From an uncultured Alphaproteobacteria bacterium (GTDB lineage: Bacteria; Pseudomonadota; Alphaproteobacteria; CAAGCB01; CAG-977), in the NCBI GenBank assembly GCA_944390195.1, contig CALXOZ010000002.1, positions 14,380-78,379 on the forward strand: DNA of 64,000 nt. The letters run 5' to 3'. Below, piece after piece: positions 1 to 64,000 of this stretch. Within the stretch, counting starts at the first letter, position 1; each line of letters starts with the position of its first letter. The notes under the pieces were generated by a model that saw nothing but the letters and a program-made list of their open reading frames with translations, made no database searches and had not been told where the DNA came from. The position numbers and the translations under genes are program-made.

Positions 1-835
1 AAAATATGGCGGTTTTGATCATAACGCCCATTCGTTGAAAATCGTAACGCAACTGGAGCAGAAATATCCACGCTTTAACGGTCTTAATTTATCGTGGGAA
101 ACGTTGGAAGGATTGGCAAAACACAATGGTCCTTTAATGGGCGGGGAACGACAAGAACCGCCGCAGGAAATAGCAGAGTATAATTTCGTTCAAGATCTGG
201 AACCGGCAGGTTTCCCCGGAGCGGAAGCTCAAATAGCTTCGTTGTCCGATGATATAGCCTATTGCAATCATGATATAGACGATGGTTTAAAAACGGGCTT
301 GATTTGTACGGAAGAACTTTTTCAAGTCGGTTTTTTCAAAGATCATTACGAGCGGACGAAAAAAGAATATCCTTATGCCGAAGGATCGAGAATTGTTTCT
401 GAAACAATCCGGCGCATGATTAATGATATGATTTTGGATGTTGCGCGAACGTCGGGTGAAATTTTACGGGATTTGCGTCCTGATAGCGTAGAAGATATCC
501 GATCGTGCGGTAAAGCCGTGATTTCTTTTTCGGAAAATATGAAAAAGCAAATGCAAGACTTGAAAAATTTTTTGTTTCCGAATATGTACCGACATTACAA
601 AATCAACCGTATGACCAGTAAAGGAAAAAGGATCGTTAAGGACTTGTTTTTTTTGCTGTTGAATGAAAATGATATTTTACCGCCGTCTTGGCAGTCGAAA
701 GTACGTCTTTGTCCTCAAGGATATGAAGGTGAAAGACACAAGGCTCGTTTAATTGCCGATTTTATCGCCGCAATGACAGACGCTTCCGCTCTTGAACTGC
801 ACGCACGGCTTTTTGATCCACAAGTGAGACTTTAA
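1..835 (+). CDS. dgt: dGTP triphosphohydrolase-like protein, C-terminal part (5' end outside window)
   Basis: The ORF is open to the window start. The C-terminal region matches the dGTPase/HD-associated domain (…LAKHNGP…HDIDDGL…). The stop is at 833-835, directly abutting the argS ATG. Confidence 0.7.
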   Translation, partial: KYGGFDHNAHSLKIVTQLEQKYPRFNGLNLSWETLEGLAKHNGPLMGGERQEPPQEIAEYNFVQDLEPAGFPGAEAQIASLSDDIAYCNHDIDDGLKTGLICTEELFQVGFFKDHYERTKKEYPYAEGSRIVSETIRRMINDMILDVARTSGEILRDLRPDSVEDIRSCGKAVISFSENMKKQMQDLKNFLFPNMYRHYKINRMTSKGKRIVKDLFFLLLNENDILPPSWQSKVRLCPQGYEGERHKARLIADFIAAMTDASALELHARLFDPQVRL

Positions 836-2587
836 ATGAATATTTTTACACATATCAGAACAACTATTTTAGAAACATTACATGAACTGGAAGAATCGGG
901 TAAAATCCCGTCAGGTCTGAACACTTCCCGTTTGGTTGCCGAACCCCCCAGAGATCCTTCTCATGGAGACGCCGCTACAAACGCCGCTATGGTTTTAAGC
1001 GCTCAAGCTAAAATGAAGCCGCGTGAGTTCGCCGCTATTTTGGCGGAAGAATTAAAAAAACTTCCAATCGTTGATCAAGTCGACATAGCCGGTCCGGGGT
1101 TTGTTAATTTGCGTTTATCCGGATCTTTTTGGATGTCGTGTTTAAAAGAAATCCTTGAAAAAGGAGATTCTTTTGGTTGTTCGGATATGGGAAAAGGGCA
1201 AAAGAAGAATGTGGAATTTGTATCGGCGAATCCGACAGGTCCGATGCATATAGGGCACAGCCGCGGCGCCGTTTTCGGAGACGCTTTGGCTTCGTTATTG
1301 GAAAAAGCGGGCTATGAGGTCACACGCGAATATTATATCAATGATGCCGGAGCTCAGGTTGATGTTTTGGCTCATTCCGTTTATTTGCGCTACCAAGAGG
1401 CTTTGGGAAAGGAAATCGGGGCTATTCCGGAAGGATTATATCCGGGAGAATATTTAATTCCCGTTGGCAGACAATTGGCGCAACAAGACGGAGAAAAGTG
1501 GTTGGATAAGCCTCAAGAGGAATGGCTTCCTTATTTCCGTCGCTTTGCTATTGATAAGATGATGGATATGATACGCGATGATTTGTCCGCTTTGGGTATT
1601 GAATTTGATGTGTTTTCTTCTGAACGGTCTTTGGTTGAATCCGGAAAAGTTGAAGAAGTCATCGAGTTTTTACGCGCAAAAGGATTGATCTACGAAGGTG
1701 TTTTAGAACCCCCGAAAGGAAAATTGCCCGACGATTGGGAACCCAGACCGCAAATTTTATTCAAAGCGACACAGTTCGGGGACGATGTCGACCGTGCTTT
1801 GAAAAAATCAAACGGCTTCCAGACGTATTTCGCTTCGGATATGGCTTATCATTTAGATAAATATCACCGTGGTTTTTGTGATATGATTGATGTCTGGGGA
1901 GCGGATCACGCCGGATATGTCAAACGTATGATGGCGGCGGTTAACGCTTTAACGGACGGTAAAGCGAAACTGGATGTGAAATTGTGCCAGATGGTTAATC
2001 TGATGTGTAACGGTGAACCGATGAAAATGTCGAAAAGAGCAGGGCGTTTTGTAACTTTGCGCGATATGGTTGACGCCGTTGGCAAAGATGTCATGCGTTT
2101 TATCATGTTAACACGCAAAAATGACGCTCATTTGGATTTCGATGTTGAAAAAGTCAAAGAACAATCGAAAGACAATCCCGTTTTTTATGTTAATTACGCT
2201 TTTGCGCGCGCCTGTTCCGTTCGCCGCAGAGCAGAAGAAATGTTCCCTGAAAGTGATTTGAGTTTGAATGCGTTGGCAAATGCGGATTTTTCTTTGTTAA
2301 CAGACGAATCGGAAATTACTTTGATCCGCCGGTTGACAGATTTTCCACGCCAAATTGAGATTGCGGCAAGCGCTCATGAACCGCATCGGATCGCTTATTA
2401 TTTGAATGATATTGCTTCAGCGTTTCACGGATTGTGGAATAAAGGGCGGGATAATACAGAATTACGGTTTTTAGAACAAGAAAAACCGGAAATATCCTTG
2501 GCTCGTTTGGCTTTGATTGAGGCTGTGGCAATTGTCATCCGGTCTGGCTTGGGGATTTTCGGTGTTGTTCCTGCAGAGGAGATGTAA
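836..2587 (+). CDS. argS: arginine--tRNA ligase
   Basis: 583 aa. Class I signature HIGH-like '[12 protein letters not shown]' and 'MKMSKRAG' (KMSKS). Length and overall architecture are typical of ArgS. Confidence 0.93.
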
Positions 2588-2615
2588 AGTGGCATTTCAA
2601 GATCAAGATAATGAT

Positions 2616-3500
2616 ATGTATCAAGAAGAGGACTCTTCTTCGTTCCATGTGGGTAAATTGGATCAAAATAAAAAAAGTCCGGCTATTTTTATAGGAATTT
2701 CCATCGGTGTCTTTATCGCGATTTATATTGCAGGGTTGACATTCGGGAAATATGTGTCCGTCTATTACAAGTCGGATAGTACGGATCTGCCGGTTGTTCA
2801 AGCGGATCCTGCTCCGGATGGAAGATTACCGGACACACCGGGAGGAATGGATGTGCCTAATCGGGATAAATTAGTCTATGACCGTTTGAAAAAAAGTGAT
2901 GCGAATTTGCCCGTGGAGCGTTTATTGCCAGCAATGGAAAAACCAGTCCAACCGGAGCCGTCAACTCCTTCCAAAGAGAGCGGTGAGGATAAAGATTTGA
3001 TTGGTCAATTGGCAGCAAATCTTTTAGCTGAAGAGGAAGGACAAGCGGCTGCTGTCGTTTATGAAGAGGATGGAACGCCGGTTGAAGTCATGTTCAAGTC
3101 TCAGCAAACAGAACATTCGCAGGAAAAGCAAGCTGCAGAAGAAAATACTCAAGAAAGCATTAATCAGGGAAATAAAGAAAAAGACCTTAAAGAAGGTACA
3201 GGCGATAAAGATGACGGACAAAGTCCGAAAAACGATATCAGACCTTTTGAACCGGAAGTTTTTTATTCTGTTCAATTGGTGTCGACCCGAACGGATAGTG
3301 CTGCGGAAAAAGAATGGGAACGCCTGTCTGAAAAATTTAAAGGGATTATTTCAGAATTGCCGCACTTTATAACCAAGACGGTTGTTTCAAACGGCACGTT
3401 TTACCGTTTGCGTGTGGGGCAATTTGAAACGCATGAAGAGGCAAAAGCTTTGTGTGATCAGTTGAAAACTAAAAAACAGGAGTGTTTCGTTGTTAAATGA
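2616..3500 (+). CDS. SPOR domain-containing membrane protein
   Basis: N-terminal TM helix (IFIGISIGVFIAIYIAGL), a long acidic/Lys-rich linker, and a C-terminal SPOR fold (VFYSVQLVSTRTDSAAEKEW…FYRLRVGQFETHEEAKALCDQL). The start is uncertain: ATG 2616 or GTG 2589 right after the argS stop. The ORF-track start at 2517 overlaps argS and is rejected. Confidence 0.75.
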   Translation: MYQEEDSSSFHVGKLDQNKKSPAIFIGISIGVFIAIYIAGLTFGKYVSVYYKSDSTDLPVVQADPAPDGRLPDTPGGMDVPNRDKLVYDRLKKSDANLPVERLLPAMEKPVQPEPSTPSKESGEDKDLIGQLAANLLAEEEGQAAAVVYEEDGTPVEVMFKSQQTEHSQEKQAAEENTQESINQGNKEKDLKEGTGDKDDGQSPKNDIRPFEPEVFYSVQLVSTRTDSAAEKEWERLSEKFKGIISELPHFITKTVVSNGTFYRLRVGQFETHEEAKALCDQLKTKKQECFVVK

Positions 3501-4521
3501 GTACCCATCAGCTGTAATTTTCGGCTGTTCCGGTTTGGCTTTGACCAAAGAGGAAAAAGAATTTTTTGAACGTGTCAATCCGCTTGGATTTATTTTGTTT
3601 TCCAGAAACATAGCAACACCGGATCAACTGAAGACTTTAATCCAGTCGTTAAAAGAAACGGTAAAAAGAGAAGACGCCCCCATTCTGATAGATCAGGAAG
3701 GAGGGCGTGTTTCGCGTTTAAAATCAACTTATTGGCAAAAATATCCGCCGGTACGGGTTTTCGGGGATATGTATGAAAAAGATAAAGCTTCAGCCCTGAA
3801 ATCCGTCCACGATGTTTTTCGTTTGATAGGTCATGATTTGCAAAAATTAGGGATTAATGTCGATTGTGCGCCGGTCTTGGATGTTCCTGTCGAAGGATCG
3901 AACGAAAATATATTGGGAGACAGGACTTTTTCAACTGATCCTCATACGATCGGGGTTTTGGGAAATGCCGTTTGTCAAGGGCTGATGGAAGAAGGGGTAT
4001 TGCCCGTCATAAAACATATTCCGGGACATGGTCGGGCTTTTGTGGACAGCCATTTTGAATTGCCGAAAGTCGATGCCGATCTTGAAACACTGAAAAAAAC
4101 GGACTTTATGCCGTTCAAATGTTTGTCATCGGCACCATGGGCAATGACGGCGCATGTTTTGTATACATCTTTAGACGCTCATAAACCGGCTTCTTTGTCT
4201 GAAAAAATCATTCACGACATTATTCGCAATGAAATCGGCTTCAATGGCTTTTTGGTTTGTGACGATTTGTCGATGAAAGCTTTAAAAGGAAGTTTGTCCG
4301 ACTTGACAACCGAAGTGTTGGCGGCAGGATGTGATGCCGTCTTGCATTGTAACGGGAATATGGATGAAATGGACAGGATTGCTTCCGTTATCGAACCGTT
4401 ATCCGCCAGATCCATGGAACGGTTTGTTGCGGCTCAAGAGGCACGCCGGAAAGCTTTGGAACACGCTTGCCCGTTTGATTATAAAGCGGCAAGGGCGGAA
4501 TTGTCGGAAAAAACGGCATGA
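3490..4521 (+). CDS. nagZ: beta-N-acetylhexosaminidase (GH3)
   Basis: 343 aa. 'ILIDQEGGRVSRL' and 'KHIPGHGRAFVDSHFELP' motifs of NagZ. Apparent TTG start overlapping the SPOR gene stop. Confidence 0.88.
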   Translation: MLNEYPSAVIFGCSGLALTKEEKEFFERVNPLGFILFSRNIATPDQLKTLIQSLKETVKREDAPILIDQEGGRVSRLKSTYWQKYPPVRVFGDMYEKDKASALKSVHDVFRLIGHDLQKLGINVDCAPVLDVPVEGSNENILGDRTFSTDPHTIGVLGNAVCQGLMEEGVLPVIKHIPGHGRAFVDSHFELPKVDADLETLKKTDFMPFKCLSSAPWAMTAHVLYTSLDAHKPASLSEKIIHDIIRNEIGFNGFLVCDDLSMKALKGSLSDLTTEVLAAGCDAVLHCNGNMDEMDRIASVIEPLSARSMERFVAAQEARRKALEHACPFDYKAARAELSEKTA

Positions 4522-5207
4522 GTGCTTTTGATACGCTGTTGTCTTTTCTGGAAGCCGCCATACCAGTTGTTTTGGCAATCGTGTTGCATGAAATAGCTCA
4601 TGGTTGTGTCGCCTTTTATTTCGGTGACACAACCGCAAAGGACATGAAACGCTTGTCGTTAAACCCTTTACGTCATGTCGATCCAGTCGGAACGTTGTTG
4701 TTCCCGTTGATATTGATATTGACGAATACGCCTTTTATTTTCGGGTGGGCAAAACCTGTTCCTGTAAATTTCAACCGGTTGAAAAATCCTAAAAAAGATA
4801 TGTTTTGGGTCGCCTTAGCCGGTCCGGCAATGAATTTCATTTTGGCTATGCTGTGTTTTTTGATCATCAGTTTATCCAAAAATGTTTTTCATCTTGCTTT
4901 ATCGAATGGCGTTTTCGCAATTTTAGTCAACATGATTGTGTTTAATTTTTCGATTATGCTGTTTAATTTAATCCCCGTGTTACCGTTGGATGGAGGACGG
5001 ATATTGGTATCTTTGCTGCCTTACCCTTTAGCGTTTCATTTTGCTAAAACGGAAAAATACGGGTTTATAGTCATTGCTTTATTGTTGATTTTTCTTCCGG
5101 TTTTGGGCGATCATACAGGGTATGATTTAAATTTTATAGCTTATTTTTTATCCGGAGGCGTTCGCGCACTGTTTAAGTTTTTTGCCGGATTTTTCGGGTT
5201 GGCATAA
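4518..5207 (+). CDS. site-2 protease family (peptidase M50) membrane metalloprotease
   Basis: 229 aa polytopic membrane protein with 'HEIAHG' (HExxH) in TM1 and a downstream 'LPLDGG' motif. Start ATGA overlaps the nagZ stop. Confidence 0.75.
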   Translation: MSAFDTLLSFLEAAIPVVLAIVLHEIAHGCVAFYFGDTTAKDMKRLSLNPLRHVDPVGTLLFPLILILTNTPFIFGWAKPVPVNFNRLKNPKKDMFWVALAGPAMNFILAMLCFLIISLSKNVFHLALSNGVFAILVNMIVFNFSIMLFNLIPVLPLDGGRILVSLLPYPLAFHFAKTEKYGFIVIALLLIFLPVLGDHTGYDLNFIAYFLSGGVRALFKFFAGFFGLA

Positions 5208-5219
5208 GGAGGCGGAGTT

Positions 5220-5408
5220 ATGAGTATAGGCTTTTTTCAATTACTGATTATTTTATTGATTATATTGGTTTTATTCGGTCGCGGAAAATTGCCGGCATTG
5301 GCGGAAGATTTGGGAAAAAGTGTCAGCTCCTTTAAAAAGGGGTTGAATGAGGGCAAAGAGGATACTGTCATAGAAAAAATAGAAGATAAAACGCCAAAGG
5401 ATGAATAA
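5220..5408 (+). CDS. tatA: twin-arginine translocase subunit TatA
   Basis: 62 aa. N-terminal TM followed by 'FGRGKLPALAEDLGKSVSSFKKG' amphipathic helix. RBS AAGGAGG lies 7 nt upstream. Confidence 0.9.
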   Translation: MSIGFFQLLIILLIILVLFGRGKLPALAEDLGKSVSSFKKGLNEGKEDTVIEKIEDKTPKDE

Positions 5409-5411
5409 TTC

Positions 5412-5672
5412 GTGTTTGGGATCAGTTCGACGGAATTTGCTGTTATAATGGTCATTGCCTTGTTGGTGGTCGGTCCGAAGCAATTGCCGGATGTTTTGCG
5501 TATTTTGGGTAGGCTGTACAGGAAATTGAATTATTTTATAAAGAACGCATCGCAAGTTATTGATGATGCGTTATATGATTCCGATCGGATTGCGGAAAAA
5601 GCTGAAAAAGCCTTGTATGAAGATAAAGATCTGTCAGTGAAGCGAAAGGAAGATAAGATATCGGATGAATAA
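5412..5672 (+). CDS. tatB: twin-arginine translocase subunit TatB
   Basis: 86 aa. 'MFGISSTEFAVIMVIALLVVGPKQLPDVLRILGR' is typical of TatB. GTG start 4 nt after the tatA stop. Confidence 0.85.
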   Translation: MFGISSTEFAVIMVIALLVVGPKQLPDVLRILGRLYRKLNYFIKNASQVIDDALYDSDRIAEKAEKALYEDKDLSVKRKEDKISDE

Positions 5673-6474
5673 TGAAGTGTTACCTCCTGATTTATCAGAA
5701 GAAAATAATTCTTCTGAAAAGGTGATGACATGGGTTGGACACCTGACGGAATTGCGTGAACGCCTTTTAAGAGTGTGTTTGTTTTTTGTTTTAGCCTTTA
5801 TCATTTTATACCCGTGTTCCGATAAGATTTTGAATTTATTAATGTATCCTTTGGCGCGGACGATGCAAAGCACGGGAGGATCTCAGCGTGTGATTTTTAC
5901 CGGTTTGGCGGAAGGCTTTCTCACCCATTTGAAATTGGCCGGTTTTGGTGCCGTTTTACTGACTTTTCCATATCTTGCATATCAAGTCTGGCGTTTTATT
6001 TCGCCGGGATTGTATGAAAGCGAACGCAAATTTGTCCGTCCTGTTTTTATAGCTTCTCCCGTTTTATTTATTTTGGGCGGTGTTTTTGTGTTTTTTGTTT
6101 TAACGCCTGTCGCTTTCAAGTTTTTATTGTCGTTTCAACAGCTGAATGCCGGTGCAGATGTGTTGCCGGTTGTTTTGGAGGCGCGTTTGAGTGAATACTT
6201 GTCTTTTTTGACGAGCCTGATATTGGCATTCGGATTTAGTTTTCAGTTACCGGTTGTTTTGGTTGTATTGGGGCGTCTTGGGATAATAACGGCTCAAGAT
6301 TTAAAGGGCTTCAGACGTTATGCCATTGTTTTTATTTTTATCGCCGGAGCTGTTTTAACGCCTCCGGATGTGGTTAGTCAGTTCGCGTTGGCTTTACCAT
6401 TACTGTTTTTGTATGAAAGCGCTGTTTGGTATATTCAATCCCTTGAAAAGAAAACGGATCAGGGCTATAAGTAA
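5665..6474 (+). CDS. tatC: twin-arginine translocase subunit TatC
   Basis: 269 aa with 6 predicted TMs. 'HLTELRERLLR' N-terminal motif. ATGA overlap with tatB. Confidence 0.9.
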   Translation: MNNEVLPPDLSEENNSSEKVMTWVGHLTELRERLLRVCLFFVLAFIILYPCSDKILNLLMYPLARTMQSTGGSQRVIFTGLAEGFLTHLKLAGFGAVLLTFPYLAYQVWRFISPGLYESERKFVRPVFIASPVLFILGGVFVFFVLTPVAFKFLLSFQQLNAGADVLPVVLEARLSEYLSFLTSLILAFGFSFQLPVVLVVLGRLGIITAQDLKGFRRYAIVFIFIAGAVLTPPDVVSQFALALPLLFLYESAVWYIQSLEKKTDQGYK

Positions 6475-6502
6475 ATAAATTTTTTTCTTTTAGGAGTCAT
6501 TG

Positions 6503-7780
6503 ATGTACGATATTAAATGGATTAGAGAAAACCCGGAGTTGTTTGATAAAGGTCTTGAACGCCGTGGAATGCCGCCCCGTTCGGCTGAAGTTTTGGAATT
6601 GGATAAGAAATATCGTTCGTCTCAGACTGATTTGCAGGAAATGCAGTCTCGTCGAAACGATCTGTCCCGTCAAGTCGCGGAAGTGAAAAAAGCCGGCGGT
6701 GATGCAGACGTTTTGATGCATGAAGTTGGTGCATTGAAACGCAGTATGGCGGATACGGAAGAAGATGTCCGGATTTTATATGAAAAGATTGATGCCATTT
6801 TGGAAACCTTGCCCAATTATCCGGCCGAAGACATTCCTGACGGTTTGGATGAAACGACAAACCGTGAAATTCGTCGTTGGGGGGAACCTCGCCAGTTTGA
6901 TTTCAAACCTTTGGAACATGACGAAATCGGCGCCAAATTGTCCATGATGGATTTTGATCAGGCCGCAAAAGTTTCAGGAGCTCGATTCGTTTATTTGATG
7001 GGCGATTTGGCAAGATTGGAAAGGGCTTTGGCTCAATATATGCTTGACTTGCATCGTGAAAAGCATGGTTATCTTGAAATGGAAGTTCCTTTGATGGTCA
7101 ACAGCGGTGCTGTCTATGGGACGGCTCAATTGCCGAAATTTGCTCAGGACTTGTATCATACGACCGATGATTATTGGTTGATTCCAACAGCAGAAGTCAG
7201 TCTGACGAACTTTGTCGCGGGTAAAGTGGTTGACGAAGCCGTTTTACCGATGCGTTTAACGGCATTGACGCCTTGTTTCCGTTCTGAAGCCGGTGCTGCG
7301 GGAAAAGATACGCGTGGTATGATCCGTCAGCATCAATTTTACAAAGTTGAAATGGTTTCGATTACCACACCGGAACAGTCTTGGGACGAACATGAACACA
7401 TGACCAGTTGCGCCGAAGATGTGTTGAAAGGATTAAACCTGCCATATCGTGTTGTTTGTTTGTCTGCCGGAGATATGGGATTTTCCGCATGTAAAACCCA
7501 CGATCTGGAAGTGTGGATGCCGGGGCAAAACAAGTATCGTGAAATTTCAAGCGTTTCCAATTGCTGGGATTTCCAAGCAAGGCGCATGGATGCTCGTTGT
7601 AAAAACAAAGCCCAAAAAGGAACACGTTTCGTTCATACGTTAAACGGTTCTGGGGTCGCTGTCGGACGTGCTATGATTGCCGTGATGGAAAATTATCAAC
7701 AAGCCGATGGCAGTGTGCTCATTCCCGAAGCCTTGCAAAAATACATGGGTGGGCAAACAGTTATAACCGCTGGAAAATAA
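6503..7780 (+). CDS. serS: serine--tRNA ligase
   Basis: N-terminal coiled-coil arm plus a class II core with motifs 2/3 (…FRSEAG…, …[16 protein letters not shown]…). ATG at 6503 is preceded by AGGAG. Confidence 0.93.
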
Positions 7781-7792
7781 AAAGGGGAAGGG

Positions 7793-8554
7793 ATGGGCAA
7801 TCTTAGTCAGTCCAGAATTCTGATTTGCAATGATGATGGTATTCAGGCAAAGGGAATACAAGTACTTGAAAGGGTTGCCCGTCTTTTTTCCGATGATGTC
7901 TGGGTTGTTGCGCCGCAAACGGAACAAAGCGGGAAATCTCACAGCTTTACAATAGGGACGGATTTAATTGCGAAACGTGTCGCAGAACGGCATTTTTCAG
8001 TTGCTGGAACGCCGACCGATTGCGTATTGTTTGCTTGTAACGTATTAATGAAAGATAAAAAACCCGATTTCGTTTTGTCCGGAATAAACCACGGTGAAAA
8101 TGTCGGTTTGGATTTGCTGTATTCGGGAACGGTCGGTATTGCTTTGGAAGGGGCTTTGCAGGGGGCGAAATCTTTTGCGTTCAGTTTGGCCGGAGCTAAA
8201 AAAACAAGTGATTTCTGGGATATAACGGAACGTCGTGCCGAACAGGTTTTTTCATATTTCGCCGATTTCAGAGAAGCGGATTTTTTAAATGTCAATTTTC
8301 CTGCAACCGCTTCTTTAGCACCTGTAAAATTGACAACGGTTGCGGATCGTAAAATCGGAGATGACATAAAAGTGCTGTTGAATGAAAATGAAAAGATTGT
8401 ATTTTCCATTCAATCGACGCGTTCGGATTATCAAAAAAATGATATGACTGATGCAGAAGCAATAGAAAACGGTTTTGTTTCGATAACTCCGGTTCAAGTT
8501 AAATTATTCCAGCCCGCTTTTTTAAATAATAGCGTTTCTTTGGTTACTGGATAG
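7793..8554 (+). CDS. surE: 5'/3'-nucleotidase SurE
   Basis: 253 aa. 'ILICNDDGIQAKGIQ' N-terminal SurE signature and 'GINHGENVG' motif. Confidence 0.9.
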   Translation: MGNLSQSRILICNDDGIQAKGIQVLERVARLFSDDVWVVAPQTEQSGKSHSFTIGTDLIAKRVAERHFSVAGTPTDCVLFACNVLMKDKKPDFVLSGINHGENVGLDLLYSGTVGIALEGALQGAKSFAFSLAGAKKTSDFWDITERRAEQVFSYFADFREADFLNVNFPATASLAPVKLTTVADRKIGDDIKVLLNENEKIVFSIQSTRSDYQKNDMTDAEAIENGFVSITPVQVKLFQPAFLNNSVSLVTG

Positions 8555-8572
8555 TCTTTGTATGAGAATAAT

Positions 8573-8595
8573 GTCTTTATTATTATAATAAAGAC
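8573..8595. terminator. AT-rich perfect palindrome between convergent surE and an 86-aa gene (possible bidirectional terminator)
   Basis: gtctttattattataataaagac forms a 10-bp stem. There is no strong U-tract. Confidence 0.35.
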
Positions 8596-8674
8596 TGGAT
8601 TTGAAAAAACGCGCCACGAATTAAAATAAAAAACGCAAATTTAAAAGAAATTTTGCAAGGACGACGAAAGTTGT

Positions 8675-8935
8675 TCAGTCTTCCAATTTCATACGCAGAA
8701 AACGCATGAAATCCGCTTTGTCATAAGGGGGATCGAATTTTTCCAACGCCTCATCAACGGCTTTGTTGATTTCGCGTTCGGAGGCATTATCATAAGTCAT
8801 CTTTAATTGGTTGACCAGTTGTTCTCTTTGAGATTCTTGATCAGGCGAAAAAGAATTCTGATCAATATTATTTTGTTGTTGTTTTTGTTGAATTTTTTGT
8901 TGAGCTTCTTCCAACCAAGACATACACCCCTCCAT
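8675..8935 (-). CDS. hypothetical small acidic protein (last gene of the hydF transcript)
   Basis: 86 aa ORF with Gln-rich and acidic composition. It sits tightly downstream of the 95-aa gene (4-nt gap). No recognisable family. Confidence 0.4.
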   Translation of the reverse strand: MEGCMSWLEEAQQKIQQKQQQNNIDQNSFSPDQESQREQLVNQLKMTYDNASEREINKAVDEALEKFDPPYDKADFMRFLRMKLED

Positions 8936-8939
8936 TGTT

Positions 8940-9227
8940 TTAAGGTGTCAATTCCATTCCGGTGTAATAACATTGCCGTGTATCAATATCTCTTTCTTTG
9001 ATTTCATTTAAAGCGGCTTCTCGGATATGCTTATGTCTCCAATTTTTAGTCCCTTGGCATAAATCTTTCAAGGGAGCCTTTTGCGCCCATTCTTTTGCCT
9101 CAATCGGTAGTGCGTATTCTTTTTCATAAAAAGGTTGAAGGGTTGACGGGTCGTTGTGGCCGCAACAGGCAAGCAGACAGCAAGAAGCTACAAAAAGAGT
9201 GTTTTTTAAAAGAATATTTTGACTCAT
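8940..9227 (-). CDS. hypothetical small Cys-rich lipoprotein/secreted protein
   Basis: 95 aa. Signal peptide with lipobox-like LLAC|C and 6 Cys. The start overlaps the hydF stop (ATGA), implying translational coupling. Confidence 0.5.
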   Translation of the reverse strand: MSQNILLKNTLFVASCCLLACCGHNDPSTLQPFYEKEYALPIEAKEWAQKAPLKDLCQGTKNWRHKHIREAALNEIKERDIDTRQCYYTGMELTP

Positions 9228-10419
9228 AGGTACATCTCAAACGGTTTGATAACGCGATCCAAGACCCCCTGCATGGCGGAAAGGGTCATTCCGAAGTTTG
9301 TAACAGGGACATGATTACGCTGGCATTCATGAATTCTCCGTAAAGTTTCCAATCGTGACAGCATACACCCCCCACAGTGAATAACAAGTTTAAATTGATT
9401 AAGATTTTCAGGAAAGTCCGTTCCTGCCGACCATTCAAAAATAATATTCTTGTTCAGAACTTTTTTAATGACGGCGGGAATTTTTTTTCGTGCAATGTCA
9501 TCGTCTTGGACATGGTGAGAACAAGCTTCAGCAATCAAGACACGATCATTGTCCTTGAGAAGTTGCAATTGTTTCGCCCCATCGTAAAAAGATTTGAGAT
9601 CTCCTTTATAACGGGCGAACAAGGTTGAAAAAGTCGTTAAAGGGACGGATTGTGGAACAACGGTATCAACCTGTCGTATCAATTGAGAATCCGTAATGAC
9701 CAAAGACGGCGGGTTTTTGAGATTTTCTAAGATATTTAAAAAATCGGAATGATTCTGAACGACATACGCATAAGCGTGCGCATCCAAGATGTCTCTGATG
9801 ACCTGGACTTGAGGCAGGATCAATCGCCCTTTCGGCGCGGAAGAATCAATAGGAGCGATACAAACGACTGTTTGGTTTTCTTTTATCAGGTCTCGAACCA
9901 GATCCGGATGAGGTTTGAGATGCTTGGATAAGACGTTTTTGATTAAAGTTTTTAATCCGTCGATATTTTGGTGGTTTAAAGCGGAAACGCGAATGGACGG
10001 GAAAGACGGGGATTCAGATGGATTTAAGCTGTTTTTATCACTTTTATTAAAGACGACAATAAAGGGGATTTTTAAATCGTCGAACTTTTTGATTAAATCC
10101 AGTTCATGTGTTTGGATTCCCGTTTCGTCGACAACCAATAAAGCGATATCGACTTTGTTAAGGATTTTTTTTGTGGCGGCGATTCTCAAAGATCCGATTT
10201 CTGCAGTGTCATCTATGCCGGCGGTATCAAAGAAAGTAACCGGACCGACTGGGATTAATTCATAAATTTTTGAAACGGCGTCGGTTGTCGTTCCGGGAGT
10301 GTCGGAAACGATTGAAACCTGTTGATTGCACATAGCGTTTAACAAAGAAGATTTTCCGGCGTTTCTTCTGCCAAACAAGCCAATATTGATCCGTTCGCCA
10401 CGAGGTGCTGTCTGCATGA
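9224..10419 (-). CDS. hydF: [FeFe]-hydrogenase maturation GTPase HydF-like
   Basis: G1 'GRRNAGKSS', G3 'DTAG', G4 'NKSD'. The C-terminal 'CSHH-(about 45 aa)-HCGGC' matches the HydF FeS-binding motif CxHx44-53HCxxC. Start taken at the second ATG (MQTAPRG…) with an AAAGGA RBS; the ORF track extends to 10444. Confidence 0.75.
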
Positions 10420-10529
10420 TAAATCCTTTAAAAAAAAGAATCACTTTTCTCTTTCTTTATACCTTTTTTTAGCTTTTATCTGAAAAAATATTTTCAAATA
10501 AATTTTTTATTTTTCAGGTGTAGTTTAAT

Positions 10530-11465
10530 TTGATTAAAAATAAATATATAAAGTCTGTTTTTGCATATGGGGCAATATTTTGTTTTTTGACAGGAATGTC
10601 CGATTCCGTAATGGCGGGTGCTTTTACCGATCCGGCAGACAATGCCTATTCGTTGAAAAAAGTTTTCACCCGTCCTTATTTGCAAAATACTCCGATTCCA
10701 AAAGTGTGGCAGGTTGATGCATCTTCTCCAAATTTCAAAGGGGCTCTGCTGGATTCTCTAACACCGCAAACACAAACGGAATTGCAACTGGACTCTTTGT
10801 TACGCGAACTTGATGCTTTGGATCGTCAGAACGATTATCGGAATATGGCGGTTGTTTCACCTTTTTTTGATATGAAAGCCGTTACCCGTCTTTTAAATGA
10901 AATGGTTCCTGTCGTGGAACAGGTTCAAAGGGAAACGTTGTCCGATTTAAAAGAAGTGGAAAAACGGTCGGAAAGATATCAACAAGAAAGTTTGAAGACG
11001 GAAGAAACACAATTCAATCAGTCGTTGGTTGATTTGTCTTCTTTTTTCGCTTCTTTGAGTGAAACGGCTCGTATGGACGTGGAAATGGATTTTTTGGAAA
11101 AATCGCTTGAAGATACTTGTGAAACACAGATGCTTTTCGATTTGAACAATTCGTTTTTGTCCGAAAACATTTTAAATAAAGCCGAAAATATCCATTTGTC
11201 GGAAACTGAAGATGTGCAAATACGCAACCAGACAGAAGAAATTTTTTATTCGTTGTTGATTAACGATATGATGGATCTGTCAACGGGAATAGGGACTTTC
11301 GAACAAGATAGCTCCTTTTTTGCACCGGATGATAATAAAAATATTTCAAAATCCGCCTCTTTGCTTGACAGAACGAATAAAACTGATCAAATTCAAAATG
11401 ATGATCCTGCATCAAAAAAACAATCTTTATTTAAAAAGCTGGAAAAATTTTTAAAAAAGAAGTAA
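10530..11465 (+). CDS. hypothetical secreted acidic protein
   Basis: 311 aa. With the TTG start there is a signal peptide (KNKYIKSVFAYGAIFCFLTGMSDSVMA|GA). The mature part is acidic and low-complexity. Located 18 bp upstream of the TolC-like gene. Confidence 0.5.
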   Translation: MIKNKYIKSVFAYGAIFCFLTGMSDSVMAGAFTDPADNAYSLKKVFTRPYLQNTPIPKVWQVDASSPNFKGALLDSLTPQTQTELQLDSLLRELDALDRQNDYRNMAVVSPFFDMKAVTRLLNEMVPVVEQVQRETLSDLKEVEKRSERYQQESLKTEETQFNQSLVDLSSFFASLSETARMDVEMDFLEKSLEDTCETQMLFDLNNSFLSENILNKAENIHLSETEDVQIRNQTEEIFYSLLINDMMDLSTGIGTFEQDSSFFAPDDNKNISKSASLLDRTNKTDQIQNDDPASKKQSLFKKLEKFLKKK

Positions 11466-11482
11466 AAACTTAAGGACGTAAG

Positions 11483-13525
11483 ATGAAGAAAAAGTTGGAT
11501 ACCTTTTTAATGCAAAAGAAAATTTTGAAAAGAACGTCCTTTTTGACGGCGTCGGCAATAGCCTTATTCATAGGGGCTTGTACCGTAGAACCCGAACCGT
11601 TGAGCGATTGGGAGCGTGCCGTCCGTGTTGATCAGGATATTCAGGAAATGTTCCAAGATCAACGTTCTCAAAGGATCGTAGAACCGTTGACCTTATATGA
11701 TGCTATGGCAAGGGCTTTGAAGTATAACTTGAAAGCTCGATTGAAAATGATGCAAACGGCTTTGGCGACAAAACAATATGACAAAGTAACTTTGGATATG
11801 TTGCCACAAGTTTCTCTTGGCGCCGGTTATTCGGGCAGAAACAATTATGAAGCCGTCGTTTCAAAATCCATGCAAAACGGGCTTGTATCTCAAGATGCCG
11901 AAGCTTATAGCGCAAAAACGCACGGTGTCGCAAATGCTCAGATCAGTTGGAACATTTTGGATTTCGGCGTCAGCTATTATCAGGCAAAGCAAGACGCAAA
12001 CAACATCTTGATCGCCAAAGAACAAAGACGTAAACAAGTCCAGTCTTTGTTGCAGGAAGTACGGGCTGCTTATTGGCGGGCTCTGGCTGCTGAAAGGTTG
12101 TCCGGAAAAATCGATGATTTGATGGAAGAAGCGACATTCGTTCTGGAAAAATTACGTTCAACGGAAAACCAGACAAGCGGGGATTCAACTGTTTTGTTGA
12201 ATTATCAAATGGCGTTGATGGAAACAATGCGCGATTTGAGCGAAATGAAAAAAGAGTTGATGATCTCGCGTGAACAATTGGCCTCTTTGATGAATCTCAA
12301 ACCGGGAACACGCTACAGGTTGGTCGGACCGGAAAATGGTAATTTCGTGTTGCCGGAAATCAGATCCAGTCTGGATCGCTTGGAATGGCTCGCCTTGATG
12401 AACCGTCCGGAATTAAGAGAAGAAGATTATAAACTTCAAAACACTCGTATTGCTGCAAAAAAGGCTTTATTAAAATTATTGCCCGGTCTGAACCTTTCCA
12501 TATCGGCAAATTATGATTCCGATGACTTCCTCGCCAATAATTCATGGTTGGAAGCGGCGGCTATGTTAGGGTGGAATTTGTTAAATCCTGCTCAGATGCA
12601 ACGTACGCTGGCGTATGGCGAAGTCAAAGAAGCCGTCGATAATTTAAATCGGCAGGTCATTGCTATGACGGTTTTGACGCAAACGCATGTCGGATGGGGT
12701 AGATACCAAACAGCCAAAGAAACTTATCAATTAAGCGTCGAAATTGCCGATGTTGCCCGTAAGTTGGCAGAACAAGCGTCCGATAACGTAAAAACAGATG
12801 TTTTAGCTGAGGCGGAAAAAATATCCTCTGCCGCCAGAGCTCTGTTCGCCGAATTGCGTTCATCAATGAATTTCGCCGAATTGCAAGACGCGACAGGTTA
12901 TGTGTTTGTAACTTTGGGGTTGGATCCTTTACCGGAAAACTTCGCTTCCAGTGATATAAATTCAATTTCTTCAGCTTTGCAACGTGTCATGACGGCTTGG
13001 GATATGGGGCGTTTCACAAACGAAGATTATCCTCGTTTGCCACCTGTTCCAAGGCATAGACCGCCAGTATATATTGATGCGAAGTTCCCGGCTAAAAAGG
13101 TTACGGAAAATACACGCTTTATTGTAACAATAGATCCGAATGTCTTTGCAGAAGCCGATTTAGGGCAAGATGTCGTTTATACCGCAACTTTGAGAAATGG
13201 AGCAAAGTTGCCGTCTTGGTTGTTCTTTGATTCAAAAACGCTCACCTTGTCCGGTAGACCTCCTGCAAATTCGGAAGGAATATATGAAATAAAGATAATG
13301 GCTAAAAATAAAAAGAAAATGAGTGCCTATATCTTTATGACCATTCAGGTTCAACGCGGATACAAGACAATTCTGGATATGAGAGGGGCGGAACCCGATT
13401 CTATTGTGACAGTCATTCAACGTTGCGACGGATCCGAATTGTGTGAAGATTATCAAAATATCCGTCAAATTGATATGTTCCCGGAACCTGTAACGGTTTC
13501 TCCGTTACCAATGCCGAAAAAGTAA
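11483..13525 (+). CDS. TolC/NodT-family outer-membrane efflux lipoprotein with C-terminal cadherin-like (He_PIG/putative Ig) domain
   Basis: 680 aa. Lipobox FIGAC. Residues about 60-480 carry outer-membrane-factor repeats (LTLYDAMARALKYNL…, …LLPGLNLS…). The C-terminal about 200 aa contain 'VYTATLRNGAKLPSWLFFDSKTLTLSGRPPANSEGIYEIKIMAKN', which matches the He_PIG/dystroglycan-type cadherin-like consensus (PSWLxFDxxTxTLSGxP…GxYxIxI). Confidence 0.75.
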   Translation: MKKKLDTFLMQKKILKRTSFLTASAIALFIGACTVEPEPLSDWERAVRVDQDIQEMFQDQRSQRIVEPLTLYDAMARALKYNLKARLKMMQTALATKQYDKVTLDMLPQVSLGAGYSGRNNYEAVVSKSMQNGLVSQDAEAYSAKTHGVANAQISWNILDFGVSYYQAKQDANNILIAKEQRRKQVQSLLQEVRAAYWRALAAERLSGKIDDLMEEATFVLEKLRSTENQTSGDSTVLLNYQMALMETMRDLSEMKKELMISREQLASLMNLKPGTRYRLVGPENGNFVLPEIRSSLDRLEWLALMNRPELREEDYKLQNTRIAAKKALLKLLPGLNLSISANYDSDDFLANNSWLEAAAMLGWNLLNPAQMQRTLAYGEVKEAVDNLNRQVIAMTVLTQTHVGWGRYQTAKETYQLSVEIADVARKLAEQASDNVKTDVLAEAEKISSAARALFAELRSSMNFAELQDATGYVFVTLGLDPLPENFASSDINSISSALQRVMTAWDMGRFTNEDYPRLPPVPRHRPPVYIDAKFPAKKVTENTRFIVTIDPNVFAEADLGQDVVYTATLRNGAKLPSWLFFDSKTLTLSGRPPANSEGIYEIKIMAKNKKKMSAYIFMTIQVQRGYKTILDMRGAEPDSIVTVIQRCDGSELCEDYQNIRQIDMFPEPVTVSPLPMPKK

Positions 13526-13556
13526 TCTAAAAAAATTCTAAATTCATATATTTATA

Positions 13557-13590
13557 TCTTCTCCTGTAAAAAGCGGGAGAAGATTTTTTT
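13557..13590 (+). terminator. rho-independent terminator after the TolC-like gene
   Basis: tcttctcc-N11-ggagaaga stem followed by T7. Confidence 0.7.
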
Positions 13591-13603
13591 ATGAAAATTC
13601 ACT

Positions 13604-13788
13604 AATTCTAAAAAATATTGTGTATTTTGGGGTATCTCGATAACCTATAATAGATCTGTCTCAATCAATCGCTTCTTTTCGTTGAAAGGAAAACATTCCG
13701 CTTAATAATGTCAAGCCAGCTTGCCTTTCTATTGTGATAAAACCGAACCGATCTGTGTATAAACTCGTTTAAATTCCTTCCACAGCTT
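13604..13788. repeat. composite repeat copy 1 (unit A 106 bp directly abutting unit B 76 bp)
   Basis: A (aattctaaaaaatattgtgtattttggggtatctcgataacctataatagatctgtc…ccgcttaataat) is identical to 14568-14673. B (aagccagcttgcctttctattgtgataaaaccgaaccgatctgtgtataaactcgtttaaattccttccacagctt) is about 97% identical to 14826-14901. Confidence 0.9.
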
Positions 13789-14567
13789 TCAGATTTATTG
13801 TATATTCCCGCTTGAGGGGCGAAGGACATTTTTTTGATTCAAGTGTTTTCAGATTTATAAGTATATGAAATTCCGGTTGAGAAAGCGGTTTTCCATTTTT
13901 TTAAAGATAATGAAAATTAAACTTTCTTTGTTTTGATGCTTATAAAAAACTATTAATCTGCCAGTTTTTTTGAAATTCTTTTATTGTGAAAGCCTGTCAT
14001 ATGCCAAAATAAAAAATTTAAATTGAAATGCTGTAAACTTGGTTTATGACTTTTAGTGCTTCAGATCCTGAGGACTGAAATTCTTACAGGATATTGGTAT
14101 TAAATCACTATTTGAAATATTTTTGATTCTATATCCCTATATCAAAATCACATGGATATAACATGATAATAAAATATTTCACACAATAAATTGTATGTAA
14201 AAAATTTTAAAGACAATTTGTTTGAATGAAGCTTTATTCAAAAATATAAATCTTTTTAAGAAAGTTATTAATAAAAGAAAACATTCCTTATAAAACGTTA
14301 GTTTCTGTTTTGTGTATAACTTCCCATATTGCCATCTAGACTTGAATAGCGTTTTATTTGGCTGGATGCGTAATTTGTTACTTATAACCGTAAACAGAAA
14401 AATGTCTGATGTAGTATGTTATTCCCAACTGTTTTATATATATAAGGTATCTGGCGATGATTTATGTTTTTGTCTGCCGTATCTTTAAATACCATTGCTT
14501 TAAAACCGTTTATTGCGATATTTAAAATTCATGTTCTATTCATAGATCATCAAACTTATATTTCAGA

Positions 14568-14901
14568 AATTCTAAAAAATATTGTGTATTTTGGGGTATC
14601 TCGATAACCTATAATAGATCTGTCTCAATCAATCGCTTCTTTTCGTTGAAAGGAAAACATTCCGCTTAATAATCAACTTTAGTATGTCGTTATTTGCATC
14701 GCTGAATTTGATCGCAAGCTTTTTCCATAAAAGCGTTCTAAGACAGCGCCGACGTTCTTCTTGCAAAGACGGCGATGTATTTGGACGATCTGTCTTGAGT
14801 CTTCCATGAAAAGGTTAAGCCCGCTTGCCTTTCTATTGTGATAAAACCGAACCGATCTGTGTATAAACTCGTTTAAATTCCTTCCACAGCTTCCAGAAAG
14901 C
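14568..14901. repeat. composite repeat copy 2 (unit A and unit B split by a 152-bp unique insert)
   Basis: Same A and B units as 13604-13788, with 14674-14825 inserted between them. Both copies lie inside a 2.3-kb gene-free AT-rich block. Confidence 0.9.
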
Positions 14902-15475
14902 GTGCATAAGATATCTGCTGACCTGTTTTTATCGACGATGCGTGCTATCGCATAAGCGCTAATAACTTCGTGCAAGTTTTATACCGTACAATCATAGCCA
15001 TCTGAAAGCCATCTTTCTTTACTTTTCGGAAAATAACCTGATGATATTTCTATCAATGCTAGATTAAATTGCAGAAATCTTCGGTCTCACCGGTTGCTTA
15101 GGTCTTAAAGAAGTGTTACACACAATAGTGTGGGAGTTTTTTAGGGGGAGGGAGATGGCTATTCTTTCAATTTTCTCTAAAGTTCTTTTTTGTTTGAAGA
15201 TGGGCAATCTCAAAATGATCTTTATTATTGGTTACTTCTAACAAAACGACGGATTTTTTTGTCTGAAATGCGGATTAAAATTGTAATAAGATTTTTTCTT
15301 TGTTTCTCGGGATAACAGTGTCAGCATTATATAAACTGTAAGCTGTCATCTTTTTATAATCTTCTTTTTTAACTTCGATGTGCTGTAAAAGATGACGATC
15401 ATTGAGATGATTTTCTGAATATTTTCTCTGTTTTTTACCGTTTTTCGCCATAATATAGAGCAAACACAGCAAACA

Positions 15476-15510
15476 CATCATTCATTATAATTACTCTTGA
15501 CGTTAATGTC
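15476..15510. repeat. about 35-bp repeat D (second copy at 42866-42900)
   Basis: atcattcattataattactctt(tt)gacNtNaatgt is present in two distant gene-free regions. Confidence 0.6.
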
Positions 15511-15554
15511 TATCTGCCGGGCAGAATTTCATTCTATATCAAAAGATCGGTTTT

Positions 15555-15665
15555 GTGCGTAATTGCGAATGCGTTTAGCAACGATTTTTACGATTTTCAA
15601 TGATGTTTCCGTTAATAAAATTGCACGTTCGATATATCAGCTAAATGTCCTAAGCAGTAGGAATC
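15555..15665 (-). pseudogene. decayed fragment of the GGDEF-domain gene (paralogous to 20534-20645)
   Basis: About 110 bp alignable to the intact gene at 20534-20645 in the same orientation. Minus-strand translation gives RDS-YCLGHLADISNVQF* versus parent RDSDYLGRLADIEFAILL, with in-frame stops. Confidence 0.75.
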
Positions 15666-15693
15666 TCTTGACTATAAACTTGCCGGAATCACA

Positions 15694-15747
15694 TGCATAA
15701 AGAAGTCATGAATTTTTAATAAAAACGTATCATCTATAAATTTCCGA
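15694..15747. repeat. 54-bp perfect direct repeat C, copy 1 (flanks 15823-16521 gene)
   Basis: tgcataaagaagtcatgaatttttaataaaaacgtatcatctataaatttccga is identical to 16705-16758. Confidence 0.9.
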
Positions 15748-15822
15748 CAGGCGCGAAAGTTTCCTTATAAAAAAACAAGACCAATAATAAAATTGGTCTT
15801 GATAATAATCGATATAAATAAC

Positions 15823-16521
15823 TTAACGTCCTTTTGCAGCATTCATTGCTGCTATGTTTATAGGATTTAAAGTTTTGTTGTTCTTTTTTTCTCTTTGATC
15901 AACCGTTTTAAAGGAGCTCGGTGTAACAATTAAAAGTTCCTCTTTGACAGATTTCGGATTTTGCTTATACATTTCATATTCCTGCGCTGAAAGAGGCATG
16001 GCAATATAATAAGTCAACTTAGTTCCCGCACGTTCAGGGAAATAACCGTTGCGTTTATCCATAGCTGAATGAACATTTTGATGAATATCTCTGTTAGGCG
16101 TATTCGGAAGGGGCATCATACAACGCCAATCATGGATTGATGATAACACTTCGTTTCCGAATTGAACGGGACCCTTTTTAAAAGAACCACTGATAGCGCG
16201 CGGAAACAAATGGTGATAATTATAACCATTCGGAGTTTTTCCGTTGGCGACAAATTCAAAAATCTGTTTATCTGTCATTCCTGCTTGACGTAAACGTGAT
16301 ATTCCTTCTTTATTTTCCGATCCGTCAGGATTATAAACAGTATCTTTGAGCAACTGCGCTCTAACCTGTTTATATTCTTCATAAACCTTTTTGTTTTCTT
16401 CCGGAGATATACGAATTCCTTTTACAGGAACCCATTTGAAAACGAACTCTGGGCTATTGATGTTGTTTTGAAAAGAGGGCTTTTTTCCTTTGCTTTTGCG
16501 TTTTGTATGTATATATGTCAT
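15823..16521 (-). CDS. hypothetical protein with HH-hydrophobic-P / N…H motif (possible HNH-fold, AHH-like nuclease)
   Basis: 232 aa with a basic N-terminus. 'NGYNYHHLFPR…GNEVLSSIHDW' resembles the [A/L/S]HH-hh-P…N…H arrangement of HNH-superfamily toxin nucleases. No other homology recognised. Flanked by repeat C. Confidence 0.45.
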   Translation of the reverse strand: MTYIHTKRKSKGKKPSFQNNINSPEFVFKWVPVKGIRISPEENKKVYEEYKQVRAQLLKDTVYNPDGSENKEGISRLRQAGMTDKQIFEFVANGKTPNGYNYHHLFPRAISGSFKKGPVQFGNEVLSSIHDWRCMMPLPNTPNRDIHQNVHSAMDKRNGYFPERAGTKLTYYIAMPLSAQEYEMYKQNPKSVKEELLIVTPSSFKTVDQREKKNNKTLNPINIAAMNAAKGR

Positions 16522-16704
16522 GAATTAATTCCTTCTATTAAAAGGCATTATGACTGAAAAAAATTTTTTTGTCCAGTTTTTTGTGAAATAAAAGAAAAAT
16601 ATATGGACAAAATTTTTCAATTTGCAGTGATTATCTCATTAAAGAGAAATTAAAAAAAAAGATGAACAAATTTTATGTTTTTTAATTAAATAGAAAATTA
16701 CAAC

Positions 16705-16758
16705 TGCATAAAGAAGTCATGAATTTTTAATAAAAACGTATCATCTATAAATTTCCGA
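16705..16758. repeat. 54-bp perfect direct repeat C, copy 2
   Basis: Identical to 15694-15747. Confidence 0.9.
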
Positions 16759-17295
16759 GATATCCCGAGGTATGTGATTTTTTAAGGACATTGTAGATAC
16801 GATTGTTTCACAAGATGTCGTTTTAAAAATTCTTCTAGAACATATCAAAACAACTTGTAAAAATAACACAAGACAATCTTATCGTCCTGTTGTTGAAAAT
16901 TTTTCTTCTTGTTATTAAAAATTGGAGATATTCCATAAACATATGAGTTATGATCTTGATCAATTCAAGCTGAAATTCACTGAAGGGCTGAATGTTTATT
17001 TCCCCAACTACGGAGCAGATTGTTTTTCATAAGAAAAGTTTGTTGGGATACATCTTTTTTTATTTATATTGTATTTGTTTATTTATATACGGGAACAATC
17101 TTTGATTTAAGCTGTTGTGGTCTAGGTTCAGTTTATAATTAAAGCAATAGAAATTTGCGCTATCGTCTGAAAAAAGGATTCTGAAAAAAGGATATTGTGC
17201 CGATAAGTTAAAAAGCGCAAAAAGTTGTGAATGCGTAAAATAAAAGACTCCGGTTGAAACGGTCGGTTAAAAATTTTATGAAGGAAAAACTTTTT

Positions 17296-17323
17296 CAGGC
17301 GTGGCCGGTAAAGGCGACGCCTG
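17296..17323 (-). terminator. putative terminator hairpin downstream of pntB
   Basis: caggcgt-N14-acgcctg stem about 35 nt past the pntB stop, followed on the minus strand by gaaaaagttttt. Confidence 0.4.
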
Positions 17324-17358
17324 TTGCATAAATGTTTTTCAATATGGAATTTGTTTTT

Positions 17359-18753
17359 TTATTCTTTTAGGTAATGATTAATTTCTTCGGTGACTTTTTT
17401 TGCATCACCTAACAACATCATCGTGTTTTGAGCATAAAAGACGGGATTGTCAATACCGGAATATCCGGTTCCTTTTAATGAGCGCTTGACTATAATGACA
17501 TGATGAGCCTTTTCCACATCCAAAACGGGCATACCGAAAATAGGGCTGGAAGGGTCTGTTTTTGCCAATGGATTAGTTACGTCATTAGCTCCGATGACAT
17601 AAACGACGTCCGTTTCCGTAAAAGCTGAATTAATATCTTCAAGCTCAAAAACGTCTTCATAGGGAATTTTTGCTTCTGCCAGTAATACATTCATGTGCCC
17701 TGGCATTCGTCCTGCGACGGGATGAATGGCATATTTTACATCAATTCCGTCTTTTTTCAGTAACGTTGCCATTTCTTCCAAGCCGAACTGTGATTGGGCA
17801 ACAGCCATTCCGTACCCCGGAACGATAATCACTTTTCGAGCATTTTTTAACAAGACGGCAGCATCTTCAGCGGATCCGATATGAGCCGGTTTTTCTTCAT
17901 TTTGTGTTTCATGATCAACCTGATTTTGTTTTAATCCCGCAAACAAAACATTAAAAATCGAACGATTCATTGCTTTGCACATAATGTAGGATAAAATTGC
18001 TCCTGAAGAACCGACTAAGGCTCCGGTAATGACCAATAAACTGTTTTTAAGTGTGAAACCGATTCCCGCCGCAGCCCAACCGGAATAAGAGTTCAACATG
18101 GAAATGACGACAGGCATATCCGCTCCTCCGACAGGCAGAATAAGCAAAAAACCTAAGGCGAAGGATAATAATGTTACAATGAAAAAGGAAATTCCGGATT
18201 GCGTTTTTGTGAAATGAGCAATTAAGATGATCAAGACAATACATAATGCAATATTCAAGATGGATTGTCCTTTGAAGCGAAGTGGTTTTCCAGACAACAG
18301 CCCTTGCAACTTTGCGAAAGCGACGACCGATCCAGAAAACGTCAAAGCACCGATAGCAACGCCTAAAGCCATTTCAATCAAGCTTGAAACAGCTATGGCA
18401 CCGGATGATCCTATACCGTAAGTGCTTGGAGACAAAAACGAAGCCCAAGCCACAAAGACGGCTGCCAATCCGACCAAGCTGTGGAAAGCGGCGACCAATT
18501 GGGGAAGGGCGGTCATCGCTATGCGTTTTGCAATGATCAATCCGATTACGGCACCGATTGCAATGGCGGCAATGATAAAGCTGTAAGATGAAACAACAGG
18601 AGAAAATAAAGTGGCACAAACAGCGATGATCATTCCCGCTATGCCAAAGACGTTTCCCTTGATTGCTGTTTTAGGCGATGATAATCCGCGCAAGGAAAGA
18701 ATGAAAAAAACAGCGGAAATCAGGTAAAGAAAAGCGCTATAATTGACGGTCAT
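17359..18753 (-). CDS. pntB: NAD(P) transhydrogenase subunit beta
   Basis: 464 aa. N-terminal polytopic membrane domain plus C-terminal NADP(H)-binding dIII (…VIIVPGYGMAVAQ…GANDVTNP…). Confidence 0.92.
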   Translation of the reverse strand: MTVNYSAFLYLISAVFFILSLRGLSSPKTAIKGNVFGIAGMIIAVCATLFSPVVSSYSFIIAAIAIGAVIGLIIAKRIAMTALPQLVAAFHSLVGLAAVFVAWASFLSPSTYGIGSSGAIAVSSLIEMALGVAIGALTFSGSVVAFAKLQGLLSGKPLRFKGQSILNIALCIVLIILIAHFTKTQSGISFFIVTLLSFALGFLLILPVGGADMPVVISMLNSYSGWAAAGIGFTLKNSLLVITGALVGSSGAILSYIMCKAMNRSIFNVLFAGLKQNQVDHETQNEEKPAHIGSAEDAAVLLKNARKVIIVPGYGMAVAQSQFGLEEMATLLKKDGIDVKYAIHPVAGRMPGHMNVLLAEAKIPYEDVFELEDINSAFTETDVVYVIGANDVTNPLAKTDPSSPIFGMPVLDVEKAHHVIIVKRSLKGTGYSGIDNPVFYAQNTMMLLGDAKKVTEEINHYLKE

Positions 18754-18757
18754 GTTT

Positions 18758-19180
18758 TTATCCTTTTTTCTTTTTGAACAAAGAAAGCATTCTTTCCGTT
18801 ACGGCAAAACCGCCAAAGATATTGATGCTGGCAAGCAAAACCGCTAAGAAACCGAGAAATTTAGAAACGGAAAAACTTTCAGGTCCGGCAGCAATTAAAG
18901 CGCCGACAATGATTACCGACGAAATGGCATTTGTCACAGACATCAAAGGCGAATGAAGGGCAGGGGTGACTTTCCATATGATATAGTATCCGACAAAGCA
19001 TGCCAAAACGAAAACGGTAAGCAAAAAAACAAAATCGTTCCCGCTGACAGACGATGAATTTAAAATATGTTCCGTGAGGTTCTGCAGATGTGTTCGAGCA
19101 TTTTCCAACTGTTGAGTTGCTTGTGACACACTTTGAGTAACAGCATTAAGTTCTTCTGTAACATTACCGGGCATTTGCAT
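18758..19180 (-). CDS. pntAB: NAD(P) transhydrogenase subunit alpha part 2 (membrane)
   Basis: 140 aa with about 4 TMs. Three-gene pntAA-pntAB-pntB arrangement is typical of alphaproteobacteria. Confidence 0.8.
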
Positions 19181-20294
19181 TCCCTCCTAATAAGATTTTT
19201 CCGTCTTTTACGACACAGGTGGCGCGATAAATTTCATCATCAAAATTTATAGTGACGCTTAAATCGTCTTTTTTAATCATCGGGGTGATAAAATTGTAAA
19301 TATTCTTTGAAAACAAAAGGCTGGAAGTTGAACTTAATCTGGATGCTGCATTGGATTGTCCCAAAACAATTACACCATCGACAATATTTGTCTGACCATA
19401 TATGGTTTCAGTGCAATTTCCTCCCTGCTGTGCCGCAAGATCAAAAATGACACTTCCCTTTTTCATTAAACTCAACATATCCCGTGTAATTAAAACAGGA
19501 GCTTTTTTGCCCGGTACTAAAGCGGTGGTAATAACAATATCCATTTTTGATATGACGCTTTTTAAGGCTTGATATTGGTTTTGACGGGATTGTTCGTCTA
19601 ATTCCTTGGCATAAACAGTGTTGTCAGAGTTTTGTTGGATATGTTCTATTTCCAGAAACTTTGCCCCTAAAGATTCAACCTGTTCTTTTACCGTTGGTCG
19701 GACGTCAAAAGCCGTTACAACAGCTCCAAGACGTTTTGCCGTGGCGATGGCCTGTAATCCGGCGACACCCGCCCCAAGAACCAACACCTGAGCCGGAGAA
19801 ACCGTTCCGGCGGCTGTCATCATCATCGGAACGGCGCGTTTATAGGCGTTTATTGCATCAAGAACGGCTTTATATCCGGCTAAATTGCTTTGTGATGACA
19901 GGACATCCATATTTTGCGCTCTGGAAATACGGGGTAACAATTCCAAGGCAAAGCAGGTTAGTCCTGTTTTTGCGGCATGAGTTAATGTTTCTGGATTGGT
20001 TAAAGCATCCATCAAACAAACCAAAACAGCCTTTGGCGGCATAAAATGAATTTCCTCGATCGTTGGTGGCTGAATTTTTATAATGATATCAGATTGTTCT
20101 ACTGTTGAATTAAAGCTATCTTTTAAAATTGCGCCTGCATTTTGAAACTCTTCGTCCGATATTTCAGAGGCTATTCCCGCGTCTGTTTGAATGACGACGG
20201 AAATCCCAGTTTGTGTTAATTTTTTTACAGTTTCAGGTGATGCAGCAACGCGAAATTCACCTTCTGCGGATTCTTTTGGAACAGCTATTTTCAT
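19164..20294 (-). CDS. pntAA: NAD(P) transhydrogenase subunit alpha part 1 (dI, NAD(H)-binding)
   Basis: 376 aa. Alanine-dehydrogenase/PNT N- and C-domains. '[22 protein letters not shown]' Rossmann motif. Confidence 0.9.
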
Positions 20295-20347
20295 AGAAGA
20301 CCGTCTCCTTTTTGTTTAATTGAACGGGCGGTACTTCTGTACCTGTT

Positions 20348-21487
20348 TTATGCCGGAGATTCTGCTACGGCAATATTGTTTTGTCGTTCTTTGGTTGAAC
20401 GCAAGGCATTAAAAGCGCGTAATAAAAGCGAATCGATTGTTTCATCCGTATCTGTTCGTGTCGCGATGCTTATACTTGTGGTAACGGTGATTTTTATATT
20501 TCCGACCATCAGATTTGATTTCATGACTTCATCGCGAATGCGCTCAGCAACGATTTTTGCGCCTTCCAATGGTGTTTCCGGTAATAAGATCGCAAATTCG
20601 ATATCGGCCAAACGTCCTAAGTAATCGGAATCCCTGATGGAATTTTGACAAGCTGTTACGGCGACTTTTATTGCTTCATCGCCGAATGCCGACCCGTGCT
20701 CGTTATTTAAAGCTTCGAAACGGTCAATGGTCATTAAAAGAACGGACAAGTTCCGTTTATAACGTCTTGCCCGTTTCATTTCTTTTGCTCCGTCTTCCAA
20801 GAACTGACGTCTGTTCAATACGCCGGTAACAGGATCGATTACAGTCATTTGACGTAATTCTTCTTCCAATTGTTTGCGCGGTGTTATATCGAACCCGACA
20901 GAACGGATTTCAGCCGGACGTCCATCGGGCCCGTAAATAATCCGGTTTGTCCATGAAATCCAAACTCTTCTGCCGTTTTTGCAAATATTTTCATTTTCAT
21001 TATCGACATACAGGCGCGGGTTGTTTTTAATGCGTTCAATCAAATTTGTTAAAGTTTGTCCGCGGGAATCTTTAGTTGGAACGATGGTACCGATAATATT
21101 TTTACCGATGAGTTCACTTTTATCGTTATAACCGTAAAATTCGCAGGCATAATCATTAACAGACAGGAGTATACCGTCTTTATCCATACAGATAAATAAA
21201 CTTTTCGTACCGGGGGAAGAGTATGGATCGAACTGGCGATGGCGTTCTTTTTTCATATCTTCCAATTCCTTTTGTACGGAAATTAAAGTATTTTGTAATT
21301 CAACGACTTTGTTTTTCAAGGCAATTTTTTTTGTTCTGCAAGATAAAAAGCGATAAAACAAATATATCAATGCAAAACTTAACACGAAACACAAAACAAC
21401 GGGCAATGATATAAACCCTGATGACTGAGATATTTTTCCTTCGGGCAGAAGAATTGTTTGAAAGTTGAAATAGGCTGAAAACGGCAT
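20348..21487 (-). CDS. membrane-anchored PAS–GGDEF-domain protein with degenerate active site (ADIEF instead of GG[DE]EF)
   Basis: 379 aa. N-terminal TM, PAS-like region, and a GGDEF fold recognisable by 'IDRFEALNNEHGSAFGDEAIK' and 'RYKRNLSVLLMTIDRF'. The signature reads 'GRLADIEFAILLPE'. Confidence 0.75.
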   Translation of the reverse strand: MPFSAYFNFQTILLPEGKISQSSGFISLPVVLCFVLSFALIYLFYRFLSCRTKKIALKNKVVELQNTLISVQKELEDMKKERHRQFDPYSSPGTKSLFICMDKDGILLSVNDYACEFYGYNDKSELIGKNIIGTIVPTKDSRGQTLTNLIERIKNNPRLYVDNENENICKNGRRVWISWTNRIIYGPDGRPAEIRSVGFDITPRKQLEEELRQMTVIDPVTGVLNRRQFLEDGAKEMKRARRYKRNLSVLLMTIDRFEALNNEHGSAFGDEAIKVAVTACQNSIRDSDYLGRLADIEFAILLPETPLEGAKIVAERIRDEVMKSNLMVGNIKITVTTSISIATRTDTDETIDSLLLRAFNALRSTKERQNNIAVAESPA

Positions 21488-21707
21488 TCAAATCCCCTTG
21501 TTTTTTTATCTTATTGAATTTTATCACTTTTTAGACTGTTTCTGCAATCAATTTTTCAAAATGGGGGTGTTTTGACAATTCGAAGATACTCTACAGCTAA
21601 AAAGAGGTATTTTATTTTTATGACAAAAGTTATATAACAGCTGATTGAAAAAAGATTGTATATAAGTTGCGGTTCGGGTATCTTCGGCCTGCTTGCTGGA
21701 GGAAAAT

Positions 21708-23153
21708 ATGACTGAAAAAAAAGTTTCTGCTTTAGAAGCCGTTTCGGATACTTATCACTACGGGTTTGAAACTGAAATTGACTCTGAAACTGCTCCGAAG
21801 GGGTTGAATGAAGACATCATACGATTTATTTCCAAGAAAAAAAACGAACCGCAATGGTTGTTAGATTTTCGTTTGAAAGCTTTCCGGCATTGGCTGACGA
21901 TGAAAGAACCGACTTGGGCAAAGATTACTTATCCCCCGATTGATTATCAGGATATTTATTATTATGCGGCTCCGAAAAGAGCTTCCGCCCCTAAAAGCCT
22001 TGATGAGGTCGATCCGGAATTGTTAAAAACATACGATAAGTTAGGGGTGCCGTTGCATGAACGTGAAATCTTGGCGGGTGTTGCTGTTGACGCCGTGTTT
22101 GACAGTGTTTCCGTCGCAACGACTTTTCGTGATAAATTAGCCCGACAGGGGATTATTTTCTGCTCTATTTCCGAAGCTGTTCAAAATCATCCGGATTTGG
22201 TGAAAAAATATTTGGGTTCTGTTGTTCCTTATACGGATAATTTCTTTGCCTGTTTGAATTCGGCTGTTTTTACGGACGGGACTTTTGTCTATATTCCTAA
22301 AGGTGTCCGTTGTCCGATGGAATTATCAACTTATTTTAGAATTAACGCTAAAAAATCCGGACAGTTTGAACGCACAATGATTATTGCCGACGATCATTCC
22401 TATGTCAGTTATCTGGAAGGATGCACCGCTCCTCAACGCGATGAAAACCAGTTGCACGCCGCTATTGTGGAAATCATTGTGATGAATAACGCCGAAGTGA
22501 AATATTCCACTGTTCAAAATTGGTTTCCGGGGGATAAGGAAGGAAAAGGCGGCATATATAATTTCGTAACCAAAAGGGGGGTGTGCAAGGGAGTTAATGC
22601 CAAACTGTCTTGGACACAAGTTGAAACAGGATCCGCTATTACTTGGAAATATCCATCTTGCGTTTTATTGGGAGACAATTCCGTCGGTGAATTTTATTCC
22701 GTGGCGATTACAAACAATTTCCAGCAAGCCGACACGGGAACGAAAATGATCCACATTGGTAAAAACACGTCTTCCACAATCGTGTCAAAAGGGATTTCTG
22801 CGGGAAAATCACAAAATACATATCGCGGCTTGGTTCAGATGGGAAAAAATGCCGATCATGCAAGAAACTTTTCTCAATGCGATAGTTTACTCATCGGTTC
22901 TTGTTGCGGAGCCCATACTTTACCTTATATGATAAGTAACAATCCTTCCGCACAGGTCGAACATGAAGCGACAACTTCTAAAATCAGCGATGACCAGCTG
23001 TTTTATTGCCGTCAAAGGGGGATTAATGCCGAAGATGCCGTTTCTTTGATTGTTAATGGTTTTTGTAAAGATGTTATGCAAAAGTTGCCAATGGAGTTTG
23101 CTGTGGAAGCAACTCGCTTAGTCGCGGTTACTCTTGAAGGAAGCGTCGGTTGA
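21708..23153 (+). CDS. sufB: Fe-S cluster assembly protein SufB
   Basis: About 480 aa SufB/SufD family with a conserved C-terminal beta-helix. ATG 21708 is preceded by GGAGG; the track's upstream extension uses TTG. Confidence 0.9.
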
Positions 23154-23169
23154 ACAAGGAGAAAATATA

Positions 23170-23934
23170 ATGTCAGCATGGCTGAAAATAAAAGATTTAT
23201 GTGTGAAAGTTGCGGATAAACCGATTTTAAACGACCTTTCTTTGTCCATAAACGCCGGAGAGGTTCATGTCATCATGGGACCAAACGGTTGCGGAAAAAG
23301 CACGCTGTCCAATGTTTTGTGCGGTAATCAAAACTACGAGGTAACCGGAGGCTTTATTGATTTTAAAGATAAAAATCTCTTGGAAATGAATGTCGAAGAA
23401 CGAGCTTGTGCGGGTATATTTTTGGCTTTTCAACATCCAGTTGAAATCCCCGGCGTATCAATGGCGACCTTTATGAAATATGCTTTGAACGCTAGACGAA
23501 AAGCCCAAGGAAAACAGGAACTTGACGCAGTCAGTTTCATAAAACGGATTAAAGTGCGTGCGCAGGCTTTGGGGATTTCGGACGAAATGTTAAAAAGACC
23601 CGTTAATGTGGGGTTTTCTGGCGGAGAAAAAAAACGTTTGGAAATTTTTCAAATGGCAGTGCTGGAACCGGATTTTTGCATTTTGGACGAAATGGATTCT
23701 GGGCTTGATGTCGATGCGGTCAAGGTGGCGGGGAACGGTGTGAAAATCATGCGTTCTGAACAAAGGTCTTTTTTGGTCATCTCGCATAATATCAGGTTTT
23801 TAAAAGAACAAATCCAACCCGATAAAATCCATGTCATGGTTCATGGACGCATTGTCGCCCAAGGTGGTATGGAACTGTTGGATGAAATTGATAAAAACGG
23901 ATTTTCCGCTTTTCTGAAAGAGGCGGTGGCATAA
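23170..23934 (+). CDS. sufC: Fe-S cluster assembly ATPase SufC
   Basis: Walker A 'GPNGCGKST', ABC signature 'FSGGEKKR', Walker B 'ILDEMDSGLD'. AAGGAG RBS. Confidence 0.93.
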   Translation: MSAWLKIKDLCVKVADKPILNDLSLSINAGEVHVIMGPNGCGKSTLSNVLCGNQNYEVTGGFIDFKDKNLLEMNVEERACAGIFLAFQHPVEIPGVSMATFMKYALNARRKAQGKQELDAVSFIKRIKVRAQALGISDEMLKRPVNVGFSGGEKKRLEIFQMAVLEPDFCILDEMDSGLDVDAVKVAGNGVKIMRSEQRSFLVISHNIRFLKEQIQPDKIHVMVHGRIVAQGGMELLDEIDKNGFSAFLKEAVA

Positions 23935-24662
23935 TGATAAAAACCCTTTCAAAACAGCGTCTGTTGACAATTGATTCCGGTCAATCCGTTGTTTTTTTTG
24001 AAAAACAACTTGCGCCTAAAACACAAATCACCATAGCCAAAAATGCTCATGTTAAACATTATCGTCTGCATGAAATGACAGATCACTCTTTGTTTGTACG
24101 TTTGGAAGATAATGCCAGTTATGAACTGATCACATTGCATCGAGGCGATGGGAATTTGACACTTTATTTCGATTTGTCTGGGAAAAACGCGTTTTGTCAA
24201 AGCAATATCGTGTATGTGTTATCGGAAAACAAAAATACATTAATTCATTGTGATGTCCATCATAATGCGGATGACACTGTTTCCCGCCAATTCGTCAAAG
24301 GAGCTGTTTGCGCCAATGCAAAAGCCGTCTTCCAAGGAGGCATCTTCATTCCTTATAATAAAAAAGGAATAGATGGCATGCAACAACATCGGGCTTTGTT
24401 GTTAGGGAAAAACGCTTGCGCTCAAGCCGTTCCGCAATTGGAAATATATGCGGATGATGTAAAATGTGCTCATGGTTCCGCAATCGGTTTCTTAGATCAA
24501 GAACAGATGTTTTATTTGCAATCCAGAGGCCTTGATGAAGAACAGGCTCGAACTTTGCTGACGACGGCGTTCTTAAATGAAATACTGGACGATATTGAAG
24601 ATGATGAAGTGCGTGAAGAACTAAAATCTTTGGCGCTTGAAGAGGTCTGTCATGGCAATTGA
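23934..24662 (+). CDS. sufD: Fe-S cluster assembly protein SufD (short form, C-terminal core only)
   Basis: 242 aa. Matches the conserved SufD C-terminal region (…QQHRALLLGKNACAQAVPQLEIYADDVKCAHGSAIG…). Lacks the usual N-terminal about 180 aa. Coupled ATGA with sufC. Confidence 0.7.
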   Translation: MIKTLSKQRLLTIDSGQSVVFFEKQLAPKTQITIAKNAHVKHYRLHEMTDHSLFVRLEDNASYELITLHRGDGNLTLYFDLSGKNAFCQSNIVYVLSENKNTLIHCDVHHNADDTVSRQFVKGAVCANAKAVFQGGIFIPYNKKGIDGMQQHRALLLGKNACAQAVPQLEIYADDVKCAHGSAIGFLDQEQMFYLQSRGLDEEQARTLLTTAFLNEILDDIEDDEVREELKSLALEEVCHGN

Positions 24663-25872
24663 TGTTGAAAAAATCAGATCTGATTTTCCGGCTTTATCTT
24701 TGACAATGCACGGTAAGCCATTGATTTTTTTAGATAGCGCCGCTTCCGCTCAAAAACCGCTGTGTGTCTTGGATGTGATCAAGAATCAATATGTTAATGA
24801 ATATGCCAATGTTCATCGTGGCGTTTACAGATTGTCCGAAAAAGCGACATTGAATTTTGAACAGGCGCGTCAAAAAGTCCGTCATTTTATTAATGCGGCA
24901 AGTGATAAAGAAATTGTTTTTACCAGGGGAGCGACAGATTCCATTAATCTGGTTGCTTATACATGGGCGGCGTCCAATTTAAAAGACGGAGATGAAATCA
25001 TTTTATCGCAAGCCGAACATCATTCAAATATTGTTCCTTGGCAGATTTTGCAAAAAAGAATTAATTTCAAAATCAAAATCGTTCCTGTCGACGATAATGG
25101 CGACTTTATTTTTGAAGAATATTTGAAGTTGCTTAATGAAAAAACAAAGCTTGTTTCTGTGATGCACGTTTCCAACGTATTGGGAACGGTTTTTCCTGTT
25201 AAAGAAATTATCCGGTCGGCACATGAACAAGGGGCGGTCGTTTTAATTGACGGATGTCAAGGGGCGACTCATATGCCTGTGGATGTCCAAGATCTGGAAT
25301 GTGATTTTTATGTTTTTTCCGGTCATAAACTTTATGGTCCGACGGGGATAGGGGTTTTGTACGGGAAACTGTCTTTATTAAAAGAGATGCCTCCGTTTGA
25401 AGGCGGGGGCGACATGATTAAAAGCGTTTCTTTTGAAAAAAGCGTCTGGGCGGAGCCTCCCGCCCGTTTTGAAGCCGGTACGCCTGCAATCATGCAGGCA
25501 GTGGGGTTAGGGCATGCTATTGATTATGTCAATAAAATCGGTATGGATGAAATCGAATTGCATGAAAGACAATTATGCCAGCTATTGCAAGGGGAAATGT
25601 TAAAAATTCCAGGCATCAGAGTAATCGGAAATTCGAATGACAAGGCGGCTGTTGTCAGTTTTGTTGCCGATTTCGCTCATCCGCAAGATATGGCGATGAT
25701 TCTCGACCAAGAAGGCATTGCTGTCAGAACAGGACACCATTGTGCACAACCTTTGCATGAACGTTTTGGCGTTTCCGTAACCGTCAGAGCTTCACTGGGA
25801 GTTTATAATACTCAAAGTGATATTGAGAATTTCATCAAAGCGGTTCATAAAGTTAAGCGGTTCTTCACTTGA
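24652..25872 (+). CDS. sufS: cysteine desulfurase SufS (class II aminotransferase V)
   Basis: 407 aa. PLP-Lys region '…FSGHKLYGPTGIG…' and active-site Cys loop '…RTGHHCAQPLH…'. Confidence 0.92.
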   Translation: MAIDVEKIRSDFPALSLTMHGKPLIFLDSAASAQKPLCVLDVIKNQYVNEYANVHRGVYRLSEKATLNFEQARQKVRHFINAASDKEIVFTRGATDSINLVAYTWAASNLKDGDEIILSQAEHHSNIVPWQILQKRINFKIKIVPVDDNGDFIFEEYLKLLNEKTKLVSVMHVSNVLGTVFPVKEIIRSAHEQGAVVLIDGCQGATHMPVDVQDLECDFYVFSGHKLYGPTGIGVLYGKLSLLKEMPPFEGGGDMIKSVSFEKSVWAEPPARFEAGTPAIMQAVGLGHAIDYVNKIGMDEIELHERQLCQLLQGEMLKIPGIRVIGNSNDKAAVVSFVADFAHPQDMAMILDQEGIAVRTGHHCAQPLHERFGVSVTVRASLGVYNTQSDIENFIKAVHKVKRFFT

Positions 25873-25890
25873 TTTTATAGGAGAAAAAAC

Positions 25891-26046
25891 ATGATGGATG
25901 AAAAAAAAGGTTGCGGTTGTTCTTCTTCAAAATCCACAGACAAAAAAACAGTTCATGCCGACGCGGATCAAAACAAGCAAAAGCATGCTATGGGTGATAA
26001 AAACGCCGATCATATGAAAGAAGTGAAAAACGCTCCTAAAAAATAA
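25891..26046 (+). CDS. small Cys/His/Lys-rich ORF (51 aa), not in the ORF track
   Basis: AGGAG RBS 8 nt upstream of ATG. MMDEKKGCGCSSSKSTDKKTVHADADQNKQKHAMGDKNADHMKEVKNAPKK. It fills the sufS–sufT gap. Confidence 0.5.
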   Translation: MMDEKKGCGCSSSKSTDKKTVHADADQNKQKHAMGDKNADHMKEVKNAPKK

Positions 26047-26142
26047 ATTTTCATTTTGCGTGCTTCTCTATAAAGATAAAGATTGAAAATTGATAAAAAG
26101 CGTTGCATAAAGTCTTTAAAGATTCTTTGTGGAGAAATGGGG

Positions 26143-26772
26143 ATGGAAGAAAAAAAGCTTTCGGATCAAAAAGAATCAACAGCCTCTGATAATGCGGAGG
26201 CTGTTAATTTGTCGACACTTGACAATGAAGACAAGTTGAAAAAGTTGTCCAGTTTTTCAGGGACAATAGAAATTTCATTGCCGATCGGTCGTCAAGATGA
26301 AAAACAACAAGAAAACCTTTCCTTTTCAAAGTTTGATGACATTTCGGCAGATGAGTTTAAAGACTTTGAGGATTTGTTATGGGGTGGCAATATGCCAGAC
26401 GCTCCGGTTTTAAATTTCGGAGACGAGTATGTTGTAACAGAAGGTGAAACTCTGGAAGACGGGAAAAAACAATCAGATATTGATGAAATCATTCAGGCAA
26501 TACGGACTGTCGAAGATCCAGAGCTGATGTTGAATGTTTATGATCTGGGATTGATCTACCGGTTGGATAAATTAAAAAACGGAGATGTTGAAATCGATAT
26601 GACTGTAACGGCTCCGTCATGTCCCGTTGCCGGGGTCATGCCGAAACAGGTTGCTCAAGCTGTTTCAAAATTGGAAGGAACAGGGAAGGTAACCGTTAAG
26701 TTGGTATGGGAGCCGGTATGGACAATTGATAAAATGACGGACGAGGCAAAATATATTTTAAATATGTTTTAG
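26143..26772 (+). CDS. sufT: SufT/DUF59 (MIP18-family) Fe-S assembly protein with N-terminal acidic extension
   Basis: C-terminal 'VEDPELMLNVYDLGLIYRL…MTVTAPSCPVAG' DUF59 core. The N-terminal about 110 aa is acidic and low-complexity. Confidence 0.75.
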   Translation: MEEKKLSDQKESTASDNAEAVNLSTLDNEDKLKKLSSFSGTIEISLPIGRQDEKQQENLSFSKFDDISADEFKDFEDLLWGGNMPDAPVLNFGDEYVVTEGETLEDGKKQSDIDEIIQAIRTVEDPELMLNVYDLGLIYRLDKLKNGDVEIDMTVTAPSCPVAGVMPKQVAQAVSKLEGTGKVTVKLVWEPVWTIDKMTDEAKYILNMF

Positions 26773-26777
26773 ACAAT

Positions 26778-27224
26778 CTAATTGATCTGATTGATCCAGT
26801 CTATGTCTTCGTTCATTTTCAATTCATGTGGAATTTTAATATATTTACTTTCCAAATAGTCAATCATCAACGGACTGAGATATTCTATTCCGGCAAACAT
26901 CAAGCTGCGATTGAAGTCTTTGGTTAAGAAGAATTCGACAATTTCCCATTTGTCCTGATCAACAGCCAAAGAGACGGCATTTTTTCCATTTGAAATGATA
27001 AAGGCTGGATCTGCGCCGTTTTCCATTAAATATTGAACAATTTCCAGACAATCATTATCAACCGCTTTATACAATAAAGCGCAAAGAACTTCTTTGTTGA
27101 AAGAGATGTTATCAAACACAGATTGTATTTGAGATCTTGAAATATTTTTGCCTTTCAATAATTCTTCAAATTTTTCTTCAAAAGACATACCTTTTACTCT
27201 GATACAACTATTTGATTTAAACAA
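26778..27224 (-). CDS. ankyrin-repeat protein
   Basis: About 140 aa with at least 2 ANK-like repeats (LCALLYKAVDNDCLEIVQYLMENGADP…NGKNAVSLAVDQDKWEIVEFFL). Located 12 bp downstream of the 405-aa gene on the same strand. Confidence 0.65.
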   Translation of the reverse strand: MFKSNSCIRVKGMSFEEKFEELLKGKNISRSQIQSVFDNISFNKEVLCALLYKAVDNDCLEIVQYLMENGADPAFIISNGKNAVSLAVDQDKWEIVEFFLTKDFNRSLMFAGIEYLSPLMIDYLESKYIKIPHELKMNEDIDWINQIN

Positions 27225-27235
27225 AAGAGAAGATG

Positions 27236-28453
27236 TTACCTGTTTTTGTTATTTTTCAAAAGCGTCAAAAGAGCGGGGTGAACTTTTCTATCCGAAGTGT
27301 CTTTCAAAGATCTGTTTTGATCGGAAGCATTTTCAGAAGCAGCACGTCTTCCATACATACTGCCTCTGGACGGAAGATCGACATAACTTTTATCTTCCTG
27401 TTTTCCGGTTAAATTTTTTCTGGATTGGAAGAAAAGGTCGGCTGCATTTTTTGTTTCGGTTGATATTCCGCACATTTTTGGGTCATCCAATATATTGGGG
27501 TTATCTTTAAAATAGCATTGACCGTTTGATGTTTGGCAAAACATTTCGACGATTTCTTTGGAAGACATATTTCCTTCAAAAGGAAGCTCTTCAAATGTTT
27601 TCAATTGATCGTCTTTTTTTTGGAAAGCGATGCTTGTCAAATTAAAATAGAGATAATCTTCTTCATAGATATCAACTGTATTTTTTTGTTCAAACCATCC
27701 TTTAAAGGCGTCTTGCATTGTTTTGCTTTGATTTTCAATGACTTTTTCAACAGGCGCATCTTTTGACGGGGCAGAAATGGCATTTGCGATTAAAGGATAA
27801 GAGGAACAGAATTTTTGCCAGACTTTGGAATCTCTTGTTGTAGCTCTGATTTCTAAAGCGACTTGTGCGGCGGTAGCTTGAGCATCAGCTTCGGCGGCGC
27901 GATTCAACTTGACCTCGGTAGCAAGATCTTTCTGGCACAACATATCGGGAAGCCCGCGAGAATGTTGATAGACGTGTCTGACTTCATGTGCCAAAGTTGT
28001 TTTTAATTTTGCATCACTGCAACACGGGTTGATCATGACAATATTTTTTGTCGGATCGAAATACCCGTAACCGGTATCCTGATAATCGAAGCCTATTTTT
28101 GTGCCGTGTTCAGCAGCGTTTTGTAGCAAACTTCTTCCGGTTTCCGAATTTTTTGCAATGGAATTGATCAAAGCGGTCAGACGTTTTTTTTCATTTTTCG
28201 ATCCTGTCAATTCAATATCAACGACAGGAGGTTCATTTTTATAAAAACCGCGGACGAAAGGGGAGGAATAAAGTGTATGAAAAAAAGATTTTTTCATTTC
28301 ATGTTTTTTTTGTTCGATTTTCATCAGAGTTTCTATAAGATGACTATTTCCTTCAATATTTTGAGGGGATGAAAAAATTTGATTAAGCATGGAAGGATTT
28401 TTTGGTTTTCCTTGTGTTTTATTTTCTTGATGAATTTGATCGAAAAAAGACAT
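27236..28453 (-). CDS. hypothetical protein with HExxHxxQ zinc-metallopeptidase-like motif (DUF4157-like) and about 240-aa unknown C-terminal region
   Basis: 405 aa. '…GYGYFDPTKNIVMINP…TTLAHEVRHVYQHSRG' resembles the DUF4157 pattern (G..F/Y…I.……LLAHELTHVVQ). No signal peptide. The C-terminal region is unrecognised. Confidence 0.5.
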   Translation of the reverse strand: MSFFDQIHQENKTQGKPKNPSMLNQIFSSPQNIEGNSHLIETLMKIEQKKHEMKKSFFHTLYSSPFVRGFYKNEPPVVDIELTGSKNEKKRLTALINSIAKNSETGRSLLQNAAEHGTKIGFDYQDTGYGYFDPTKNIVMINPCCSDAKLKTTLAHEVRHVYQHSRGLPDMLCQKDLATEVKLNRAAEADAQATAAQVALEIRATTRDSKVWQKFCSSYPLIANAISAPSKDAPVEKVIENQSKTMQDAFKGWFEQKNTVDIYEEDYLYFNLTSIAFQKKDDQLKTFEELPFEGNMSSKEIVEMFCQTSNGQCYFKDNPNILDDPKMCGISTETKNAADLFFQSRKNLTGKQEDKSYVDLPSRGSMYGRRAASENASDQNRSLKDTSDRKVHPALLTLLKNNKNR

Positions 28454-28539
28454 GAAAATTTCCTCTTATCCTGATTTTATCAAGGATAAAAATTATACAA
28501 TAAATATATTTTTTTTTAAAGGGTAATTTTGATTGAAAT

Positions 28540-29637
<1,098 letters not shown>

Positions 29638-29820
29638 TTATACACCATTCTGGATGAATATTTTCTAGAAACAGAATAGTCGTGAGAGGTAAGCAATTTA
29701 TTAATAATAGCCGGTTTATTGAAATTATTTTTAAAAAAGTTCTTGTTTTCTTTATACTTTTTTAACTAATTCCCGTTTTTGTATTTTATTTAAATAATTT
29801 TTTCTTTAAAAAAGTGTATG

Positions 29821-29835
29821 TTAAAGGCTTATTAA
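29821..29835. promoter_or_regulatory. TTAA-N7-TTAA (CtrA-box-like) about 200 bp upstream of ccrM
   Basis: ttaaaggcttattaa. CtrA is the known regulator of ccrM in alphaproteobacteria. In AT-rich DNA such a match can arise by chance. Confidence 0.25.
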
Positions 29836-29877
29836 ATTTTTTCAATAGCTTATTTGTGAATAAAAGGTTAACAATCA

Positions 29878-29887
29878 GGGGGGGGGG
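29878..29887. repeat. G10 homopolymeric tract
   Basis: 10 consecutive G in an AT-rich intergenic region upstream of ccrM. It is the only long G/C run noticed. Confidence 0.9.
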
Positions 29888-29929
29888 TATGGACGGTAGG
29901 AACGGTTTGTTTTACATCATACCCTAATG

Positions 29930-30222
29930 ACGTTTAGCGCTTTCTTGCACTTCTTTGATGGTTTCCGTACGTCTTACAAAATTTTAACAAGATCGAAACC
30001 GCTTCCGATGATTAGTTATGCGAATTTGTTGCAAGCTTTCCAACAACATTTAATCGTGAAAACGCTTTGTGTCGGATTATCCTGTTTTGTGCGATACGGC
30101 TCAAAGTCCGGACGTTTTGTCCTAAATCTGTAAAGCGGTTACCCCGTATTACGCAAGATGTGTCGCAATCGTTTAGGAAGCTATGGATAAGTACACTAAA
30201 ATCACCGCTCGTCGATATCATT
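29930..30222 (+). pseudogene. decayed internal fragment of the pyruvate:ferredoxin oxidoreductase gene (paralogous to nifJ 33520-33812)
   Basis: About 290 bp collinear with nifJ. Translation gives FLHFFDGFRTSYKILTRSKP… versus parent FLHFFDGFRTSHEINKIETVSDDQLREFVEG…; other segments match nearly base for base (gatcgaaacc, gaaaacgctttg). Contains indels and a stop. Confidence 0.85.
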
Positions 30223-30399
30223 GTTTAAAAATTGATAATTCTTTTATTTGTCCGGTTAAAAGAACGGAGGGATTTGTTTTTTTGAAAATTTTAGGTATAT
30301 GCCAAAATTCCCACCTTTGGTAAAAGGGTTTTGATAAAGCTGTTTTTATCGTTCAAACGAACATGAAAAAATCTTTAAGATAAAAAGTGAAACGTAGCA

Positions 30400-31017
30400 T
30401 CATTTTAGATAAGCTTTGATGGGAGCATAGGATTTTCTATGATGAATGCAAACTCCGTGTTCTTTCAACCCTTTTTGATGCAATTTGGTTCCGTATCCGG
30501 CGTTTTTTTCCCATCCGTAATAAGGAAAATCCTTTGCCAAACAGCTCATGATGTTGTCTCTGGTTACTTTCGCTATGATAGAGGCCGCAGCAATTGATAA
30601 GCTTAAGGCGTCTCCTTTGACGATTGCCCGAGCCGGACAGGGGAGGAGCGGTGGAACTTTGTTGCCGTCAACCAATGCGAATGAGGGCACGCAGGGCAGG
30701 TTTTCGACAGCTCGCCGCATAGCTAAAAAAGTTGCCTGTAAAATGTTTAAACGGTCTATTTCTTCAACGCTAGCGATACCGCAACCGATCAAGGCGGAAC
30801 AGGAATGTAAACTTTCAAACAGTTCTTCGCGTTTGTGACGGGAAAGTTTTTTTGAATCATCTAAAGCCTGTGATAAAAAAACGGGTATTTCCAGATCCGG
30901 AAAAACCACCGCTGCGGCGACGACGGGACCCGCCCAAGGTCCACGACCGGCTTCGTCAATGCCGGCGATTAAAGAGTGGATATTTATTATTGAGGCTTCA
31001 TATTTGAAATCAGGCAT
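30400..31017 (-). CDS. rnhB: ribonuclease HII
   Basis: 205 aa. 'IAGIDEAGRGPWAGPVVAAAVV' catalytic N-terminus. Confidence 0.9.
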   Translation of the reverse strand: MPDFKYEASIINIHSLIAGIDEAGRGPWAGPVVAAAVVFPDLEIPVFLSQALDDSKKLSRHKREELFESLHSCSALIGCGIASVEEIDRLNILQATFLAMRRAVENLPCVPSFALVDGNKVPPLLPCPARAIVKGDALSLSIAAASIIAKVTRDNIMSCLAKDFPYYGWEKNAGYGTKLHQKGLKEHGVCIHHRKSYAPIKAYLK

Positions 31018-31024
31018 GGTTTTA

Positions 31025-32431
31025 TTATTGATCCGTTTTTTTGTTTTTTAATAAATCTTTATAAAATGCCGAATTTTTCAGCATTTCTTTTTTCATATGC
31101 TGTATACCGTATTTTTCAATCAAAGTCTGTTCTTGAGACAACAATGACCTTCCCAACCCAAATCCTTTTTCCGGCAAAGGGAAACCGGCGGCTTCCAATA
31201 AAGTGGGAGTCAAATCCAGCATGGAAAACGATCTGTTTGCGGACAAGGGGGTGGGGATATTGATAAAGCGGTTGAAAATCAATCGGTGACGATTTTTTTC
31301 CAATGTTTCATATAAAGGGTTTTGGCGTGCCAGATGGTCTCCGACAACGGCAATGACGGTGTCATGAAACAAAGGTGTTTTTTTTATAAAATCAATGAAA
31401 TCGGAAATTTGTCGATCCGTACAAAAAACGATCCGTGCAAATTCATTAAAGGTGTTATTAGCGGTTTGACAGTTTTTTTCCAAATATCCGACAGGTTCAT
31501 GGGTATTAATTGTCAAAATTCCCATAAAAAAAGGCGATTTTTTTTGTGATAATTCTAAAATTTTTTCTTTTGCGACTTCGAAAGTTTTAGAATCTTTAAC
31601 GGCGGAAAAATCGGTTAAACCGTTATCATCTTCATTTCTGCGTAAGGTTGTCGCTCCGATGACATTTTTTATTCCGTGTTCTTTTAAGAGATTGACTTTA
31701 TTTGAAAAGTGTTCGGTTTCGCTGAAATAAAAATAAGTGTCGTATCCTGCTTTGTTTAAAACGTCGGTTAAACAGAGGGCGGAAGGGAAGGTGAATTTGA
31801 TATGATTTCTGGAAAATTCCGGCAAGACGGGCATGACGGGAATGGCGCAAAGGGCGGCGGTCAATGCTGATATCGTGTTGTCTGTGCCGTCTGTTTGCAG
31901 AAACTCTGAAAAAGACAGCCCGGCTTGTTTTGTTAATTCCGGTAATAACGAATTCGGGAACAAATCAGGATTTGCGTAAGATTGTTCAAGGGATTCCGCA
32001 AAGATCAGGATCAGGTTTTTTTTCCGTTCCGGAAGATTGTCATTTTTTAAAGAATAAAAAATGTAGTTATCTTCGTAAAAAGAGGTTTTTTGAAAAAAGA
32101 TAATGAATAAATCCTGTATACCAATTCTGAAAAAAGACAAATAAATAAAAAATATTCCCGAGAATGTCATTAATATGTTTCTGACAAGTTTTTTTGAAAC
32201 ATGGAGTTGCTTTAAAAGGGCGGGGATCAAACACCACGAGCTCGTAACAATGAAAAGCGTCATTAAGAGTGTTTGAATAAAATATTTTTTTTCAATATTC
32301 AGGAAACTTTTAAAAAAATCACCGTACATCACCAGATAACTGAAAACAGTTGTCGGTTTTGCCGCCAGAAAGTCAAGAAATGACAGGACAACAACCGAGA
32401 GGCACAGCAGGGTGAAGATAAAAAGTTTCAT
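31025..32431 (-). CDS. sulfatase-family (alkaline-phosphatase superfamily) membrane protein, LTA-synthase/phosphoglycerol- or phosphoethanolamine-transferase-like
   Basis: 468 aa. About 5 N-terminal TMs, then a periplasmic domain with 'ILTINTHEP', 'VVGDH', 'DLTPTLLEAAG' motifs. Confidence 0.55.
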   Translation of the reverse strand: MKLFIFTLLCLSVVVLSFLDFLAAKPTTVFSYLVMYGDFFKSFLNIEKKYFIQTLLMTLFIVTSSWCLIPALLKQLHVSKKLVRNILMTFSGIFFIYLSFFRIGIQDLFIIFFQKTSFYEDNYIFYSLKNDNLPERKKNLILIFAESLEQSYANPDLFPNSLLPELTKQAGLSFSEFLQTDGTDNTISALTAALCAIPVMPVLPEFSRNHIKFTFPSALCLTDVLNKAGYDTYFYFSETEHFSNKVNLLKEHGIKNVIGATTLRRNEDDNGLTDFSAVKDSKTFEVAKEKILELSQKKSPFFMGILTINTHEPVGYLEKNCQTANNTFNEFARIVFCTDRQISDFIDFIKKTPLFHDTVIAVVGDHLARQNPLYETLEKNRHRLIFNRFINIPTPLSANRSFSMLDLTPTLLEAAGFPLPEKGFGLGRSLLSQEQTLIEKYGIQHMKKEMLKNSAFYKDLLKNKKTDQ

Positions 32432-32592
32432 ATAAAACCTGAAAAAGGTCGAGCTGTAAAAGTTGTTTGCAAACGGTGTTTTTTACGAAAGTTATCCGAT
32501 TTTTTTTACTCTGCCAACATGAATTTATGAAAAAATCAACTTTTTTTCATCTTGTCGATATCTAGATTTATCCATATCTTAAAGTTCCTATA

Positions 32593-32859
32593 TTGAAAAG
32601 GTGTTTCATGTGGAAAAGGACGCAACCGAGAGATCCCGAATATGTCAAGAAATTTTGGCCTGTTTTTTTACTGTGCCTGTTTTTCGGGATATTGGGATTG
32701 CACCGGTTTTACACAGGATATACAAAAGAGGGACGCTTTTTTTTATTGTGCGGCTTTAGCGGTGTTGGCGCAATTATATCAGGGTCATGGGCCTTGTTTG
32801 ATCTTGTGATGATTTTGTCGCGCCGATACAGAACACCGAACGGTCGTTGTTTGGAATGA
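32593..32859 (+). CDS. TM2 domain-containing small membrane protein
   Basis: 'FFGILGLHRFYTGYTKEG…GVGAIISGSWALFD' TM2-domain pattern. Start possibly at 32608. Confidence 0.6.
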   Translation: MKRCFMWKRTQPRDPEYVKKFWPVFLLCLFFGILGLHRFYTGYTKEGRFFLLCGFSGVGAIISGSWALFDLVMILSRRYRTPNGRCLE

Positions 32860-33020
32860 GGCTGAAGAAAAAACGTAAAAAGAGGTTGAAGAAACAATTC
32901 AACTGCGTTAAAGTTAAGCCCGCAAATCGGGGGAGTTTTTCTTGACGTCTGATTTGCCGATGTCGGGAAAACATTCCCTTCTATTTAAATCTTTCATTTT
33001 ATTTCTTGGAGAAAAAATCC

Positions 33021-36578
<3,558 letters not shown>

Positions 36579-36598
36579 TGTGCTAAACATAAAGAAAA

Positions 36599-36623
36599 GC
36601 CCCGAGAGATCGGGGCTTTTTTT
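36599..36623 (+). terminator. rho-independent terminator after nifJ
   Basis: gccccga-gaga-tcggggc followed by T7. Confidence 0.85.
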
Positions 36624-36628
36624 ATCAC

Positions 36629-37105
36629 TTATTCCAATTCCGCGGCGATCGCTTTGCGACGTTCCTTTCTTTTTTCACGCTGTCTGCGTTGCAGCATTTC
36701 TTTTGAAGAGGAAACCTCCTGACGTTCAAGCCATTCTTCCTGTCCGGCTTCCGTGTGTTCGTAATAAAAAACAAGATCGCGTTCGTTAATGGTCTTTGCG
36801 TCTATGACCGCCTGAGGGATCCCCCAAATCGGCGAAATCGGCCATAACAGTAAATTCATGACACCGTAAATGCTCTGAGAACCGTCCGCACCGTTCCCCA
36901 TTCCCAAATAAAAATTTCCGAACCCCGGCAAGATATTTAAAGCGCCCGCCAATAAAGGACTGGCGGGTTTGACCCATTCTCCGGTCGGTTTGTCAACGGA
37001 AATACCGTCGGCTTTCAAATCCCGCAGGACTATTCTTTCATGTCCCGACAAAGTCGTGCAACCGGCGGTAAAGCATAATAAAACACCAAGTAAAGTTTTT
37101 TTCAT
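36629..37105 (-). CDS. hypothetical lipoprotein
   Basis: 158 aa. Lipobox FTAGC after a signal peptide. Gly-rich amphipathic middle. Lys/Arg/Glu-rich C-terminal tail. Confidence 0.55.
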   Translation of the reverse strand: MKKTLLGVLLCFTAGCTTLSGHERIVLRDLKADGISVDKPTGEWVKPASPLLAGALNILPGFGNFYLGMGNGADGSQSIYGVMNLLLWPISPIWGIPQAVIDAKTINERDLVFYYEHTEAGQEEWLERQEVSSSKEMLQRRQREKRKERRKAIAAELE

Positions 37106-37138
37106 TTCTGAAGATCCTTTGAATTTAATGAAACAAAA

Positions 37139-37158
37139 CCCACCTTTTTCAAGGTGGG
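37139..37158 (-). other. stable hairpin plus U-tract (minus strand) 33 nt upstream of the lipoprotein start; attenuator or end of an unannotated minus-strand transcript
   Basis: cccacctt-tttc-aaggtggg. On the minus strand it is followed by ttttgtttcat. No CDS lies between it and udp (37160-37490). Confidence 0.3.
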
Positions 37159-37492
37159 CGGATTTTCAGAAACCGTTTACATCTAAAGACGGCTTGGCTT
37201 ATTGAGCACGAAGCCTTATTCGCCAAAATCCGCCCGCATAGGAACAGATTTGGCGTATAATTTATTGGCCGCCATACACAATGCGGCTAGATGTAATAGG
37301 GTTTCTAACGCCCTGTGCCGATCAAAACCCAGCACGACAAGATGCTATCAAAGAAAAGAAAGATATCAAAGAAAAAAATCATCGCTTTTGTTTGTTTTTA
37401 AATAACAGTTTGTTTTATGTTTTTTTTTCATATACACTGGTCTGAACAATATGAATTCATCATATTTTTCTTTTATTTGAAGAGAGGTTTTT

Positions 37493-38266
37493 ATGCAAAA
37501 ACTGGAAAAGCAGTTTCATATCCATTGTGTCGAAGGTGATGTCGGGCGTTATGTCATTTTACCGGGGGATCCGGGACGCTGTGAATCGATCGCCAAATTG
37601 TTTGACAATCCGCATCATGTTGCGCAAAACCGAGAATACAACATCTATACGGGGACTTTATTAGGGGAAAAGGTTTCTGTTTGTTCAACGGGGATCGGCG
37701 GTCCTTCGGCTTCTATCGCCATGGAAGAATTGCACAATATCGGCGCTGACACCTTTATTCGTACGGGAACGTGCGGCGGGATTGACTTGGACGTTCAGTC
37801 CGGCGATATCGTTGTGGCAACAGGCGCAATCCGTTTTGAACATACTTCCGTCGAATACGCGCCGATCGAATATCCGGCCGTTGCCAATCTGGATATCACG
37901 ATTGCTTTGCGCCAGGCTGCTTTGGCTATGGGCAAAACAACCCATACTGGTGTCGTACAATGTAAGGACGCTTTCTACGGTCAACATAGTCCGGCTAAAA
38001 TGCCCGTTTCCTATGAATTGTTGCAAAAATGGGAAGCGTGGAAACGTTTGGGCGTTAAAGCCAGTGAAATGGAATCTGCGGCTTTGTTTGTCGTCGCGGA
38101 CGCATTGAAATGCCGTTGCGGGTCTTGCTTCCATGTGATCTGGAACCAAGAACGCGAAGCCGCCGGATTGGATCAGAAAATGTCCGAAGACACTTCTGCC
38201 GCCGTTCGTGTCGCCGTCGATGCTTTGAAGATCATTATCGAACAAGATCGAGCGTCTAAAAAATAA
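37493..38266 (+). CDS. udp: uridine phosphorylase (PNP/UDP family 1)
   Basis: '[13 protein letters not shown]' and '[18 protein letters not shown]' are near-identical to enterobacterial Udp motifs. Confidence 0.85.
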
Positions 38267-38284
38267 ATATCGTGAAAAATAATA

Positions 38285-38320
38285 AAACAGACAAAAAATC
38301 TTTTGTCTGTTTTTTTATTT
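38285..38320 (+). terminator. rho-independent terminator after udp
   Basis: aaaacagacaaaa-aatc-ttttgtctgtttt followed by T-run. Confidence 0.8.
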
Positions 38321-38400
38321 AAAAATACAGATAAAAAAGAATTTAAAATTAATTCTGTTTTTCATTTTTTGATACTAGCATTAATATTTTTTATTCTTTC

Positions 38401-38772
38401 ATGGAGCTTGCCCTGATGTTATTAAATGAAATTCCTTCACCTGCTTTTACCATTAATAAGGAGGGAAAGATTTCTATTTTTATTCCGGAATTGGCGGGAG
38501 AAGCGGAAAAACCGGAAATTGGTTATTTTCTTGAAAACGCTTTGTTTTTCAAACGAACGCCTGATTCCGGTTGTGCGATAACAGGCGTTTCCGACGATGT
38601 AATGGATTTTTTACGAAATTCTGAAAAGTGTTTGATCGTTGAAATTGATCTGGACAAGGTTGTTGATTTTGACGAAGGAAAAATAACGGATCCGGTCGGA
38701 ATGTTCAAACGTTATTATGAAGTATCGGTTGACAGATCGTCTTTTCCGGAAAAGAGAGAAGATACAATTTAA
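38401..38772 (+). CDS. hypothetical protein
   Basis: 123 aa ORF with no recognisable motifs. Start may be ATG 38416. Confidence 0.4.
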   Translation: MELALMLLNEIPSPAFTINKEGKISIFIPELAGEAEKPEIGYFLENALFFKRTPDSGCAITGVSDDVMDFLRNSEKCLIVEIDLDKVVDFDEGKITDPVGMFKRYYEVSVDRSSFPEKREDTI

Positions 38773-38948
38773 AAGCATTTTTTATTATAATGAATTAAAA
38801 GTCTTCTATTTGTCTATATTTTTTCATTTTAAAATAAAAACAACACTATTTCTTATACTGATCGAAGAAAAAAGTTGAACTGTTTTGTCTAATAATGTTA
38901 TCCTGAAATCTCGGGTTGGTTGTTCTGACAGGTCAAAAGGGGAAAAAA

Positions 38949-40109
38949 ATGGCAAATGTAGCGGCATTTTATCTTTTAAATCAAAGCGGAGCCTTTAAGG
39001 GGTTGTTTTCGTTTGAAAATTCTGAAGGTTTTGTTGCTCGTCCGGATCGTTATCGCAATGCCGGAATGAATGATGACATTTTAGAATCCTATTTGGCGGG
39101 GGCTTGTAAAATGAAATTGTCAGGGGCGTCTAATATTACCAATGTTTTCGGAGAAGCTGCCCGTTCCAATTTAAAGAATGTGCCTGATTACAAACAATTT
39201 GCCGCAAAACAGGTTGAAATGATTGAACCGCCGTCTTTTTTGGAAAAAATGATGGTGATTAATAAAAGTGTCGCTCAATCCAAATTGGGAAAAGTTGCAG
39301 GAAAAGCAACATTGGGAGCTGTTCCCGTCGCTTTGACATTGGTTGCCATGTCCGCTCGAGCATACGGAGCCACACGTCATTTCGTAATGGAAAAATTAAA
39401 TCTTAATAAAACAAATCAAAAATCTTTTTCAGATCGATTGAAGGAAATTAAAAACCGTATCGGATATAAAAACGATCTGAAAAAAATTAATAATATGGAA
39501 AAGTTGCAAAAAACAGGCGATCTGTTGAATCGTTTGCAATGGCAAGCGGGCACTGTTTCAAGTTATAATAAAGATTTTTCGGAATTGCAGAAAATTTCTT
39601 CAACTCATCCGTTGTTGGTCAATTATATGGAAGGTTTCGCCTTGATTGACGACAAAGGGAAGGGAAAGTTGTTGGCGGATCGTTATATCATTCCGCAAAA
39701 TAAAGATAATTATCCCATTTATTCAAATTGGGACGCCCAAAGAAAAATCGATCAATTACCTCCTTTGAAAGCTGGAGATCTTCGCGATGATATCACACGC
39801 CATATAAAAGCTGTCGAAATGATAGATCCTCCGACAAAAACGGAATTGAAATTGATAAGAAAGATAAAGCGATTCAATCTCTTAAAAGAACAAAAAAGTG
39901 TGGATTCCCCCATATTGGCTGTTGTTAACAAATCTCTTGAAAAGATGATGACTTGTTATGTTGCGGAAAAACAGAAAAAAGACTCATCCCTCAATGCTCA
40001 AGAAGGCATGTTGGGAAGGTTAAAGGATCTTCAAAGGCGCGATCAGGCTCAAGACCGTTTGAACAAGTTGTGTGCTTTGGAAAAAAAGTTGAAAAAAAAC
40101 GGTAGATAA
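38949..40109 (+). CDS. hypothetical protein (no signal peptide; Lys-rich, possibly secreted effector-like)
   Basis: About 386 aa from ATG 38949 (AAGGGG upstream); the track starts at 38916. No family recognised. Confidence 0.5.
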   Translation: MANVAAFYLLNQSGAFKGLFSFENSEGFVARPDRYRNAGMNDDILESYLAGACKMKLSGASNITNVFGEAARSNLKNVPDYKQFAAKQVEMIEPPSFLEKMMVINKSVAQSKLGKVAGKATLGAVPVALTLVAMSARAYGATRHFVMEKLNLNKTNQKSFSDRLKEIKNRIGYKNDLKKINNMEKLQKTGDLLNRLQWQAGTVSSYNKDFSELQKISSTHPLLVNYMEGFALIDDKGKGKLLADRYIIPQNKDNYPIYSNWDAQRKIDQLPPLKAGDLRDDITRHIKAVEMIDPPTKTELKLIRKIKRFNLLKEQKSVDSPILAVVNKSLEKMMTCYVAEKQKKDSSLNAQEGMLGRLKDLQRRDQAQDRLNKLCALEKKLKKNGR

Positions 40110-40821
40110 AGTTTCTACTTTGTTAAAAAAGAAACTCCTGCGCAAAACGCGGGGAGGGGGCTTTGCATACGGAAGTGGCTCTTATTCCATTAGCTTAAGA
40201 CATTCCTTCGTATATATTTCATTACTTGCCAACTATAAGCCAGCCGGACGCATTCGATTCCGGTTGACTAAAAAGTATCCTCTTCCAGCAGATTTATGAA
40301 CTATCTGTCAATTATTCGCATACTCTGTTTATATGCTCTGCTTTATATCAAAACTCTTGGCGGTATTTACATTTCATGTTGCCTTGATTTTTTCAGATCA
40401 TCAGATCGCTTTTACATTTCGGAAAATCCGAAAAGTCGGACATCTTTATTACTGACGTGGTTTCTTCCGATATTCGGACGTGATTCTGAAAACTACAGTA
40501 TAAGATATTCATCATCCTCCGCTTATATGATTTTTGTAACATTTTCCCAATATCATAGTGTCGTCATGAAAGATTTCATGAAATATTTTTCGATGCAATT
40601 TTCTCTTAAAAACAATAAAACCAAACTGTTTTGTGTTGTGTAACGGTTTATCAAAATTACCATATTATTTTTTCGATTTTACTGTCTGGTAGCCATTATG
40701 TCAAAAAAGCATTTATATACGACTGAAAGCTTTTTTTTAAAGCGCGTCACATTTGGAAAGGAGGATTTTTATACAACAAAAAAAGCGGCTTTTTAACCGC
40801 TTTTTTATTAAAGGAAAATTG

Positions 40822-41706
40822 TCAGAATTCGTATTTAATATTAAATCCTAAGCTGAATGCCCCCTGATTGTCAGGAGCGTAAGGTTCTTTTATTCTGTTC
40901 GTACTGGCTAAAACATAATCAAGCGTAGCGCCCAGAGCTAAATTTTGATATGTTCGTATATAACCGCCGGCAAAAAATGTAAGATCCCTGTTACGGACAT
41001 GATCTATAGTATCCCAAGTATATCTTAATCCGACATCGGCAGTCGTATGTTGTGCAGCCAAAATATGCAGGGCACCTTCAATGTTGAATTGATCGTATTG
41101 TTGATCGTTGCCGTAATCAACATTGTGATAATCAAAGCGTGTATAGGCAAAGACATTTTCTCCGGTTTCCGTTCCGGCCATCAAGTATAAATGAGTATCT
41201 TTTTGATCTTCGTTGATAACCCCTTTCCATTTTGTATAATTTGTCCTGGTAACGTCCGCCCCGATTTGAACACGCCAAGCTTCGTCAATAGTGTTGACTT
41301 TCGTTCCAAGCGTCCATTCCCAATCACGGAAAGAAGCGGCTCCTTCCTTTTTTGTCCAGTCATATCCGAAACTGCCATAGACAGCCCATGTTCCCGTAAT
41401 TCCGTATGTCAAAGTCTCAGATGCTTTCAAGCTTTTGGCATTTTTTAAAAAACGATACCCTGTCGATGCCACGGGAGCATTAATAGAAGTATTTAATTTT
41501 TCACGGGAATAACTGATTCTGGTGTCTGCCATAAATCCTCTTTCCGGAATGTAAAAGGGATTGGTTATATCAACATAGCTATGATCCGGTTGATAAGAGG
41601 CTGTGTCATTTTGTTTTTGCCCGTATACTTGTTGTTGAGTTTGCTCTTGGGCTTGCGCTGAAAAAGCAACAAAGCTGAACAGAGTTGCCAATAAAATTTT
41701 TTTCAT
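40822..41706 (-). CDS. outer-membrane beta-barrel protein (porin-like), family unassigned
   Basis: Signal peptide with AQA|QE cleavage site. Alternating amphipathic beta-strands. C-terminal 'KYEF' with terminal Phe. Confidence 0.65.
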   Translation of the reverse strand: MKKILLATLFSFVAFSAQAQEQTQQQVYGQKQNDTASYQPDHSYVDITNPFYIPERGFMADTRISYSREKLNTSINAPVASTGYRFLKNAKSLKASETLTYGITGTWAVYGSFGYDWTKKEGAASFRDWEWTLGTKVNTIDEAWRVQIGADVTRTNYTKWKGVINEDQKDTHLYLMAGTETGENVFAYTRFDYHNVDYGNDQQYDQFNIEGALHILAAQHTTADVGLRYTWDTIDHVRNRDLTFFAGGYIRTYQNLALGATLDYVLASTNRIKEPYAPDNQGAFSLGFNIKYEF

Positions 41707-41841
41707 CTAAAAAAACCTTTCTTTATATCTGACAGCGCATAGGATATGTTGAAAAAATTAACCTTTTATTGAAAAAAATAAAAACTTTTGATTTTTTATG
41801 TAATACGTTTTACTCTTACGCATAAAAAAAAGGGGACTGAA

Positions 41842-42528
41842 ATGGGTAAATTGAGTTTGTGGTTTAAAAAGAAAATTTACGGGTACGATTTGCCTGATTA
41901 TAAGAAAGCTCAGGAATGGAAAATAAAACCTTCAGACCGGTTTTTATTATTGGCACCACATGCCGATGATGAAACAATAGGATGTGGAGGCTTTTTATTA
42001 AAATATGGTTCTCAGTGCGATGTCGTTTTGTTGACGGATGGTAGATATGGCGATAACGAAGTCGATCCGGAAAAAATGATAGAAATCCGTAAAAAAGAAT
42101 TTCAAAATGTCATGAGTTCTTATGCTGTAAAAAGCATTCAGATGTTGAATATAGAAGACGGGCGATTGATTGATTCCTTTAAAGACTTTTCCACACTGAA
42201 TTTTAAAGGTTATGATTATGTTTTGATGCCTCATCCAATGGACTTTCACAAAGACCATATTGCCGTTGCATGCTTGTTCAAGCGTTTATGCCGTACACGT
42301 CCTTTCAATGGTCGGGTCGTGTATTATGAAGTATGGAATACGTTGGGGCGACCAACCCATTATGTTGATATCTCCGATGTCATTGAAGAAAAAGAGCGTT
42401 TGATTAATATGTATTCTTCACAAACCAAGAATATCAATTATGCTTCGCGCATTTTGGGGCTGAACCATTATCGGGGAATGCGCCATCACGTCAAATTTGA
42501 AGAAGATTTTCAAATAGAAAAAATATAG
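41842..42528 (+). CDS. PIG-L/LmbE-family N-acetylglucosaminyl deacetylase
   Basis: 'LLLAPHADDETIGCGG' (AHPDDE motif) and 'HPMDFHKDH'. Start at ATG 41842 after AAGGGG. Confidence 0.7.
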   Translation: MGKLSLWFKKKIYGYDLPDYKKAQEWKIKPSDRFLLLAPHADDETIGCGGFLLKYGSQCDVVLLTDGRYGDNEVDPEKMIEIRKKEFQNVMSSYAVKSIQMLNIEDGRLIDSFKDFSTLNFKGYDYVLMPHPMDFHKDHIAVACLFKRLCRTRPFNGRVVYYEVWNTLGRPTHYVDISDVIEEKERLINMYSSQTKNINYASRILGLNHYRGMRHHVKFEEDFQIEKI

Positions 42529-42561
42529 TTAAAGACCGTTTTTATAAATAGGTTTTCAGAA

Positions 42562-42594
42562 AACAGGAATCATGCTTAACGCGGGATTCCTGTT
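42562..42594 (+). other. 10-bp-stem hairpin downstream of the PIG-L gene (possible terminator lacking a U-tract)
   Basis: aacaggaatc-N13-gattcctgtt. Confidence 0.3.
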
Positions 42595-42865
42595 TCGGGT
42601 CTGATGGCGATACTTGTCTGAACGGCGTTTTGTTCGCTTTTATGCGGCATTTGAATCTCGTATTATCTATCATCACAACACTTATAAATCATCATTCAGT
42701 ACTTATCTTGAGAGGTATATAAAACGCTTTAGTTTTCAGGACATTTACTTAAATTTTCTTGAAATTTTTTTCTGCTTCTTTACCGTTTTTCGATATAAAA
42801 CAATTTACGACTTCACGATTGCCAAACTAATATTCGATGCTTCATGTCGTACACAGAGTGTATTT

Positions 42866-42900
42866 ATATCATTCATTATAATTACTCTTTTGACTTCAAT
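42866..42900. repeat. about 35-bp repeat D, copy 2
   Basis: See 15476-15510. Confidence 0.6.
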
Positions 42901-43324
42901 GTTCGCCGGCTTACCGGACGGCTATGAGCTTACCGAAACATTTGACTGGCGCGCGGTCTTTATGTATTTGACAGAAGAAAATATTTGAAAAATCTTTTTT
43001 ATTTAATTAGATAACAATCAATATTATATTTTTTGTTTAAAAAAAATTTATCTATTTATCAAAGCTGAGTGGAAGATTTCTACGGATCCTGCAAGGCGTT
43101 TTAAAAAACATTTAATTTCATAATGTTATATTGTTTTTCTGATAAAAAAGATCAAGAGCCTTCTTCATTTTTTGTATCATATACCGGATAACGTAAAACA
43201 GAGCTTCTTTACATCTTTATGTTTTATTCCATATGATCCGTTTGCATTTTCATCGGTCTGGTTTATTATAAAACGGTTGTTTCATTGAAAAAAAACTGTG
43301 TGTTTATAAAGGGAAAAAACAAGT

Positions 43325-44308
43325 ATGTTTAAAAGAGTGGGACTGTTTATTATTATAAATTTTGTTGTTTTGCTTACGATCGGTGTTTTAATCCGTTTGT
43401 TCGGTGTTGACAGATGGTTGACATCCGGAGGCATAAATTACTCTCAGTTACTTGCTTTTTCCGCTATATTCGGTTTTACAGGCTCTTTTATTTCATTGAT
43501 GATGTCGAAATCCATCGCCAAAATGTCAACAGGAGCCAGAACGATTTCAGATCCTCGAAATCAAGAGGAGGTTTGGTTGCTGACAACAGTTCGGGAATTG
43601 TCTGACAAGGCGGGAATAAGAATGCCGGAAGTTGCGATTTATTCTGGATCTGCGAACGCTTTTGCCACGGGGGCTTTTAAAGACGACGCTTTGGTTGCAG
43701 TTTCAAGCGGATTAATGCAATCAATGACATATGCGCAAATTCGCGCTGTTTTAGCTCATGAAATATCTCATGTAAAGAACGGGGATATGGTAACAATGAC
43801 TTTGGTTCAAGGCGTTTTAAATACATTTGTTTTCTTTTTTGCCCGAGTTGTCGCCGTTTTTTTGAACTCAAAAAGAGACAGTGATACGGATCAACGCCGT
43901 TCCGGAGGGATAGGATATTATTTTACGGTTCAAATATTTGAAATGGTTTTTGGTATCTTGGCCAGTATTGTCGCTTGCGCTTTTTCCCGTCACAGGGAAT
44001 ATCGTGCGGACGCCGGTGCGGCAGAGCTGTTGGGAAGCCCGAAAGATATGATTGAAGCGTTACAAGCGCTAGGGGCGACAGATGTCGAACCATTGCCCTC
44101 AGAGATGAAATCTTTTGGGATTGTCGATTTGCCTTCTTTTCTGGAACTGTTTTCGACACATCCGCCATTATCAGCAAGAATAAAGGCTTTGGCGGGGACA
44201 AATCCGCCTTCACACTCCGCGCGACAAAGCCCTAAAGAACCGAAATCCTCTTCGGGAGGACTTTTCGGTTCCATATCGTCTTCATCCAAACAAACACCGT
44301 GGGATTAA
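43325..44308 (+). CDS. htpX: protease HtpX-like (peptidase M48)
   Basis: N-terminal TMs, 'LAHEISHVKNGD' HExxH, downstream 'EYRADAGAAEL'. Ser/Gly-rich C-terminal tail. Confidence 0.85.
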   Translation: MFKRVGLFIIINFVVLLTIGVLIRLFGVDRWLTSGGINYSQLLAFSAIFGFTGSFISLMMSKSIAKMSTGARTISDPRNQEEVWLLTTVRELSDKAGIRMPEVAIYSGSANAFATGAFKDDALVAVSSGLMQSMTYAQIRAVLAHEISHVKNGDMVTMTLVQGVLNTFVFFFARVVAVFLNSKRDSDTDQRRSGGIGYYFTVQIFEMVFGILASIVACAFSRHREYRADAGAAELLGSPKDMIEALQALGATDVEPLPSEMKSFGIVDLPSFLELFSTHPPLSARIKALAGTNPPSHSARQSPKEPKSSSGGLFGSISSSSKQTPWD

Positions 44309-44967
44309 ATTATTTGCGATAACGTTTTAAAAACGGCTACGAACATTTCTGTTGTAAGCTTTCCTGTATTAACGTTGTAACGAGAAGAATGGTAAGTGTC
44401 CAATAAATTGATCTGTCGCCCGTTCCAGTCGAAAGTGTGCAAAACATTATGAGCAAACTTAAAAGCGGATTTTTTTTGTCCTAGCACGGATAATACGGCG
44501 TTATGAGCCAAGCCCCCCAAAGCCAGTATCACTTTCAGATTTGGCATGGAGCGGATCTCGTTTTCAAGGAAAGCGCCGCAACAACGAACTTCCTGTCCGG
44601 TCGGCTGATTTTGAGGGGGAACACAGCGTACGGCGTTTGTCAGTCGGGCTTTGATCAATTGAACCCCGTCATCGCAACGGGCTTGGTATGTTCCGGTTGA
44701 AAATCCGAAATCATGCAGGCAGGAATACAATAAATTTCCGGCGAAATCCCCTGTAAACGGGCGTCCTGTACGGTTGGCCCCCTTTAACCCCGGAGCCAAT
44801 CCCACAATCAGAAGAGGGGCTTGCAAGTTACCGAAAGAAGGAACGGGAGCGTTAAAAAAATCAGGATAAAGTTGTCTGTTTGTGTTTAAAAAATCAACCA
44901 ATCTGGGGCATAGATGGCATGTTTTATCAGGATTTGTAAAATTATGGCACATAATCGGTTGTTTCAT
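44305..44967 (-). CDS. uracil-DNA glycosylase superfamily protein, family 4/5 (UdgB-like)
   Basis: 'GLAPGLKGANRTGRPFTGDFAG' motif A/B region. N-terminal Cys (CHLCP) consistent with a 4Fe-4S UDG. Confidence 0.75.
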   Translation of the reverse strand: MKQPIMCHNFTNPDKTCHLCPRLVDFLNTNRQLYPDFFNAPVPSFGNLQAPLLIVGLAPGLKGANRTGRPFTGDFAGNLLYSCLHDFGFSTGTYQARCDDGVQLIKARLTNAVRCVPPQNQPTGQEVRCCGAFLENEIRSMPNLKVILALGGLAHNAVLSVLGQKKSAFKFAHNVLHTFDWNGRQINLLDTYHSSRYNVNTGKLTTEMFVAVFKTLSQII

Positions 44968-45577
44968 CCAAATTCAAATTTTCATCAATATCACGGAACA
45001 AAATTGATTGCGCTTTTGAAAAATCCGGTTCGTCCTTGTTTGAAGATTGCGGGCTGCGCGAGATATTTTGAGCCAGATCGGAAAGATCTGTAAAATGATC
45101 CGCCTGCCGCCTGAGTTCGTCAGCGACCATCGGAGGCTGAGATTGAACCGTCGATACAACTGTAACACGGACACCTTTGCGTTGAACGGCTTCGACAAGA
45201 CTTCGGAAATCACCATCTCCCGAAAACAAGATGGCATGGTCGATGCTTTCCGCTATTTCCATTAAATCGACTGCCAATTCGATATCCATGTTTCCTTTGA
45301 TTTTACGGCGTCCCGTCGCATCTGTAAATTCTTTTGTCGGCTTTGTTACCATTGTATAACCATTATAATCCAACCAGTCAACCAAAGGACGAATAGGCGA
45401 ATATTCTTGATCTTCGACAAGTGCGGTATAATAAAAAGCGCGGATCAAACGTCCTTTTGTGGAAAAAAAATCCAATAGCTTTTTATAGTCGATATCAAAT
45501 CCCAAAGCTCTTGCCGCAGCATATAAATTTGAACCGTCAATAAACAAAGCAATTCTTTCACCGGCATAACAACGCAT
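44942..45577 (-). CDS. NYN/LabA-like (DUF88) domain protein
   Basis: 'RIALFIDGSNLYAAARALGFDIDYKKLLDFF' PIN-like NYN core. Acidic C-terminal tail. Confidence 0.7.
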   Translation of the reverse strand: MRCYAGERIALFIDGSNLYAAARALGFDIDYKKLLDFFSTKGRLIRAFYYTALVEDQEYSPIRPLVDWLDYNGYTMVTKPTKEFTDATGRRKIKGNMDIELAVDLMEIAESIDHAILFSGDGDFRSLVEAVQRKGVRVTVVSTVQSQPPMVADELRRQADHFTDLSDLAQNISRSPQSSNKDEPDFSKAQSILFRDIDENLNLDETTDYVP

Positions 45578-45788
45578 TAATATAATCCTTTCAAAAATAT
45601 ATATTTTTTAAATCATCTTAACAGAATAAAACTAAAAATCAGATCTGCCAAGCTGATTTTATTTCCATAACGGATCTCAAAAAACACTTTAGTTTTAATC
45701 AGAATAAACTTGCATTTTAAAGCTGTTTGACGATATAACAGTAATCCTGAAGGATTTTGTGTACACTCTTGAATTTGAAAGTAAAAAA

Positions 45789-46178
45789 ATGGCTCGTGTT
45801 ACTGTGGAAGACTGTATTTTAAAAGTTCCAAATCGTTTTGAATTGGTTTTATTGGCGGCTCAACGTGCAAAAAATATCAGTGCAGGGGCTCCCTTAACTG
45901 TTGAACAAGACCGTGATAAAAACCCTGTCATAGCGTTGCGTGAAATTGCCGAAGAAACAATCAATCTTTCGGAATTGGAAAATACTCTGGTTACAGGTAT
46001 GCAAAAATTTGTTAAAGAGGAAGATGTTTCCGCTAATGAGGAAGAAGACATGAAAGCCGCTGATGCTGAATTGGCTGCTTTAGATGCGGAATTTTCTTAT
46101 ATTAACGATACGGAAGCCGCTGTCGAACAGGCGGGGTCTTTTGAAGTTGCCGAAGTAACTGAAGCAAATGAAGAATAA
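45789..46178 (+). CDS. rpoZ: DNA-directed RNA polymerase subunit omega
   Basis: '[30 protein letters not shown]' canonical RpoZ N-terminus. Acidic C-terminal extension. Confidence 0.9.
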
Positions 46179-46213
46179 TTCCGTTTCTCTTTAGCTTTAA
46201 AGGGAAGGTAGGT

Positions 46214-48364
46214 ATGCTGAGGCAGTTTGAGCTGGTTGAACGTGTCCGGTCTTATGATCCGGACGTTGATGAAGAAGGGTTGGACAGAGCGTATGTTTTT
46301 GCCGTTAAAATGCACGGTTCCCAGAAACGCGCCTCAGGCGATCCGTATTTTTCTCATCCTGTCGAAGTTGCCGGTATTCTGACAGAATATAAGTTGGATT
46401 ACGCCTCTATCGTAACAGCATTGTTGCATGATACGATAGAGGATACAGCAGCTTCTTATGACGACATCAAGCAAATGTTCGGAGAAGAAGTTGCAAAACT
46501 GGTTGAAGGCGTTACGAAATTAAGCCGTATCCAATTGCAATCGGATCAAACGAAACAAGCTGAAAATTTTCGCAAGCTTTTGCTTGCCATGTCGGAAGAT
46601 ATTCGCGTTCTGTTGGTGAAGTTGGCAGATCGGGTTCATAATATGCGCACTTTGCAATATCATAAAAAACCCGAAAAACGCCAACGCATCGCTCGCGAGA
46701 CAATGGAAATCTATGCCCCCTTGGCGGAACGCATCGGCATGCAGGAAATGAAAAACGAACTGGAAGAACTCGCTTTCAAAGAATTGTATCCGGAAGCTTA
46801 TGAATCCATAAACGTTCGTTTGTCTTTTTTGCGTGAACAGGGGGGGGATCTTGTCGCACGCATTATAGAAACATTGAAAAACGACCTGCAAGACTCCGGC
46901 ATTCAATGCGAAGTAACGGGAAGGGAAAAATCCCCTTATTCAATTTGGCGGAAAATGCAGCGCCAAAATGCAACGTTTGAACAGCTCTCTGATATTATGG
47001 CTTTTCGCGTCATTGTTCCGACTGTTGCGGATTGTTATCACGTTTTAGGGATTATCCATACGAAATATCCGATGGTTCCCGGACGTTATAAGGATTATAT
47101 TTCCACGCCCAAGCCAAACGGTTACAAGTCTTTGCATACAGGGGTGATCGGACCGGAAAAACATCGTATTGAAATCCAGATCCGTACACGGGAAATGCAC
47201 GAAATTGCAGAAATAGGTTTGGCAGCCCATTGGCGTTACAAACAAGGCGATTATAAAACAGACGGTCGACAATTCGCTTGGTTGAGGGAATTGTTGGACA
47301 TTATGGAACAATCTGACAATCCTGAAGAGTTTCTGGAACATACAAAAATGGAAATGTATCAGGATCAGGTTTTTTGCTTTTCCCCGAAGGGCGACTTGAT
47401 CACTTTGCCTAAAAATGCGACAGCCATTGATTTTGCATATGCAGTGCATTCAGGGGTTGGGAACAAATGTGTCGGTGTGAAAATAAACGGGAAGATCCGT
47501 CCGTTGCGAACGGTTTTAACGAACGGCGATCAGGTCGAAATATTGACATCAAAGACACAGACACCGTCTCCGGAATGGGAGCGTTTTGCTGTAACGGGAA
47601 AAGCGCGGGCGGCTATCAGACGTTTCGTAAGGGCTCAAAAACGGGAGCAATACTTGGAAGTCGGACGCCAGATATTGATCCGTTCTTATAAAGCGGAAGG
47701 TTACGAGTATTCGGATAAAAGTTTGGAAAACGTTTTAACGAATTTCAAACAGGCGACGGTTGAAGATTTGATTGCCGCTGTTGGTGAAGGGGTCATTCAA
47801 CCCAACGATGTCGTGGAATCAGTTTTTCCGGGACATAAATCCCGTTTCGTTCGTGTTGTTGACGCCATAAAGCGTGGTGCGAAGAAGATCAGCGATAAAA
47901 GCCCAGACAAAAAACAAAGTCCGATTAAAGGGTTGATCCCTGGTTTGGCAATTAATTTCGCAAAGTGTTGCCATCCGTTACCGGGGGATCGCATCGTTGG
48001 TATCGTTACGACGGGAAAAGGCGTAACGATCCATACGATTGATTGCGTAACGTTGGAAAGATTTTCCGGTGAACCGGAACGTTGGTTGGATGTTTCTTGG
48101 AATGAGGAAGTTACTTCCGCCGAAAGCCATGTTTCCCGATTGCGTATTGTTTTGGTTAATCAACCGGGCAGTCTGGGGACTTTGTCGAATGTGATTGCAA
48201 AAAATCACGGGAATATTGCGAACTTGAACATTTTGGAAAGGACGCCCAGTTTTTTTGATTTAAGTGTTGATGTTGAAGTTCACGATGTCCGTCATTTGAA
48301 TGATATTATGGCCGCTTTACGAGCCAGTCCGGGGATCAGCTCAGTACGTCGGGCGCAAGATTGA
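46214..48364 (+). CDS. spoT: bifunctional (p)ppGpp synthetase/hydrolase (RSH; SpoT/RelA)
   Basis: 716 aa with HD hydrolase (HGSQKRASGDPYFSHP), synthetase, TGS and ACT domains. Confidence 0.93.
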   Translation: MLRQFELVERVRSYDPDVDEEGLDRAYVFAVKMHGSQKRASGDPYFSHPVEVAGILTEYKLDYASIVTALLHDTIEDTAASYDDIKQMFGEEVAKLVEGVTKLSRIQLQSDQTKQAENFRKLLLAMSEDIRVLLVKLADRVHNMRTLQYHKKPEKRQRIARETMEIYAPLAERIGMQEMKNELEELAFKELYPEAYESINVRLSFLREQGGDLVARIIETLKNDLQDSGIQCEVTGREKSPYSIWRKMQRQNATFEQLSDIMAFRVIVPTVADCYHVLGIIHTKYPMVPGRYKDYISTPKPNGYKSLHTGVIGPEKHRIEIQIRTREMHEIAEIGLAAHWRYKQGDYKTDGRQFAWLRELLDIMEQSDNPEEFLEHTKMEMYQDQVFCFSPKGDLITLPKNATAIDFAYAVHSGVGNKCVGVKINGKIRPLRTVLTNGDQVEILTSKTQTPSPEWERFAVTGKARAAIRRFVRAQKREQYLEVGRQILIRSYKAEGYEYSDKSLENVLTNFKQATVEDLIAAVGEGVIQPNDVVESVFPGHKSRFVRVVDAIKRGAKKISDKSPDKKQSPIKGLIPGLAINFAKCCHPLPGDRIVGIVTTGKGVTIHTIDCVTLERFSGEPERWLDVSWNEEVTSAESHVSRLRIVLVNQPGSLGTLSNVIAKNHGNIANLNILERTPSFFDLSVDVEVHDVRHLNDIMAALRASPGISSVRRAQD

Positions 48365-48365
48365 C

Positions 48366-48776
48366 ATGATTATTGGTGTGGGAACGGATCTGGTCGATAT
48401 CAGACGGATACAACATTGTATTGAACGTTTCGGATCGGTTTTTTGTAACAGGATTTATACACAGGCAGAACAGATTGTATGTGAAAGCCGTATAGGCAAA
48501 AAACGCTTTTGCGCTTATGCAATGCGTTTTGCGGCGAAAGAGGCTTGTTCCAAGGCTTTGGGGACGGGGATAAGACAGGGTGTTTTTTGGCGTGATATGG
48601 AAAATGGGAATTTACGGAGCGGTCAACCGGTTATGAATTTAAAGGCTGGAGCATTAAGACGTTTAAATTCTTTGATCCCTGAAGGCTTTAAACCGCAAAT
48701 TAATGTTTCTTTGACAGATGAATATCCCTATGCTATGGCGTTTGTCATTATCAGTGCGGAATTGAACGAAAGATAA
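48366..48776 (+). CDS. acpS: holo-[acyl-carrier-protein] synthase
   Basis: 'MIIGVGTDLVDIRRI' AcpS N-terminus. Immediately follows spoT; pdxJ, usually between them in alphaproteobacteria, is absent. Confidence 0.85.
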   Translation: MIIGVGTDLVDIRRIQHCIERFGSVFCNRIYTQAEQIVCESRIGKKRFCAYAMRFAAKEACSKALGTGIRQGVFWRDMENGNLRSGQPVMNLKAGALRRLNSLIPEGFKPQINVSLTDEYPYAMAFVIISAELNER

Positions 48777-48780
48777 GATC

Positions 48781-49521
48781 ATGGAAGAAAAAAATACACA
48801 AGGCGGATTTTGGGAAACGGTCAGGATTTTTATTTATTCGGCTCTTATTGCTTTGTTTGTGCGAACCGTTTTTGCAGAACCGTTTAATATTCCATCGGGT
48901 TCGATGATACCGACGTTACTGGTCGGAGATTATTTGTTTGTTTCAAAAATGTCTTACGGTTACAGCCGTCATTCTTTGCCTTACAGTCTGCCCTTGATTA
49001 AAGGCCGTTTGTTCTATGAAGAACCTAAACGCGGAGATGTGTTGGTTTTTAAGATGCCTTCCGACAATAAGACGGATTATATTAAACGTTTGATCGGTCT
49101 TCCCGGAGACAAAGTTCAAATGAAAAACGGGCGTTTGTTTATCAATGGTAATATGGTTGAACGTCAAAGCGAAGGCGAATATGTTATGCGTGATGATTCG
49201 GGAAAGGCATTGCGCTTTAAAAAGTATACTGAAATTTTACCTGAAGGCGTAAAACATTCGATTTTAGAAGCTTCGGATTCTTCCATGTTTGACAATACGG
49301 AAGAATTCACCGTTCCAGAGGATCATTTTTTCATGATGGGGGACAACAGGGATAATTCTTTGGATAGCCGGTCGATAAAAGTCGGTTTTGTCCCGAAAGT
49401 CAATCTGGTGGGTAAGGCGAAATTTTTGTTTTTTTCAAATGACGGGTCGGCGGCTTGGTGGCAAATTTGGAAATGGCCGATGGCTGTGCGTTGGAAACGT
49501 TTATTTCGTGGTATAAAGTGA
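48781..49521 (+). CDS. lepB: signal peptidase I
   Basis: 'PSGSMIPTLLVGDYLFVSK' (catalytic Ser box), 'KRLIGLPGD', 'GDNRDNSLDSR'. Confidence 0.92.
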   Translation: MEEKNTQGGFWETVRIFIYSALIALFVRTVFAEPFNIPSGSMIPTLLVGDYLFVSKMSYGYSRHSLPYSLPLIKGRLFYEEPKRGDVLVFKMPSDNKTDYIKRLIGLPGDKVQMKNGRLFINGNMVERQSEGEYVMRDDSGKALRFKKYTEILPEGVKHSILEASDSSMFDNTEEFTVPEDHFFMMGDNRDNSLDSRSIKVGFVPKVNLVGKAKFLFFSNDGSAAWWQIWKWPMAVRWKRLFRGIK

Positions 49522-50183
49522 TGGGAAATTATACGGATCTTTACCCTCTTTTAGGATATTCCTTTAAAAAAGGGAAACTGCTCAAACAGGCATTGACCTT
49601 AGGGTTCGGAAATCATTTTTCCGGCTATGAGCGCTTGGAATTCTTAGGAGACCGTGTTCTGGGTGTTGTAATAGCCGAAATGCTTTACTGTCATTTTCCA
49701 AATGAAAATGAAGGTGATCTGGCACGTCGTTTTTCCGATTTGACACGGGCGGAAACATTGGCTTTGATTGCTCTAAAATTGAAATTTGACAAGCATCTGT
49801 TTTTGGCAAGCCCTTCAAACAAGCCTGATATAACGAAAGCGGTTTTATCCGATGTGTGCGAAGCCGTTATAGCCGCGTTATTTTTAGATGGCGGTTTTGA
49901 TGTGGCGCGTCAATTTGTTGTGCGTTATTGGTCGGAACAAATGAATATGTTTACAGCACCTCCGGTTGATTCAAAAACGAAATTGCAAGAATGGGCACAA
50001 GCAAGAGCCTTACCTTTGCCGCAATATACACAATTAGACCGGACAGGCCCCGATCATGAACCGCTCTTTACTATGCAGGTTTGTGTTAACGGTTATGAAC
50101 CTGTATGCGCAAAAGGAAAATCCAAACGTGAAGCTTGTCAGTTGGCGGCGGCAGAGTTATTAAAAAGGTTGGAAGGCAAATGA
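49521..50183 (+). CDS. rnc: ribonuclease III
   Basis: 'ERLEFLGDRVLGVVIAEMLY' RNase III signature plus a C-terminal dsRBD. The start overlaps the lepB stop by 1 nt. Confidence 0.92.
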   Translation: MGNYTDLYPLLGYSFKKGKLLKQALTLGFGNHFSGYERLEFLGDRVLGVVIAEMLYCHFPNENEGDLARRFSDLTRAETLALIALKLKFDKHLFLASPSNKPDITKAVLSDVCEAVIAALFLDGGFDVARQFVVRYWSEQMNMFTAPPVDSKTKLQEWAQARALPLPQYTQLDRTGPDHEPLFTMQVCVNGYEPVCAKGKSKREACQLAAAELLKRLEGK

Positions 50184-51079
50184 CTGACATTGAAACGAAA
50201 TGCGGCTTTGTTACGTTATTGGGGGCTTCAAACGCCGGCAAATCGACATTGGTGAATTATATGGTCGGAACAAAGGTGTCCATTGTAACACCGAAAGTTC
50301 AAACGACACGATCACTTGTGCGCGGTATTTTTGTAAAAGACAACTGTGAAATCGTGTTAGTGGATACGCCGGGCATTTTCAAACCGAAACGCCGTTTGGA
50401 CAGAGCCATGATCGCAGCTGCATGGCAAGAAGCTGAATATACGGATATGCGGTTGTTATTGGTGGATGCCAAACGCGGTGAAAATGACGACACATATTCA
50501 ATCATTGATTCTTTGAATAAGAACAAACAGCGTTCTGTTTTGGTTTTAAACAAATCCGATCTTGTAAAGCAGGACAAGTTATTAAAGTTATCCGAGAAAT
50601 TGAATAAAGCTGGATTTTTTTGCGAAACTTTTATTCTTTCCGCAATGACAGGGGAAGGGGTTGGACAGTTGGAAGATTATTTAATTTCCAATATGCCAGT
50701 CGGTCCTTTTATGTTTCCTGAAGATCAGGTTTCGGATTTGCCGAACCGGCTGTTAGCGGCGGAGATCACTCGGGAAAAGCTTTACATGAACCTTAATCAG
50801 GAGCTGCCATACATCAGTACTGTGCAAACGGATTCATTCAAAGAAAACGGGAATGCAATCCGCATAGATCAAACGATATATGTTGAAAAACCTAACCAGA
50901 AACAGATTGTTTTGGGCAGACACGGATCAATGATAAAAAAAATCGGCATGCAGTCGAGGGAAGAATTAGAAAAGTTGTTTGATTGTCGTGTCCATTTGTT
51001 TTTATTTGTCAAAGTTCGAGACAGATGGACGGAAAATCCCGAGCATTATCGTGATTGGGGATTGGATTTTAATGCCTGA
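50180..51079 (+). CDS. era: GTPase Era
   Basis: G1 'GASNAGKST', 'DTPG', 'NKSD', C-terminal KH domain. ATGA overlap with rnc. Confidence 0.92.
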   Translation: MTDIETKCGFVTLLGASNAGKSTLVNYMVGTKVSIVTPKVQTTRSLVRGIFVKDNCEIVLVDTPGIFKPKRRLDRAMIAAAWQEAEYTDMRLLLVDAKRGENDDTYSIIDSLNKNKQRSVLVLNKSDLVKQDKLLKLSEKLNKAGFFCETFILSAMTGEGVGQLEDYLISNMPVGPFMFPEDQVSDLPNRLLAAEITREKLYMNLNQELPYISTVQTDSFKENGNAIRIDQTIYVEKPNQKQIVLGRHGSMIKKIGMQSREELEKLFDCRVHLFLFVKVRDRWTENPEHYRDWGLDFNA

Positions 51080-51821
51080 ATGGTTTGATAATGCTATTAT
51101 CATCAGTGTTAAGAAATTCGGGGAACAAGACGGTATCATTTCTTTTTTGACAGGAAATCATGGTCGGTATGTCGGGCTATGTAAAGGGGCTTTTTCAAAA
51201 AGACTGGTTGGAACCGTCCAGCTTGGGAACTTGGTACAAATAAAATGGAATGCGCGTTTGGAAGAACATTTGGGCAAGGTGAAAGTCGAATTGGAAAGTG
51301 CTTATGCCTCACGTTTTTTTTCAGATTCCGGACGTTTACTGACATTATCCTGTTTATGCGGGATGTGCTCTTTATTGCCGGAACGCGAGAATGTAACAGA
51401 TTTTTTTGAAAAGACATTACAACAAATTATTTTGTTGGAAACCGAAAATTTTCAGGAACGTTACGCTAGATGGGAAGTGGAGTTGTTAAAAACATTAGGT
51501 TTCGGATTGGACTTATCTTCCTGCGCTTTGACAGGGACAACAGAGGATTTGGTTTACGTTTCTCCAAGAACAGGGCGGGCAGTATGTCGTTCGGCGGGGT
51601 TGGCTTGGAAAGATAGATTATTACCTTTACCCACGTTCCTGAAAGCTGATAATCTGGCTGCAAGTAATACTCTGGAAGTAAAAAAAGCTTTAGATTTAAC
51701 AGGATTTTTCCTTGAAAATCATGTTTCAAAAACGCTAGACTGCTCTATTCCGGCAGTCAGACGACGATTGGTTTATTATTTACAAACGAACAGACTTGTT
51801 TCAGGTGTTGAAAATGAATGA
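51072..51821 (+). CDS. recO: DNA repair protein RecO
   Basis: N-terminal OB fold (…IISVKKFGEQDGIISFLTGNHGRYVGL…) and C-terminal Cys cluster. Overlaps the era stop. Confidence 0.85.
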   Translation: MPEWFDNAIIISVKKFGEQDGIISFLTGNHGRYVGLCKGAFSKRLVGTVQLGNLVQIKWNARLEEHLGKVKVELESAYASRFFSDSGRLLTLSCLCGMCSLLPERENVTDFFEKTLQQIILLETENFQERYARWEVELLKTLGFGLDLSSCALTGTTEDLVYVSPRTGRAVCRSAGLAWKDRLLPLPTFLKADNLAASNTLEVKKALDLTGFFLENHVSKTLDCSIPAVRRRLVYYLQTNRLVSGVENE

Positions 51822-54030
51822 AAGTGAACAAATAAAAGAGACAAAAATGGCGGAAGCTTTGGCTGAACGCTATCTTGCTTATGCGATGTCAACAATTGTC
51901 TCCCGTTCATTGCCGGACGTGCGCGATGGGTTGAAACCAGTTCATCGCCGGTTGTTATATGCCATGAACGCACTGCATTTAGATCCTGAATCCGGATTTA
52001 AAAAATGTGCGCGTGTCGTCGGAGACGTTATTGGTAAATACCATCCTCACGGAGATACCGCCGTTTATGAAACAATGGTTCGTTTGGCTCAAGATTTCGC
52101 CGTTCGCTATCCTTTGGTTGAAGGACAAGGAAATTTCGGCAATATTGACGGAGACAGTGCCGCAGCCATGCGTTATACGGAAGCGCGCTTGACCGAAGTT
52201 GCCAAAGCTATTATGGACGGATTGAATGACGGTACGGTTGATTTCCGTCCGACGTATTCGGGGGAAGATATAGAACCTGTGATCATGCCATGCGCTTTTC
52301 CTAATTTGTTGGCGAACGGGTCGGCTGGAATTGCTGTCGGTATGGCAACGAATATAGCTCCGCATAATGTCGGAGAGCTTGCCGACGGATTGCAGTTGTT
52401 GATAAAAAAGCCGGATTGCAGTGTTGACGATTTGATGAAATTCATTCATGGACCGGATTTCCCGACGGGAGGGGAAATTGTTGAGCCATATGAAACTTTG
52501 TTGAAAATATACCAAACCGGACGCGGGGCAATGCGTGTCAGAGCAAAATGGGAAAAAGACGAACTGTCCCACGGTATGTATCAGATTATTGTTACCGAAA
52601 TTCCTTATATGGTGAAAAAATCGGAATTGATCAGTAAGACGGCTAAATTGTTATTAGAAAAAAAACTACCCTTTTTGGCCGATATCCGAGATGAATCCGC
52701 TGAAAACGTCCGTATTGTTTTGGAACCCAAAAACCGTAATATCGAACCTGAACAATTAATGGCTCATCTGTTCCGTTTGACCGATATGCAAGTCAATTTC
52801 AGTATGAATATGAATGTATTGGATAAAGACGGTGTACCGCGTGTAATGAATTTAAAACAGATTTTGCAGGCTTTTCTCGATCATCGACAAGAAGTCCTGA
52901 TCCGGCGTTCCAAGTTCCGGTTGGATAAGATCAATCATCGCATGGAAGTTTTGGAAGGATTTTTAATCGCCTTTTTAAATCTGGACGAAGTCATTCGTAT
53001 TATTCGTGAAGAAGATGATCCGAAAACGTCTTTGATGAAAGCGTTTCATTTGACGGAAGTCCAAACGGAGGCGATTCTGAATATGCGTTTACGATCCTTG
53101 CGCAAACTTGAAGAATTTCAAATCAAGTCCGAACATGAAGAATTGGCTGCCGAAAAAGAAAAATTAGAAGCTTTATTGAATAATGAAATGTTGAGATGGA
53201 AAGAAATTTCATCAGAAATTTCTTTAATGAAAAAAAAGTTCGGGCAGGGGACAAAACTCGGGAAACGGCGCACGGTCATATCTGGAGCTCCAGAGGAAAT
53301 TGAAATTCCTTTGGAAGCATTAATCGAACGTGAACCAATTACAGTTATTTTATCTGAAAAAGGGTGGATCAGGTCTGTAAAAGGACACATTCAATTAGAT
53401 GACGATATCAAATTCAAAGAAGGCGATCGGTTACAATGCGGCCTTCAAGCTCAAACGACGGATAAGATTTTAATGTTTGCAACAAACGGTCGATGTTATA
53501 CTTTGTCTGCCGATAAATTGCCTCGGGGCAGAGGGTTTGGAGAACCTGTCAGATTGTCGATAGATTTGCCAGAAGAAGATGAAATCATTTCTATGACGAT
53601 TTTTCACTCTGGAGAAAAAAGGCTAGTTCTTTCCAAAAAAGGGAAAGGATTTATTATTAAAGAAGACGATTTACTTGCGCAAACGAGAAACGGCAAGATC
53701 GTTTTAAATTTGATGCCGCAAGACAAAGCCTATCTTAACTTACCGGTAAAAGGGGATACTGTCGCCGTTATCGGAGACAATCGAAAGTTATTGATTTTTG
53801 ACTTGTCCGAAATTCCGGAAATGACACGAGGGCAAGGGGTGTTCGTTCAAAAATATCCTAAAGGTGTTGGTTTGTCAGACATAAAGTTGTTTAATAAAGC
53901 TGATGGATTAGCCTATCCTTGTGGTGGGGGGACAAGAATAGAAACAAACTTGCTGGGGTGGATCGGACATCGCGCTCAAATAGGAAAATTGCCACCTGTG
54001 GGCTTTCCTAAAAGCAATAAGTTTTCATAA
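51814..54030 (+). CDS. parC: DNA topoisomerase IV subunit A
   Basis: GyrA/ParC N-terminal breakage-reunion domain (…[28 protein letters not shown]…). C-terminal beta-pinwheel lacking the GyrA box, hence ParC. The paralog gyrA (58545-61334) carries QRRGGKG. Confidence 0.88.
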   Translation: MNESEQIKETKMAEALAERYLAYAMSTIVSRSLPDVRDGLKPVHRRLLYAMNALHLDPESGFKKCARVVGDVIGKYHPHGDTAVYETMVRLAQDFAVRYPLVEGQGNFGNIDGDSAAAMRYTEARLTEVAKAIMDGLNDGTVDFRPTYSGEDIEPVIMPCAFPNLLANGSAGIAVGMATNIAPHNVGELADGLQLLIKKPDCSVDDLMKFIHGPDFPTGGEIVEPYETLLKIYQTGRGAMRVRAKWEKDELSHGMYQIIVTEIPYMVKKSELISKTAKLLLEKKLPFLADIRDESAENVRIVLEPKNRNIEPEQLMAHLFRLTDMQVNFSMNMNVLDKDGVPRVMNLKQILQAFLDHRQEVLIRRSKFRLDKINHRMEVLEGFLIAFLNLDEVIRIIREEDDPKTSLMKAFHLTEVQTEAILNMRLRSLRKLEEFQIKSEHEELAAEKEKLEALLNNEMLRWKEISSEISLMKKKFGQGTKLGKRRTVISGAPEEIEIPLEALIEREPITVILSEKGWIRSVKGHIQLDDDIKFKEGDRLQCGLQAQTTDKILMFATNGRCYTLSADKLPRGRGFGEPVRLSIDLPEEDEIISMTIFHSGEKRLVLSKKGKGFIIKEDDLLAQTRNGKIVLNLMPQDKAYLNLPVKGDTVAVIGDNRKLLIFDLSEIPEMTRGQGVFVQKYPKGVGLSDIKLFNKADGLAYPCGGGTRIETNLLGWIGHRAQIGKLPPVGFPKSNKFS

Positions 54031-54066
54031 CATCATTTCGTATTAAAAAAAAGGACGCGCATCGTT

Positions 54067-54618
54067 ATGCGTAAAATAGATGTAATATTATTGTTTGTTT
54101 TTTTGTTTTTTACGACATTTCCCTGTTTTGCGGATACTCAAAAGGAAGGGACATTTGATTTTTTGGAAAAAGATATAAAAAAAATATTAATATCAAAAGA
54201 CTGGGATATTTATCTGCCGGTTAACACATGGCACAACCGTGAAATGTATGATAAGAAAAAAACGGATTCTTATAATGAAAAACCGTGGGGGTTCGGTTTC
54301 GGAAAACATATTTATGAAGACGATATCTTACGTGGATTGTATTTTATGGTTTTCAGTGATTCTCACAGCAAACCGGAACCGATCTTAGGTTATTTGCGAC
54401 AATGGAATTATTATTTTGATGAAAACAAAGATTTCTCTGTCGGAGCCGGATATACTCTAGGCGTTACATTCAGAGACGATTACAATTATTTACCGATACC
54501 TGTCATTTTGCCGATTTTTGGCTTTCAATATAAAAAACTGGCTGTTCAAGCGACATACATTCCAGGGCCGTATAATATGTTCAACGTATTGTTTACTTGG
54601 GTCAGAATTGAGCTGTGA
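54067..54618 (+). CDS. pagP: lipid A palmitoyltransferase PagP
   Basis: 183 aa with signal peptide. '…LPVNTWHNREMYDKKKTDSYNEKPWGFGFG…YTLGVTFRDDYNYLPIPVILP…TYIPGPYNMFNVLFTW…' is collinear with E. coli PagP (…[30 protein letters not shown]…TYIPGTYNNGNVYFAW…). Confidence 0.85.
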   Translation: MRKIDVILLFVFLFFTTFPCFADTQKEGTFDFLEKDIKKILISKDWDIYLPVNTWHNREMYDKKKTDSYNEKPWGFGFGKHIYEDDILRGLYFMVFSDSHSKPEPILGYLRQWNYYFDENKDFSVGAGYTLGVTFRDDYNYLPIPVILPIFGFQYKKLAVQATYIPGPYNMFNVLFTWVRIEL

Positions 54619-54799
54619 AAAAATAAGAAAATTTTTCATTATCGTATCGTAGGAAAACATATCTTTTATTTGAAGCGAAATATTTATCTTATTTTTTCAA
54701 AAAGATTGCTGTTGATCATTTCTAGGTGGGCATTATTAAGTAATTCAAAATTATAAAAATGATTCTATCATAAGTGGAAAAATCGATCATACGCTTTTA

Positions 54800-54950
54800 C
54801 ACAAAAAACGACCATAACGGACTTCAATACGCCTTGCATAAGGAATTTATTTGAACATTGATGACAAAACGAAGTTCAATGCGACATTTGACGAATTGAT
54901 AGCTACAAATACCAAGTTCCAATTGAAAAACGTCAGTGTTCTTATCTAAA
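54800..54950 (+). pseudogene. decayed inverted fragment of the ADP-forming acetyl-CoA synthetase gene
   Basis: Translation ALHKEF/GIYLNIDDKTKFNATFDELIATNTKFQLKNVSVLI* versus parent ALHKTEMKGIYLNIDDEAKFNAAFDELTATIAKFQLKNASVLIQ (parent encoded on minus at about 55980-56110). The fragment is on the plus strand and has an indel and a stop. Confidence 0.85.
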
Positions 54951-55588
54951 ATTCGCTGATATCTTGGAACGTATGAAAAATTCTTAAATGACTTTCAGTT
55001 CAAATTTAGAATAAGATTGATGGAAAAAATGAATAGGAATTTAAAACTTAAAAAATAATATAAAATGCACAGAATAGAACTGTTTCATCAACTTTATGCA
55101 AAGAAATTTTCTAACAACTTTTTAAAAAAAAGCATATTTGGATTATTTTTTCAAAAACGACAAAAACTTAACGCATCTGAAAAAATGAAAAATTTTTCTG
55201 TTTTCCAATTTTTCGGAGATGTAGAGATTTAAGACTTTTATGAAAAAGTAAAGGGAAAAAATTACTGCCTTAGCTATATTTATAATTGCAGATAAATATC
55301 AGCTAAACTTTTTTATAAATTACTAGGACACTCTATTCCAAATTAATGCGAAAAAACGAAATGAACTTATATACAGTCAAAAGCTCTGAATAATTCGTAA
55401 GCTAGATAAACTCGAATAAGTAACACAAAACTTCTAAAACATATCCAGATAAAAATTTAAAGCTGTATAAGAAAGTTAGAAGTTGAACTTTGTTGAAGCT
55501 TCAGCGTTTTATGATGATATATAAAAAAAACTTTTCCGCTTTTCAAACATTTCGAGCAGAATAGAACGTGTTCTTTTTGTCCCGACCA

Positions 55589-55608
55589 CCCCCGCAATTA
55601 TGCGGGGG
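55589..55608 (-). other. GC-rich hairpin 18 nt downstream of the acetyl-CoA synthetase stop (possible terminator without U-tract)
   Basis: cccccgca-atta-tgcggggg. Confidence 0.3.
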
Positions 55609-55625
55609 TAGAAAAGGAAAAAGTT

Positions 55626-57707
55626 TTATTTTAATAACATTTTAAAATCGACGACGACAGCACGGTCTTTTGTTACCAGAACTGGATTTCCGTCAATGGA
55701 TTTTATTTCCGGAATTTCCAGAACCAATTGTTGAACCTTCTTTAACGTTTCAGCCAAAGGTCCGACCGCTTTAGGTTCTTCTCCTCTAACACCATTCAAA
55801 ATCGTTCCGATTTTTGTTTCTTTGATCATTGCGTCAAAATCATCAGCAGGAAGAATACGCATTGTCGTATCCCGCATGACTTCCGTATAGATGCCGCCCG
55901 TTCCAAAGATCATGACACGACCGAAATTTTTATCAGAATTAACACCGATAATCGTTTCAGAAGCCTTGACGATCATTTCTTGGATAAGGACACTGGCGTT
56001 TTTCAATTGGAACTTGGCAATTGTCGCCGTCAATTCATCAAACGCCGCATTGAACTTCGCTTCGTCATCGATGTTCAAATAAATTCCCTTCATTTCCGTT
56101 TTATGCAAAGCGTCAGGAGCGGAAAGCTTCAACACGACAGGAGAGGGGAAAAGCTTTTTACAAAATGCCAATGCTTCATTTTTATCCGTAAAGTTACCGC
56201 ATTTCGGATAGTCGATTCCGTAATGATCCATGATTTTGTTCATTGTTGTTTGCGGTAAGGAAGCTAAACCGTCATTTACGGCTTTTTTAATTTCCTCTTT
56301 AATTTCGGACGGGACGTCATGACATTCGACTTTTACATCAGGCATTCCTCTGAACGCCATTTGGGCTTTCATCAAACCGAGCAAGCGGATACAATCTGTC
56401 GGATAATCATATGCAAGGATATTTTGAGCTTTTAACATATTAACAGCTTCTCTAACGCGTTCTCCGCCGATAAAGGAGCAGAAAATGTTAATATCTTTAA
56501 ATTGAGGAGCCAGTTTGATAATAGCTTCAGCCGTTTCTTTGGGTTCTGTCGACATTTGAGGCGTCAATAGAACGATGATGTTTTTATATTCACCAGATTC
56601 GCATAAAACGCGCAAAGCGTTTTCATAACGATCCGCTTTTGCGTCTCCGACGACATCAATCGGGTTTCCGACGGAAGCTTCCGGCGTTAAAACGGCGCGT
56701 AATTTTTCGATTGTTTTTTCACTTGGGCGAGCCAAATCCAGATGAGCATCTTCGCATAAATCAGAAGACAAAACACCGACGCCACCTGCATTTGTCAATA
56801 TTCCAACAGAACCGGAAAAATCGGTATGGTTGACATGTTGCAACAATTCCAAAGCTCCGAACAATTCGCGAGTTGTATAAACTTGAATGGCGCCGCTACG
56901 TTGCAAAGCAATTTCCAAAACGCGGTAATTGGGAGCCAGAGACCCTGTATGTGACAAGCTGGCCGCTTGAGCTTTGCTGGATTTTCCGGGTTCCATGATA
57001 ACACATGGTTTCGTTTTGCTGACTTCTTTCAAGATACGCAAGAACTCTTGCCCTTTTTTCAGTCCTTCCAGATAGAAAACGAAAGCTTTTGTGTTCGGAT
57101 CGTGTTGAATGGCTTCCAACAAAGAAGCTTCGTTCAAATCCGCTTTATTCCCGATGGAGATGAAATGAGAAAATCCGATTCCCTTTTCTTCAGCCCAGTC
57201 GAGAATGGCGCTGCAATAGGCTCCCGACTGTGAAATGAAAGCGACATTTCCTTGTAAGGGGAAACAGGGAGCAAAACTTGCATTTAATTTATCGAAAGTG
57301 GAAATATGTCCCAAGCAGTTCGGACCCAACAAATTAATATTGTTATCCAAACATTTTTTTGCGATTTTCAATTCCAGTTCTTTATTTCCAGCTTCTCCGA
57401 ACCCTGCAGTGATGATACTGATATTTTTAGCTTTGTTAACAATTGCATCATCGACGGCGGCTTCGCAAAAACGAGCGGGAACCAATAAGACGACAAGGTC
57501 TACGGGATTGGGAATATCGCGTACGGAAGCAAAACATTTTTTACCTTTGAGTTCTTGTCCGGCCAACTTCGGATTGACACCGTAAAGATCTCCTTGGAAA
57601 CCGGCTTCAATCAGATTTTTAAAAACAACGGCTCCCAATTTTGATTCGTCAGCGGAAACACCGACAACCGCAATGGAATGCGGATTGAAAAATGTACTTA
57701 AAGACAT
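55626..57707 (-). CDS. acetate--CoA ligase (ADP-forming), fused alpha-beta subunits (Acd / NDP-forming acyl-CoA synthetase)
   Basis: About 694 aa. N-terminal CoA-binding 'IAVVGVSADESKLG', succinyl-CoA-synthetase-like flavodoxin and ligase-CoA domains, and a C-terminal ATP-grasp part. Start chosen at the second ATG after AAGGGA. Confidence 0.88.
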   Translation of the reverse strand: MSLSTFFNPHSIAVVGVSADESKLGAVVFKNLIEAGFQGDLYGVNPKLAGQELKGKKCFASVRDIPNPVDLVVLLVPARFCEAAVDDAIVNKAKNISIITAGFGEAGNKELELKIAKKCLDNNINLLGPNCLGHISTFDKLNASFAPCFPLQGNVAFISQSGAYCSAILDWAEEKGIGFSHFISIGNKADLNEASLLEAIQHDPNTKAFVFYLEGLKKGQEFLRILKEVSKTKPCVIMEPGKSSKAQAASLSHTGSLAPNYRVLEIALQRSGAIQVYTTRELFGALELLQHVNHTDFSGSVGILTNAGGVGVLSSDLCEDAHLDLARPSEKTIEKLRAVLTPEASVGNPIDVVGDAKADRYENALRVLCESGEYKNIIVLLTPQMSTEPKETAEAIIKLAPQFKDINIFCSFIGGERVREAVNMLKAQNILAYDYPTDCIRLLGLMKAQMAFRGMPDVKVECHDVPSEIKEEIKKAVNDGLASLPQTTMNKIMDHYGIDYPKCGNFTDKNEALAFCKKLFPSPVVLKLSAPDALHKTEMKGIYLNIDDEAKFNAAFDELTATIAKFQLKNASVLIQEMIVKASETIIGVNSDKNFGRVMIFGTGGIYTEVMRDTTMRILPADDFDAMIKETKIGTILNGVRGEEPKAVGPLAETLKKVQQLVLEIPEIKSIDGNPVLVTKDRAVVVDFKMLLK

Positions 57708-58028
57708 CATTTTCCCTTTCAAAAACTTTAAGTGTAACTGGGTTGTAATATGAAATGGTTATACACGAAAAGTCAAGGTAATTTTGAGCTTTTTCATAAT
57801 ATGAAACAATAAAAAATTCAGATGTTTTTTTTGGCGTATGGACAAATGGAAAATGCTCAGAGGAACATAACCATTTAAATAATGAAAAAAGTGAAAAATG
57901 ATAAATAACTAATTGATTTTTATAAAAATTGATTTAAAAAACGCTTTTAAAAAAAGAAAAGCTTTTTTTTCCGTCTTTTTCGGTGTAAAAAGAGGATACT
58001 ATTGTTATTGATAATGTGAGATATGGAA

Positions 58029-58505
58029 ATGGCTGGAAGCGTCAATAAAGTGATTTTAATCGGAAATGTCGGCAGAGACCCTGAGATCCGTCAATCGGCG
58101 GATGGAAGGAAAATTGTTAATTTTTCTGTTGCGACATCAGATGTTTGGAAAGATAAAAACGGCGAACGCCAAGAAAGAACAGAATGGCATCGTGTCGTTA
58201 TTTTCAATCAGTCTTTGGCCGATATCGCCGAACGCTATGTGAAAAAAGGAACGAAGCTGTATATAGAAGGGTCTTTGCAAACCAGAAAGTGGACGGATGG
58301 CAACGGTATCGAAAAGTACACAACTGAAGTTGTCTTAAGTAATTTTAAAGGTGAGCTGGCTCTGTTGGATGCAAAGAATTCTTCTTCGATGGATGCGACT
58401 TTTGGAACGGCGGGAACAGGGTTTGATGCTCATCCATCTGTTGCAAGCTGGGATTCCTCCAAACCTACCGAAGGTAATTCTTTTGACGATGAAATTCCTT
58501 TTTAA
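58029..58505 (+). CDS. ssb: single-stranded DNA-binding protein
   Basis: OB fold 'NKVILIGNVGRDPEIR…TEWHRVVIF'. Acidic C-terminal tip 'DDEIPF'. Confidence 0.92.
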   Translation: MAGSVNKVILIGNVGRDPEIRQSADGRKIVNFSVATSDVWKDKNGERQERTEWHRVVIFNQSLADIAERYVKKGTKLYIEGSLQTRKWTDGNGIEKYTTEVVLSNFKGELALLDAKNSSSMDATFGTAGTGFDAHPSVASWDSSKPTEGNSFDDEIPF

Positions 58506-58544
58506 GCAGCTTGAAGTGTAAAAACAAAAAACAGGATTGAAACT

Positions 58545-61334
58545 GTGGAAAATACTGTAAAAGATTCTTCGGTCGTTGTTGTCGGTATCGAAGAAGAAAT
58601 GAAGCGTTCTTACTTGGATTACGCGATGAGCGTGATCGTTTCGCGTGCCTTACCTGATGTTCGTGACGGATTAAAGCCGGTACACCGCCGTATTTTATAT
58701 TCCATGCACGAAAACGGATACGACTACAATAAACCGTTCCGCAAGTCAGCGCGTATCGTCGGAGATGTCATGGGGAAATATCACCCTCATGGTGATGCCG
58801 CAATCTATGATGCCATGGTTCGTATGGCTCAAAGCTTTTCCATGAGCCTGCCATTGATCTCTTCTCAAGGTAATTTCGGCTCCATTGACGGAGATCCTCC
58901 TGCGGCAATGCGTTATACCGAAGCCCGTCTGGCTTTATCCGCCCACAATTTATTGGATGATATTGATAAAGACACGGTTAATTTTTCCCCAAACTATGAT
59001 GAAACCGTTCTTGAACCGTCTGTTTTACCGGCTCGTTTCCCCAATATTTTAGTCAACGGAGCCGGTGGGATAGCTGTTGGTATGGCGACAAACATTCCCC
59101 CGCACAACTTGGGAGAAGTGATTGATGCCGCTATCGCTTGTGTTGATCACCCCGATATTTCCGATGAAGAATTGTTGCAGATTGTCCCTGGACCCGATTT
59201 TCCGACAGGCGGTATAATTCTTGGACGATCCGGATCCAGAGCTACAGAGCTGACAGGGCGCGGATCGATCATCATGCGCGGCAGAACGCATATTGAAGAA
59301 ATCCGTAAAGACCGCTGGGCAATCATTATAACAGAAATACCGTATCAAGTGAATAAATCCGCCATGATTTCCCGTATTGCGGAATTGGTGAGAGATAAAA
59401 CAATTGACGGTATTTCCGATATCCGTGATGAATCCGACCGTCAGGGAATACGCGTCGTTATTGAAATAAAGCGTGATTTTCATCCCGAGATCATTTTAAA
59501 CCAACTGTTCCGTTACACGTCTTTGCAGACAAGTTTCGGAGCCAATATGATTGCTTTGAATGCCGGACGACCGCAATTGATGAATTTGCGTGAAATGCTC
59601 GGAGCCTTCATTGCCTTTCGTGAAGAAGTCATCCGACGCAGAACGATTTACGAGTTGAACAAAGCGCGTGATCGGGCGCATTTATTGGTCGGTTTGGCAA
59701 TAGCTGTGGAAAACCTTGATTCCGTGATCGAATTGATTCGAAGCGCTCCGAACAGAAATGCCGCAAAAGAAAGTTTGATGAAACGTTCTTGGCCGGCTCA
59801 TCAAATCGTTCCGTTAATAGATCTGATCGACGATCCCGAATATGAAGCGGTTGACGGTGTTTGCAAACTGTCTGAAAAACAAGCGGATGGTATACTGGAC
59901 TTGCGTTTACACCGATTGACAGGTTTGGAACGTGAAAAAATCCATAATGAACTGCGCGAATTAGGCAGTATTATCAAAGAACTCTTATCTGTTCTGGCTT
60001 CGCGAGAAAAGTTATATGGTATCATGCGTGAGGAACTGGTTAAAGTGAAGGAAGAATTTTCCACACCGCGCCGGACAACGATAGAAGAAATTGAATTTGA
60101 ACATGATATCGAAGACCTCATTCAACGCGAAGATATGGTTGTAACCGTTACCAATACAGGGTATATCAAACGTGTTCCGTTGTCTTCATACCGTGCTCAA
60201 AGGCGTGGAGGAAAGGGACGTACGGGCATGAACACGCACGAAGAGGATTATATTACGAATTTGTTCGTTGCCAGTACGCATACACCTGTTTTGTTCTTTT
60301 CAAATGCCGGTTTGGTTTACAAAATGAAAGTTTACCGTTTACCGGTCGGCTCGCCGCAATCAACGGGCAAAGCTTTAATTAATTTGTTGCCCTTAAAGCA
60401 GGATGAGCGAATTACGACGATTATGCAGTTACCGGAAGACGAAAACGAATGCGATAATCTGGATGTCATGTTTGCAACGCGTTCTGGGAACGTACGGCGG
60501 AACAAACTATCCGATTTTGTCGATGTAAAAGCTAACGGTAAAATCGCAATGAAGTTGGATGAAGGCGATACGTTGATAGATGTGAAAATTTGTACGGACG
60601 ACCAAGATGTCTTGTTGGCGGCAAAAGGTGGAAAGTCGATCCGTTTCCCTGTTTCCGAAGTTCGTGTTTTTTCCGGAAGGACATCGACGGGAGTTCGCGG
60701 CATTCGGCTTGGAAAGGGCGACGAGGTTATTTCCATGTCTGTTTTGCGTCATACGGAAGCGGATATGGAAAAACGTTACGCTTATTTGAAGATGGCAAAA
60801 GCTTTGCGACGTTCGGACGAAAGTGAAGAAAATACAACGGACGACCCTGAAGCCGTATCATCGTTGACCTTATCCGAAGAAGAATTCCAAAAAATGCAGT
60901 CCGAAGAGGAATTTATTTTAACAGTAACGGACAGTGGCTATGGAAAAAGGACTTCGGCTTACGAATACCGCATTACGGGAAGAGGCGGTCAAGGGGTTAC
61001 CAATATAGATAACACGAAAAGAAAAGATAGTGTTGTCGCTTCGTTTCCCATAACAGATACAGCTCATGTCATGCTTGTAACGGATGCGGGCAAGTTAATC
61101 CGTATGCCTGTAAAAGATGTCCGTATTGCGGGCAGGAATACGATGGGGGTCATTATGTTCCGTTTGTCCGATGTTGAACATGTTGTGTCTGCGACATGTA
61201 TAGAAGATTATGAGGAGGAAACTCCGGAAGAGGAGGAAGAAGGATTAGAAGATGCCCTTCAAACGTTGCCGGAGAATGAATCGGAAGAGGCTCAAAAAAT
61301 GAATGAGAGTTCAAAGGAAAATCAGGATGACTGA
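58545..61334 (+). CDS. gyrA: DNA gyrase subunit A
   Basis: 929 aa. N-terminal domain with active-site region. GyrA box '[10 protein letters not shown]'. An acidic insertion in the CTD (…[34 protein letters not shown]…) and a long acidic C-terminal tail. Confidence 0.93.
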
Positions 61335-61839
61335 GCGCATAGGAGTATATCCCGGTACATTTGACCCGATCACCTACGGTCATATGAATTTAGTCGAACG
61401 GGCGGCGAGCTTGGTTGATAAGCTGATTATAGGAGTGGCGGTAAATCAACATAAAAATTCGCTTTTCAGTTTGCAGGACCGTTTGGATATGACGGAAGAG
61501 GCGGTTGACAAGTTTCGCAAAAAAAGTGTTATTATCGTAAAACCATTGATAGATACATTGTTGGTTAATTTTGCGAAAGAAAATAATGCTGAAGTCATTT
61601 TTCGCGGGTTGAGAGCCGTTTCAGATTTTGAATATGAGTTTAAAATGTGCGTTATGAACCGGCGTTTACAAGAAAGCATAGAAACGGTTTTTTTGATGGC
61701 TTCGGAAAAACATCAGTTTGTTTCTTCTGTTTTTGTGAAAGAAATTTGTAAGCTTGGCGGCGATATTTCCACTTTTGTAACGCCGGCAGTAGGTGAAAAA
61801 CTGATATCCCGATATAAAGAATTAGGAGAAATCAAATGA
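61327..61839 (+). CDS. coaD: phosphopantetheine adenylyltransferase
   Basis: '[21 protein letters not shown]' (T/HxGH nucleotidyltransferase motif). Overlaps the gyrA stop. Confidence 0.9.
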
Positions 61840-62306
61840 GTTCGAATGATCAAAATACATTATTGTTAGAATTGAAAAACGGTGTTGTTGAAATTCAAAT
61901 GCGTCCGGATTTAGCTCCTAATCATGTAGCTAGAATTAAAGAATTAGTTCGTGACGGTTTTTATGACGGATTGAAATTTCATCGAGTGATTGAAGGTTTT
62001 ATGGCTCAGACAGGTTGTCCGAAAGGGACAGGGACAGGGGGAAGCGGTAAAAAACTTAAAGCGGAATTTTCCAAAGAACCTCATGTTCGCGGGACGTGTT
62101 CCATGGCAAGAGCGATGGATATTAACAGCGCCGACAGTCAATTTTTCATTTGTTTTGATGATTGTCCATGGTTGGATCAACAATACACCGTTTGGGGAAA
62201 AGTAACAAAAGGAATGGAGTATGTTGACCAAATCAAAAAGGGAAGAGGCGATAATGGTATGGTAAACGATCCGGATGTCATTGTATCACTGAAATTGGTA
62301 GAGTAA
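61836..62306 (+). CDS. ppiB: peptidyl-prolyl cis-trans isomerase, cyclophilin type
   Basis: 'FHRVIEGFMAQTGCPKGTGTGGSG' and 'GTCSMARAMDINSADSQFFICF'. Confidence 0.9.
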   Translation: MSSNDQNTLLLELKNGVVEIQMRPDLAPNHVARIKELVRDGFYDGLKFHRVIEGFMAQTGCPKGTGTGGSGKKLKAEFSKEPHVRGTCSMARAMDINSADSQFFICFDDCPWLDQQYTVWGKVTKGMEYVDQIKKGRGDNGMVNDPDVIVSLKLVE

Positions 62307-62597
62307 TAAGGAATAGGGTGAAAGAAAAATTGTTCAATTTTTGTTTTAGATGTGTAAGAAAGCAGTCTTTTCCTTAATTGTTTCGCAACGCAAAAGAAAA
62401 TATCAATGAGAGAAGGAAAATTGAATTGATATCGGAAAGAAAACAAGAATATGAAAGTAACAAATAATAAAAAATAGCTGAAGGGGTCAGTAACGTTTTT
62501 TTTGTGTTGAATAAAAATAAAGATAACAAGATGAAAAGAGGATCAAAGCAATTTTTTATAAGTTTTTTATGAATAAGTCAGAGTTCTATAGTTTTAA

Positions 62598-62627
62598 AAA
62601 CGCCTGTTTGATCAGGCGTTTTTTTTA
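62598..62627 (+). terminator. rho-independent terminator of the ssb–gyrA–coaD–ppiB transcript
   Basis: aacgcctg-tttgat-caggcgtt followed by T9. Confidence 0.8.
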
Positions 62628-63615
62628 TTGCAGAGGATAAATTCATATAATTTTGATTTTTAATTACCTAAGCCAGATATGAAGAAACTTTTTTTTTGAA
62701 GAGCATCAAAGAATAAGAAATTATTCGTTATTGGGTTGATCCAATAAATTTCAAATGACGATTAAGTAAGTTTGGCTAAGGAATATCCAAAAAAAAGAAT
62801 AAAGATTAGAAAAGAAAACTTCCGCCGGATCAGGGGGAAAAAAGAGAAGGATGCTGAAGTTATCGAAAGCCAGATTTTAGAGATCTTGTAAATTTATCAT
62901 GAAATTTGTTTGTAAATTTATTTTGTTTTATTAGCGAAAGCCGCAAAAATGTCTGTTATTTTACGTTAATAACAAAAAAAACAAAAGTCGCATAATACAT
63001 CTTAATAAAAATGTTGATAATTTTTTAATAAGTTTGATAACAGTATTTTTTATTGTTTGTTTCCAATATCTTACTCATGTGCAATTTTTTTATGATATTA
63101 TATGATTGTCGCATAATGTATATTATGTTAAATAAGAAAAAAGTTATCAAACGAATAACAAAATGTTATATATTGAAATTAAAAAAAATTACAGCATGAA
63201 GATGATTTTGCAACATATTGAAATTTAATGATTTTTTTTCAGAAATAAAAAAATAGGCTCAAAATTAAAAAAAACTCTAAAAAGATGTCTTGATTGCTTT
63301 AAAAACAGAATAAAAAAAATTTTCTTTGTTAACACCCTTACCAAATCGAAAGAACAGATTTATAAAATTTTATGAGTGGATAGTATCCGGTCGAATACTG
63401 GAATTTATTTTATAAATAAATCAAGTTTTGATAAAAATATTTCCTTTTAAGTTTCAGCTACAGATAATGAATATGTTTCGGGTACGGATGGCGAAACAGT
63501 CACGATAAATACGAAAGAAACGATTTTAAAGTTGCCTTTTTAAAATCGTTTCACATCATTTATTTCAATATTTGTAAAGAGCTATAATCTATTTTATATT
63601 CGCCCTGCTCTTGTT

Positions 63616-64000
63616 TTAAATTTCAATTTCCATACCATCATATCCCGGTTCAATTCCGACAGGTAAAGAATTACATAAAGATTGGTAATCCAGATTAATA
63701 GACATATGCGTTAAAATAGTTCTTTTTGGTTTGATGATTTTTACCCATTCCAAGACACGATTTATAGAGGCATGACTAGGATGGTCTTTATCCGATAAAC
63801 AGCCGACAACCCACGTATCAATTCCTTTTAAAATCGAAAGCGCAGATTCATATAAATGAACGACATCGGTTGAATAACCGAATTTATTGATTCTGAATCC
63901 TAAACTTGTCGTCCATTCATGATCTTGTGTAAAAGGAATAATTTTTATCCCTTTTATATAAAAAGGTTCTCCCGGTTTGATCAAGTTAGGTTCCAGCCAT
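63616..64000 (-). CDS. MBL-fold metallo-hydrolase, C-terminal part (5' end beyond window)
   Basis: ORF open to the window end, with stop at 63616. The C-terminal region is typical of beta-lactamase-fold hydrolases (…WVVGCLSDKDHPSHASINRVLEW…). Confidence 0.55.
   Translation of the reverse strand, partial: WLEPNLIKPGEPFYIKGIKIIPFTQDHEWTTSLGFRINKFGYSTDVVHLYESALSILKGIDTWVVGCLSDKDHPSHASINRVLEWVKIIKPKRTILTHMSINLDYQSLCNSLPVGIEPGYDGMEIEI

Follow-up and report, generated by a model that had tools for sequence, protein, structure and literature searches.

An inverted, decayed piece of the acetyl-CoA synthetase gene acd next to its parent in an uncultured gut alphaproteobacterium: probably a non-functional relic of a rearrangement

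When a piece of a metabolic gene lies in reverse orientation just beyond the 3' end of the gene from which it was copied, the question arises whether the copy does something for its parent, for instance as the source of an antisense or hairpin RNA, or whether it is a scar left by a past rearrangement. We address this question for acd, the gene for an ADP-forming acetyl-CoA synthetase, in DNA from an uncultured gut alphaproteobacterium (the window, by which we mean the whole stretch of 64,000 nt that was analysed). The acd gene lies on the minus strand (55626-57707) and is called in public assemblies as a protein of 693 aa. The length of 698 aa that a first-pass annotation of the window had given for these coordinates does not belong to them, but it does fit the open reading frame (ORF) if this is followed to a TTG codon at 57722, and it is to this longer ORF that the residue numbers below refer. 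The protein carries the CoA_binding, Succ_CoA_lig, Ligase_CoA_2 and ATP-grasp_5 domains, which make up the full set for an ADP-forming acetyl-CoA synthetase. Its left neighbour is pagP (54067-54618, plus strand), a member of the lipid A palmitoyltransferase family (Pfam PagP, E = 4e-51), and between these two convergent genes lies a non-coding spacer of 1007 nt (54619-55625) with a GC content of about 32%. Further out, the locus is bracketed by a parC-like gene (51796-54030) on one side and gyrA (58545-61334) on the other, both oriented alike, and over 179 nt (52009-52187 and 58749-58927) these two remain 72% identical in nucleotide sequence, as expected of paralogues.

Comparison of the 1007-nt spacer with the acd gene by blastn returned a single strong match of 94/108 nt, ungapped (E = 2e-34), which pairs spacer positions 224-331 (window 54842-54949, plus strand) with gene nt 1636-1743 (window 55980-56087, minus strand), and a comparison of the window with itself recovers the same pair (E = 4e-31). 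The proposal of the first-pass annotation, that an inverted piece of acd sits about 0.7 kb beyond the 3' end of the gene, had been made dependent on such a significant nucleotide alignment, and the piece is indeed there: it is inverted relative to its parent, and 677 nt separate its end from the acd stop codon. A gapped local alignment widens the fragment to 121 nt (54829-54949, plus strand, against gene nt 1610-1743) and reveals a deletion of 13 nt, so the span first given for it, 54800-54950, was correct to within about 30 nt while the true extent is the narrower one. Within the fragment, 54829-54841 corresponds to gene nt 1610-1622, the next 13 nt of the gene are deleted, and 54842-54949 corresponds to gene nt 1636-1743, where a TAA at the terminus takes the place of the parental CAA; identity amounts to 87% over the 108 ungapped nt, and past the deletion there are 13 further matching nt. 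The parent segment (55980-56113, minus strand), about 1.0 kb away, belongs to the ATP-grasp_5 domain (residues 538-581). Of the 2097 nt of the gene the copy has only nt 1610-1743, so that it includes neither the start nor the greater part of the coding sequence. At the protein level (tblastn), GIYLNIDDKTKFNATFDELIATNTKFQLKNVSVLI aligns with residues 546-580 at 80% identity over 35 residues (E = 1e-14), with ALHK following GIYLNIDDKTKFNATFDELIATNTKFQLKNVSVLI in another frame, as had been claimed, and a DNA profile built from 33 acd genes detects the fragment as well (nhmmer, E = 3e-22). On either side of the fragment only about 25% of positions still agree with the parent, and the edges are therefore sharp.

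Searches for further acd pieces in the spacer with tblastn (word size 2) and with nhmmer and hmmsearch profiles from the 33 acd genes returned the known fragment only. A stretch of the spacer at 55377-55417 (minus strand) matches gene nt 835-875 weakly, at 32/41 nt and in the parental orientation, and it may be a second, older and more decayed acd piece: with the parent as the sole target it outscores 200/200 dinucleotide shuffles, and its own parent matches it better than any orthologue does. Its score lies within the range that shuffled spacers reach against the whole window, and the family profiles miss it. We also considered a 13-nt match between 54714-54726 and the parental sequence just beyond the right edge of the fragment (E = 3.2). 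It might have pointed to an internal inversion, but we attribute it to chance because it has neither an extended alignment nor profile support. Apart from the fragment, the spacer resembles nothing else in the window and no plasmid or phage searched, and neither blastn nor tblastx finds a counterpart to it in the DNA that flanks acd in about 87 related loci.

The fragment agrees with its own parent at 94/108 positions and with orthologues at 70-83/108, which indicates that it was copied from the acd gene of this genome. Two lesions disable it, a frameshifting deletion of 13 nt and the CAA to TAA stop, and 8/14 of its differences from the parent, the stop included, affect first or second codon positions at which the parent and 32 orthologues all share one base and the fragment alone departs from it. 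The direction of change is strongly one-sided: at 12 sites a G or C of the parent faces an A or T of the fragment, at 1 site the opposite holds (binomial p = 0.003), and the GC content is 0.32 in the fragment compared with 0.43 in the parent segment. Between fragment and parent, pN is 0.089, while comparisons of the parent with its four closest orthologues give 0.037-0.041; pS, by contrast, is 0.26, about three times lower than the saturated values of 0.71-0.75 between the parent and those orthologues. Together with the substitution pattern, these values indicate that the fragment has been released from constraint at the protein level and is drifting under GC to AT pressure, and the low synonymous divergence implies that the duplication is considerably younger than the separation from the nearest species sampled. 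Not every difference need have arisen in the copy: three third-position differences (alignment positions 18, 51 and 99) look as if the parent had changed, because the fragment's state is the commoner one among orthologues, and at positions 18 and 99 the parent gene of some conspecific strains retains the state seen in the fragment. Within the species, the spacer carries 16 polymorphic sites in 1007 nt and acd only 5 in 2097 nt, a density about 7 times higher (p = 5e-5), and the spacer is thus unconstrained. The fragment itself has 1 polymorphic site in 121 nt compared with 15 in the remaining 886 nt of the spacer, fewer in proportion, though not significantly so (p = 0.71).

Look-ups of the exact Acd and PagP proteins retrieved conspecific contigs that stem from independent samples and from different assemblers. 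In 9/9 of those that span the region, the spacer with its fragment is found in identical placement and at ≥99.2% identity, and an assembly artefact can hence be set aside. Outside the species the picture is a different one: of about 90 loci that belong to other species and were taken from GTDB representative genomes and JGI metagenomes, 0 have an acd-like piece in their flanks, and in about 70 of them the sequence extends at least 0.9 kb past acd. The scan of GTDB representatives contributed 61 loci and that of JGI metagenomes 26, and among these none falls between the species itself and lineages at 96% acd identity. Because all copies of the fragment are at least 99% identical to each other, they are too close to one another to support a proper phylogenetic test of selection. 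The features by which a pseudogene or gene relic is recognised, i.e. homology, truncation, lesions, relaxed constraint and absence from related species, are all found in the fragment.

The nearest acd genes, at 86-95% amino acid identity, come from metagenome-assembled genomes (MAGs) labelled "Alphaproteobacteria bacterium", Rhodospirillaceae and Rhodospirillales from the human, ruminant and horse gut. Akkermansia MAGs and one 'Dehalococcoidales' MAG (loci L035-L049, L051, L055, L058 and L059) carry orthologues at 72-76% amino acid identity, which suggests that acd is shared across phyla among gut bacteria. One locus (L010, CAVCSV010000031.1) is labelled Limosilactobacillus gorillae and yet has the alphaproteobacterial gyrA-ssb-acd synteny and 93% acd identity; contamination of the bin or mislabelling is likely.

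The position of the fragment coincides with a break in gene order. Upstream of acd, the order gyrA-ssb-acd is kept in the relatives, whereas the genes downstream of acd vary from genome to genome, and neither pagP nor parC was ever found downstream of acd in a relative among the loci examined, so that the adjacency of pagP and acd is unique to this species within that set. The sequences just after acd (compared across loci L001-L033) tell the same story in finer detail. All relatives inspected there have a canonical bidirectional terminator, consisting of an A-tract, a GC hairpin and a T-tract, within about 45 nt of the acd stop codon, while in this species homology to the relatives stops at the stop codon itself. 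What follows is a GC-rich hairpin at 55588-55609 (minus strand, ACCCCCGCA-loop-TGCGGGGGT), which starts 17 nt past the stop and is not followed by a U-tract, and then the spacer. The spacer in which the fragment is placed thus is the synteny break relative to all relatives. The contigs of the closest relatives often end 140-610 nt past acd (L001-L004, L009, L017, L018, L073 and L089), and one of them, L003, has a tandem repeat of about 128 nt downstream of acd (8140-8423); these observations suggest that repeated DNA downstream of acd breaks assemblies in the closest relatives.

On the sequence evidence we consider it very probable that the fragment is a non-functional relic, namely a short inverted partial copy, of about 134 nt originally, of the interior of the genome's own acd gene. 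The copy would have been laid down when the block containing parC and pagP was joined to the 3' end of acd, at a junction specific to this lineage, and the most likely mechanism would be a template switch during replication, or the capture of templated filler DNA, in the course of the rearrangement that made this junction. A templated insertion is favoured because the piece is short, inverted, sharply bounded, 1 kb from its donor and located exactly at the synteny break. The setting also favours it: GC skew and gene orientation make the plus strand the leading strand, so that acd, being on the minus strand, lies head-on to replication, and head-on gene orientation is known for stalling replication forks. 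After its insertion, the copy would have drifted without constraint under the GC to AT pressure of the genome, taking on the frameshifting deletion of 13 nt, the stop codon and replacements at family-invariant residues, and, having no effect, it may have become fixed in the species simply by neutrality. The junctions of the fragment, on inspection, display no clear microhomology, about 10% divergence having accumulated since the insertion. In itself the fragment is of little importance, as another decaying gene relic, but it can serve as a marker that dates and locates the rearrangement by which parC-pagP was joined to the 3' end of acd in this uncultured gut alphaproteobacterium.

As a bacterial gene relic, the fragment belongs to a well-known kind, of which it is a previously undocumented case. 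Gene relics and pseudogene fragments that arise by partial duplication have been reviewed as part of the 'junk DNA' of host-associated bacteria (PMC3899985), and the acd fragment resembles them in that a functional gene is represented, in AT-rich intergenic DNA, by a truncated copy with a frameshift and a stop, which evolves under relaxed constraint, decays towards AT and is lineage-specific. It differs from them in being only 121 nt long, inverted, 0.7 kb from its parent and sharp-edged, and in not being a whole inactivated gene. Templated insertions and inverted segments are known from MMBIR (PMC8421209) and from E. coli, where amplification can involve long-distance template switching (PMC1428787). 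The acd fragment resembles them as a short piece that was copied in inverted form from close by and that sits between sharp breakpoints where a rearrangement joined two regions. Two differences should be kept in mind, namely that after about 10% neutral divergence the junctions show no recognisable microhomology, and that in this case the event is read back from the finished sequence; the size of about 134 nt and the distance of 1 kb are compatible with template-switch insertions, not diagnostic of them.

The same remnant could also be reached from a larger beginning. A far longer part of acd might once have been duplicated in inverted, tail-to-tail orientation, or a tandem-inversion-duplication intermediate might have formed, and deletions might then have removed most of the copy and left a sharp-edged remainder that would be no more functional than a short insertion; we regard this origin as possible, if somewhat unlikely. 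Tandem inversion duplications (TID) and their deletion-remodelled derivatives have reportedly been characterised in Salmonella and E. coli, in work ascribed to Kugelberg et al. 2010 and to Reams & Roth 2015. The tail-to-tail arrangement of an inverted partial copy beside its parent is what such a history predicts, and later deletions are expected to erase the symmetric junctions of a TID; bacterial genomes are biased towards deletion, and the fragment already contains an internal deletion of 13 nt. The drop from 87% to about 25% identity at each edge, however, leaves no room for a gradual decay of flanking gene sequence, and sequence profiles detect no other acd-derived stretch in the spacer. 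The possible second piece at 55377-55417 in the same spacer would speak for a larger duplication, but it is opposite in orientation to the fragment and not colinear with it, unlike what a simple inverted duplication would leave. Moreover, the symmetric junction has not survived, there is no third copy or palindromic junction, and the fragment is far shorter than typical TID units. On balance we prefer the short templated insertion, although either history could have left the fragment as it is.

The first-pass annotation had suggested a cis-regulatory antisense or hairpin RNA. Spelled out for this locus, transcription of acd would read past the hairpin that has no U-tract, copy the minus strand of the fragment and let this pair with acd mRNA nt 1610-1743 across a loop of about 1 kb, giving an RNase III substrate that lowers acd expression; we judge this reading to be highly improbable. 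The predicted duplex is strong (-167 kcal/mol, as against -57 ± 4 for shuffled partners, by cofold with the minus strand transcribed), but such an energy is trivial, being automatic for any inverted repeat at 87% identity, and hence does not count as independent evidence. The hairpin after acd lacks the U-tract that is present in all inspected relatives, which makes read-through across the fragment conceivable, and the fragment is fixed in 9/9 conspecific contigs; yet transcription would first have to cross about 680 nt of AT-rich, untranslated sequence, and a consensus scan found no promoter-like site on the minus strand of the spacer, in which promoter-like and terminator-like sites are altogether at or below the expectation from shuffled sequences. 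The Rfam search gave no match above threshold, its two sub-threshold hits both being to eukaryotic families, and the fragment is missing from all other species examined. The complementarity is being eroded and not preserved, with 12 one-directional GC to AT differences in addition to the 13-nt deletion. The suggested regulatory RNA thus remains unsupported, whereas the other option offered in the same annotation, that of another duplication scar, agrees with the frameshift and stop, the changes at family-invariant sites, the GC to AT direction and the absence of the fragment outside the species. That the fragment has been kept because read-through from acd yields about 120 bp of intramolecular dsRNA that RNase III cleaves appears to us more improbable still; if true, it would amount to self-limiting control of the ATP-yielding acetate branch and to a bacterial analogue of pseudogene-derived hairpin regulation. 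In mouse oocytes, endo-siRNAs that stem from pseudogene-derived antisense or hairpin RNAs regulate the parent gene. To our knowledge the RNAi machinery is absent from bacteria, so that only cleavage of the RNase III type could act here, and bacterial RNase III does digest overlapping sense and antisense transcripts. The likeness to the pseudogene-derived RNAs lies in the geometry, which would permit a read-through transcript to form long dsRNA with the coding region of the parent; unlike them, the fragment is not conserved and its complementarity is decaying. Very unlikely, too, is a micropeptide derived from the ATP-grasp segment and encoded by a 32-codon ORF at 54851-54949, with a TTG start and AAGGA 7 nt upstream. 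This ORF does have its Shine-Dalgarno-like motif, and two promoter-like matches lie close by on the plus strand, but both AAGGA and TTG already stand inside the coding sequence of the parent (K-G-I-Y-L), from which the fragment took them over, and are therefore not new signals, the stop codon stems from a single C to T change, 7 residues differ from the parent at family-invariant positions, promoter-like sites are rarer than in shuffles, and the sole polymorphism in the fragment is uninformative. The likelihood becomes negligible for a role as the template repeat (TR) of a diversity-generating retroelement, or as a silent cassette that donates sequence to acd by gene conversion, a reading that the size of about 130 nt, the identity of 87% and the nearness to the target might suggest through a superficial resemblance to TR/VR pairs. 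We reject it on the pattern of mismatches and the missing variability: the fragment has A at 7/14 mismatches and the parent at 0/14, which is not adenine-specific, and the parent segment, far from being hypervariable, is invariant in 32 orthologues and in the strains of the species. The spacer contains no reverse transcriptase (no ORF exceeds 56 aa) and the neighbouring genes are pagP and acd, the target would be a cytoplasmic metabolic enzyme, and the would-be template is a single copy with a frameshift and a stop.

For annotation, it follows that neither the 32-codon ORF nor the other short ORF of the spacer, of 55 codons at 55065-55232, should be called as a gene. The latter is called as such in some public assemblies (L070-L072) and is probably spurious, given that it has no Pfam match and a low-complexity, AT-driven composition.

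The acd fragment is not the only one of its kind in the window. Self-comparison of the window also pairs the nifJ/PFOR gene (33006-36578, plus strand) with a direct fragment of 281 nt at 83% identity (29942-30221 against 33525-33803), which lies in a non-coding AT-rich gap 3.3 kb upstream of the parent segment and contains 5 gap positions and stops, with an AT skew of 30:9. It likewise pairs a PAS-GGDEF gene (20348-21487, minus strand) with a fragment of 107 nt at 79% identity (15562-15668 against 20531-20635), located in a gene-poor AT-rich stretch about 4.7 kb past the 3' end of that gene and with an AT skew of 16:4. Since both fragments are AT-skewed in the same way as the acd fragment, local partial duplication followed by decay is real in this window; the first-pass annotation had read the same pairs as a sign of a genome-wide habit. 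The window holds three gene/fragment pairs in its 64 kb, and if this density were genome-wide, it would imply an unusually active process of short-range duplication or template switching. The three relics also provide a clean local readout of the neutral mutation spectrum of the lineage, which is strongly GC to AT.

The window also contains other repeats. Two pairs of direct repeats, 13598-13793 with 14562-14897 and 15694-15747 with 16705-16758, are young, non-coding and 95-100% identical, and the region that contains them (13.5-17.3 kb) is AT-rich and largely free of ORFs. Between two plus-strand ORFs, a near-perfect palindrome of 44 nt (91%) at 38277-38320 is probably a terminator.
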